A DNA stretch of 36,775 nt from a virus (lineage: Duplodnaviria; Caudoviricetes), in IMG/VR virus record IMGVR_UViG_3300044274_000303, positions 1-36,775 of that record; one strand, 5' to 3'. The notes beneath the pieces were generated by a model, which was not told the origin of the DNA, ran no database searches, and saw nothing but the letters and a program-made list of their open reading frames with translations. The translations under genes and the position numbers were made by a program. Numbering within the stretch: position 1 is the first letter of the stretch; each line of letters starts with the position of its first letter. This document shows, piece after piece, positions 1 through 36,775 of the stretch.

Positions 1-1362
1 TTACTCTGTGTTTTGTTTGCGTTTATCCAATTCTTTGATGTAGTAAGAAGGATTGATTCCTGTAGCTTTTTTAAAATGTTTCGTAAAAGATTCTGGACTT
101 TTGTAACCAACTTCCAAAGCAATATGCTTGATGGCGTATTTCCGGAATTGATGATCTTTATTGAGTCGATCGATGGAATAATCAATGCGAAGTTTATTGA
201 TATATTGATAAAAAGTTTTTCCCTTGTACTGTTTGAGTATTTGTGTGAGATACGTAGTATTTGTTTTTGCCTTTTTTGCCATGGTTGCAAGCGAACAGGT
301 AGATTCTAAATAGTAATGTTGCGCTTCAAGTTTTGTCAAGCACTTTAGTACAGCTTCTACTTTAACATCAGTGATGACGATTTCTTTTGATTTTTGAACT
401 TCTTTACTTTCCTTTTCTTCTTGAATTTGCAAGAGTTTTTCAAAGATTTCTTTGTTCTTTTTGGCTTCCCTTTTATAATGAAACACGAAATATATAGCGC
501 CCATACAAATGATTCCAATAATGATTAAAACACCTCTATATCTTGACAGTGTTTGTTGATTAGCCGTTAAAACTGTTTGAATGAATTCGTTATTGATATT
601 GAAATCACTTTCATGCATAGCTCTTGCTATTTCATTGTTTTCCTTGTTTTTTACGCGGTTGATTTGATCTTTTTTGATTTCATACATTGCTGATTTTTCC
701 ACATCTTGTTTTGCCAGATAACATTTTGACAACAAGTCGTACATATCTTCTAAATAGATCGGATCAAATCCCTTACTTCCTAGCTTTTCTGCTTGTTCAA
801 TAATAGCGGTCACCTCATTAAACTTTGCAATTGCTATGTCATATTCTTGTAATTTGTAGTAACATCTGCCAATATTAAAGAGTGTTTCCGATAAACGCTC
901 GTCATTTTTTAGATACGTAATATAGGTTTTGGCAGTGTCTAAATGTTGCAAAGCTTTTTCGTAATCTTTTTTTAAATAATACGCAACACCAAAGTCGTGA
1001 TGAAAAAAACTTTCGCCTGATTTGTCATTGATTGATGTACTGATCTGAAATCCTTTTCGACTGTAATACAATGCAGAATCTGCTTCTTGCAATTTTAAAA
1101 AGGTACCACCAATTCCCATCAGGACTCTCGCTATGTTTTTGGGCTGAATTTTTAGCGACTCTCGTTGCTTGTAAGACTCTTTGTAAATTTTTAATGCCTC
1201 TTCATATCTTTTGGCATTTCGCAGAATTTTTGCCATGTTGGCACGCGCCAAGAAAATTTCTTTTTTGTTGTTTTTGGTGGCAGCATCTTCATATACTTTC
1301 GTATAATAATTCATCGCAATATCACTTTCATCATCAAGAGCATACACATTTCCTATACGCAA
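1..1362 (-). pseudogene. Host TPR-repeat / transmembrane / AraC-HTH regulator, probably 5'-truncated by prophage insertion
   Basis: TPR-like helices, a TM segment (GVLIIIGIICMGAIYFVF) and a C-terminal AraC HTH (IALEVGYKSPESFTKHFKKATGINPSYY). It starts at TTG inside a TPR with no signal peptide, and the frame stays open upstream only to a TGA at 1414-1416, which lies inside the putative phage end repeat. Confidence 0.75.
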
Positions 1363-1408
1363 TAGGAAAAGATTTTTTAACGGTAATTTTTTGATGTTTT
1401 TATAATCG

Positions 1409-1447
1409 TGAAATCATATTGTACATAGTTTGAAATCATATTGTACA
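1409..1447. repeat. Two perfect 17-bp direct repeats TGAAATCATATTGTACA with 22-bp period; putative transposase-binding end sites
   Basis: Copies at 1409-1425 and 1431-1447, at the host/phage junction; arrangement resembles the tandem MuA-binding sites at Mu ends. Confidence 0.75.
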
Positions 1448-1476
1448 AAAATAAAATAAAACACCTAAAAGTATGT

Positions 1477-1516
1477 ATGGCTTTTAATTAGTGTTTAAAC
1501 TAAATTTAAAAGCCAT
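1477..1516 (-). terminator. Inverted repeat downstream of the tail operon (possible terminator or protein-binding site)
   Basis: ATGGCTTTTAA (1477-1487) / TTAAAAGCCAT (1506-1516), about 20 bp past the last tail gene; no strong U-tract. Confidence 0.4.
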
Positions 1517-1537
1517 TTAATAGTTATTTTACGCCCT

Positions 1538-4129
1538 TTAACTCTTAGCGAACTTGACTTTGGTTTCAAACTCCCAAACCTCATTCTCGGCTAAAGTCAT
1601 TAAACTCTGAGCTTGCCCTGTAGTTCTACATAAGTCCCTGTAATACTTGTTATAGGTCATCGTGTCCCAAATAAATTGATAACTAACACCATTACGCACA
1701 TTAAACTTGCTGGTAACCTTAGCAGATGTATTGTTGGCTTCATTCCAAGTATGAACATTATCGTTAACTTCATTTAGCTTATGACCACCATTAGTGTCGA
1801 AACCTTCAATATTATAATTGTCAGTTTGTCCATTACCACCAAACTCTCTACTTAAACACACAATAGAACCATAATTAACGGTCATTTCAAGACCACCAAC
1901 CTTTTTACCAATCATTTTAGTTCTTGTAGTATATCCACTGTTTGAAAACATAGAATGCTTGTAGTGTTCTGCTTCAATTGGGTGTGCTGGGTTTACTATA
2001 TCACCATCTGCTGCTGTTTCATGCATTGTTGATTTTTGAATATAAGCAAAGTCACTACAAGCTTTTAAATCAAAAGCTGTTGTTAAATCTGTTAGCCTAA
2101 CACCATCAATATAAAAGTCAACATTAATCAATTTTTCATCGCCATGATAACCCCCTGTAAAATCAACCTTATTAGCTGTTTGATAAACATATTCGCTCTC
2201 ACCTAATGTTAAAGCAACTTGACCTGTATTAATCATAATTTCACCATCAAACTCATAAACTTTACCTATTTGTAGTCTATATTGATCCATATAAACAATT
2301 TCATCAGTATTAATTTCGTGGGCTATTTCAAAACCATAATAATACTTTGGATTTGCTTCATTTTGAACATAAACAGTAAACTTTTCATTACCATTATATC
2401 CAATAGGATTATAAGACACGTAACATTTAGAAAACTTATTACTATTAAGGGTGTTTTGCTCACCTAAAACTAAATCCACATTAGTTGCTGTGCTATGTAA
2501 AAAATACGTGTTATTCGTATCGAAAGTATCTGTATCTGTGTGTATGTTTACGCTCTTAACATCTATTTTTGCCCCAGCGGTGTAACCAAAACCAATATTA
2601 TTGATTTGAAAATCATTTTCTTTATTAAATACACCTACACTTTGCCCATCTTTAAACACCTCATATTGAGTGCTATTATTTACAACTTGTAATTTATATT
2701 TAGCAAACTTTTCAAAGCCGTTTAAACCATTTACCTGTGAGTAAGCTGAGTCTCCATCGGCTCTAAACCAAATACTATCAGAATCATAAAAACCAAAAGT
2801 ATTAAAATTAACCCCTTTCACTCCAAAGCAGCCTAAGCCATCATTAAAATTAGAAATACCATCATGTAATCGCATTTCAATTTCGATATAGTCGCCATCT
2901 TCTGAAAGGGTGTAGGTTTTATCTAATAATGTTTCTGAAGTATCACCATTATAACGAGTATAGTATTTATCGCTTTTATTATAAAAATCTACAATACTTT
3001 CAATTCGATTTTTGTTTTTACCTATATTTAATAATTCATTTAACTGTTCATTTGTCAAATAACCTTTATTTGTTGGTTTTAAATCAAGGTTTTCAGCTTC
3101 TGATAAAAAATATGGTGTGCCAATATCAACTAAGGTTACACCACTTTTAATTTTCACATCTCTTATTTTGCCTTGAAAAAAAGAACTGTAAGAGTTTCCT
3201 ATATTTTCAATTCGCAATGTTCCAGTAGGTATATTTTTTTGGAATACGCCATCTTTATAAACTGCTATTTCACTGCTTAGCCATTCTAATTTTAAAGTAT
3301 GTTCTTCGTCTGGTTGAGTAGTTGTTAAGAAACCATCAGTTGTAAGCCATGCCCCATCAACCTCTCTAATATAAAGTAGTTTATTTGTAAAAAAACCAAT
3401 ATGACTGGTATGACTTCCTAACTCACCCATGATACCCATACCTTTGCTGTCTGAAAAATCATCTACCGAAAAAGTAAATTCTATACTATCACCTTCATTC
3501 TCTAATATGTAAGACTGGTCTAAATTTACAGTTGTATCAACACCATTAAAGATTGAAAAGAAATTACGCTCTATGTCTTGAATAGCGACCCCAAACTTAT
3601 TTTTAAATGTTTTGTTTGAATGACCAAACACAGCACTCCCACTAACAGGTTCAGTTGTGTTATTCTCATCTACATCTTGCGCTAGTGAATTTGCAAAGAA
3701 CTTATAACCATTAGCTTCTGTTGACAAATAAATATAATCGCCATCATCAACTCCAGCAGGATTGTTTTTAATTCTAAATGGCGTATTGTCTGATGGCAAA
3801 GGAAGTACAGCCATTGCTTCTGAAATAGATAAATAGGTTTTTCCAGAACCATCTAAAATGCTTTGTATTTCACGGTGTAGGTCATCTGCTGTACCATTAT
3901 AAGTGCCTTTTTCTAATTTTATAGATATATCGTTTACCAAATCTTGAACTGTACCATTAAAGGTTTCTGTTTCTAAAAGCGTGTTTAACTTACCTACTAA
4001 ACTTTCTATTTGTTCAATTGGTATACGTTCACTTTTATGCCAAAGCGATTGTATAAGTTCTTTAAATTGCGTGGCGTTTGGAAATGCACCACTTTCAAAA
4101 TAACTGATTAATGTTTCTACTGGTGTCAT
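1538..4129 (-). CDS. Tail fibre / receptor-binding protein with two tandem LamG/ConA-like beta-sandwich modules
   Basis: Last gene of the tail operon; N-terminal YFESGAFPNATQFKELIQSLWHK motif typical of Bacteroidota phage fibre proteins; internal duplication of a beta-rich module. Confidence 0.7.
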   Translation of the reverse strand: MTPVETLISYFESGAFPNATQFKELIQSLWHKSERIPIEQIESLVGKLNTLLETETFNGTVQDLVNDISIKLEKGTYNGTADDLHREIQSILDGSGKTYLSISEAMAVLPLPSDNTPFRIKNNPAGVDDGDYIYLSTEANGYKFFANSLAQDVDENNTTEPVSGSAVFGHSNKTFKNKFGVAIQDIERNFFSIFNGVDTTVNLDQSYILENEGDSIEFTFSVDDFSDSKGMGIMGELGSHTSHIGFFTNKLLYIREVDGAWLTTDGFLTTTQPDEEHTLKLEWLSSEIAVYKDGVFQKNIPTGTLRIENIGNSYSSFFQGKIRDVKIKSGVTLVDIGTPYFLSEAENLDLKPTNKGYLTNEQLNELLNIGKNKNRIESIVDFYNKSDKYYTRYNGDTSETLLDKTYTLSEDGDYIEIEMRLHDGISNFNDGLGCFGVKGVNFNTFGFYDSDSIWFRADGDSAYSQVNGLNGFEKFAKYKLQVVNNSTQYEVFKDGQSVGVFNKENDFQINNIGFGYTAGAKIDVKSVNIHTDTDTFDTNNTYFLHSTATNVDLVLGEQNTLNSNKFSKCYVSYNPIGYNGNEKFTVYVQNEANPKYYYGFEIAHEINTDEIVYMDQYRLQIGKVYEFDGEIMINTGQVALTLGESEYVYQTANKVDFTGGYHGDEKLINVDFYIDGVRLTDLTTAFDLKACSDFAYIQKSTMHETAADGDIVNPAHPIEAEHYKHSMFSNSGYTTRTKMIGKKVGGLEMTVNYGSIVCLSREFGGNGQTDNYNIEGFDTNGGHKLNEVNDNVHTWNEANNTSAKVTSKFNVRNGVSYQFIWDTMTYNKYYRDLCRTTGQAQSLMTLAENEVWEFETKVKFAKS

Positions 4130-4131
4130 AT

Positions 4132-5040
4132 TTAGTATTTTACTTTTATTATAAATGCTTCAACAAAAAATGGTGGACGATTCTCATGTGGTTGGTCACC
4201 GCCTTCAGATTTCATGGTAGACCTACTCCATAATTGATCTGTCATACCAGCTATTCGATATTCTGAATTTGGTGCGCCACTATCTACGTTCCCTGTAGTT
4301 CCTGTTGAGTTTAAGTCTGATGCTCTAACGCCTAACTTATTAAACAAATCATCCTCGATATGGTCATGTACTGGCATTTGATTTTTAGTTAATACTACTT
4401 CATCTAAACCGCCTGTTTGTCCAATTTGACTATAGTCACCATTACCTGAATAACCAACAATAAATTTTTCTCTTAAATCTGGGATCTTAAACTGTGAAGT
4501 TCCTACAGCACCAAATGAAGTTCCAATGTTTTCAAATAAATCTGGATATTCGTCTATATTGAGAGTGCGTCCATCACATAACATGTAATTGCTTGGTATT
4601 TTATCAATAAATCCACACCAACTAGCTCTTATGCCAGGTGGATCACCTTTTATATCTTTTACACGTTGCCAAAGTTCTTGATTACTTATAATGCGCTGAA
4701 AATCTGACCAATTCAAATTACCAGTATTTGAAAATGTGGCATATCGTGTTATATAAGCATCTGTATAATCTACACCAAAAGCAGATACTGTTTCCCTGTC
4801 TTCTATTATAGCTATTTTATCAGTCTTCAAATCACCTTTAAATGGCATTATTTCTCCAGAAATTATTACATAGCCATCTGTAACATTATTGGCATTGTCT
4901 TCTTCGCATCCGCTTAACACATAATTATCACCACCTATTGCAACTATTTTTGATAATAAATGCATAGTATTCTGCATAAAGTCAGCTGACTTAATTGTAA
5001 ACGGAAAGCTATCTTGATGTGTGAAATTGATTTTATTCAT
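4132..5040 (-). CDS. Tail fibre protein with tail-collar domain
   Basis: Collar motifs PSNYMLCDGRTL..YPDLFENIG..FKIPDLR..F and HENRPPF..AFIIK. Confidence 0.85.
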   Translation of the reverse strand: MNKINFTHQDSFPFTIKSADFMQNTMHLLSKIVAIGGDNYVLSGCEEDNANNVTDGYVIISGEIMPFKGDLKTDKIAIIEDRETVSAFGVDYTDAYITRYATFSNTGNLNWSDFQRIISNQELWQRVKDIKGDPPGIRASWCGFIDKIPSNYMLCDGRTLNIDEYPDLFENIGTSFGAVGTSQFKIPDLREKFIVGYSGNGDYSQIGQTGGLDEVVLTKNQMPVHDHIEDDLFNKLGVRASDLNSTGTTGNVDSGAPNSEYRIAGMTDQLWSRSTMKSEGGDQPHENRPPFFVEAFIIKVKY

Positions 5041-5515
5041 TGATTATTCTATATTTTTTTGATGGTAATTTGTTCTTATTCACTATTAACTTTAATAAAT
5101 CTTCTTGACTACTTGTGAGACTATAACCAATTGGTAAAACAACTTCAAAACTAATCGTGCTTACCAATAAATTATTATCGTTTTGAAGTAAAAAAGGCAC
5201 TTCATTACCTATCATTTGTGGCTTGTTTTCGTTTTCCTTCCATAATAAAAAGTTATCATAGTTTGGTATAACATTTCGTAACACAATGCGGTTTAAGTAT
5301 GGATCAAACCATTTATTTATCAAGGCTTGTAATTCGCATTTTTGTGATTTTACACCTGTTTCATATGAATTAATAAATTCAAAAAATTCATAATGTACTT
5401 TTTGGATTTGAGTAGCCATAATGTTAATTAAAGCCATGAACTTTGGTTTTCGCCAAAACGTAGGTATTAATTGCACCATAAACTTATAAACATCTATGTT
5501 GTAAAAGTTTTGCAT
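5033..5515 (-). CDS. Baseplate wedge protein (gpI-like)
   Basis: Lies between the J-like and fibre genes; QLIPTFWRKP motif; size fits. Confidence 0.6.
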   Translation of the reverse strand: MQNFYNIDVYKFMVQLIPTFWRKPKFMALINIMATQIQKVHYEFFEFINSYETGVKSQKCELQALINKWFDPYLNRIVLRNVIPNYDNFLLWKENENKPQMIGNEVPFLLQNDNNLLVSTISFEVVLPIGYSLTSSQEDLLKLIVNKNKLPSKKYRIINE

Positions 5516-6330
5516 TAGTATTTGATATAATTAATTTGTAAATCAGAATTGTTAATACTAATATGTCCAGCATATGGGGTATATCTTCCTTTTATCAATT
5601 GCCAATTAATATTACCGTGTTTATACGATGCTTCTACAACTTCAGCTATTTTGACTGACGGTAATTGTTGTAGTTCATCAATAAGTTTCATGTTAATATA
5701 TTCTTCATTGAAATTTAAGTTAGATAAAAAGTATTCAACTGTTTCTTTAACTGGCATATTAGATTCAATCAAAGCAACACCATCTTCATTTAGTAGTGTG
5801 CCATCATACCAAACATTCAAGTTTAATTTTAAGTTGTCAGATACTTCATTTCTTATAGTCATGTGAACACCAATATCTGCAACTTCATTCATGTACGTTT
5901 TAAAAGCTTCTAATTGCTCATTTGTTAAAGGTTGTTTATCTGCATTAGCAATTTTAATATACAAAGTAGATTTATCACTTTCTTCTACAGCAACAGCATA
6001 CTTTACGATTTTGCTTTCCTCTACTTCATCATCAGTAAATGCAGTATTGTCATAATAATCTTTACCTTCAACTAATTGGTGTCCAAATTGAAAATTTAAA
6101 CCCTTTTGTTGATACCATTTTGGATTACGTCGTTCATTCTCATTAGATAGTGTTCTTACTTGTTCTTTAAAAGCTTCAAACATTGAATGTAAGGTGTCGA
6201 TAGCAAATGAAACCACATATAATATTGCTCCAAACACAGAAACTTTACTAGTTGAAGTTATACCTTGTAATGCTTCTAAATGCTCTTTTTGAGCAACCAT
6301 ATCATCATAAATACCCTGTTGTTTATTCAT
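5515..6330 (-). CDS. Baseplate J-like wedge protein
   Basis: Synteny; WYQQKGLNFQFG..IVKYAVAVE..LEAFKTYMNEVADIGV pattern of Bacteroidota Mu-like baseplate proteins. Confidence 0.7.
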   Translation of the reverse strand: MNKQQGIYDDMVAQKEHLEALQGITSTSKVSVFGAILYVVSFAIDTLHSMFEAFKEQVRTLSNENERRNPKWYQQKGLNFQFGHQLVEGKDYYDNTAFTDDEVEESKIVKYAVAVEESDKSTLYIKIANADKQPLTNEQLEAFKTYMNEVADIGVHMTIRNEVSDNLKLNLNVWYDGTLLNEDGVALIESNMPVKETVEYFLSNLNFNEEYINMKLIDELQQLPSVKIAEVVEASYKHGNINWQLIKGRYTPYAGHISINNSDLQINYIKY

Positions 6331-6623
6331 TACCTTATCTTAAAAGTGTTATCTATTTGCATATAATCTATGCCTTGAAATTCATTGCTGTTATTAATAC
6401 CAGCAACATTAGTTGCTGGGTTCATTCTTTTTCGTTTGTAATATTGTAGAATATCATTGTTTAAATGATTACTAGTAGCTAGTTCTATTGCAGAACCTAC
6501 TGGCAAAGCATCTGTAATATTGATATTGTTTTGTAATGCCAAATCAAACGCAGCGCAAGGGTCGCCATATTCTTGTATAGCTATATCCAGAAGGTTTTGA
6601 TTATATATTACTATAGGCTTCAT
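6330..6623 (-). CDS. LysM/tail-X-like baseplate protein
   Basis: NQNLLDIAIQEYG...LALQNNINITD LysM-like pattern. Confidence 0.7.
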   Translation of the reverse strand: MKPIVIYNQNLLDIAIQEYGDPCAAFDLALQNNINITDALPVGSAIELATSNHLNNDILQYYKRKRMNPATNVAGINNSNEFQGIDYMQIDNTFKIR

Positions 6624-6955
6624 TAACTTTTTGGTTCGTGTTGTTTTCTGTAATCGTCAAATTCTTTTTTAAGCGTTCTGTATTTACCTTTCCACAAATC
6701 CAAGTTTGTTTTTAAGGTCTTTAATTCTGCGCTTAATTCTTCAAATTTCACATCATAACGCTTTTTTAAATCATCTAAAGCTTCTTGGTATAGATCCACA
6801 ACGGATTTATCATTTTCAGTTTCTTTAGATTTTAATTCAGCGACAAGCTGTGCGTACTGGTTGGCTCTTTTTTTACGATCAAAAAGCCAAACCACTATAG
6901 CAGTAATGTTAGTACCTGTTAATATTTCTACCAGGTATTGTGTTACAAATTCCAT
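6623..6955 (-). CDS. Putative holin-like membrane protein (one N-terminal TM plus coiled coil)
   Basis: Hydrophobic N-terminus followed by RKKR and a long heptad-like helix. Confidence 0.45.
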   Translation of the reverse strand: MEFVTQYLVEILTGTNITAIVVWLFDRKKRANQYAQLVAELKSKETENDKSVVDLYQEALDDLKKRYDVKFEELSAELKTLKTNLDLWKGKYRTLKKEFDDYRKQHEPKS

Positions 6956-7233
6956 TAGCTTCTTCTAGTATTTAGTGTTATGTATTTTTTAATGTCTTCA
7001 TAATCTTTACCGTCACGCTGTAGGTGTAGCTTTATTCTTGTTTGTAATTCGTCATCATCAATACTACTGTTTATTAATCGTATAATACCAGCGCCAAGCA
7101 ATGGATCACTTTTTAGTTCACCTTGATTTAGCCTAAGTATAATACCCACATCTTGGGTTAAACTATCACCAAGCTTAAAATCACCATCTTCTATAATTAG
7201 GTCATCATTATCATCTAATAATATATCTTCCAT
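6955..7233 (-). CDS. Baseplate wedge subunit (gp25/gpW-like)
   Basis: DILLDDNDDL..GDF..GELKSDPLLGAGI motif; synteny. Confidence 0.65.
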   Translation of the reverse strand: MEDILLDDNDDLIIEDGDFKLGDSLTQDVGIILRLNQGELKSDPLLGAGIIRLINSSIDDDELQTRIKLHLQRDGKDYEDIKKYITLNTRRS

Positions 7234-7442
7234 TAGCCATCAATTGTTCCAGTTCCTGTTACAGTAGCACCATCACTTGCAACACCAGTAACCGTTGTTG
7301 TACGTCCAATAACAAATTGGGCAACAGCTGCTGCTTGTTTTTCTGCAATACGTCTTCTTGCCTGTTCTGGTGTAACCGCAATATCTGCTTCTACATGATA
7401 GGCTTGTTCTAATAAATTTGCTAATTGTGCTTCTGTAATCAT
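7233..7442 (-). CDS. Small tail/baseplate protein (possible spike tip)
   Basis: 69 aa with Gly/Thr-rich C-terminus, directly after the spike gene and coupled to the next gene. Confidence 0.5.
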   Translation of the reverse strand: MITEAQLANLLEQAYHVEADIAVTPEQARRRIAEKQAAAVAQFVIGRTTTVTGVASDGATVTGTGTIDG

Positions 7443-7443
7443 A

Positions 7444-7974
7444 TTATGTTAAAACAGTATTTAACCGCTGTTTAATCGCATTCATTGCTGGTACATTTAT
7501 ACTTGTACCTTGTATTACTATTATTTTATTTAGTTCATCAATCATATCATTTAGGACTTTCTTTAAAGTTTCATTATTCCGCTTTACCAAAAATCCACTA
7601 TCATCAATTTTAAAAGTGCTTGTACCTATGGTTACATTGAGTTTGTCAACATCAAAAAGTACTTCATTGTCACCAACTGCAATAGATACTTCTTCAACAG
7701 CTTCAGCTTCTATTAAAAATGTTGCTGCTTCATTGTTGAGTATTAAACCGATCAAGCATTTAGCACCAACTGTTGGTTTTTTGTAAACAGAACCTATACC
7801 AAGTAACACATCATAAAATTCTAAATTGTCAGCCAAGCCTTTTGCAGTCATCGTTTTATTATTCCAATCGACTTCTACAACTTCAGCCCAATGTGTTTGT
7901 ATCTTGGCATTGCCTTTGGCTTTTAAATCTAAAAGCTTTGTCAACTCGTTTAATTCTTGTCCTTCTCTTTTCAT
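7444..7974 (-). CDS. Baseplate central spike (gpV/gp45-like)
   Basis: OB-fold-like N-terminus (AEVVEVD...KPTVGAKCLI) followed by short beta repeats; follows the hub gene. Confidence 0.7.
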   Translation of the reverse strand: MKREGQELNELTKLLDLKAKGNAKIQTHWAEVVEVDWNNKTMTAKGLADNLEFYDVLLGIGSVYKKPTVGAKCLIGLILNNEAATFLIEAEAVEEVSIAVGDNEVLFDVDKLNVTIGTSTFKIDDSGFLVKRNNETLKKVLNDMIDELNKIIVIQGTSINVPAMNAIKQRLNTVLT

Positions 7975-8939
7975 ACTGCGCCACCAAGTGTTATTTCTTG
8001 CCTAATTTTAGCTTTATCAAAGGTTTTGTTTACAGCTTCGATATAATACACTCCAGATCTGTCTTCGTATAGTTCGCTGGTTATATTTACCTTTAAACCG
8101 TGTCTTACACTTGGCACGCCAAAAGCTGTAAAACTGCCATCAAAACCACCACGCTTTTTAACTTCGTAATCTTTTTCTAAAAGTCTTAATACTTCTGCTT
8201 TTGCTTCAATATTGTAGTAGGTTAATTGGTATCTGTCACCACCATCTTCACCAATTTCTGCTTCAACTTTAGATCCATTTTTTAAGACAGACACCCCTTT
8301 AATTTTTAAAATAATATCTTCTTCATTTCTATAGTTTAGATCATTACTTACAGCGTTACGCTCTAAATGAAAATTAACTACGTCTTCTTCTGTATCATCC
8401 GCATAGTATTTACCACATACCAGCTGCTTGCCTTTCATATAGCTATACAAATTGTAAGGGTCTTTACTTAGCTTGTCTAGCACTAATGCTACAGTACTAT
8501 TAGCATATCGCACACCGCCAAGTTCAACACCTTCTAATGCATCTACATCATAATTTGGTGCAATGGTTTCAAGAAGCTTTTGAAGGGTCACATTTTTAAA
8601 ACTTACGTTAACTGGCAACTGCTTTAATTTCCACATTTCATCTTCACAAGTAATTACTATGGGTATTCCAGCAGATACTTGTGTTATATAACCTTCAAAT
8701 TCTGTTACATAATCACCGTTGTAACCAAATTCAATTTTAATTGGTGTGCCACGTCTAAAAATCTCACGCACTTTATACTTGTCAAAGAACTTTACATTTC
8801 TGGGCAATGTTACCGTTGCCCTGTCTGTTAATTGTTTAAAACTTGTTTCAGTTGTTATTGCCGAAACTTGATGTATTATTAATTCACGTCTACCTTCAAA
8901 TGCTGGTAGTGTAATTCTAGCGTTCATTGATAAAACCAT
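7971..8939 (-). CDS. Baseplate hub (late control D / Mu gp44-like)
   Basis: LTDRATVTLP..IEFGY..EFEGYI..CEDEMW..GSFTAFGVP..GVYYIEAV pattern; size and synteny fit. Confidence 0.8.
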   Translation of the reverse strand: MVLSMNARITLPAFEGRRELIIHQVSAITTETSFKQLTDRATVTLPRNVKFFDKYKVREIFRRGTPIKIEFGYNGDYVTEFEGYITQVSAGIPIVITCEDEMWKLKQLPVNVSFKNVTLQKLLETIAPNYDVDALEGVELGGVRYANSTVALVLDKLSKDPYNLYSYMKGKQLVCGKYYADDTEEDVVNFHLERNAVSNDLNYRNEEDIILKIKGVSVLKNGSKVEAEIGEDGGDRYQLTYYNIEAKAEVLRLLEKDYEVKKRGGFDGSFTAFGVPSVRHGLKVNITSELYEDRSGVYYIEAVNKTFDKAKIRQEITLGGAV

Positions 8940-9547
8940 TAGTTCCCTAATTCTATTGGTTCATCACTAACTGCTGAAATCTCAAAGGGTATTACATTTT
9001 GTTTCCCTTCTGGTTGTCTGAAACTTGTATCTTCTATAACCAGCCTGTAAATGGATTTATCTATAAATAGTTCGCCTATGACTTCAATGCTATCTGCTAA
9101 ATTTATCCACTTTAATAATTCTTGCTGTTGCTCATAGGCACTCATTTGTGGTGTGTCTAAGCACAAACCACGAAACCGTATTTGCCAGTCATCAAAACCA
9201 TATATTTCTTTTACCGTACCAGTATTACCAATTAATCGTGTTTTAGTAATGTTTTGCGAACGTCTAAAATCAATTAAAGTCGCTGGTGGTATATCAAAAT
9301 CATTCAATGATTTTAATTCTAAAATACCTTGATTATATTGTTGATAAGAACCACCTTTAAATACTGTTGGGTAAATAATAGGTGTGCCCAGCCATGACAT
9401 CTTTTTAGCTTCCTTTTTTTCTCTAACAGGAATTGAAGCATATCTAACATCACTATTTTGTGGTGCATCGCTTGGCAATACAAAAGTGTTAGTATTAACA
9501 CCAAATACATTGCTTAATAAAGTTGCTATGTCAAAATTTGTAGTCAT
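8939..9547 (-). CDS. Tail tube initiator-like protein (DUF6046-like)
   Basis: NITKT..G..GTVKE..FDDWQI and C-terminal AVSD motif; directly after the tape measure gene. Confidence 0.65.
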   Translation of the reverse strand: MTTNFDIATLLSNVFGVNTNTFVLPSDAPQNSDVRYASIPVREKKEAKKMSWLGTPIIYPTVFKGGSYQQYNQGILELKSLNDFDIPPATLIDFRRSQNITKTRLIGNTGTVKEIYGFDDWQIRFRGLCLDTPQMSAYEQQQELLKWINLADSIEVIGELFIDKSIYRLVIEDTSFRQPEGKQNVIPFEISAVSDEPIELGN

Positions 9548-11556
9548 TATAAGCTTATTACCGCATCACGCAGTTTATCATTAATTTTACCTGTTACTGC
9601 ATCAGAAATTTTATCAACTTCATCACGCCAATTATTAGCAATATTGAAGTAGTTTTTAATCTCTAAATTCATTGTTATTCGTTTGCCAGCATTACTACCT
9701 TTACCAGATAAGTTAGAACCGCCAGAACCACCTTTTGATGCTGGGTCTTGGCTACCATCTAAACGCCTGGTAAAGTTTCCTGTACCACCATCTGGCACTA
9801 AAGAAGTTGTGTTTTCTTCTTCTTTTTTCTTCATTTTCAAAGAACCGCCAGCCTTTAAAAATTCATCCTTTGCTTTAATGCCTAATTCAGCTGCTTTTTT
9901 GTAGCCATCTACAATAGAGTTTTTACGTGCTTCTGTGTCGGCATTAATTTGATCCAGCATTTTTTGGTTTTCGGCACTATCACCAATACCCATTGCTTGT
10001 TTAAACTTGTACCAACCCAATTTTATCATATTTATACCGATCATTAAGCCATTTATCATTGTATTAAAGTTGGCTTTTATACCTTCTACAAACCCCATAA
10101 ATAAGAGTTTTGCACCTTCCCATGTGTGCTTCCAAAATTCACCCCAGCCAGTAACATTGTCAGATAACCACATAATACCACCAACCAATGCTGCAATAGC
10201 TGCCATTATCCAGCCAATAGGTGTACCCAAAATGGTTGTGCCTAAAATTCTAGTAGATAATGTCATTGCCTTAGTGGCTACGTTTTGCAGCCAGGTGACT
10301 TTGGTAAGACTTGAAAGTATAGGTATCATTGAAGCAATACCAGAAGCTACTGGTGCTAATTCAACAACACTTGATGCAATACCACCAAATGTATTGGTAA
10401 ACGAGCTTTTAACATCTGCTAACCACCCTCTAATACTGCTGCCAGCACTTTCAACAGATGGTATATTATTAATATCTAAATCAACATTTGCTAGTCCTTC
10501 AATCCAGCCAAGCCCAGCATCTTCACCAGCACCTTTAAAAATATCTGCCAGTACTAATTGTTTTGCATTGGTAGTTGCACCATCCATTGCTTTACTAATC
10601 ATTTGTACAGCTTCAAAAGTGGTTTTACCAGCCAAGTCTTTAACCTCTAAGCCAATGCCTTTTAATGCTTCTACTTGGGGTTTGCCCATTTCACGTAAAG
10701 ACAAATCTGCTTCTTTAATACTGTCAATGGCTTTATCTGAAAAAATACCATCTTTACCAGCCTTTGCCATTAAAGCAATCGCTTGTGATTGAGACAAGCC
10801 CACTTGATTAATAAATGTTGGGTATTCTTTTAGCTGGTCTATAAAATCACCATTAAGATTTGCGCCTTTTTCAAACCCAGCTTCTATAAGTGCAAAATTT
10901 TCTTCATAAGAACCGCCAATTTGCTTGGTCATGGCATTTGCTGCTTTAGCAATTTCTTCTGGGTTTTCTTTAAAAACAGCACCTAACTTATAGGCTCTAG
11001 CAGTAAGGTCATCTAATTGTTTACCAGATGTACCAGAAAAGCGCTCAATAGTAGTGCTTAAATCATTAATTTCTGTAGTAAAGCGTAACCCATCAATAGC
11101 TTTATTGACCAGTTCAACAGCTTGATTAGCCACTACAACAGCTGCACCCCAATTTGCCTTCATTTTTTCAGCATTGGGTGCTTTTTCAATTTCTTCTAGT
11201 TCGTGCTGTACTTCAACTAATTGTTCTTTGTAACGTCTAACTTTAGTTTCAGCAGTTTTAATATCAAAGTCAATTTGCGCTTTTAATAGTGGGTCAATAG
11301 TATCGCCCAAGCTTTTTAATCGACTTTTAAGGCTGTCAATTTGCTTTTCTTCCTTTTTAACTTCTTCAGTAAGATCATTAAAGCTTTTAATGGCACGTTG
11401 CGCAGTAGTTTTAGTGGCATCGTCCATGTCATCTAAAGCACGTGTTACATTTTTAAGCGTTTTATTAACATTTTTGGTACTGGCATCAACATTTCTCATT
11501 GGCGCAGTCACCTTATCTATTAATTCAAAAACCCAACTTGTTTTACTGCTACCCAT
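9547..11556 (-). CDS. Tail tape measure protein
   Basis: 669 aa, Ala/Gly-rich and helical; DFIDQLKEYP..G.FSDKAIDSIKEA motif; hydrophobic segment; follows the tail chaperone. Confidence 0.92.
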   Translation of the reverse strand: MGSSKTSWVFELIDKVTAPMRNVDASTKNVNKTLKNVTRALDDMDDATKTTAQRAIKSFNDLTEEVKKEEKQIDSLKSRLKSLGDTIDPLLKAQIDFDIKTAETKVRRYKEQLVEVQHELEEIEKAPNAEKMKANWGAAVVVANQAVELVNKAIDGLRFTTEINDLSTTIERFSGTSGKQLDDLTARAYKLGAVFKENPEEIAKAANAMTKQIGGSYEENFALIEAGFEKGANLNGDFIDQLKEYPTFINQVGLSQSQAIALMAKAGKDGIFSDKAIDSIKEADLSLREMGKPQVEALKGIGLEVKDLAGKTTFEAVQMISKAMDGATTNAKQLVLADIFKGAGEDAGLGWIEGLANVDLDINNIPSVESAGSSIRGWLADVKSSFTNTFGGIASSVVELAPVASGIASMIPILSSLTKVTWLQNVATKAMTLSTRILGTTILGTPIGWIMAAIAALVGGIMWLSDNVTGWGEFWKHTWEGAKLLFMGFVEGIKANFNTMINGLMIGINMIKLGWYKFKQAMGIGDSAENQKMLDQINADTEARKNSIVDGYKKAAELGIKAKDEFLKAGGSLKMKKKEEENTTSLVPDGGTGNFTRRLDGSQDPASKGGSGGSNLSGKGSNAGKRITMNLEIKNYFNIANNWRDEVDKISDAVTGKINDKLRDAVISL

Positions 11557-11803
11557 TTAATACTTTACTTAAAATTTCAGCTAATGCTTTTTTGTTTGCT
11601 GTTTCTATGACCTTATATAGGTTGTTATACTCTACACCTTTTACATACAAATACTCTTTATAAAGTTTAGCCCATTTCTTATTGCTTAATTTTTCTGGAG
11701 TTACACCGAAATGTGAACGCAGAAGGGCATTTACTTTTTGTATAAATTGGTGGTCTTCTTGTTCCTTGTCTTCTTCGACCTTTAAGGTGTAAAGGTCTAG
11801 CGC
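11549..11803 (-). CDS. -1 frame extension of the tail assembly chaperone (gpGT-like; fusion ~193 aa)
   Basis: Start-less 84-codon open frame (ALDLYTLKVEED...NALLRSHFGVTPEKLSNKKWAKLY...VLNG*) fills the gap to the tape measure gene; entered through A_AAA_AAG at 11809-11803. Confidence 0.85.
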   Translation of the reverse strand, partial: ALDLYTLKVEEDKEQEDHQFIQKVNALLRSHFGVTPEKLSNKKWAKLYKEYLYVKGVEYNNLYKVIETANKKALAEILSKVLNG

Positions 11804-12129
11804 TTTTTTATGGTGCTTTTAGCTTTAGATTTTAAAAGGTTAACACTTTCAAGTACTTCTAAATACACTTCACCATCTTTTTCTAAAGCTTCCATATCAC
11901 CACCTAAAACACAGTTTTTAATAAGCACATCATTTACTTTGTCCACATCTTCTTTGGCTGCGTGCCTTCCAATGGCTTTTAATACAGCACGATCTGGTTT
12001 GCGTAACACAAATCGGTAAGTTTTGTCATCAACAACAACTTCTAAATCACTAACACGACTTTTGCCATATTTAGCTTCCCATTGTGCATTTTGTTCTGGT
12101 GTAATATCTTGGTACTTCTGGTATTCCAT
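11797..12129 (-). CDS. Tail assembly chaperone (gpG-like)
   Basis: Between tube and tape measure genes; WEAKYG..LRKPDR..NCVLGGD; ends on a slippery heptamer. Confidence 0.85.
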   Translation of the reverse strand: MEYQKYQDITPEQNAQWEAKYGKSRVSDLEVVVDDKTYRFVLRKPDRAVLKAIGRHAAKEDVDKVNDVLIKNCVLGGDMEALEKDGEVYLEVLESVNLLKSKAKSTIKKR

Positions 12130-12136
12130 AGCTATC

Positions 12137-12574
12137 TTATATTACGTTCCATTCAATGTGTGATACTAAAAGATCATACTTGGTTACAATAGCACCATCA
12201 TTGTTTTTAACATCAACACCATTGCCCATAAACTCACAATTTCTAATACGGTCTTTTTGTAAAGAACCATCTTGTTTTTCGTAATTAATGGTGATGTCAA
12301 ATGGTAAAATGTCTTGCAAACGCCCACCAGCTGGTAATGCGTTTAAAAGTCCATCAACTTCTTCTTTGTATAATGATATAGAAGCTTTGGCTTCTGTGTT
12401 ACCATCACCACGCCCTACTGGAAAACCTCCAGCACCATTATAATTCTTCTTGTCTGTTTCGTCACTGTAAGCTAATTCAGTAACGCCTTCTAAATCTCTG
12501 TTTAGCATATTAGCTGTAATGCTATTCCAGCCAGTTAGCTTACCAAACTTGTTTATAATCGTTGTTGTTGGCAT
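12137..12574 (-). CDS. Tail tube protein
   Basis: 145 aa directly after the sheath gene; G.GGFPVGRGDGN.EA.ASI motif. Confidence 0.85.
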   Translation of the reverse strand: MPTTTIINKFGKLTGWNSITANMLNRDLEGVTELAYSDETDKKNYNGAGGFPVGRGDGNTEAKASISLYKEEVDGLLNALPAGGRLQDILPFDITINYEKQDGSLQKDRIRNCEFMGNGVDVKNNDGAIVTKYDLLVSHIEWNVI

Positions 12575-12578
12575 ATCT

Positions 12579-13808
12579 TTATAATTTATCAGTTAATCCT
12601 AAATCAAATTCAAATTCAAACACAATACTATCTACAACAATATTGCCTTCAATTTTTAATGGGCTGTCTTCAGTTAATGTTTGCTGTGGGTTTATATAGA
12701 AGTCAAAACCAGATATTTCATTATCAACAATCATTGCTTCCATAGCTTTGTTTAATAAACCTTGCCATGCAGAAATGGTAGTTGCTCTAATAAAACCTGT
12801 AGTTGGGTCTTTTTTAACGATACCTTTTACTTTAGGTATAAGTGTCGTACGAATTAAGCGTGCTGCTTTATTCCAAACCCTGTTGTTTTCTATATACGCA
12901 TAGTCACTTGCTTTTTCTACACAAGTTGGTGAACCATTAAAGAAAATGCCACCATACCCATTAAAAGCACCAGCAAAGATGTAACCTTTGTTAGTAAGTT
13001 CTTTAATTTCTTGTGGCGTTAAATCATCAAAGGGTGTACCATCACTAAGCGCAGCAGAAGCAAAACGATCTGTACCCAAAACAGTTAAAGGGTAATCTTC
13101 TTTGCCTTTAGATCCATCTGGCTTATTTAAGATGTCTACACTTCCTAAATTTTCATTGACTTGTCTTACAGCAAGCATACCTAATACAGCACCAACACTT
13201 GCATTTTTAGCATATGCAGCATCTACTGAAGCAACAGCTGGATCTTGTGCTATACTAACAGATACATTGGGTGCTTTTTCAGCACGAAAATCTGGGTAAT
13301 TCGCTATTGTTAAAACAGCATCACCAGCTTTACCTTCTAAAACAATAGCATCTATGTAATTGTTTTCTAATGCAAAAGCATCAACCACAGCTTGTACTGC
13401 TTCAACTTCATTTATCAAAGTTGCCACTGTAGAAGTAGCGCCTATAACACCTATACTTTTAATATCCTTTTGGCTTCTAATAGCTGCTTTTAGTGCATCT
13501 TCTTCTAAAATTGCACTAGCTTCTAAACCAGCTGTAGTAGGTATTAAATATAATGTACCATCTGGGCTATAGGTAAAAAAGTCATTGACTTCATTAAATG
13601 CCAACAATCCATTATTGGCATCAAAAGAAGCATTTATACCTAAAGCTTCTGCATCACTAGGTTGCAGTAACTTGTAGGCTTTATTTAATTCGGCAGTAGT
13701 ACCAGCTGTAGGCATACCCACTATCAATGCCATTACAGCATCTGTAGTAGCATTTCTACGACCTAAACCACCGTTTTGTTTGTTAATTTTTACGCCTTTA
13801 AAACTCAT
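12579..13808 (-). CDS. Tail sheath protein (DUF2586-like)
   Basis: N-terminal GV.I.K.NGGLG and C-terminal SDYAYIENNRVWNKAAR..ISG..INP.Q sheath motifs. Confidence 0.88.
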   Translation of the reverse strand: MSFKGVKINKQNGGLGRRNATTDAVMALIVGMPTAGTTAELNKAYKLLQPSDAEALGINASFDANNGLLAFNEVNDFFTYSPDGTLYLIPTTAGLEASAILEEDALKAAIRSQKDIKSIGVIGATSTVATLINEVEAVQAVVDAFALENNYIDAIVLEGKAGDAVLTIANYPDFRAEKAPNVSVSIAQDPAVASVDAAYAKNASVGAVLGMLAVRQVNENLGSVDILNKPDGSKGKEDYPLTVLGTDRFASAALSDGTPFDDLTPQEIKELTNKGYIFAGAFNGYGGIFFNGSPTCVEKASDYAYIENNRVWNKAARLIRTTLIPKVKGIVKKDPTTGFIRATTISAWQGLLNKAMEAMIVDNEISGFDFYINPQQTLTEDSPLKIEGNIVVDSIVFEFEFDLGLTDKL

Positions 13809-13830
13809 ATCGTTTTTGCTTTAATTATTT

Positions 13831-14301
13831 TTATTCTTCTTCTTCAGAAGCACCAGTTGCAGTAGCATCATCTTCACCTGTGTTATTTGCAGCTTCATTG
13901 TTTAGCACTTCAATACGTGCTGCTGCTGCTTTTAATACAGATTTAGCGGTTTTACCTTTTACAGCTTCATTAACTGCTTCAACAGTTTCTAAAGTGGCAA
14001 TGGTTTCAACTAATGCTTTTACTTCTTTTTTGGCTTGCTGCATTTTAGCTGCTCTATCATCATTAGTATTAGCAGCATTTTTATTGCCCTTTACAATAGC
14101 TTTAGGTGCTTCTTTTTCTTGCACGTTTTCATTTTCTATTTTAAAAACCTTGCCTTCTGCTGTAGCGTGAAGGTTTGCACGGTTTTCACTCAAGAAAAAT
14201 TGACCATCTGTAGTTGCAAAAGCAACTTTGGCAGTTGGGTAATTTTTAAATACCTCTTTTGACTGCTCTTTAATTTCGGATTTACTGTATGATTTTTTCA
14301 T
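13831..14301 (-). CDS. Hypothetical virion-associated protein (Ala/Lys/Glu-rich)
   Basis: T.DGQFF..EN.A.LHA N-terminal motif, low-complexity linker and acidic tail; lies within the late operon. Confidence 0.6.
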   Translation of the reverse strand: MKKSYSKSEIKEQSKEVFKNYPTAKVAFATTDGQFFLSENRANLHATAEGKVFKIENENVQEKEAPKAIVKGNKNAANTNDDRAAKMQQAKKEVKALVETIATLETVEAVNEAVKGKTAKSVLKAAAARIEVLNNEAANNTGEDDATATGASEEEE

Positions 14302-14304
14302 TGT

Positions 14305-14796
14305 TTAAAATGGTTTTAAATATCGTTTTAATAAGAATTTACCACCTACCAAGACAACAGCTAAAATGCCAATCCAAGACAATGCTTTGTAAATCCAATG
14401 GGTTCTAAATTCCGTTTTAGTTTCTTTTGTTTCTTTAACTTCAGTAAGTTTTATAAGGGTTTCTATTATCTTGTTCTGGCTTTCTATAATTTTTTCGTAT
14501 TTATCTGTAAAGCATTCAACTTCAATATTATCTTTTACACGTCTTACAGATCCTGTTGAACGTCCAGATTTAGATTTAGCAACAATTGGCACTTCTGTTA
14601 AACTGGCAATAGGTACATTAATCTTTAAGCTATCAGCAGCAACAGTAAGGGTATCAATCTTTTTTTGATATGTAACTTTAGTACTGGTGCTATCTGTTTT
14701 AGTTACCCTTGTTTGCGATACTGGTCTAGCTGTTCTGCAACCAGAAAAGGCAACTAATATTAAAGTGATAAATAAAATGTACTTGATTAATCGCAT
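14305..14796 (-). CDS. Putative unimolecular spanin (lipoprotein with C-terminal TM)
   Basis: Lipobox LVAFSG|C, C-terminal TM (ALSWIGILAVVLVGG) followed by a basic tail; overlaps the endolysin stop. Confidence 0.7.
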   Translation of the reverse strand: MRLIKYILFITLILVAFSGCRTARPVSQTRVTKTDSTSTKVTYQKKIDTLTVAADSLKINVPIASLTEVPIVAKSKSGRSTGSVRRVKDNIEVECFTDKYEKIIESQNKIIETLIKLTEVKETKETKTEFRTHWIYKALSWIGILAVVLVGGKFLLKRYLKPF

Positions 14797-15242
14797 AAGT
14801 TCTTATATTCATTGTAAGCATCATAACATGGACACGCTTTTATAAATTCAAAAGGTTCTATAATGCCATTACCGTTTAAGTCTTTGGAAAAATCCCTATG
14901 CCCTCTAATTTCAGCTTTTGGGTGTCTGGTCTTTAACTCGATCAACAATTGTTTTAAAGCAGCTATTTGTTGTGGTGTTCTTGTGTCTTTAGGCGCTAAA
15001 TTTTTAGCCAAACCACCGATATAACAAATACCAATGCTTTTTCTATTATAGCCTTTAACATGCGCACCAATCTTGGCATCTGGTCTACCTTTTTCAATAG
15101 TGCCATCAAGCTTTATTACATAATGATACCCTATACCAGACCAGCCACGTCTTTTATGCCAAGCATCAATAGCTTTTGCATCAAAATCTTTGCCCTCAAT
15201 TGTGGCGCTACAGTGAACTACTAAATAGTCTATGCTTCTCAT
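14787..15242 (-). CDS. Endolysin, N-acetylmuramoyl-L-alanine amidase (Amidase_2, T7-lysozyme type)
   Basis: VVHCSAT, IGYHY, GAHVKGYN..SIGICYIGG, GHRD and KACP motifs. Confidence 0.95.
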   Translation of the reverse strand: MRSIDYLVVHCSATIEGKDFDAKAIDAWHKRRGWSGIGYHYVIKLDGTIEKGRPDAKIGAHVKGYNRKSIGICYIGGLAKNLAPKDTRTPQQIAALKQLLIELKTRHPKAEIRGHRDFSKDLNGNGIIEPFEFIKACPCYDAYNEYKNLCD

Positions 15243-15248
15243 AGTGAA

Positions 15249-15294
15249 ACCCTTTTAAGGGTGCTGGCTACTTGCTATAAGTTAGCCAGCCCTT
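15249..15294 (-). promoter_or_regulatory. Stable RNA hairpin between capsid and endolysin genes
   Basis: GCTGGCTA (15263-15270) / TAGCCAGC (15283-15290) stem with flanking AAGGG/CCCTT pairing; no U-tract on the coding strand. Confidence 0.55.
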
Positions 15295-15302
15295 TAACTC
15301 TT

Positions 15303-16319
15303 TTATACTTGACCAGATATGATTGCTGCACTACCTTCAATACCATATGCCACAATGATGTGGTACACTCTAAAACCAATGGTGCTTTCTCTTAATTCTG
15401 GATCTTCAGAAGCATCACGTGCATATCTTTTTACAGTACCAGCTGCTTTGGCTGTGCTTCCTTTGTGAAATACTATAGAAGACTTGCGCCCAACAGTAGC
15501 AGAACCATATGGTAATTTTGCACCAGCGGCATCATATTCTGGAGTTGTACTGTCTTCATAGACTTTAAAGCCATAGTATTTACCACTTATCATACCTTCT
15601 TTATGGTTGTGGTATTGTGTGAAGAAATTTTTATCTTCTTCTAGCAAGTCGCTTACGTGGTCATCTGTTAATACTAATATTCTACCTTTTTTGCTAATGC
15701 CTTTTTTGTTCATTTTGGCTTGTAGCTTTCTAAGGTCTTTGGTAGTTAGTTTTTTACGTCCTGTACCATCGTCTTCACCTGTAGTTTCTAATACAAATTC
15801 GTTGTTGTCTTCATCATTTACTTGTGGTGCTAAACCCCATATACCATATTCCATTGTTTCATCTTCCAATGTTTCACGGTGTTGCATTTGCACATCACTT
15901 TTCTTTTCATATGGTAATGCGTAAAGTTCATCATCTGTAACTATAGTGTTTTCAGTATCAAACTTGTTAAGACCTACAATTACGTGGCTGTCATCACGAT
16001 TATTTTTAAGAATAGGGTATTGCGTGTTATTGATTAAAACCTTTGGCGCTTCACCTCGTTTAGGTATTTTAATGACATCATTATTAACCCAACTTTGCTT
16101 TGATCTAATTTCAGATGCCCACGTGTGCTGGTGGCGCAATTGCTTTATCATTTCACGTTCTGCCAATTGGTTCTTTGCTGGCAATGCCACAGTTGCAGCA
16201 CTGGCAATTTGCACAGCTGCTTCTGTTTCACCATTAAATGCGTGACTAAATACCGTTACACATAGCACCGCTAAAAGTGATAATGTGAATTTTAAGGATT
16301 TGAATACTACGTTTTTCAT
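15303..16319 (-). CDS. Major capsid protein (HK97 fold inferred) with hydrophobic N-terminal extension
   Basis: Directly after protease/scaffold; size fits; GRILVL..H..DLL..G.YYGFKVYE pattern. Confidence 0.85.
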   Translation of the reverse strand: MKNVVFKSLKFTLSLLAVLCVTVFSHAFNGETEAAVQIASAATVALPAKNQLAEREMIKQLRHQHTWASEIRSKQSWVNNDVIKIPKRGEAPKVLINNTQYPILKNNRDDSHVIVGLNKFDTENTIVTDDELYALPYEKKSDVQMQHRETLEDETMEYGIWGLAPQVNDEDNNEFVLETTGEDDGTGRKKLTTKDLRKLQAKMNKKGISKKGRILVLTDDHVSDLLEEDKNFFTQYHNHKEGMISGKYYGFKVYEDSTTPEYDAAGAKLPYGSATVGRKSSIVFHKGSTAKAAGTVKRYARDASEDPELRESTIGFRVYHIIVAYGIEGSAAIISGQV

Positions 16320-16352
16320 TGTTCTACTTTTTATATCTGTTGTTTTTGTTAA

Positions 16353-17501
16353 TTACTTGTCACCAAAATAGGCTGCTTCTAAAGCTTCAGCTTGTTCTGG
16401 GTTTTCTACTTTCATCTTTTCGTAAGCCTGTGGGTCTTTATCTATATAATCATCTAAAGTCCAGTCTTTACGTGATGCTTCTAAAGCATCATTACCATCT
16501 GCTGGCGTTAAGTTTTTACTTAACTTTGGTTTAGTAACCATTGCATCTAATGCAGTTTTAGCTGCATCATAATTTGCGGTTGCTAAATCCACATAGGTTT
16601 GCTTTTGATCTGCTGTAATTTTTTTAGCAGTAATCGCTTCATCAACCAAAGCATTTACTTTTTGTTCTGCTTCTGTTGTTTCAGTTTCTTCTTTAGCTGC
16701 AACAGTTTCACGTTGTTTTAAAGCATCTACTTTCATAGCTTTTTTTGCTGCTTCAATCTGTTCATCTGTAGCATTAGCTTCTAAGCCTAAAAAGGCAATT
16801 AGTTCTTCTTTGTCCATGATTTGTCTATTATTTATTTTTGATTTTGTTGCTTTTGGTAGAATAGGTGCGCCACAAGCTTCTAGTATAGTTACATCTTCTG
16901 CGCTAATTGTGCCTTCTTCATCAATAATAGCATCAATAAAGCCTTCTTCTTTAGCTTCTTCTGCACTCATCCAGTGATCGCCACCCTTCCATAGTTCTTC
17001 AATTTCAGCCTTGGTTTTACCTGTCTTTTTAGCATATTTTGCCAAATAATCTTTGGTAACACTTTTAAGTAGCTTTAATTCTTTAGTTATCTGGTCTTCA
17101 TTACCAAATGTGCCAAGCATTGGCTTATGGATCATTATTTGCGAATTGACATAAGCACTGGTGTGGTGACAAGCAGTAAAGTAAGTTGCTGCACTGGCAG
17201 CTGCTGCACCTACAGTAATATTGACTTTTTTAAATCGGTTTAGCTGGTTGTTAATTTCAACCGCTTCAAATACAGAACCGCCATTACTATTTATATACAC
17301 ATCTGCTTCTGTATGTGTTTTTAATAGTTCGTCTACCTTTTTCTGAAAATCACTAGAGTTATTGGCATTCCAATTTGCTATACGTCCTATAATGCGTATA
17401 TAAGCTTTACCATCCTTACTTTCAGCTGTAAGTTGTAATGGTTTTGCCTTGCCATCTGGCTTTGCAGAACCTATAATAATGATGTGTTTTTGTGACTTCA
17501 T
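16353..17501 (-). CDS. ClpP-type head maturation protease fused to scaffold domain
   Basis: INSNGGSV, AASAA (Ser), MIHKP (His), WMSAEEA.EEGFID; C-terminal half (MDKEELIAFLGL..ATDEQI..VDEAI..KIT) resembles a Mu gpI/Z scaffold. Confidence 0.9.
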   Translation of the reverse strand: MKSQKHIIIIGSAKPDGKAKPLQLTAESKDGKAYIRIIGRIANWNANNSSDFQKKVDELLKTHTEADVYINSNGGSVFEAVEINNQLNRFKKVNITVGAAAASAATYFTACHHTSAYVNSQIMIHKPMLGTFGNEDQITKELKLLKSVTKDYLAKYAKKTGKTKAEIEELWKGGDHWMSAEEAKEEGFIDAIIDEEGTISAEDVTILEACGAPILPKATKSKINNRQIMDKEELIAFLGLEANATDEQIEAAKKAMKVDALKQRETVAAKEETETTEAEQKVNALVDEAITAKKITADQKQTYVDLATANYDAAKTALDAMVTKPKLSKNLTPADGNDALEASRKDWTLDDYIDKDPQAYEKMKVENPEQAEALEAAYFGDK

Positions 17502-17672
17502 TTACGCTTAATTACAAGACAAATGTGCTGTAATATCACCGCCCAAAAAAATCACTAAATCAAAATGGTAGTTTTTTACACTTTTTTTGGTAGTACTCAG
17601 TAACCATTACACTTTATAGCTTTTTATAGCCATTAATATTGGTAGATATTTGACCTATAATTATAAGGTAGG
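17502..17672. promoter_or_regulatory. Divergent late-promoter region
   Basis: The only gap between the divergent structural operons; near-consensus -7 boxes CACATTTG (- strand, 17520-17527) and GATATTTG (+ strand, 17645-17652); short repeats TGGTAG x3 and TTACACTTT x2. Confidence 0.6.
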
Positions 17673-18212
17673 ATGGCAAAAGAAAAAGAAAAGCAGCTTG
17701 CACGAATTTACTATATAGAACAAGGTAAAACAGCTAAATGGATAGCTGCAAAATTAACCCTTACTGAAAAAACGGTTGGCGCTTGGATTGCAAAATATGG
17801 TTGGAAGGAATTAAGAAATGCCAAAGAAAATGGTATAGATAAACGTATTGATAATATCAAAGAAGTGATTGATGATATTATTGAAGACAGAAGCACCGCC
17901 AGAACTACCTTAAATAAATACAAGCTTGATTTAGCCAAAGCCCAAGAACAAAAGGACAAGGACACGGAAAAATCTATAAAAGAACAGATTAGTGAAATTA
18001 AACGTGAAATTGTTGGCTTTGATGATGCCATTAGCAAATGGAATAAAACACTAGAAAACTTTGATAAAGACAATAAAGTGTCGCTATCAAACTACATACA
18101 TGTTATGGAAGAAGTGTTTAAAGACCTTTTGGCTTTTGATCCAAAACTATATCAAGACACTTTAGATTTTCAAGACCAGCACATTAACAAAGTAAGCATT
18201 ACAATAGGATAA
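17673..18212 (+). CDS. Terminase small subunit-like HTH protein (DUF1804-like)
   Basis: N-terminal HTH (AKWIAAKLTLTEKTVGAWIAKYGW) plus coiled coil; upstream of the large terminase. Confidence 0.75.
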   Translation: MAKEKEKQLARIYYIEQGKTAKWIAAKLTLTEKTVGAWIAKYGWKELRNAKENGIDKRIDNIKEVIDDIIEDRSTARTTLNKYKLDLAKAQEQKDKDTEKSIKEQISEIKREIVGFDDAISKWNKTLENFDKDNKVSLSNYIHVMEEVFKDLLAFDPKLYQDTLDFQDQHINKVSITIG

Positions 18213-18213
18213 T

Positions 18214-18486
18214 ATGAAATTTACACTTTTAAAAAAGATTATAAGCCTTATCGCTAACAAGGCAACCGCACAAGAAATATACCTAGAAATAGGGGCGTAC
18301 TTCATTAAAAAAGGTGCTAATTATAAGGTTGGTGAAATTCTTTATAAAAAGAAAGTTCAAGGCGCAAAATCCAAGTTGTACAAAGGCAAGGTTGTTACCA
18401 ATATTTGGTTTGAGTTTGACACCAATAAAATACACGTAAAACGTGGTAATAAATTCATTTCTCCAGAAAACATTGTAAAAGGATAA
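18214..18486 (+). CDS. Hypothetical basic protein between terminase genes
   Basis: 90-aa ORF tightly coupled to both neighbours (TAATG overlap with terL). Confidence 0.65.
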   Translation: MKFTLLKKIISLIANKATAQEIYLEIGAYFIKKGANYKVGEILYKKKVQGAKSKLYKGKVVTNIWFEFDTNKIHVKRGNKFISPENIVKG

Positions 18487-20000
18487 TGAGAAAAGAAGAC
18501 AAAAGAGCATTAGAACGCTATAAAAAGCGGTTGGAGTTTGCCAGAAGTTCTGGCACTGTAAACGCTTTTGAAACCAAAGCAGAACAAAAGGCACGTATTG
18601 AGCGTGCTAAAAAAGACTATGCTTTTATGTGTCAACAATACTTTCCACATTATGCAACATGCGAGCCAGCAGAATGCCATTTAAAAGCTGTTAAACAGGT
18701 ATTAAAAAACCCAACTATTAAAAAGTTTGATGAATTGCCACGTGGCTTTGGTAAATCTGTTATGGATGATGTGTTACTTCCTTTTTGGTTATGGATGAAC
18801 GACCAAGCACATTATATGGTTATTGTAACCGTAAGCAAAGACCGTGCTAGTGAACTGTTAGAAGATTTGCGTGCCGAATTTGAAGCCAACCCAAAAATTA
18901 TACATGACTTTGGCGAACAAATGAATATTGGGCAATGGGAAAAAGGATTTTTTATTACAAAAAGTGGTTTTGTAGGTAAAGCACTTGGCGCTGGGCAATC
19001 GGTACGTGGTCTGCGTGTTAAAAGTAGAAGACCAGACTACATTGTAGTAGACGATTTAGAGACAAAAGAAAGTATCAAAAACCCAAAACGCCAAAATGAG
19101 TATGTAAAATGGATTGAACGTGATTTGATACCAACTATGGATGGTGATATAAGACGTTTTATTTATGCTAACAATCGTTTTGCACCTGTAATGATACAAA
19201 CCAAGCTACAGGAACGACACCCAAAATGGAAAATTAACCACGTTAAGGCGTATGATCCTATTACTTATAAACCTACTTGGTCTGCAAAATATAGCGACAC
19301 CTATTACAAAGAATTGGAAAATGAGATAGGTACACTTGCCTTAGAAGCAGAATATTTACAAAAGCCACATATAGAAGGTGAGATATTTAAAGCCGAACAC
19401 ATACAATACTGCAAACATCTTAGGTTAAATCAATTCAAACATATAGTTGGTACTTGGGATGTAGCATATAGTGGTAAAAGTACTGGTGATTATAATGCAA
19501 TTGCAGTACAAGGGCTATATCAAAAAAACTTTTATGTGATTGATGGCTTTGTAAAAAAATGCAAAATGCGTGAAGCTGTGGCATATATGTGTGCTTTTCA
19601 AAAAGCATTGCCACCTACTGTTATAGTACATTGGAAGTTTGAAGCACAATTTTGGAATGATGAAGTGGAACGTGTTATAAAAGAAACGCAAGAAGCTTAT
19701 GGCATCATCTTAAATATCACCAAGCTTTTTGTGCCAAAGGTTAAAAAATATGATCGTATTCTAAGCCTACACCCATATTATCAAAACAACCGCATTTTCT
19801 ATTTTGAAAGGTTAAAAGCAAATAATGATATACAGGTTGGTATAATGCAATTGCTGGGTATAGAACCAAATTATAAAACACATGATGATTTTCCAGATAC
19901 ACACCAGCAAGGCATAAGCATATTAGAGACTTACAATGTACCAGAAGGTGCAAACATATACAAACAAGGTAAGATGTTACCTAAAAACGAACGCATATGA
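18486..20000 (+). CDS. terL: Terminase large subunit
   Basis: Walker A PRGFGKS, VRG motif, Walker B YIVVDD, nuclease WDVA..GDY and HDDFPD. Confidence 0.93.
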   Translation: MRKEDKRALERYKKRLEFARSSGTVNAFETKAEQKARIERAKKDYAFMCQQYFPHYATCEPAECHLKAVKQVLKNPTIKKFDELPRGFGKSVMDDVLLPFWLWMNDQAHYMVIVTVSKDRASELLEDLRAEFEANPKIIHDFGEQMNIGQWEKGFFITKSGFVGKALGAGQSVRGLRVKSRRPDYIVVDDLETKESIKNPKRQNEYVKWIERDLIPTMDGDIRRFIYANNRFAPVMIQTKLQERHPKWKINHVKAYDPITYKPTWSAKYSDTYYKELENEIGTLALEAEYLQKPHIEGEIFKAEHIQYCKHLRLNQFKHIVGTWDVAYSGKSTGDYNAIAVQGLYQKNFYVIDGFVKKCKMREAVAYMCAFQKALPPTVIVHWKFEAQFWNDEVERVIKETQEAYGIILNITKLFVPKVKKYDRILSLHPYYQNNRIFYFERLKANNDIQVGIMQLLGIEPNYKTHDDFPDTHQQGISILETYNVPEGANIYKQGKMLPKNERI

Positions 20001-20416
20001 TTTATTTAACAGATGATGATTTATTAACCGATAGTTTCCAGCGTTTCATTGATGAAAGTACAAAGGATGATGAAGATGTTATTGGTAATGCAGAATTAAA
20101 ATGTATTGGTGTCATTAAAACGATGCTTAAAGGGCGTTATAACACCGATTTAATTTTTGATGAAGACCAGCCTGTACGTGATGAATTTCTAGCAGATATA
20201 TTAACCAAGTTAACATTGCATAAAATCTTTGGTCGTAATGCAGCACGTAAAGTACCAACAGATGTAAAAGATAATTATGATTGGGCAATGAAGCAATTGA
20301 CTATGCTAAATGCTGGAAAATTACAACTAGAATTACCAAGTCCAACAAATACCGATGGCACAACTTCAGTAGCGCCTATGTTTGGCAATAATACTAATCC
20401 AGATTTTTATATATAA
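19997..20416 (+). CDS. Head-tail adaptor, Mu gp36-like (DUF1320)
   Basis: YLTDDDL..L.GRY..Y.WAMK.L..LNAGKLQL pattern. Confidence 0.8.
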   Translation: MIYLTDDDLLTDSFQRFIDESTKDDEDVIGNAELKCIGVIKTMLKGRYNTDLIFDEDQPVRDEFLADILTKLTLHKIFGRNAARKVPTDVKDNYDWAMKQLTMLNAGKLQLELPSPTNTDGTTSVAPMFGNNTNPDFYI

Positions 20417-21690
20417 TGAGAATACCAAAATTTATACATAACGCAGTTGCAAAGTATGTTTTTAACAACACCGATGAAAAAACATTAAGAGTAGTAGCAG
20501 CAACAAAGTCTGGTAGCAACAAAGCGTTAAGTTATCAAACAGAAAAAGAAGCTATTAATATGCAAGCCAAAACGCTTGCAGATTGGAAATTAGCACTAAC
20601 ATTAGCCAGCGACCCAGAAGAACCTAATTTTAATGAATTAGAAAAGCTATACCAAAATTTGGAATTAGACAATCATTTAGTAGCTACTATAGAAAACCGA
20701 ATAGAACCAGTACAAGGCACGCCATTTAAGTTTACAGATCAATCTGGTAAAGAAAATGAAGAAGCCAAAGAACTGTTTGAAGCAATGTGGTTTATAGATT
20801 TTATTGGGGTGTGTCTGCGTTCAAAATTTCAAGGTTCTAAAGTGATTGAATTATATGACTTAGACGAAAACATGCATTTAGAGACTATCACAGAAGTACC
20901 TAAAGCACACGTAATACCATCAAAAGGGATAATTACAAAAGAAGCTGGTGGTACTACAGGATGGAACTATAAAGAAGGTGTTTTAAAAGATCAATACATC
21001 CAAATTGGTAAAGATGATTTTCTTGGGATGTATGCACAGCTTGCGCCAATCGTACTGGCTAAAAAATTAGGCTTTGGGTCTTGGTTAGACTACATAGAAA
21101 AGTATGGTGTACCACCAATTTTTGCAATAACAGACCGTGAAGACCAAGCACGTTTAGACCAGCTGTACAATGCACTGTTAAATTTCAAGTCCAACAACTT
21201 TATGGTGGGTCGTGGACAAGAAAAGTTTGAAATTGGCAAAGATACTGGTGGTGGTTCTTTTGATATTTTTGACAAACTCATTGAACGTGCTAATAGTGAA
21301 CTATCTAAACGTATTTTAGGTGGTACAGGTACAAGTGATGAAAAAAGCCATGTTGGCGCTGCCAAAGTACACGCAGCTATTTTAGCAACAAAGCATAAGT
21401 TAGATAAGTTTTTTGTAAAGGTTATCATCAATAACCAACTAATACCACGCCTTGTAAAATTAAGTCCTGTATATGCACCTTTAGCCAATCTAAAGTTTGA
21501 ATGGGATGATACCGAAAACTTGACATTAGACCAATACATAGCAGCGGTTAAAGATTTAAGTGCGTATTATGAAATAGATATTAAAGAATTAGCTACACGT
21601 ACAGGAATACCCATTACTGGCTTAAAAAAGGCTATGGACACACCAGAGGCAGATCCAGAACCAACGCCAGAACCTCAAAAAAAAAAGTAG
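20416..21690 (+). CDS. Portal protein, Mu gp29-like (DUF935)
   Basis: DNHL.A.IE.R, W..YIEKYGVP, NSELSK.ILG.T.TSD and VH motifs. Confidence 0.92.
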   Translation: MRIPKFIHNAVAKYVFNNTDEKTLRVVAATKSGSNKALSYQTEKEAINMQAKTLADWKLALTLASDPEEPNFNELEKLYQNLELDNHLVATIENRIEPVQGTPFKFTDQSGKENEEAKELFEAMWFIDFIGVCLRSKFQGSKVIELYDLDENMHLETITEVPKAHVIPSKGIITKEAGGTTGWNYKEGVLKDQYIQIGKDDFLGMYAQLAPIVLAKKLGFGSWLDYIEKYGVPPIFAITDREDQARLDQLYNALLNFKSNNFMVGRGQEKFEIGKDTGGGSFDIFDKLIERANSELSKRILGGTGTSDEKSHVGAAKVHAAILATKHKLDKFFVKVIINNQLIPRLVKLSPVYAPLANLKFEWDDTENLTLDQYIAAVKDLSAYYEIDIKELATRTGIPITGLKKAMDTPEADPEPTPEPQKKK

Positions 21691-22961
21691 TTACTGAAGC
21701 TGTTGCTAACATTGAAGCTTATTATGAAAAGCCTGTATGTTCACATGGGTCTGTAGAACCTTTAGCAGTAGATCTGAACTATTGGAATAAAACCATTATA
21801 CGTATTGCCAGACAATTACATAATGGTCAACTAAAACCAAGTGATTTAGACAAAGATTTATTGCAAAAAACCTTTAACCAGCTTAATAAAGCTGCTACTG
21901 AAGGTTATGGTGCGAATTACGATAGTTACAGCAAAAGCCACAATAAGACAGTACAACAGCTGCGACAAAATATTTACCAGTTTAGTGCTGCTAAAACCTT
22001 TCAACAGTTACAGCATTTCAATAGTCTTTTAGTAGATGAAAATGGTAAAGAACGTTCTTTTTCCAGCTTCAAAAATGCTGTATTAACTGTACACCCTAAA
22101 TACAATGTCAATTATTTACAAGCCGAATACCAGACCGCAAAAGCATCTGCACAAATGGCACGTAAATGGCAGACTTTTGAGCGTAACCGTGACCGCTTCC
22201 CATACTTAAAATATAAAACTGTAGGTGATGAACACGTACGTGACGATCACCAGAAACTACACAACTTTACAGCACATATTGATGATCCCATATGGAATAA
22301 GATTTACCCACCTAATGACTGGCGTTGTCGTTGCTATGTTGTGCAAACCAATCAAGCCAGTGATGAACCAGCACCAGATATAAGTTTTATAGATCCAGAA
22401 TTTAGTATAAATGTTGGTAAAACTGGTGTGATATTTTCACCAGAACACCCATACTTTGTATTTCCTAAAAAAGATAAAGACAGCTTTAAAAAAGCCTTTG
22501 AAAGTTTTAAGCTAATTGCACCTTATGGTAAGGCTAGATATACAGCTAAAAATGGGTCAAAAGTATTTGTAAATCCATTTGCAGATGTTAAGGATCTAAA
22601 GCACAATTTTGAAGTGGCAAAGGTAATTGCAGACACGGTTAAAAAATCAGTGAGTATAAGACCACATATAGATGGTCGTGTGCTTCCTAAATTAAAAAAC
22701 CCAGAATACTTAATTGATAAAAAGTTAGCAGATCTAAAAGCGCCTAAAGGATTGCTATTAAAAAACATATTCAAAAAGGCTAATAAGCAAAAGACAGCTG
22801 TAGTGGTGATTGATTTAATAGACAATCCAAACACATTTAAAACAATGAAGACTGCGGTTATAGAAAAGCTAAAGAATAACGATATATACCCTAATATTAA
22901 AGAAGTGATTTTAATATCAAAAGACCGTAAAACTGTAGAAGTGATTAAACGTAAAAAGTAG
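21687..22961 (+). CDS. MuF (Mu gp30-like) minor head protein with C-terminal CdiA-like PD-(D/E)xK nuclease; probably made as a -1 frameshift fusion to the portal
   Basis: MuF motifs YL.AEYQTA, Y.TVGDEHVR.DH, YPPNDWRCRC and F..NVG; C-terminal KNPEYLID..LADLK; frame open from the portal stop with no ATG/GTG/TTG before the TTG at 21861. Confidence 0.85.
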   Translation, partial: VVTEAVANIEAYYEKPVCSHGSVEPLAVDLNYWNKTIIRIARQLHNGQLKPSDLDKDLLQKTFNQLNKAATEGYGANYDSYSKSHNKTVQQLRQNIYQFSAAKTFQQLQHFNSLLVDENGKERSFSSFKNAVLTVHPKYNVNYLQAEYQTAKASAQMARKWQTFERNRDRFPYLKYKTVGDEHVRDDHQKLHNFTAHIDDPIWNKIYPPNDWRCRCYVVQTNQASDEPAPDISFIDPEFSINVGKTGVIFSPEHPYFVFPKKDKDSFKKAFESFKLIAPYGKARYTAKNGSKVFVNPFADVKDLKHNFEVAKVIADTVKKSVSIRPHIDGRVLPKLKNPEYLIDKKLADLKAPKGLLLKNIFKKANKQKTAVVVIDLIDNPNTFKTMKTAVIEKLKNNDIYPNIKEVILISKDRKTVEVIKRKK

Positions 22962-22965
22962 GCAC

Positions 22966-22994
22966 AAAAAAAGCAACTCGAAAGTTGCCTTTTT
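22966..22994. terminator. Bidirectional intrinsic terminator, stronger on the - strand
   Basis: GCAACT-[CGAA; UUCG on -]-AGTTGC stem with A7 on the left (U7 on -) and T5 on the right. Confidence 0.8.
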
Positions 22995-23034
22995 ATAAGT
23001 TACGTTCTTGCATTTTACGTCGCAAACTTCCTTA
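22966..23034 (-). ncRNA. Candidate ~65-70 nt small RNA convergent on the MuF-nuclease gene
   Basis: Perfect -7 box TATATTTG (23047-23040), TTG 21 bp upstream, a 33-nt self-complementary core, then a terminator with U7; no ATG-initiated ORF of note inside. Confidence 0.55.
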
Positions 23035-23039
23035 CAAGG

Positions 23040-23071
23040 CAAATATACAAAAAATGAGCAAAAAAAATCAA
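23040..23071 (-). promoter_or_regulatory. Bacteroidota sigma-A type promoter, antisense to the late operon
   Basis: TTG (23071-23069)-N21-TATATTTG (23047-23040). Confidence 0.6.
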
Positions 23072-23566
23072 TTTCCAGACTTTTTGGCAATGAGCCAACA
23101 GTTGCTAAAGGACTTACAAAGTGATGCCGAAATTATGGGTATTGACTTTATACACAGCAATTTTGAAAAGCAAGGTTTTACAGATAATGCTTTTGAAGCT
23201 TGGAAACCACGCAAAGAAAGTATTAGCTACAATCTATTACGTGTCACTAACAATTTATTTAATTCTGTCAATGTAGCCAATAGTACACAAGAACGTGTAA
23301 CATTTGAAGCAGATGCACCTTATGCTTCTATACATAATGAAGGTGGTATACTCAATGTGCCTATTACAGAACGATCACGTAAATATTTTTGGTTTATGTA
23401 TAAAGCTACTGGTAAAAGCATGTGGCGTGCTATGGCATTGACAAAAAAAGACCGATTGACTATTAAAATATATCAAAGGCAATTTATGGGGCATAGTAAC
23501 ACCTTTGCCCAGCAATGGAATGACCACGTAATACAAGAAATTTTAACACGATTTAAACAACTTTAA
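23054..23566 (+). CDS. Virion morphogenesis / neck protein (Mu gpG / P2 gpS-like)
   Basis: NF..QGF...W.PR, L..T..L..S, PYA.IHNEGG and RQFMG motifs; ATG at 23054 with A-rich leader preferred over TTG at 22985. Confidence 0.85.
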   Translation: MSKKNQFPDFLAMSQQLLKDLQSDAEIMGIDFIHSNFEKQGFTDNAFEAWKPRKESISYNLLRVTNNLFNSVNVANSTQERVTFEADAPYASIHNEGGILNVPITERSRKYFWFMYKATGKSMWRAMALTKKDRLTIKIYQRQFMGHSNTFAQQWNDHVIQEILTRFKQL

Positions 23567-23579
23567 AATAGATTTTAAA

Positions 23580-24089
23580 ATGCAAAACTGGAAGGATTTA
23601 TACCAAGAACACGCAATAATTGTAGAAAAGCAAATGCCAGAAATAGAATGGTTTGATTTATGGCACAACCAAGTAAACTTTTTAACAGAAGAACACCCAT
23701 TTAGCACACCAGCTTTATTTGTTTCATATCGCACCATTAGCACAGAAGATATTGGTGACAAAGTGCAAAAAGTAAACTTACAGGTAGATTTTTATTTATA
23801 CTATGAAACCTTTTTAGATACCTTTAGTGGTGCTTATAACCAGCAAAGCGCTTTAGCCTTTATAGATCTAATGGATAAAATAAATGCCACCTTTCATGGT
23901 ACAAGTGGTGAGAATTACAGCGAAATGAGACGTATTAACTTTGCACCTGTAGATACTGGTAATACTGGTAATTTATACAGAATTAGCTATAGCTGTATTT
24001 TATTAGATTATAGTGCTAAAAATGGCTGTATTGAACAGCAAAGAAATGCAGAAGTAAATGTAGAAAAACAACCTTTCATTTTAGACTAA
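23580..24089 (+). CDS. Tail completion / terminator protein (Mu gp37-like)
   Basis: W.DLW.NQV..L.EE.PF.TPA.FV motif; follows the gpG-like gene. Confidence 0.7.
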   Translation: MQNWKDLYQEHAIIVEKQMPEIEWFDLWHNQVNFLTEEHPFSTPALFVSYRTISTEDIGDKVQKVNLQVDFYLYYETFLDTFSGAYNQQSALAFIDLMDKINATFHGTSGENYSEMRRINFAPVDTGNTGNLYRISYSCILLDYSAKNGCIEQQRNAEVNVEKQPFILD

Positions 24090-24119
24090 AAAAACCAGTT
24101 AATTAACTGGCTCTTTTTT
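24088..24119. terminator. Bidirectional terminator between convergent operons
   Basis: Perfect 16-bp palindrome CCAGTTAATTAACTGG (24095-24110) flanked by an A-tract and a T-tract. Confidence 0.65.
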
Positions 24120-24297
24120 CGTATTTGTAAAATAGTATGTCTTCTATGGTTTTAACGGTCTTAAAAAACTTATCTGCTAAGTAGTGTTTGATATAGGCAT
24201 TGCTGTACTTTTGAACACCAAAGCTTTTTACATTACAAAGGCGCTGGTGTTCTTGTCTTATAGCTTCATATAGTCTTATGGTTGTTTCTCTTTGCAT
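24103..24297 (-). CDS. Small HTH protein, candidate late activator (Mor/C analogue)
   Basis: 64 aa from ATG 24297; C-terminal LADKFFKTVKTIEDIL HTH-like motif; last gene before the late region. Confidence 0.6.
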   Translation of the reverse strand: MQRETTIRLYEAIRQEHQRLCNVKSFGVQKYSNAYIKHYLADKFFKTVKTIEDILFYKYEKRAS

Positions 24298-24342
24298 TAC
24301 ACACAAAGTAAAAGCAAAGCAATCAAAAATCAAAATTGGGTT

Positions 24343-24735
24343 TTACTGTGTGGCTTCTTCGTATTCTTTTTTAGATGCCAATAATTTATTTTTAGTATAT
24401 GGTTTCAAACTTTCAGCAGGATTGACTTTATTAGCTTCATTATAGTATTGCAGTCCTTTTTTATAACTACTTACATGTAATTCTTCATCTAAATTTATTA
24501 AGGAATTAGCAGCCCTAAAATACCTATCTGCGATTAGATACATTATAATACTTTTTACTTTATTGCATCTTTCAGTTGGTTCTTCTATACATTTAGGCTT
24601 AATGAGTTCTAAGCCTTTTTTTAAGTCTTTATTTCTGGTATGTGTATTTGCATACTGGTCAAATATTTCTTCAACAGTTTGTGCTTGTGAAAGGCTAAAA
24701 CTAAACAGAAGTGCTATAAATAGTAATCTTTTCAT
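24343..24735 (-). CDS. Secreted/periplasmic alpha-helical protein (accessory)
   Basis: Sec signal peptide MKRLLFIALLFSFSLSQA|Q, a Cys pair and TPR-like helices; ATGA overlap with the rhomboid gene. Confidence 0.75.
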   Translation of the reverse strand: MKRLLFIALLFSFSLSQAQTVEEIFDQYANTHTRNKDLKKGLELIKPKCIEEPTERCNKVKSIIMYLIADRYFRAANSLINLDEELHVSSYKKGLQYYNEANKVNPAESLKPYTKNKLLASKKEYEEATQ

Positions 24736-25319
24736 AATTGGTTATTTGTGTTAAAATTAATAAAGTCTTTTTTAATTATTCGCTTTTGAGCAAAAAATAA
24801 TACTCCAGCTATAGCACCACCAATGTGCGAGATATAACCACCACTATTATTTGTGAGTAGAACACCAGCAATATCTATGCCTAATATCAATACTGCAAAA
24901 TATTTTAGTTTAAATCTTGAAGCAAAAACTGCTATTGTTTTATTTGGTAATACAAGGCACGTAAACAGTGTTATTGCTCTTACAGCTGCGCTAGCACCAA
25001 TTAACGAATTGTTGTAATTGAAATAGGTGCTAAATATTAAAAATGCAATAGCACCAGTAGTTGCGCCAAGCAAATATAGTTTTAGTAGATGCTTATGTTG
25101 GTTAATGGACTTTAAAAGGTTTGCCATAAAAATTAATAGCGCCATATTTAGCAATAGATGAATAAAACTACTATGCAAAAAGCTATAACTTACAACTGAT
25201 AAAACACCATTTAAAGAGTAATTAAATGGTGCGTATAAACTGCTAACTTCTATTATTGAAGTGAATTTTGAAAGGGCAAAAACAATAACATTTAGTATAA
25301 TAATCTGGTATAGCTTCAT
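24732..25319 (-). CDS. Rhomboid family intramembrane serine protease
   Basis: HxxxxHxxxNM (HSSFIHLLLNM), GAS catalytic Ser (LIGASAA), catalytic His (SHIGGAIAG), about 6 TM segments. Confidence 0.92.
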   Translation of the reverse strand: MKLYQIIILNVIVFALSKFTSIIEVSSLYAPFNYSLNGVLSVVSYSFLHSSFIHLLLNMALLIFMANLLKSINQHKHLLKLYLLGATTGAIAFLIFSTYFNYNNSLIGASAAVRAITLFTCLVLPNKTIAVFASRFKLKYFAVLILGIDIAGVLLTNNSGGYISHIGGAIAGVLFFAQKRIIKKDFINFNTNNQL

Positions 25320-25348
25320 TGTTTGATATTTATTAGTATATTTAGTTT

Positions 25349-25444
25349 ATGTTTGAATGGTACTACATACCTATTTTTATTGTGCTGTGGATTTTTGGCG
25401 CTTGGTTCAATGACTATATTTATAGAAATAAGAACCGTTTTTAA
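25349..25444 (+). CDS. Unannotated 31-aa single-TM peptide MFEWYYIPIFIVLWIFGAWFNDYIYRNKNRF
   Basis: Translated by hand; aromatic-rich hydrophobic stretch with basic C-tail; TATATTTA -7-like box at 25337-25344 directly upstream. Confidence 0.55.
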   Translation: MFEWYYIPIFIVLWIFGAWFNDYIYRNKNRF

Positions 25445-25466
25445 TTTTTTAATTTAACCTTACTAT

Positions 25467-25736
25467 ATGTTCTATTCGCTTAAACAAAAAATTTATGTAA
25501 TCGCTATAATTGTGTTAATCGCTTCATTGGTTGCTTATTTTAGTATTGATTGTTCTGAAGTTGTAGAAACAAAAAAGCAAATAGGTCTTAAAGCACTTGA
25601 AAACTTAACCAAATCTGCAAAGTCATCTTTAGAGTGTAGTATAAAAAACATTAGTAAAATAACTTTAATCTTATCTGTAATTGCTCTTTTGATAGTAGGT
25701 GGTTATGATTTCATAACTAAAGATCGTTATTATTGA
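25467..25736 (+). CDS. Small two-TM membrane protein (accessory, opposite strand)
   Basis: Two hydrophobic segments flank a loop that carries two Cys. Confidence 0.6.
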   Translation: MFYSLKQKIYVIAIIVLIASLVAYFSIDCSEVVETKKQIGLKALENLTKSAKSSLECSIKNISKITLILSVIALLIVGGYDFITKDRYY

Positions 25737-25971
25737 TTTTATAATTGTCTATCTTTTCTGCTGCTAATCTGAACACCTTAACCATATCTTCATATTCATA
25801 GCCATTTGCTCTAAGTTCCCTTATCCATTTATCAATAATGTGTTCTTTGGGTGTATCAATTATAAAATGTGCGTTTGGATTGATTTTAGAAAGGTCATTT
25901 AACCAATTGGACGATTGCCCAAAGTCAATACCTTTATCAACATATTCTTGATCTAAATTCTTTTCTGGCAT
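25717..25971 (-). CDS. Hypothetical protein
   Basis: 84-aa ORF, co-oriented and tightly spaced in the early/middle operon. Confidence 0.6.
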   Translation of the reverse strand: MPEKNLDQEYVDKGIDFGQSSNWLNDLSKINPNAHFIIDTPKEHIIDKWIRELRANGYEYEDMVKVFRLAAEKIDNYKINNNDL

Positions 25972-25979
25972 TGCTGTTT

Positions 25980-26438
25980 TTATAAATTATAAGGGTTATT
26001 AGTCCAGCCTATTATTATGCTAGGTTTGTCATCATCAACAAATGACTTAAACCAGTCTCTAAATATTTCTAAACTCAATCCATCATTATGTGCTATGATC
26101 TCTAATGGAAATTCTTTATTATCAATTAATAGCACTTCATCATTTAGCTTTTTAAAGTTTATTGGCGCATACCATAGATCTTGTGCTATTCCTGTTTGGG
26201 CTTGGTATTGTTTGCTTATATATGGCTTATCACTCCAAAGACTAAGCTTATATATACTATCTGGTGATTTTTGCGCATTATCAATTCTGGAAGCCCAATA
26301 ATCGTAGCTTTTTCTAATTGTGTGTATCTTTTCACCACTAACAATTTTATCTTCAAAATGGGTTGGGTCGCCAGCAAAACCACTTGCTACAGCGTAGTAC
26401 CTCATAAAAGGCATATTGACTATTTTTGGTTTGTTCAT
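25980..26438 (-). CDS. ASCH/PUA-like domain protein
   Basis: F..KI.SGEK.HTIR N-terminal motif and A.NDG.....F.DWF C-terminal motif. Confidence 0.6.
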   Translation of the reverse strand: MNKPKIVNMPFMRYYAVASGFAGDPTHFEDKIVSGEKIHTIRKSYDYWASRIDNAQKSPDSIYKLSLWSDKPYISKQYQAQTGIAQDLWYAPINFKKLNDEVLLIDNKEFPLEIIAHNDGLSLEIFRDWFKSFVDDDKPSIIIGWTNNPYNL

Positions 26439-26450
26439 ACTTTATATTAT

Positions 26451-27233
26451 TTAAAGGTTTAATGAATATGTTGTGCGCTTTGGCTTAACATAATTTGTAA
26501 TTAAAATTTCGTTTCTTTTGTTCTTTAGGTTTTGGCGCTCTTTTAAATAGATCACGTTCATTTTGTAGTCAGAAGCAAAATCTAATACTTGTTCAATATC
26601 AAATTCAGACATAGCAGAATTAATGCCGCTGGAGTCCATTATTTTAAAACAGTCTTCTGTATCTTCTACAGTCCATTTAGGCACTTTATAAGTATGTTCT
26701 GTAAATAGGTAAACAGGATCTAAATAATTGAAGCAAGCAGATTTTGGCGTTACATCTGGGTGAAAAGAAATTTTATTTAAAACGTCTCTAAAATCAACAT
26801 TGGTAATTTTTGCATTTGATAAATAGCTAAATGTTGGTTCTATTCTGTTTATTAGGTTTCTTTTACAATGGTCTATTCTTAAACGTATTGTATCACCTTT
26901 GCCTAAATAAGTGAAGTTTGATAGTAGTAAAAACCGTATGGCTTTTCTTAAAGGATCTGTTTCTAAATTTTTAAGCCAATATTTGATCAAGTTTTCAGTG
27001 ATTGGCAAAAGTTCTAATTGTTGCTTTAGTTCATCTTTACGATCAAGTAACACCAAATACAAATTAGTAACATCATCATCTGCATCATTCAATATTGAAA
27101 ACTTTGGCTTAGGCAAGTAAAAATAGCTGCCACCAGCGCCAAAGAAAAATTCTATTCGCATTCTGTGTGGCATAAAGTGTTGTTGTAACTCTTTAGCTAT
27201 TTTACGTTTATTACCTAACCTGGTTAATATCAT
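26451..27233 (-). CDS. DNA adenine methyltransferase (Dam/D12 class)
   Basis: LGNKRK, EFFFGAGG (motif I), ILND, DFRDV, YLDPVY (motif IV variant) and EILITNY. Confidence 0.9.
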   Translation of the reverse strand: MILTRLGNKRKIAKELQQHFMPHRMRIEFFFGAGGSYFYLPKPKFSILNDADDDVTNLYLVLLDRKDELKQQLELLPITENLIKYWLKNLETDPLRKAIRFLLLSNFTYLGKGDTIRLRIDHCKRNLINRIEPTFSYLSNAKITNVDFRDVLNKISFHPDVTPKSACFNYLDPVYLFTEHTYKVPKWTVEDTEDCFKIMDSSGINSAMSEFDIEQVLDFASDYKMNVIYLKERQNLKNKRNEILITNYVKPKRTTYSLNL

Positions 27234-27841
27234 GACCCAATAATTAATTCGTTTTGAGCTTGTTGTAATATGTGTTTACCTATTTCTGGATGAACACAAT
27301 TTCTTAAATTCTTTCTTTTATTTTTAAGTTTAAATTTTGATAAATCAAAGCCATATAATTTTTGATAATCACCTATTGAAGCTAATTTCATTGGCTTCGA
27401 TAGTTTATTGATTATTTCATATTTAGGTATGTGTAAATTTGACCAGAAAACATGCCTTTCTATAATTTGACCAGGGATTAACGGTTTATAGTATGGAATT
27501 ACATTTTCTACAACCCAACTACCCTTAAACCATTTGGTAAGAAATATGATCTCTTGATAAAGTTTCATATCTGGGTACACTGCATTATCACCTAAACCTA
27601 CCCTTGTTGTCTGTAATCTACTATGTGTTGGACAAGGAGGCGAACTCCATATAAAATCATATTCTTTATAATTGTTTATTAAATAGTCGTGCGCATCTTG
27701 TACTATAATATTATCATTAGGAAAATGGTATTTATAAGCTTCAGCTGTTGCTCTATCTTTTTCAACTGCTGTTATGTGATGTTTGTTAGACCATAATTTA
27801 CGATTACCACCTATACCACTATATAAATTAAGTATTTTCAT
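27230..27841 (-). CDS. Short C5-cytosine DNA methyltransferase
   Basis: LNLYSGIGG (I), WSSPPC (IV), VVENV (VI), R..FW (VIII) and LRNCV (X). Confidence 0.88.
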   Translation of the reverse strand: MKILNLYSGIGGNRKLWSNKHHITAVEKDRATAEAYKYHFPNDNIIVQDAHDYLINNYKEYDFIWSSPPCPTHSRLQTTRVGLGDNAVYPDMKLYQEIIFLTKWFKGSWVVENVIPYYKPLIPGQIIERHVFWSNLHIPKYEIINKLSKPMKLASIGDYQKLYGFDLSKFKLKNKRKNLRNCVHPEIGKHILQQAQNELIIGS

Positions 27842-27861
27842 GTTGTATAAAAATCAGGTTA

Positions 27862-28218
27862 TTAAAATGAATTTACTTTACTTGGGTTTTTGACCATTAA
27901 TGATAATCGTATTTTTCTGCGGTTGTAAAACTCTGGACTTACAAGGTTTTTTGCTTCAACTTCTATACAGGGTTCTATAGCTTTAAACATTTTCTTTTTA
28001 GCTAAATCCAACATTTCTTCATATTGTCTGGGTTCGCTCATAAAACTTGGTGCTGTGTGTATGTCAAAATCAAATTCAGATTTAATAACACCAAAATCAC
28101 TATGTGTATGTACTATATGTGGAAGTTTTGGGTAAGGGTCATAACCTATAATTTCTAAAAGTTCATCCCTTAAAAAGTTCGCTAAAGCCCTTTTAAATCG
28201 TTTTTTTATATTTTTCAT
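27862..28218 (-). CDS. Hypothetical protein
   Basis: 118-aa ORF in operon. Confidence 0.65.
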   Translation of the reverse strand: MKNIKKRFKRALANFLRDELLEIIGYDPYPKLPHIVHTHSDFGVIKSEFDFDIHTAPSFMSEPRQYEEMLDLAKKKMFKAIEPCIEVEAKNLVSPEFYNRRKIRLSLMVKNPSKVNSF

Positions 28219-28220
28219 TG

Positions 28221-28928
28221 TTATTTTGTAATTGTTTTACGTTTACGTTTAAGTAGGTCTAAATATGGTTTGCGTTCTGGGTCTTTACTCCAATCTAAAA
28301 TGGTGTCTTCTAATAATTGCCTATCCATATATTCAGTGATTTTATCTATGTAGATTTCTACACGCTTAACAAAATTTTTCTTTTCAACTTTAGCATAAGA
28401 TTTTTTTACATCATCCATTGTAATTGGTGTGCTGTTGAGTTCATTTTTTTGCGTGTTGTATTGCTGTTCTCGTAATTCGGCTTTTTTATCTAAATATTTA
28501 GGATACCATTCACCAAAAATCAAATTACTATCTATACTTTTTTTAGCTACTCCAAATTTGCCAGATCTACACATTTTAAAGAACAATATGACATCTTGTA
28601 AGCTTTCATAGGCAAAGCTTTCTAAAGTGTCTACAGTTAAGCTATCTACTTGATCGTCATTAAGCTTTGTAGTGAATGCAAAAGAGTCTATAAAACGACT
28701 TACCAGTACTTTTACAACACTAAATCCTACACTGCTATAATCACCTACAAAGACACTTCTTAGTATTGGCTTTGCAAATGTTTCATTAATGGTTAAACCC
28801 ATTTCAATTTGTGCCAATTTTGCATTGCCTTCAATAATACTTTTACTTAAACTTAAAGTTTCTCCCTGTCTCGCTTTCCATTGCGGATTTAAAGACTTGT
28901 TCGTTTGTTTTGTTAATTCCTTTGACAT
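28221..28928 (-). CDS. Hypothetical protein (conserved Bacteroidota phage type)
   Basis: 235 aa; L.D..LFFK..RSGKFG...ID...I..W...Y motif. Confidence 0.7.
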   Translation of the reverse strand: MSKELTKQTNKSLNPQWKARQGETLSLSKSIIEGNAKLAQIEMGLTINETFAKPILRSVFVGDYSSVGFSVVKVLVSRFIDSFAFTTKLNDDQVDSLTVDTLESFAYESLQDVILFFKMCRSGKFGVAKKSIDSNLIFGEWYPKYLDKKAELREQQYNTQKNELNSTPITMDDVKKSYAKVEKKNFVKRVEIYIDKITEYMDRQLLEDTILDWSKDPERKPYLDLLKRKRKTITK

Positions 28929-29406
28929 TGATTAATATTTTGTTGATTTGACTACTTATAAATTTTAGATCTGCGCTTTTTTTATAGAAGTCATCAAGTT
29001 TATTCCAGTTCTGCAAAATGATTTTCCAAAGCTGTAATGCTTCTTTTTCGTCTTGTGATATTTCAGTAAGGTATTTTATAATTGCCTTTAAACTTTTGCC
29101 ATCTGCTGCATTAAAGCGTGGTTTTATTTTCATAAATTCATCATAAAAGGCAAACCATTCATCTAAAAATTCTGTGTATAAAGTCTTAACTTTCACAATA
29201 GGGGTTATAGTGATTAAATGACCTAAATTTTGTTTGTGCTGTTCTATGTCTTTTTCTGTAGGTGGTATTAATGCACCAATACTTTTTACTTGTTCTTCTG
29301 TTAGTTTGCCTGTAAGCTTTTCTAACTTTAAAAACCTAGTATTTCGGTAAGTAACTTTTAAATTAGTGTTACAACTCTTAATATGTATTTTATAATGATT
29401 AGTCAT
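28843..29406 (-). CDS. Hypothetical protein (possibly replication/DNA-binding)
   Basis: 187 aa; FNAADGKSLKAI..YL..I.SQINKI pattern; overlaps the next gene by 86 bp. Confidence 0.7.
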   Translation of the reverse strand: MTNHYKIHIKSCNTNLKVTYRNTRFLKLEKLTGKLTEEQVKSIGALIPPTEKDIEQHKQNLGHLITITPIVKVKTLYTEFLDEWFAFYDEFMKIKPRFNAADGKSLKAIIKYLTEISQDEKEALQLWKIILQNWNKLDDFYKKSADLKFISSQINKILINVKGINKTNEQVFKSAMESETGRNFKFK

Positions 29407-29413
29407 AATTGCG

Positions 29414-29566
29414 CTAGCATTCTACTTGTTTATCTAACACAGTATTGCAATCATCACATACTGTTACAACTGTTTCGCATCCACAGGCAACAGCAATTAC
29501 TTTTAAATGCTTATTGTGATGCTTGCAATTAGTGTTTAACTGGTTATCTTTTTTTGGTTTAGCCAT
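29414..29566 (-). CDS. Unannotated 50-aa Cys/His-rich microprotein (putative Zn ribbon)
   Basis: MAKPKKDNQLNTNCKHHNKHLKVIAVACGCETVVTVCDDCNTVLDKQVEC; fills the gap between neighbours. Confidence 0.7.
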   Translation of the reverse strand: MAKPKKDNQLNTNCKHHNKHLKVIAVACGCETVVTVCDDCNTVLDKQVEC

Positions 29567-30035
29567 TTTGAGTTGCTAATATTTGTTTTTGGTTGTACTG
29601 GTCTACCATTTTTTCTAGCACTACTATGGTAATGCTTACTTCATTAGCATTCATTTCATTTAAAGGCTTCTTAATAGGCGCTTTAGTTTGTAACCAATTA
29701 CCAAAGCGCACCATATCTGCGAAGTATCTATTACTTACATCACTTTTATACTGCCAGTCCATTTGCTTTAGAAGGCTTAAAATATTCATGTGCGACTTCT
29801 TTTTATAGTCAAACTTTTGCCAATTATCAAGCCTTACAAATGGTCTTTTAAATGGTTTTGCACCAAGTGATATTAGTGCTTGGTTTGCTTCTTCAAAAGT
29901 TAGATGCTTTGTGCTTGTGCGCTCTGGGTCACTTGTAAAGCTATACACAAACGCTTTTTTAGCTTCTGGTTCATTAATAACATCTTTGTGAAGATGTACA
30001 TGTATGCGCTTTATTTGGTCTTTAGTGACTTGCAT
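29559..30035 (-). CDS. GemA/gp16-like (DUF1018-like) regulatory protein
   Basis: QIKRIH..RTSTKHLTFEEA..LI..L and C-terminal L..M...E....I..LEKM; typical of Mu-like early regions. Confidence 0.65.
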   Translation of the reverse strand: MQVTKDQIKRIHVHLHKDVINEPEAKKAFVYSFTSDPERTSTKHLTFEEANQALISLGAKPFKRPFVRLDNWQKFDYKKKSHMNILSLLKQMDWQYKSDVSNRYFADMVRFGNWLQTKAPIKKPLNEMNANEVSITIVVLEKMVDQYNQKQILATQNG

Positions 30036-30330
30036 TACTGTTGTTTAATTTTGATTTTTCAATTGCTTCATCCAATTTTTGTTGAAATCTGCTTTTTCTT
30101 ATAGGTGTTGTTTTCTTTGAAAATCGTTTAGCTTTTGTCTTTGATTTTACCAAATGGTATAATAAATAGATAGCTAAAATGACAACTAACAATGCGAGTA
30201 CACCCCAAAAAGGTAAAGTGACAAACCACCAAGACCAATCTATAAACCCTGTTAGCTTTAATACAACAAAGGCTACACCTAATAAACCTAAAACACCTAT
30301 GCCATTATTACTTGAACTATTTTTACTCAT
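30022..30330 (-). CDS. Small phage membrane protein (LKL.G.IDWSWW family)
   Basis: GLLGVAFVVLKLTGFIDWSWWFVTLPFW motif, two TM segments and a basic tail. Confidence 0.75.
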   Translation of the reverse strand: MSKNSSSNNGIGVLGLLGVAFVVLKLTGFIDWSWWFVTLPFWGVLALLVVILAIYLLYHLVKSKTKAKRFSKKTTPIRKSRFQQKLDEAIEKSKLNNSNASH

Positions 30331-30355
30331 ACTTTTTTTTGCTGTTTAATTATCA

Positions 30356-30505
30356 CTAAATTGTCTGTATATGTTGTTGGAATGCACGTATTTCATTAAC
30401 AGAAAGTTCTTCACGTGCAATCCATTCGCCATCACTATTTTTGTAAACTGCTTTGTGGTTTACAGAAAATTGATCTTCTTTTTGTTGCTTTATTTCTATT
30501 GCCAT
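30356..30505 (-). CDS. Unannotated 49-aa protein
   Basis: MAIEIKQQKEDQFSVNHKAVYKNSDGEWIAREELSVNEIRAFQQHIQTI; fills the intergenic gap in operon orientation. Confidence 0.7.
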   Translation of the reverse strand: MAIEIKQQKEDQFSVNHKAVYKNSDGEWIAREELSVNEIRAFQQHIQTI

Positions 30506-30512
30506 TGTGTTT

Positions 30513-30710
30513 TTAATTAAAGGTTAATCGTACGCTTTTAGTTGCTTGGTCACGTTTCCAAACTGCACCAGATGCAATGCGTGCAGCTTCAACTTCTTTT
30601 GCTTTTTTTAAAGCTTTTGTGGCGTGTTTTTTAAGCGCATTTGGATTTTGTAAAAACTTAATTTCTTCTAATGCTAAGTTTTCTTTTGCTGGTCGTGTTC
30701 TTCTGCTCAT
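30513..30710 (-). CDS. Hypothetical basic protein
   Basis: 65 aa; ATGA overlap with the Gam-like gene. Confidence 0.65.
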   Translation of the reverse strand: MSRRTRPAKENLALEEIKFLQNPNALKKHATKALKKAKEVEAARIASGAVWKRDQATKSVRLTFN

Positions 30711-31234
30711 ACTTCAACTTCTTCTTTTTTCAAGTCAATAAAAAATGTATCGTCTTGTACTACTTCAATACCCACTTCTGTCATTAAAGTTTTCGTAGCT
30801 GCATCATCACGTTTTGCTAACAATAAATCTTTAGCTGGTTCTTCTTTAGTTCTTAAAAAATCTATAGCCTTTTTAGATTGCAGTAATTTTAAAACAGCAG
30901 CCCAAGTGTAGCCTTTTAAGGTTTTAAGCTTTGGTGTGCCAGTTCTAAAGCCAATTAAACCGTGTGCAGTTTCAATGCTTTTTCTTTTCTTAAATAGTTC
31001 TGGCTTTACCTCATAGTACATTTGAAGCTTCTGGAAGTTTTCGTTAACCGTTTCTGTAGCATCTTGCAGATCTGCTGCATATTGTTCTCTAATCTTGGTA
31101 AATTTTTCGTCCATTTCTGCATTGATCTGTTCACGCTTTGCATGTGCCAATGCATATTTTGCTAAAACTCTATCTGCTTCTGCTGCATTAAGTGGTGGTA
31201 CTACGGTTTTCTTTTTTGCTCTTGATTTTCTCAT
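30707..31234 (-). CDS. gam: Host-nuclease inhibitor Gam-like protein
   Basis: Coiled coil followed by K.KSI...HG.IGFR.GTPKL..W..VL..L..FLRTKEE..KD.LL..GIEVVQDDTF; start at 31234 preferred (alternatives 31303 and 31348). Confidence 0.85.
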   Translation of the reverse strand: MRKSRAKKKTVVPPLNAAEADRVLAKYALAHAKREQINAEMDEKFTKIREQYAADLQDATETVNENFQKLQMYYEVKPELFKKRKSIETAHGLIGFRTGTPKLKTLKGYTWAAVLKLLQSKKAIDFLRTKEEPAKDLLLAKRDDAATKTLMTEVGIEVVQDDTFFIDLKKEEVEV

Positions 31235-31295
31235 TTTACTTGTTTTTGAATTAATAATTATTGGGTCTATTACCTCTATTTCGTTTATGTTTTTT

Positions 31296-31598
31296 CTATT
31301 CATATTCACTTGGTTTAAATGGTTTCCAGTAACATTTATCTGGGTCATATACTTCTAATACTCGATCTGAATTGTAGCGCAATTCTGGGCGTTCCCATTT
31401 GGCATCCAGTATTAATAGACCTAACTGGTGTACACGGTTTGTTGGTTTGTTTATTGGAAATACAACAGTGTCTTTTTGGTTAAGTGCTAAAGCCCACTGC
31501 TTATGTAAATAAATACGTTCTGCTATTGATAATTGTGGTTTAATATTATCGAATGCTAAAATGTTTAAGCAGTATTGTATGTATTCGTATTTGTTCAT
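31296..31598 (-). CDS. Hypothetical protein
   Basis: 100 aa; TAATG-coupled to the upstream small ORF. Confidence 0.6.
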   Translation of the reverse strand: MNKYEYIQYCLNILAFDNIKPQLSIAERIYLHKQWALALNQKDTVVFPINKPTNRVHQLGLLILDAKWERPELRYNSDRVLEVYDPDKCYWKPFKPSEYE

Positions 31599-31774
31599 TA
31601 GGCTTCAATTGTTTTTAAAGATGGGTTTTCATCAAAATGTGCTATTTTGGTGATGTAATAATTTATAGATCTAGCTATTCTGTTTTTTTCTGTAACACCA
31701 ATGGAATTTTGGTATTGCTCGTTAAGTTCTTCTAACTTCTTTTCTAATTGTGTTTTCGTGTATAGTGTTGTCAT
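31598..31774 (-). CDS. Unannotated 58-aa protein
   Basis: MTTLYTKTQLEKKLEELNEQYQNSIGVTEKNRIARSINYYITKIAHFDENPSLKTIEA; TAATG overlaps at both ends. Confidence 0.75.
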   Translation of the reverse strand: MTTLYTKTQLEKKLEELNEQYQNSIGVTEKNRIARSINYYITKIAHFDENPSLKTIEA

Positions 31775-32118
31775 TATACGCTTTGTTTTAAGGTGTCTTT
31801 AATCATATTTAAAAGCACACGTGGGTAAAAATTTTCTATTGCAGCTGGGTACGTTTTAAACAAATCCCAGAAGACCTGTGTATTATCATCTGCTATACTT
31901 ATGTATGCTTTGTTTTCATCAATAAATGCATCTTCAACATGTATTTTAAACTGCTTTAAATACCAGTTAAAAAGACTTTCATTGTTTACCAATACCTTTA
32001 AAGGAATATTGAAGGCTGAATACAGCATACACCAGTCGATGTAGCATTTAAAAACCAAGTCTGTGTACATATCTTGGTCTGTACCAATGAGTTTTATTAT
32101 TGTTTGTTGTTGTGTCAT
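31774..32118 (-). CDS. Hypothetical protein
   Basis: Start at ATG 32118 preferred (ATGA overlap with the upstream micro-ORF); LFNWY..Q....E..F motif. Confidence 0.65.
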   Translation of the reverse strand: MTQQQTIIKLIGTDQDMYTDLVFKCYIDWCMLYSAFNIPLKVLVNNESLFNWYLKQFKIHVEDAFIDENKAYISIADDNTQVFWDLFKTYPAAIENFYPRVLLNMIKDTLKQSV

Positions 32119-32201
32119 AACTTGTTTATTAATGCACCACATATTGTGCAGTATTCGTAATTATCTTCTATTAATGTGTCTAAATCGTGTTCGCATTCCA
32201 T
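32115..32201 (-). CDS. Unannotated 28-aa microprotein with CxH...CxxC
   Basis: MECEHDLDTLIEDNYEYCTICGALINKL; starts just after the ATPase stop (3-bp gap) and its stop overlaps the next ATG. Confidence 0.6.
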   Translation of the reverse strand: MECEHDLDTLIEDNYEYCTICGALINKL

Positions 32202-32204
32202 GCT

Positions 32205-32849
32205 TTATATTTTTAAATCGTTCCAATAGTCTTGTGCGCCTTGTTCCCAAATCACAAAAGGTTTTAAATTAATACCTCGTGCTGCTCTACTCATTGCTTT
32301 AGCTATAAAGCCTTCTACATCAATCTTAACATCTGCATCATACCATACTGCTTTTGCTAATGAGCCAGCTGCTTGCTTTCCTTCAACATGGCTTATAAAA
32401 ATTAATAGTGTGTTTGGTAATGCTGCTTGCATTTGTTTGTAATCTTGCTTGGTCATAAATGTGTACTGTATACTGTCTATTATGGCAATTCGTGGCGCTT
32501 GTTTTTTTTGTAGCCTTGAAATCATTTCTGGCATTGGTTCACGATGCAGTAAGATTAAACTACCCTTTGGCAGCTTGTTCATTTCCATTTCTTTAAATGC
32601 ATCTTGCATACTTTTACGTGCGCCTTCTTCTAATGAATTGTAAGCGACTTTACTGTACTTTGTTAACTCTTTTATTAACTGCAACACAAAAGTGGTTTTA
32701 CCATTAGCAGAAGCGCCTTTTATCATCCATGTGCCACTTGCTTCTGGTACTCCTATTAATTCTCTAAACCTTCCTGTTAGAGGTATTTCAATGAACTTTG
32801 TTTTTAATAATTCTTCTACAGATATTGCTCTTTTGCGCTGTTTTGCCAT
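32205..32849 (-). CDS. Second P-loop ATPase (RecA/Sms/KaiC-like)
   Basis: Walker A GASANGKT, YNSLEEG, Walker B IAIIDSIQY, IFISH and YDADVKI. Confidence 0.85.
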   Translation of the reverse strand: MAKQRKRAISVEELLKTKFIEIPLTGRFRELIGVPEASGTWMIKGASANGKTTFVLQLIKELTKYSKVAYNSLEEGARKSMQDAFKEMEMNKLPKGSLILLHREPMPEMISRLQKKQAPRIAIIDSIQYTFMTKQDYKQMQAALPNTLLIFISHVEGKQAAGSLAKAVWYDADVKIDVEGFIAKAMSRAARGINLKPFVIWEQGAQDYWNDLKI

Positions 32850-32855
32850 CTAACT

Positions 32856-33713
32856 TTATGCAGATTTCTTTTGATTTGCTTTTAGTTTTATTTTATCAAT
32901 ATCACGCCTTACACGTCTTAAATCACCTTCACTATTGTGATATATAAAAGACATATCGTCTGGGTCTGTAACACCATTTACCATACATATTTGCTGTACG
33001 TCAGCTTCCATAATTGGTGCAAGCTTTATGAACTTTTTACCTATTCGGCTGTATAATTCTGCATAACCTATTTTATCACGGTTAACGCCTTTTTTAATGC
33101 GCTTTTCTAAAGCTTCAACGCCACTTACTACAAACCCACAGTGTCCGCTTAAATCATTGTAGAAGTCCATAAATAAATCTAGCTGTGGATCTTTAAGCTT
33201 ATCAAACTGATCTATGATTAAAAGTGGTGTAGCCAGACCTTTTAAGTGTTTGATAAATCGGTTAATTAGTTCTTCTGTAGTACCTACTGAACTTAAACCA
33301 GAACTAATAAGTAATTGCTTGATGTAGCTTTTTTTAGTCCAGTAGTTTTTACATTCTACATAAATTACATTCTCATGTTTTCGTTCAAATTCTGTAAATG
33401 CTTGTGTTTTGCCTTTACCAGCACTATCACTAATGCCAATACTTAAACTTTCAGATTTTGCCACGCCTAAAAGGCTTTGTATTTGTGTGTAATTGTTAGT
33501 TGTGGCTATATTCCATTTTGGATCTATACGTAAAGTCACCTGTACTTTTCGCCACATAGCATCACTAATAAGTTTCCAGTTATTGTTAAGCATCTGGCTA
33601 ATTGTAGCAGAAGACACATCTGCTTGTAAAGCCAATTGGTTTTGACTGGTCTTGGTACTACGTCTTGCAAGTTCGTTTGCAATTAGTGTTTTGTGTTCTT
33701 TTGATAGTTCCAT
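32856..33713 (-). CDS. MuB-like transposition AAA+ ATPase with N-terminal HTH
   Basis: HTH SQNQLALQADVSSATISQM, Walker A AGKGKT, Walker B LLIIDQFDKL, ELYSRIG and GDLRRV. Confidence 0.9.
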   Translation of the reverse strand: MELSKEHKTLIANELARRSTKTSQNQLALQADVSSATISQMLNNNWKLISDAMWRKVQVTLRIDPKWNIATTNNYTQIQSLLGVAKSESLSIGISDSAGKGKTQAFTEFERKHENVIYVECKNYWTKKSYIKQLLISSGLSSVGTTEELINRFIKHLKGLATPLLIIDQFDKLKDPQLDLFMDFYNDLSGHCGFVVSGVEALEKRIKKGVNRDKIGYAELYSRIGKKFIKLAPIMEADVQQICMVNGVTDPDDMSFIYHNSEGDLRRVRRDIDKIKLKANQKKSA

Positions 33714-33732
33714 TTTAATTAAGTATTAAGTT

Positions 33733-35742
33733 TTACATTAAGTCTATGAATGAATTAGCTTCTACTTCGTTACGTGAAGTCTTTGGCAACTTGCCACCAA
33801 GCTTTATCTTTAATTCTTGATCTTCTATTAATTGTTCTGGTGTAATTCCTGTTTCACGCTGTATTTGCTCAATCTGTTTTTTAGCTTTAGCTTCTTCAAC
33901 CTTGCGCACTTCATAATCTTTAGCATACTGTGCTTTATCGCCTTCTGTCATTAAAGCTGGTATTTGTTGCTGCTTGCGTACTGGTTGTGCATCTGCTATA
34001 AACTTTGTATCGCCATTAGGAAGTTTAGCGTACAGGCTTACATAGTTGTCTAATTCGTCTGGGTCGTACTTTACATAGAATTTTGAACCAACATAGCGTT
34101 CTCTAAATCGTAGATCAACATCACCATTTACATTGTATACCTCGAAGTGGTATTTTTTATTAGCTATCTGTACTCTAATGCCATCTGCTTTGTATGTAAT
34201 GGTATCATTGGTGAAGATCCAAAACAAATCAATCATATCTAGGTAGTTGATTTTCTCTAGCATTATTGGTTCGTGGTTGTAAACCTCGCTGCGAGTTTCA
34301 TTAAATTTTGGATGCTTGGCATTATTCCATTCATTAACCGAAATTTTAAATGCTTCAATTAGCTTTTCTTTGGTTAACAGTCTGTGCTTGTTTTCTAATA
34401 TGAAGTCCATATTAGGCTTGCTGTTATCTGTGCGAGCCTTAATACTTTGCTTGTCACTAAACCACCATTGGTTAAGTATCTGCTGTTGGAAACGTGCAAA
34501 TAATTGTTCTACTGGTGAACTGTGGCGACCAACAGCGTGTTGGTAATGCGTACCACCTTTTTTAGCTACCATTTTACCATACAAGCCTTGCATACGACTT
34601 GATTTATGACCACTTTGCCCATCATAGGTAAATAAGAAAGGTTTAGCTTGTGCTTCTTGAAAAGCCATTTTAACTGCTCTAAAATGATCTTCGTGGTTTT
34701 CAGTTTCACTAAAGCTTGTGCCAATTATTTTTTCACTGTAAACATCAAAAACAACATCAATTTTTAGTTTGGCAGCCATACCAAGCGTATTATCATAGTA
34801 ATGCAGCCAGTCAATTTTAGTACCATCAATAGCCCAATATGCATTTGGAAACCACGTTTCTTTGTCTCTTACAAGCTTGTGACCATATTTGTTACGGAAT
34901 GTTTCGATGCCATCACGGCTAATCATCCATTTGCGTTCCTGTTCTGGTTCGTGTAACCATTTGTATATGGCACTTTCAGATAGTTCACACCAGTTACGTC
35001 TAGCTGCTTCTTTTTCATACATAGCATGAAGTACTGGTACAACTATTTTGCTAGGCATTGAATACTTTGCAATAAGCCATTTTGCTATATCGCCTTTTAT
35101 CTTTTGTGCTGCTTTGTTATTTGCATTCTTATGTACTAAAAATTCATAACCGCCTTTTTCATAACCGCAAATCTTTGAAGTACCAAATGCTTTTCTATTT
35201 AATGCACGTGGGTTTGATGGTAATTTGTGAGGATATTTTTTAGTAGAAGTATTTGGGTAACATTCACTTTTTAAGTCATTGATTATTGCAGATATTTTTG
35301 CTTGTAAAGCACCTTTGTTTGCTTTCCTGTTTGAAGTTTTAATTTTGGCTTCGTAGTTGTTTATTAGCGCCACATAAAGGTTTAGTATTTCAGCTTCACA
35401 TATGTATTGCTGTTGTTTTTTGGTAGGAATACCAGAACCATCTTTATAACGGTACGATTTAAAAAAGTCAATAGCATCTTGGTCTTGTTCTAACTGATTA
35501 GTGAAAGTGGCACGATCATTTTCTAAATATGGATTGCCAAAGGCTTTAATGATTAATTGCTTTAAACTTTCTGGTATAGATGAAAATTCTATCAAGCCTG
35601 TACGTCCACGTCCTTTTGTTCTAAGTCTAGTTATTTTACCACGTGCAACCCAATGTTGAAAGCGATTATAACCCAAAAGATTTAAGCCATCATAAAATAC
35701 ATCTTGATTAACACAAAGGATATTATTGTAAGTTTCGTACAT
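33733..35742 (-). CDS. MuA-like DDE transposase
   Basis: Catalytic triad candidates WAIDGT / TYDGQSG / SPVEQLF; WNNAKHP; C-terminal VKYDP motif. Confidence 0.92.
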   Translation of the reverse strand: MYETYNNILCVNQDVFYDGLNLLGYNRFQHWVARGKITRLRTKGRGRTGLIEFSSIPESLKQLIIKAFGNPYLENDRATFTNQLEQDQDAIDFFKSYRYKDGSGIPTKKQQQYICEAEILNLYVALINNYEAKIKTSNRKANKGALQAKISAIINDLKSECYPNTSTKKYPHKLPSNPRALNRKAFGTSKICGYEKGGYEFLVHKNANNKAAQKIKGDIAKWLIAKYSMPSKIVVPVLHAMYEKEAARRNWCELSESAIYKWLHEPEQERKWMISRDGIETFRNKYGHKLVRDKETWFPNAYWAIDGTKIDWLHYYDNTLGMAAKLKIDVVFDVYSEKIIGTSFSETENHEDHFRAVKMAFQEAQAKPFLFTYDGQSGHKSSRMQGLYGKMVAKKGGTHYQHAVGRHSSPVEQLFARFQQQILNQWWFSDKQSIKARTDNSKPNMDFILENKHRLLTKEKLIEAFKISVNEWNNAKHPKFNETRSEVYNHEPIMLEKINYLDMIDLFWIFTNDTITYKADGIRVQIANKKYHFEVYNVNGDVDLRFRERYVGSKFYVKYDPDELDNYVSLYAKLPNGDTKFIADAQPVRKQQQIPALMTEGDKAQYAKDYEVRKVEEAKAKKQIEQIQRETGITPEQLIEDQELKIKLGGKLPKTSRNEVEANSFIDLM

Positions 35743-35744
35743 AA

Positions 35745-35996
35745 TTATTTCTTTTCAGCCATTGCTTCAATAGCATTTAATCTATCTTCTTCTTCTTTTG
35801 CTTGAATTTCTAAGGCATTAATCATTTCACGTGCTGCTTTCAAAATGTTTTTAGCCTTTGGTGCTTTAGGTTCTTCAGTAGATTTTAAAACACGTGTAAC
35901 GTAGGTATGTGAACACTTGAATGCTTCGCCTAATGCAGAATGGTTTAGCAGTTTTATTTGTTCTTTTGATAATGGCTTAAAAATTTCTTTATACAT
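35745..35996 (-). CDS. Ner/Cro-like HTH regulator
   Basis: HTH-like HSALGEAFKCSHTYVTRVL; first gene of the early operon, divergent from the repressor; ATG 35996 preferred. Confidence 0.7.
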   Translation of the reverse strand: MYKEIFKPLSKEQIKLLNHSALGEAFKCSHTYVTRVLKSTEEPKAPKAKNILKAAREMINALEIQAKEEEDRLNAIEAMAEKK

Positions 35997-36014
35997 TTGG
36001 TTTAGAATTTGAAA

Positions 36015-36067
36015 CAAATATAATAGAAAGTTTTCTAATTAAACAAGCTTTCTTTGAAAATTTTCTA
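36015..36067. promoter_or_regulatory. Early promoter and palindromic operators of the lysis/lysogeny switch
   Basis: - strand TTG (36046-36044)-N21-TATATTTG (36022-36015); palindromes TAGAAAGTTTTCTA (36024-36037) and TTGAAAATTTTCTA (36054-36067). Confidence 0.7.
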
Positions 36068-36070
36068 AAT

Positions 36071-36775
36071 ATGAATGAAATTGTAACTAGATTAAAAGAA
36101 TACTTAGAGTATAAAAACATAAAGCCATCACAGGCAGAAGCAGCAATTGGCGTTAGTAATGGCACTTTATCAAAACCTTTTAATAAAGGCACAAGTATAA
36201 AAACAGATACTTTAGAAAAGTTTCTTAGAGAGTTTGCGAAAATCAACCCTGTATGGCTGTTTAATGGAATAGGTTCAATTGAAGTAAAAGAGAATGATTT
36301 TGTAAATGAGCCTAGTGCTGTCTATAAATTAAAAACGGATTCTACAGAAGAAGAACAAAGCATACCATTATATAATTTAGAAGCATCTGCTGGTTTAGTC
36401 TCGTTATTTAACAATCAAGCAGACCAGAAACCAATTGATTATTTACGTATACCTAATTTACCAAAGTGTGATGGTGCTTTAACAGTAACTGGTGATAGTA
36501 TGTACCCTTTACTTAAAAGTGGTGATATAATTATGTATAAAGAACTAAATAATGAAATTGCCAATATATTTTTTGGTGAAATGTATCTTGTTTCTTTGGA
36601 TTTAGATGGTGACGAATATATTAGTGTAAAGTGGGTTCAACGAAGTGATAAAGGTGAAGAATACATTAGACTGGTAAGTGAAAACCAACACCATCAACCT
36701 AAAGATGTACACTTAAAAAAAGTAAGAGCATTAGCGCTTGTAAAGGCTAGTGTACGTATAAATGCTATGGGGTAA
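36071..36775 (+). CDS. CI/LexA-type repressor (HTH plus S24 autopeptidase)
   Basis: HTH (QAEAAIGVSNGTLS), INPVWLFNG.G, ASAG cleavage site, VTGDSMYP (Ser), VK (Lys) and LVSEN. Confidence 0.93.
   Translation: MNEIVTRLKEYLEYKNIKPSQAEAAIGVSNGTLSKPFNKGTSIKTDTLEKFLREFAKINPVWLFNGIGSIEVKENDFVNEPSAVYKLKTDSTEEEQSIPLYNLEASAGLVSLFNNQADQKPIDYLRIPNLPKCDGALTVTGDSMYPLLKSGDIIMYKELNNEIANIFFGEMYLVSLDLDGDEYISVKWVQRSDKGEEYIRLVSENQHHQPKDVHLKKVRALALVKASVRINAMG

Follow-up and report, generated by a model that had tools for sequence, protein, structure and literature searches.

The window, by which we mean the whole 36,775-nucleotide stretch of DNA that was analyzed, also holds Mu transposase-like, Gam, and repressor genes, the setting of a temperate Mu-like phage. 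In it a Mu-type portal gene runs up to a MuF frame with a predicted nuclease at its C-terminal tip, and a 92-bp gap (22962–23053) with a candidate small RNA unit on the opposite strand separates MuF from the next gene (Table 1). The original prediction had read the junction, the tip, and the RNA as a single unit, in which a portal-anchored nuclease made by recoding is paired with a small RNA in place of a protein immunity gene.

Table 1. Features of the portal–MuF–RNA locus, in window positions
Feature	Position	Strand	Support
Mu-type portal gene, 424 aa	20416..21690	+	PF06074 E 4.5e-58
Predicted -1 recoding site, A10G run ending at portal stop TAG	21677..21690	+	conserved
MuF coding sequence, -1 frame, 424 aa from slip site	21687..22961	+	PF04233 E 2.7e-15
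Predicted PD-(D/E)xK nuclease domain, like CdiA-CT 1026b	22539..22958	+	PF18451, model, Foldseek
Terminator hairpin, possibly bidirectional	22966..22988	.	stem 22973-22988
Predicted ~70-nt small RNA (P1, P2, internal loop, inner hairpin, terminator)	22966..23035	-	covariation
Bacteroidota-type promoter, -7 box TATATTTG at 23047-23040	23040..23071	-	consensus TAnnTTTG
Neck/tail-completion gene, in immunity-gene position	23054..23566	+	PF05069, phrog_26

Portal–MuF junction and nuclease tip

The portal gene ends in CAA AAA AAA AAG TAG, with the A10 run at 21677–21686, the G at 21687, and the stop codon at 21688–21690; an in-phase heptamer, A_AAA_AAG, lies inside the A10G run at 21681–21687. The MuF frame (-1) is open from 21585 to a stop codon ending at 22961, and conserved N-terminal residues precede both its first TTG (21861) and its first ATG (22155), with the PF04233 match strongest over about 22104–22340. 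The predicted portal–MuF fusion comes to 848 aa, and natural in-frame fusions in L103, L051, and L055 have 846 to 878 aa. In relatives with a -1 portal–MuF junction, an in-phase slippery heptamer was present at 83 of 87 junctions versus 43 of 849 controls. The prediction that a slippery site leads from the portal into a MuF frame lacking an ATG start, and that recoding fuses the two, is thus borne out at the level of sequence. We take the A10 run not to be an assembly slip because it is free of indels in contigs from X1, X3, and X9, of which either of the first two runs may be the source of the window; these contigs and the conservation of the junction in relatives together rule out an assembly error. 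No 3′ stimulatory structure was found in the window (z +1.3 for the 90–111 nt behind the slip site). Judged by eye, relatives with T_TTT_TTC have hairpin-like inverted repeats behind the site. We conclude that the junction very probably undergoes recoding, via ribosomal or transcriptional slippage, and that the conserved slippery site likely ties MuF to the portal.

The tip matches PF18451 (CdiA_C) with E 2.5e-6 and 28.0 bits against a cut-off of 26.6, and its AlphaFold model (pLDDT 91.7) has a single Foldseek match at E≤0.001, 4G6V_A (E 1.2e-7, TM 0.63), as expected of the CdiA-like nuclease originally proposed. Both Pfam and Foldseek therefore place it in the CdiA_C family, which is neither ToxN-like nor AbiF. 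A sequence-level search of the PDB with the tip gave no match at E≤10, and PADLOC gave none. The motif NPE...DLK is kept, with catalytic-motif codons for E at 22704, D at 22731, and K at 22737, these residues being assigned by motif and conservation, without residue-level superposition on 4G6V. The structural match, CdiA-CT 1026b of Burkholderia pseudomallei, cuts tRNA-Ala in the acceptor stem; it is a protein enzyme acting on tRNA, and its inhibitor, CdiI, is likewise a protein (PMC9086364). We predict that the tip is a tRNA-cutting, CdiA-like nuclease.

A predicted RNA unit in the position of an immunity gene

Behind the MuF stop, the gap has no ORF of at least 45 aa that starts with ATG, and the frame of the next gene stays open across it. 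The opposite-strand promoter, structure, and terminator that had been called there were all found. The promoter fits the Bacteroidota consensus (PMC7366714), a motif that occurs by chance in 287 of 3902 random 115-nt segments (7%) and is present behind 58 of 62 CdiA-like tips. It has a candidate upstream TTG at 23071–23069. The predicted start of the RNA is G23035; a pyrimidine–purine step at positions 4–5 after the promoter box occurs in 74 of 102 units. Helix P1 pairs 23035–23031 with 22999–22995 and P2 pairs 23027–23024 with 23007–23004, enclosing a GC/AA internal loop and inner hairpin (23023–23008). Read on the minus strand, the hairpin at 22973–22988 runs into U7; read on the plus strand, it has a tail of 5 T. 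The terminator scanner listed it for the plus strand only.

Taken alone, the fold of the window RNA is unremarkable (z -1.3 for 86 nt and -2.3 for the 58-nt 5′ part), and support for it is comparative rather than from its own fold energy. Compensatory changes on both sides were seen in 9 of 13 pairs, and the excess of G-U over A-C in paired positions (28 vs 3) indicates that the structure is kept on the minus strand. Rfam 15 gave no family for this region of the window, the best score (26.9 bits against a threshold of 55) coming from the terminator. In one simple test for a pseudoknot, no more than 1 of 16 sequences had a terminal loop able to pair over at least 5 bp with any unpaired segment. 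A small peptide on the RNA strand was rejected, ORFs of 10 aa or more occurring in only 6 of 102 units. The expectation that no protein immunity gene lies elsewhere in the phage held among the families searched, with none found in 30 ORFs (Pfam), 14 (PADLOC), and 19 (PHROGs); a sub-threshold Imm43 match falls within the MuF domain and was dismissed as noise.

Distribution of the unit and RNA motifs among relatives

We counted units and tips over 110 clusters in a survey sample drawn from Bacteroidota. The variable MuF tips in these clusters include CdiA_C, PBECR2, LPD3, ART, Gln deamidase, metallopeptidase-like, and short forms. Searching with the tip profile by itself gave 465 clusters (50% identity). 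The unit was found behind 58 of 62 CdiA-like and 9 of 10 PBECR2/LPD3 tips, and behind 0 of 4 protein-targeting tips. The comparison suggested with the original prediction, of nuclease tips against short MuFs, thus came out at 67 of 72 versus 0 of 19. A small ORF stood behind the tip at 1 of 74 unit-bearing loci compared with 7 of 12 unit-less long non-nuclease tips. The common layout of the unit spans two unrelated nuclease folds; its promoter is the most constant part, its inner sequences are highly variable, and of 96 units 69 carry a terminator-like hairpin on the RNA strand, against 16.7 in shuffles. Tandem units occur in L302, L059/L276, and L650.

Loss of the unit accompanies loss of catalytic residues. 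All four CdiA-like tips in which both of these residues are gone are also without the unit (catalytic acid against unit 61/0/1/4, p 7e-6), and in a quick tree these four dead tips adjoin unit-bearing relatives at four places. One tip, L026, keeps the unit without the catalytic acid, and the motif lysine is missing at the aligned column in 14 unit-bearing tips. The cultured phage TCUEAP3 has the whole set. L007 (apparently Peternella_1), with a decayed tip and no unit, was isolated in culture. Where both flanks are >80% identical, RNA similarity is 0.96 if the tips are >80% alike and 0.20–0.24 otherwise (102 pairs, not independent), while raw rank correlations do not favor the tip (0.21 vs 0.23 for MuF-N); such co-exchange of RNA and tip can arise from adjacency alone.

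That the three parts form one unit, as first envisaged, is not supported. The slippery junction is independent of the tip, being found upstream of short MuFs and other tips as well, and the nuclease–RNA pair occurs without MuF or portal in L241 and L270, in a non-MuF phage setting. The junction module and the nuclease–RNA module are separable.

The RNAs differ by tip class. Of 77 CdiA-class RNAs, 50 have a core motif, against 6.6 in shuffles; among 18 other RNAs one has it. The internal loop is invariant, GC/AA or UC/UU. The 19-nt core of the window recurs unchanged in L110, whose tip is 42% identical, and in L625 (53%), but differs in L004 (77%). A reverse search with the CdiA core returned mostly chance matches, with 3 nuclease-linked contexts among the distinct contexts of 120 matches and 1 further one at 274 nt. 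Many RNAs of CdiA-like tips have an acceptor-end-like stem-NCC(A): a helix end followed by unpaired CC was found in 27 of 62 CdiA-class RNAs outside the subclass of the window (shuffles 6.5) and in 2 of 16 within it (shuffles 1.2), and the model of that subclass fails to detect the acceptor-type RNAs. Exact tRNA mimicry by CdiA-class RNAs was rejected, the longest matches being at shuffle level; k-mer tests for CCA-like words were at or near it. Alignment across RNA subclasses with MAFFT was poor and was left out of the results.

Behind LPD3 tips, all 20 regions carry a GGAUUGCA-N-AUCC-type hairpin resembling the tRNA-Cys anticodon hairpin. Among 120 collection matches to this motif just two were tRNA genes, both of them tRNA-Cys, although scan scores for tRNA-Phe (11.5) and tRNA-Cys (11.7) are close. 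LPD3 itself had no Foldseek match at E≤0.001 and no profile match to PBECR2, and it resembles RNase toxins weakly (Z no higher than 5.0).

Interpretation and comparison with known systems

On balance, we think that the RNA probably blocks the nuclease as a tRNA-like substrate decoy, and so would constitute RNA immunity that replaces the protein immunity gene. Speaking for this are the occurrence, loss, and exchange of the unit together with nuclease tips, the rarity of small ORFs beside it, the same pairing without MuF, the minus-strand covariation, the tip-class motifs, the tandem units, and the acceptor-stem cleavage by the homolog. Speaking against it are the missing acceptor-end signal in the subclass of the window, tRNA matches no longer than in shuffles, the possible origin of co-exchange in adjacency, a core shared with dissimilar tips, unit-bearing tips lacking the lysine or the acid, the close tRNA-Phe score, and the weak resemblance of LPD3 to RNase toxins. 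Slippage on A10/A_AAA_AAG would yield mostly free portal and a minority of the 848-aa fusion, which would ration the nuclease per head. The minus-strand promoter would be active in lysogens and during virion assembly, and the RNA would bind the nuclease through its P2-GC/AA-hairpin core. In the weakest step, the tip would be released and enter the next cell with the DNA; given the covalent tether to the portal, delivery would require a release step. An antidote RNA would need transcription only and could still be made while tRNA is cut, and cells that destroy the incoming DNA would receive toxin without antidote. It is possible, though we would sooner doubt it than believe it, that Bacteroidota phages carry virion tRNases of at least two unrelated folds paired with swappable tRNA-mimic RNAs, mimicking the tRNA-Cys anticodon arm for LPD3 and the acceptor end for CdiA-like tips. 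An injected tRNase would then be a dead-man's switch, killing those cells that destroy the arriving phage DNA, because its antidote needs no translation.

Other roles for the RNA must be weighed against this decoy. A type I-like, cis-antisense antitoxin would anneal to the portal–MuF message at its 3′ end or trailer and trigger decay, which would silence leaky expression of the nuclease. The convergent layout suits this role, as do the full complementarity of the RNA, by position, to the late message across the gap and the 43 of 69 terminators that span the nuclease stop codon and extend into the coding end; co-loss with dead tips suits any antitoxin. However, antisense pairing does not require a conserved motif, yet each tip class has fixed motifs of its own; tandem units exist, overlap with coding sequence is short (nil in the window), and pairing with message offers no protection from protein already in the virion. 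We therefore consider antisense action unlikely. It is quite improbable that the act of transcription is what matters, with a convergent promoter and bidirectional terminator insulating a toxic gene or dampening read-through around it: the constancy of the promoter, the frequent terminator-like hairpins, and the wide variation of inner sequences are as this would have it, but interference needs neither covarying helices nor an invariant GC/AA or UC/UU loop, and the unit is missing behind protein-targeting tips.

The RNA might also be no inhibitor but work with the tip in an active ribonucleoprotein, whether as cofactor, guide, or packaging partner. The same co-occurrence, co-loss, and co-exchange fit such a partner, and the subclass of the window is without tRNA-end mimicry. 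We nevertheless give this role little credence, because the unit occupies the immunity slot and is almost exclusive with small ORFs, the homolog 4G6V works as a protein and is blocked by one (PMC9086364), no variable guide-like segment stood out, and the layout is common to two unrelated folds. Finally, the tip could be a head component that binds RNA but has weak catalytic activity, with the small RNA serving elsewhere, for example in the lysis–lysogeny choice. The unit-bearing tips without the motif lysine, and the culture isolation of L007 with its decayed tip, lean this way; we judge it very improbable since unit loss tracks loss of the catalytic acid and the tip of the window keeps E, D, and K.

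Polymorphic toxin immunity has been described as protein-based, and protein-binding RNA antitoxins are known from few families. If confirmed, the decoy reading would mean that widespread RNA immunity genes have been overlooked by annotation; it would account for MuF toxins that have no immunity ORF, predict substrates of uncharacterized domains such as LPD3, and provide a source of compact RNA inhibitors of tRNases. The role of MuF toxins would become open to test using a domain of 140 aa and an RNA of 70 nt, and, were the tentative reading of swappable mimics true, the RNA sequence would name the target of each enzyme.

At the -1 frameshifts of dnaX and the phage tail assembly chaperones, heptamers of the A_AAA_AAG type lead to two products made in a ratio. 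The junction in the window has a like heptamer and two predicted products; unlike those sites, it joins portal to MuF and has no downstream structure. The word "portal" does not occur in the main text of two frameshift papers (PMC5009743, PMC3711429), and a literature search of main texts gave no published description of a portal–MuF frameshift or of the RNA unit.

Known MuF polymorphic toxins that are paired with an immunity protein (Jamet et al. 2017, PMC5576092; Bxa/Apk2, PMC11699363) resemble the window in having MuF behind a temperate-phage portal, a variable C-terminal tip, and a partner directly downstream, but that partner is a small immunity ORF, which the window lacks. CdiA-CT/CdiI 1026b shares the PD-(D/E)xK fold and catalytic motif with the tip of the window; it is delivered by contact and blocked by CdiI, whereas the tip is phage-borne with no CdiI-like gene found adjoining. 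Phage polyvalent proteins with PBECR/LPD domains join predicted RNases to MuF and portal domains and are believed to be injected along with the DNA, with LPD3 left without a function (Iyer et al. 2017, PMC5512222); in contrast to the window, the part of that account drawn on here has no partner RNA and no frameshift.

The type III families are ToxIN, AbiQ, TenpIN, CptIN, and the prophage-encoded AbiF/RCd22; their antitoxin RNAs come as repeats that precede the toxin gene and share its transcript, and ToxI units are pseudoknots cut by ToxN (bioRxiv 10.1101/2025.04.15.648962). The analogy drawn in the original prediction survives in mode, a small structured RNA being proposed to neutralize an RNase directly in both; it fails in architecture, as the window has no pseudoknot found, no upstream repeat array, and no co-transcription with the toxin. 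Its RNA is a single convergent downstream unit with its own promoter, the toxin folds are unrelated, and the motifs are tRNA-like and the carrier a virion protein. The RNA–nuclease pair is not a canonical type III system. Bacillus RatA/TxpA has a convergent type I antitoxin RNA at the 3′ end of the toxin gene. The window shares this placement of a convergent small RNA, but here the toxin forms one domain, a nuclease, within a large virion protein, the overlap is short, and the units carry RNA motifs specific to each tip class.

Co-occurrence and co-exchange of RNA unit and nuclease tip

The pairing of a nuclease with a predicted small RNA is real, widespread, and, in the literature searched, undescribed. 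We scored the RNA unit (opposite-strand promoter, hairpins, and terminator) by its promoter motif 25 to 140 nt behind the MuF stop, where the chance rate is 7%. The motif followed 58/62 CdiA-like and 9/10 PBECR2/LPD3 tips, 0/19 short MuFs, 0/4 protein-targeting tips, and 7/15 unclassified tips, these seven resembling CdiA-like (4) or weakly LPD3-like (3) tips. The original prediction that the unit would accompany nuclease-tipped and not short MuFs is thus borne out; behind short MuFs, the next gene is usually directly adjoining. Of the unit-bearing tips, 1 of 74 was followed by a small ORF; of long non-nuclease tips that have no unit, 7 of 12 were. Among 66 CdiA-like tips, the unit was present behind all 61 with the catalytic acid and absent from four of the five without it (p 7e-6, uncorrected for kinship); these four also lack the lysine and adjoin unit-bearing relatives at four places of a quick tree.

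A metagenome check of 35 loci, partly redundant with the earlier ones, found the unit behind 28 motif-bearing tips; two loci were cut off, one was a wrong ORF pick, and of the four without a promoter match, one combined the RNA core and a promoter variant, two had ORFs ending early, and one was a duplicate. Cultured phages match the pattern: TCUEAP3 has the slip site, a CdiA-like tip, and the unit; hankyphage jmh72_hp a deamidase tip, then a convergent 89-aa ORF; lotta8-1 a metallopeptidase-like tip with a small ORF behind it; and FPSV-S1 a short MuF with neither unit nor small ORF. The hankyphage tip is a glutamine deamidase, and its ORF, oriented like the RNA units, is a candidate protein immunity gene. 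In a 401-genome sample, two PF18451 proteins lacking MuF have 68- to 77-aa ORFs behind them and no unit. A second PF18451-like protein without MuF (L619, G007:C15), from the same genome as locus L110, precedes a longer (∼140-nt) promoter-to-stop unit. At L302, L059/L276, and L650, the RNA core or the entire unit occurs twice in tandem behind the tip, one copy matching the unit of another locus, an arrangement that resembles poly-immunity arrays.

Within 88 CdiA-class loci, 102 pairs had both flanks >80% identical. RNA similarity was 0.96 where tips were >80% alike (26 pairs), 0.20 at 50 to 80% (30 pairs), and 0.24 below 50% (46 pairs), against a background of 0.18. In linear partial correlation with the RNA, the tip scored 0.62, MuF-N 0.13, and the next gene −0.06; raw rank correlations were 0.21, 0.23, and 0.11, respectively. 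Loci L241 and L270, of a non-MuF phage, share their flanks but differ in both tip and RNA; the L270 RNA is almost identical to the one at MuF-linked L039/L279. In this non-Mu phage, the same nuclease sits on a short MGKSSGG leader, and the protein next to it has an MGKSSGG leader too, along with an HExxH motif. Part of the co-exchange can be explained by adjacency because the terminator straddles the nuclease stop codon in 43/69 units. The window's 19-nt core is exact in L110 and L625 and not in the closer L004; the RNA–tip match is loose in this clade.

The tip, the RNA, and their likeness to tRNA

The last 140 aa of the window's MuF match PF18451, and the confident structure model of the tip matches one known structure significantly: CdiA-CT of B. 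pseudomallei 1026b, which the consulted part of PMC9086364 describes as cleaving tRNA-Ala in the acceptor stem. With the motif NPE...DLK intact, the tip is predicted from sequence and model to be a tRNase.

TAnnTTTG, given as the Bacteroidota −7 consensus in the consulted part of PMC7366714, is rarer than expected across the window (39 found versus 71 expected). Pyrimidine–purine occupies positions 4 to 5 after the box in 74/102 distinct units; the predicted start is therefore G23035, giving an RNA of about 70 nt up to the U7 run. In sixteen hand-picked look-alikes, P1 and P2 recur together with an inner hairpin and a 2x2 internal loop, which is GC/AA in 9 and UC/UU in 6. Both sides have changed in 9/13 pairs (0/500 shuffles at that score), slid controls collapse, RNAalifold unaided recovers 12 of the same pairs, and G-U outnumbers A-C on the RNA strand (28 versus 3). 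A covariance model of the window's subclass has one match in a 3.9-Mb genome (G003), at the unit of its prophage; it detects unseen members of that subclass and no other RNA subclasses, and Rfam holds no family for the window's unit.

The core (P2, internal loop, and hairpin) occurs in 50/77 CdiA-class RNAs (shuffles 6.6, maximum 15) versus 1/18 others. With P2 taken as the acceptor stem, CCA begins at position 74 in 9/50, other offsets occurring at most three times each. Leaving the window's subclass aside, 27/62 CdiA-class RNAs have unpaired CC after a helix end (shuffles 6.5), against 0/18 LPD3/PBECR2 RNAs and only 2/16 in the window's own subclass. Five RNAs match at least nine bases of a host tRNA-Met 3' end (shuffles 0.28). 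tRNA mimicry is supported for sister classes; for the window's RNA we infer it only through the shared core. The RNAs of L043, L029, L270, and L279 have the stem end CCGC-U-ACCA and start (C/U)GCGG, resembling host initiator tRNA-Met at its acceptor end; such ends may indicate what this subgroup of tips targets.

Behind LPD3 tips, GGAUUGCA-N-AUCC appears in 20/20 distinct regions (from 80 loci), and two more distant regions have GGU/ACC, as in host tRNA-Cys. The motif's 120 matches in the collection fall behind LPD3 (60), in tRNA-Cys genes (2), and elsewhere or in contexts too short to tell (58); in a weight-matrix scan, tRNA-Phe scores almost as high as tRNA-Cys. The LPD3 model is weakly like CDI, colicin D, and RelE-type RNases (Z 3.8–5.0), and LPD3 may be an anticodon nuclease. 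LPD3 (PF18798) with a tRNA-Cys-like anticodon hairpin unit, position 37 varying, was seen at L294-L373, L157, L165, L145, L069, and L155. Further RNA classes, without the GC/AA core or Cys-like loop, lie behind LPD3-like and PBECR2 tips (L147, L171, L148, L149, L168, and L070).

The portal–MuF junction and its phage

The MuF frame is −1 relative to the portal, and its first TTG (21861) and first ATG (22155) are both downstream of conserved residues. From 172 fetched loci we left out 9 with the MuF stop too near a cut end; clustering the remainder together with the window at 80% identity gave 110 groups, and the junction was unmeasurable in 18 (fused, portal out of view, or gap). Of the other 92, 87 were −1, 2 were +1, and 3 were frame 0 with ATG. 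An in-phase X_XXY_YYZ heptamer was present in 83/87 −1 junctions versus 43/849 portal control windows (A_AAA_AAA 28, A_AAA_AAG 19, T_TTT_TTC 17, A_AAT_TTT 8, others 11). No stimulatory structure was found 3' of the window's slippery site, where the stop directly follows the heptamer. The A10 run is unbroken in contigs of three runs, two possibly the source of this DNA. All eight in-frame portal–MuF fusions inspected retain A10/A11 or G_GGA_AAG where the two parts meet; the −1 frame closes within a few codons in seven of them, where a slip would therefore end the protein and free the portal. Recoding at the junction is, on this comparative evidence, very likely. Exactly ten A's occur in 31/54 A-run junctions, across all three codon phases, which hints at transcriptional slippage in addition to ribosomal.

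Each of the three oddities originally noted stands: the slippery portal end leading into a MuF frame without an ATG start (conserved heptamer, late first starts), the CdiA-like nuclease tip (family and structural matches, intact motif), and the opposite-strand unit behind it (−7 box, covarying helices, U7 run). That they form one unit is not supported, since the slippery junction precedes short MuFs as well as tipped ones.

The record is whole (36.8 kb), with Mu-like transposase, AAA ATPase, Gam, repressor, portal, MuF, and neck genes. We infer the host from relatives, almost all from Bacteroidota genomes with Flavobacteriaceae closest, and from the closest cultured phage, Winogradskyella phage Peternella_1 (Winoviridae; PMC8776804, consulted in part). 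The structural genes form two divergent blocks, plus-strand terminase–portal–neck and minus-strand protease–capsid–tail.

Features of the window and of related loci
Feature	Position	Strand	Remark
Split of structural genes	17501-17673		
Portal	20416-21690	+	3' end CAA AAA AAA AAG TAG
Neck gene frame	22955-23566		open across whole RNA gap
TAnnTTTG box	23047-23040	-	matches Bacteroidota −7 consensus
Rhomboid intramembrane protease gene	24732-25319	-	PF01694, E 1.5e-17; phage accessory region
MGKSSGG-leader nuclease	L241:2378-2995		non-Mu phage
MGKSSGG-leader nuclease	L270:2378-2962		non-Mu phage
89-aa ORF, jmh72_hp	L660:2803-3072		
In-frame portal–MuF fusions keeping slippery run	L026, L051, L053, L055, L057, L074, L084, L103		

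Mechanism and relation to known systems

An RNA inhibitor resembling the substrate is the simplest account, and probably the right one, of an element that takes the place of an immunity gene, is lost along with catalysis, moves with the tip, and has a motif that depends on the tip fold. Position and co-loss would be explained by an antisense antitoxin, which we consider unlikely, or by transcriptional insulation, which is more doubtful still; both leave the class-specific motifs and the tandem copies unexplained. A cofactor role for the RNA seems similarly improbable to insulation.

A tip tethered to the portal, which itself stays in the head, would have to be released, and the phage's Clp-like protease is a candidate for this step. 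Packaging and delivery are proposed by analogy with SPP1 gp7, of which one to two copies per head bind the portal, and with MuF toxins, proposed to enter with phage DNA (both from the consulted part of PMC5576092).

Neither the nuclease–RNA pairing nor the junction frameshift is described in the literature searched, in the consulted parts of PMC11699363, PMC5512222, PMC5009743, PMC3711429, PMC7761591, and PMC12135933, or in two 2026 preprints; terms were looked up in main texts (PMC5009743 to its first 300,000 characters). The window's system falls outside the protein-immunity MuF toxins. It differs from the type III families, as presented in the consulted part of bioRxiv 10.1101/2025.04.15.648962, in layout, repeats, pseudoknot, and toxin family, although its predicted RNA would act in the manner of a type III antitoxin.

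Follow-up and report, generated by a model that had tools for sequence, protein, structure and literature searches.

A conserved run of ten adenines at the portal-MuF junction of a Mu-like phage as a candidate site of transcriptional slippage

The portal gene in a phage genome of 36,775 nucleotides (IMG/VR virus record IMGVR_UViG_3300044274_000303, analysed over its whole length and hereafter called the window) ends in a run of ten adenines (A10), and here recoding very probably joins the portal to the MuF protein encoded downstream. Comparison gives strong support to a programmed fusion of portal and MuF: the slip site is conserved, as is a MuF N-terminus that lacks a start codon, and some relatives are natively fused genes whose length is as predicted. 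As to the mechanism, comparison of related junctions leads us to regard A10 as a site at which RNA polymerase probably slips in a programmed manner. The mRNAs would then vary in run length and encode both a portal of 424 aa and a portal-MuF fusion of 848 aa. The phage is a Mu-like flavophage (Winoviridae-like), as it has the Mu-type terminase, the gp36, gp29, gp30, and gpG module, a Clp-type head protease, and a sheath.

The Mu gp29-type portal gene (20416..21690, plus strand, as are all features of this junction; 424 aa; PF06074, E 4.5e-58; phrog_113 portal) ends with the codons CAA AAA AAA AAG TAG. The predicted slip site, A10, lies at 21677..21686, the heptamer A_AAA_AAG is in phase at 21681..21687, directly 5' of the stop codon UAG (21688..21690), and this stop codon begins one nucleotide 3' of A10. 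A preliminary description of this DNA had reported the run, the heptamer, and a Pro/Glu-rich linker ahead of them; the coordinates and the frame were confirmed, and the linker was located at 21640..21678. Low-complexity linkers of a similar kind precede the KKK motif in both split and fused relatives. The -1 frame relative to the portal is open from 21585 to 22961, and the third (+1) frame is closed by a UGA (21695..21697) 8 nt 3' of A10. A10 is the sole run of nine or more As or Ts in the 36.8-kb window, where the next longest are one A8 and two T8, and the heptamer A_AAA_AAG by itself is frequent (16 on the plus strand and 38 on the minus strand).

The natively fused relatives raise the question of whether the window carries such a fused gene with a true run of A11, miscounted in a homopolymer. 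This reading is effectively excluded: contigs from all four public runs (depth 16-94) cross A10 without a gap, three of the four runs being possibly the source of the window DNA (contigs lose rare variants); 86 of 234 loci are split with A10; and the fused genes themselves have A10, not A11. The same A10G was found in 14/14 loci of the first search.

The MuF (gp30/SPP1 gp7-type) reading frame extends over 21687..22961, with the PF04233 match (E 5.7e-15) at about 22104-22340. The preliminary description had noted that this frame has no start codon for 58 codons, until TTG 21861, and then continues through MuF, and this holds in the window: TTG 21861 is the first ATG/GTG/TTG, and only ATT, CTG, and ATA codons lie upstream. 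According to dN/dS, alignment, and a structural model, these 58 codons (21687..21860) form a conserved MuF N-terminal region, with a Y..C..H motif followed by a helix (residues 30-46). They are conserved in an alignment of 40 loci and are under purifying selection, with dN/dS 0.13 (15 pairs); dN/dS is 0.06-0.20 for MuF in the split clade. These values are rough because dS is 1.3-1.6, close to saturation. The predicted structure has a pLDDT of about 45 in residues 1-30 and 86-92 in residues 31-60, and the helix is confidently predicted. The computed transframe product has 848 aa (96.5 kDa, compared with 47.7 kDa for the portal), as expected from the preliminary description, and the best of the long relatives align with it along its full length at 44-48% identity. 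KKK is kept at the junction in 94 of the 101 natively long relatives.

It could be argued that there is no recoding at all, and that translation of MuF begins separately at a weak or non-canonical codon, either TTG 21861 or, by re-initiation, ATT 21711, with KKK kept for a protein-level reason. Two Winoviridae, pippi8-1 and FPSV-S1, have separate genes, MuF with its own ATG, and lack a slip site; the fusion is therefore not universal. In-frame ATT and CTG codons are present upstream of 21861, and GenBank starts the MuF of the related phage Peternella_1 at a downstream codon. On the contrary, the start position is not conserved (the position of the first start codon varies between 0 and 157 across the 40 loci), and conserved residues lie upstream of every candidate start but ATT 21711. 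Nor does KKK need an unbroken A10, because AAA makes up a median of 68% of Lys codons, and the A runs in nine other KKK motifs of the same genes are just 3-6 long. This view also leaves A10 inside fused genes unexplained, and we consider it very improbable.

To describe the conservation of the run, 104 non-redundant representatives (95% clustering; 621,696 bases in total) were used, and eight of 242 loci were left out because they had no MuF match. The portal-MuF junction has exactly A10 in 90/104 representatives, at least ten As in 96/104, and at least nine in 100/104, and a G directly follows the run in 95 of the last 100. The remainder of the 621,696 bases contains no A run of at least ten and a single T10. 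About half of the relatives are native in-frame portal-MuF fusions that keep A10, with stops near in both other frames; 47 of the 50 fused representatives have A10 and three have A11. In the 43 split representatives with A10, the run stands in phase 0, 1, and 2 in 26, 4, and 13 cases, respectively, and the in-phase A_AAA_AAG occurs in only four. The homologue alignment proposed in the preliminary description thus gave a divided answer: the N-terminus in the -1 frame is conserved, and an in-phase AAAAAAG before the portal stop is not (4/43). The conserved feature of these sequences is the run length of ten, rather than the heptamer in phase. A phylum-wide genome sample added little, since 5/401 genomes matched and L245-L247 have no usable portal/MuF pair.

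Some junctions differ by one A in near-identical surroundings (L137/L138, L144/L140, and L226/L230), and A9, A11, and A12 variants are also found among the loci. These are what one would expect of phase variation at the DNA level, in which A10 would change to A11 (or A9) and back during replication, each genome having one form and MuF being on or off within the population. However, the clades are almost wholly A10, be that “off” (split) or “on” (fused), MuF is under purifying selection in the split clade, the cultured Peternella_1 is A10 and split, and the odd run lengths may be assembly errors. Phase variation therefore seems improbable to us, if slightly less so than a MuF start of its own. 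A quick tree has at least eight changes between the fused and split states, of which 4-5 of 8 depend on single A9/A11/A12 loci or on a long branch, and the deep part of this tree is unreliable because of long branches.

The main objection to polymerase slippage is that the ribosome could generate the same two products, by a tandem -1 shift at A_AAA_AAG or A_AAA_AAA (with the adjacent UAG helping here) or by sliding on AAA codons. The window has an in-phase X_XXY_YYZ motif, A_AAA_AAG at 21681-21687, immediately before the stop, and any A10 includes A_AAA_AAA. Furthermore, in 42/47 fused A10 representatives, the run is placed such that A_AAA_AAG is read in phase and a -1 stop follows closely, which is the Escherichia coli dnaX arrangement. 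Sliding on iterated AAA codons or poly-A is documented (excerpts of PMC4363877), and a ribosomal slip could also reach both other frames, because ribosomes slide on AAA codons and A10, whichever its phase, offers an in-phase A_AAA_AAA. Ribosomal shifting also seems to serve the same junction elsewhere, because distant relatives carry short heptamers there (G_GGA_AAG, A_AAA_AAG, T_TTT_TTC, or A_AAT_TTT), and 9 of the 12 loci folded have a 3' stem. Across the relatives, at least five signal types thus occupy one portal-MuF junction.

Several observations argue against the ribosome at the A10 loci. A6G would suffice for a ribosomal shift, as the tail-chaperone G/GT site of the same phages illustrates. 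In the window, this internal control (11803..11809, minus strand) is A_AAA_AAG with only six As; a hairpin lies 3' of it and the -1 frame is open. In 11/14 related genomes, it is A6G in a fixed phase, each with a 3' stem predicted, and an A10 never occurs at this site, whereas the portal site keeps exactly ten As in any phase. A 3' stimulatory hairpin, for which the expected place is 5-9 nt downstream, is absent at the A10 loci: none was predicted at the window A10 (folding z +0.9 to +1.24), and z was below -2 in only 1/19 split and 3/34 fused A10 loci (median z of A10 loci 0.11 and -0.51). No SD-like 5' stimulator is evident by eye in the 30 nt upstream of the window site. Moreover, a pure -1 shift does not predict early stops in the third frame, which a ribosomal -1 shift never reads. 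Among A10 loci whose MuF frame stays open for at least 600 nt (a filter that drops truncated contigs as well as loci such as L061, L108, and L193, in which MuF stops early), a third-frame stop lies within 20 nt in 42/43 split representatives, compared with 26.6 expected from synonymous resampling, and in 33/43 fused representatives, compared with 16.9 expected. The stop codons are mixed (TAA, TGA, and TAG). The signal is weaker at 65% clustering (split 6/6 versus 2.8 expected, p about 0.007; fused 8/11 versus 5.3 expected, p about 0.05), and these stops may be partly inherited through fused/split interconversion, because the loci share ancestry.

Taken together, the ribosomal reading is a possible but clearly less likely one, and RNA polymerase slippage is the likeliest, because the run length is kept in all phases, there is no 3' hairpin, a third-frame stop comes early, and the tail-chaperone site has only A6G and a hairpin. 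The sites have what is typical of programmed slippage sites of the tssM, Thermus thermophilus dnaX, and mxiE/spa13 type, namely a homopolymer of at least nine conserved at the nucleotide level, early stops in both non-productive frames, and independence of codon phase and ribosomal stimulators, with the fused loci skewed to one phase. The preliminary description had left both the heptamer and the run as candidates; the run-based transcriptional option is now the likelier, because run length is conserved and there is no 3' hairpin, and A_AAA_AAG does not stand as the conserved signal.

The presence of A10 whether MuF is out of frame or in frame makes it likely that the polymerase slips at the junction. 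In split genes, the unslipped mRNA would encode the 424-aa portal, an mRNA minus one A would also give a short portal, terminated in the window by the UGA at 21695..21697, and the A11 mRNA would encode the fusion. In fused relatives, the arrangement would be reversed: the A10 mRNA would give the fusion, and A11 or A9 mRNAs the short portal. In the window genome, the in-phase A_AAA_AAG beside UAG may contribute some ribosomal -1 shifting. The portal ring is a dodecamer, and the short and long subunits may co-assemble in it; such a mixed ring would bring MuF and its nuclease-fold tip covalently into the head, replacing non-covalent portal binding of the SPP1 gp7 kind. The low MuF:portal ratio suggested in the preliminary description is conceivable only for split genomes like the window. 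In about half of the relatives, the genes are joined in frame and the same run would serve to free short portal, and clades may therefore differ in the ratio. We give about even chances to the broader proposal that, in transposable phages of Bacteroidota, a single recoded locus supplies the subunits of mixed portal rings. In this proposal, A10 slippage doses the MuF-nuclease subunits in both directions (adding MuF if split, removing it if fused), and ribosomal heptamer-hairpin signals replace A10 in other lineages.

Related systems are described in excerpts of the literature, and one of them is a precedent for slippage. Transcripts of the A11 run in Citrobacter rodentium tssM carry 10-15 As, and the protein has two length variants, which are both required (Gueguen et al. 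2014, PMC4256274). As here, the poly-A of tssM1 stands shortly before a stop without an SD or hairpin stimulator, and it provides one subunit of an oligomeric machine in a short and a full-length form, both of which are needed in ratio (PMC4256274). In contrast, tssM1 is a bacterial T6SS membrane-complex gene whose frameshift was demonstrated experimentally; the portal site belongs to a phage portal/head gene, is family-wide, would work in both directions, and is predicted from sequence. The dnaX gene (tau/gamma) uses two mechanisms at one site according to lineage, RNAP slippage at A9 in Thermus thermophilus and a ribosomal -1 shift at A_AAA_AAG in E. coli; its short and long subunits share one ring-like complex, and a candidate with the reverse arrangement has also been mentioned (PMC5009743, PMC1088944). 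The T. thermophilus site also has nearby stops in both non-zero frames (PMC5009743). Unlike this cellular replication gene, portal-MuF has widespread fused and split versions with the same A10, besides its other signal types. The lambda G/GT-type tail chaperone is likewise a conserved recoding in phage morphogenesis, with variable slippery sequences and a ratio of short to extended products; it uses a ribosomal heptamer and its products are not in the virion (PMC5009743). The portal site, in contrast, is an A10 that lacks a hairpin, and the proteins made from it would be part of the virion. The window phage carries its G/GT-type site separately (11809-11803).

The MuF/SPP1 gp7 family and the MuF polymorphic toxins resemble the window in having muf directly 3' of the portal gene and a C-terminal toxin-like domain; SPP1 gp7 differs in that its attachment to the portal is non-covalent, with 1-2 copies in each capsid (PMC5576092). 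Genes annotated as portal-MuF fusions are already known (PMC7302621, PMC5512222). The excerpts of PMC5576092 and PMC5512222 do not mention frameshifting, and that of PMC7302621 mentions it for tail chaperones and not at the portal-MuF junction. Winogradskyella phage Peternella_1 (Winoviridae, MT732475), a cultured Mu-like flavophage whose marine host is harmless, has a portal 71.7% identical to that of the window, the same gene order, A10, and MuF in the -1 frame, but its annotation has two genes and places the MuF start about 100 nt downstream; the excerpt of PMC8776804, which describes it, does not mention a frameshift. Our literature search found no report of portal-MuF recoding or of slippage in a phage portal gene, nor virion proteomics for a close relative. 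Neither “portal” nor “DUF935” occurs in the main text and two supplementary files of the GeneTack paper (PMC3711429), and “portal” is not mentioned in the excerpt of the Atkins review.

If the proposal is true, tailed-phage morphogenesis would have a second widespread recoding site besides the G/GT chaperone, now in the portal, and in this clade of Mu-like phages it would run on RNA polymerase slippage. It would offer an answer to how MuF and its toxin-like domains reach the head at a set copy number, with the MuF cargo entering as a covalent portal tail. Portal-MuF fusion genes could then work without twelve bulky tails, and annotated fusions would not give all-long portals. Annotation would be corrected in both groups, as the MuF start would be misplaced in split genomes and the short portal overlooked in fused ones. 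One junction with five different signals would also be a natural experiment on replacement among recoding mechanisms.

The C-terminus of MuF has a predicted CdiA_C-like nuclease-fold domain (22695..22931, plus strand; PF18451, E 2.2e-6, above the cut-off; Foldseek 4G6V_A, E 1.1e-5), in which residues N338, E340, and K351 are conserved in 33-37 of 38 sequences; a sequence search of MuF against the PDB gave chance-level matches only (best E 0.094). The window thus has a MuF domain after the portal in the head module and a toxin-type domain at its C-terminus. It differs from MuF polymorphic toxin systems in that no immunity gene adjoins MuF in the window, where the gap between MuF and gpG is 73 nt. 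This gap is 42-73 nt in 11 of the 12 loci in which gpG was found and 286 nt in Peternella_1.

The window (36.8 kb) corresponds to a Mu-like prophage of the Bacteroidota type that carries a Mu-type terminase, gp36 adaptor, portal (PF06074), MuF (PF04233), gpG, Clp-type head protease, sheath, and tape measure, and among cultured phages Winogradskyella phage Peternella_1 (Winoviridae; portal identity 71.7%) lies closest to it. The protease/capsid/tail operon diverges from the terminase-portal-MuF operon (window 16353-17501 vs 17673 onward), as it does in Peternella_1. The portal gene (20416-21690) ends in CAA AAA AAA AAG TAG, and apart from its A10 (21677-21686) no A or T run in the window reaches nine; the AAAAAAG motif by itself is found 54 times, both strands together. 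MuF lies in the -1 frame relative to the portal, open from 21585 to 22961, with its first ATG, GTG, or TTG at 21861, and the computed transframe product has 848 aa (96.5 kDa). We re-derived the A10, the start-less frame, and this product, all proposed in the preliminary description, from the window sequence. It had also raised a true A11 here; contigs from all four public runs, three of them possibly the source of the window DNA, span the run without a gap, contigs being blind to rare variants. DNA phase variation, in which the run itself would change length, is improbable, and the chance of an assembly error is negligible.

The first 58 codons of the MuF frame (21687..21860) are coding. Across 40 split A10 loci, in which MuF is out of frame with the portal, the region from the run to the MuF core can be aligned as protein, and dN/dS is 0.13 in codons 1-58, 0.06 in the core, and 0.20 in the C-terminus (15 non-overlapping pairs, with dS near saturation). 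The predicted structure has confident helices beginning at residue 30, upstream of the TTG, and a single profile, PHROG 35074, spans both portal and MuF. Separate initiation of MuF is highly improbable; the first ATG, GTG, or TTG is scattered from position 0 to 157 among these 40 loci, and in 16 the first ATG is at position 157, deep within the MuF domain.

Four collection scans and the window gave 242 loci, 234 with a MuF match, from which 104 representatives were taken at 95% portal identity. In all 14 first-search loci, the junction reads A10G and MuF follows in the -1 frame. Among the representatives, the junction run is A10 in 90, A11 in five, A12 in one, A9 in four, A7 in one, A6 in two, and none in one; runs of 10 or more As are absent from their remaining 621,696 bases, where one T10 occurs. 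KKK falls within the final 16 residues in 107 of 120 near-length portal proteins among the matches listed. The run is conserved at the nucleotide level and cannot be put down to lysine content: AAA accounts for a median of 68% of the Lys codons, and these genes contain nine further KKK motifs whose runs measure 3-6. In a Neptunitalea chrysea prophage (L019:4200-4300), an A11 places MuF in the +1 frame, the sole such case; either fusion there would require one A to be lost, or the record holds a length variant.

The portal-MuF recoding appears to be real and very likely programmed, a variant of known recoding. Judged from sequence, RNA polymerase slippage at the A10 is its probable mechanism, and four results favor it over an in-phase A_AAA_AAG. 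Firstly, the 43 split A10 loci are spread over phases 0/1/2 as 26/4/13, and A_AAA_AAG is therefore in phase in only four; of the expected conservation in homologues, the -1 frame stood and the in-phase heptamer did not. Secondly, the frame reached only by losing one A (or gaining two) meets a stop within 20 nt in 42/43 split and 33/43 fused loci (26.6 and 16.9 expected from synonymous resampling; stop codons mixed), a signal that is weaker at 65% clustering. In Thermus thermophilus dnaX, stops lie nearby in both non-zero frames, according to the Atkins review (PMC5009743). Thirdly, 3' structure is absent at the window site and, in general, at A10 loci. Fourthly, the tail-chaperone G/GT site of the same phage (11809-11803, minus strand; ORF 12129-11797, frame to 11551) has an in-phase A_AAA_AAG as A6G only, with a hairpin 5 nt downstream and a -1 frame that stays open for 87 codons until the tape measure begins, whereas the portal site has A10 without 3' structure. 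A search of 15 related records gave 14 matches, with the same heptamer in fixed phase in 11 and A10 in none. In three fused-type phages (L268, L269, and L270), the -1 frame is open for 72-82 codons past the chaperone stop, and their chaperone ends hold none of the eight heptamers scanned for.

Shifting by the ribosome at the junction is a possible but rather unlikely alternative. Any A10 holds an in-phase A_AAA_AAA, the dnaX-like phase is favored among fused loci (42/47), and the statistics behind slippage are inflated by the shared ancestry of the loci; against this, A_AAA_AAG is out of phase in 39/43 split A10 loci, nearly all split loci have early third-frame stops, and A10 loci generally lack a 3' hairpin. 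Ribosome sliding on AAA runs is documented in PMC4363877.

RNA polymerase slippage may also act on fused loci, where portal and MuF form one in-frame gene. The longer-protein search found 101 relatives (743-1091 aa), almost all of which carry annotations for both domains and 94 of which keep the junction KKK; the best align end to end with the computed product at 44-48% identity. The run is A10 in 47 of 50 fused representatives and A11 in three. Their -1 frame has a stop within 20 nt in 41/43 (19.1 expected), typically 3 nt past the run, and a slip at the A10 would therefore free a short portal. In other words, the slip may run both ways, adding MuF in split genes and releasing a short portal in fused genes. 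A quick tree of 88 portals needs at least eight fused/split changes, several of which depend on a long branch or on lone loci of odd run length; A10-to-A10 switches occur at L229, at L129, and in a 40-row mostly fused clade. The half-and-half proportion of fused and split loci is a sampling result rather than a frequency, because loci were partly retrieved with an alignment of fused proteins.

Other signals occur at the same junction with MuF in the -1 frame: G_GGA_AAG (L023), in-phase A6G/A7G (L034, L064, L026, and L052), T_TTT_TTC (L243, L244, L255, L256, and Bacteroides phage p00), and A_AAT_TTT (BS-TP1). A stem lies 4-8 nt downstream in nine of the 12 heptamer-type loci folded. A fused Porphyromonas phage gene pairs T_TTT_TTC with a stem, its -1 frame closing roughly 20 codons later, and the junction of Flavobacterium phage fF4 has A9. 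Phages pippi8-1 and FPSV-S1 are counter-examples, with no slip site at the junction and separate genes that each have an ATG. That unrelated slippery signals have converged at a single junction argues more strongly than anything else for selection of the two-product outcome. In p00 (BK010646; L250:3600-3800), an in-phase T_TTT_TTC and a GC hairpin lie close to the portal end, and the -1 frame continues into the annotated MuF; this cultured gut phage is suitable for testing the ribosomal version.

The portal-bound gp7 of SPP1 numbers one to two molecules in each capsid, according to PMC5576092. A recoded, covalent MuF tail on the portal could achieve similar targeting, and the portal rings would then be mixed, at a short:long ratio that should leave the long form in the minority for split genomes and may put it in the majority for fused ones. 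The MuF C-terminus matches PF18451 and the fold of the CdiA-CT nuclease 4G6V_A (E 1.1e-5), with N338, E340, and K351 kept in 33-37 of 38 rows, and is a putative toxin domain; the 73-nt gap between MuF and gpG has no room for an immunity ORF. Portal-MuF fusion genes and tail-chaperone frameshifts are known from passages of PMC5576092, PMC11699363, PMC5512222, PMC8776804, PMC7302621, PMC2628397, PMC3711429, PMC1088944, PMC5009743, and bioRxiv 10.1101/2022.12.30.519816, and none of these passages mentions recoding where portal meets MuF. No report of such recoding was found in the full-text literature searched, which is mostly open-access and includes part of the GeneTack supplement.

A terminator-like hairpin flanked by A and T runs (22962-23000) separates MuF from gpG within the late operon. 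At four junctions (L131, L133, L134, and L209), the sequence following the A10 resembles the context of the E. coli dnaX shift site. The prophage also carries a rhomboid-domain gene (PF01694; 24732-25319) and a D12-class adenine methyltransferase (26451-27233), both on the minus strand. In a near-identical copy of the window phage (L002:2690-2710), a deletion cuts the portal to 316 aa, through either an assembly error or a defective prophage.
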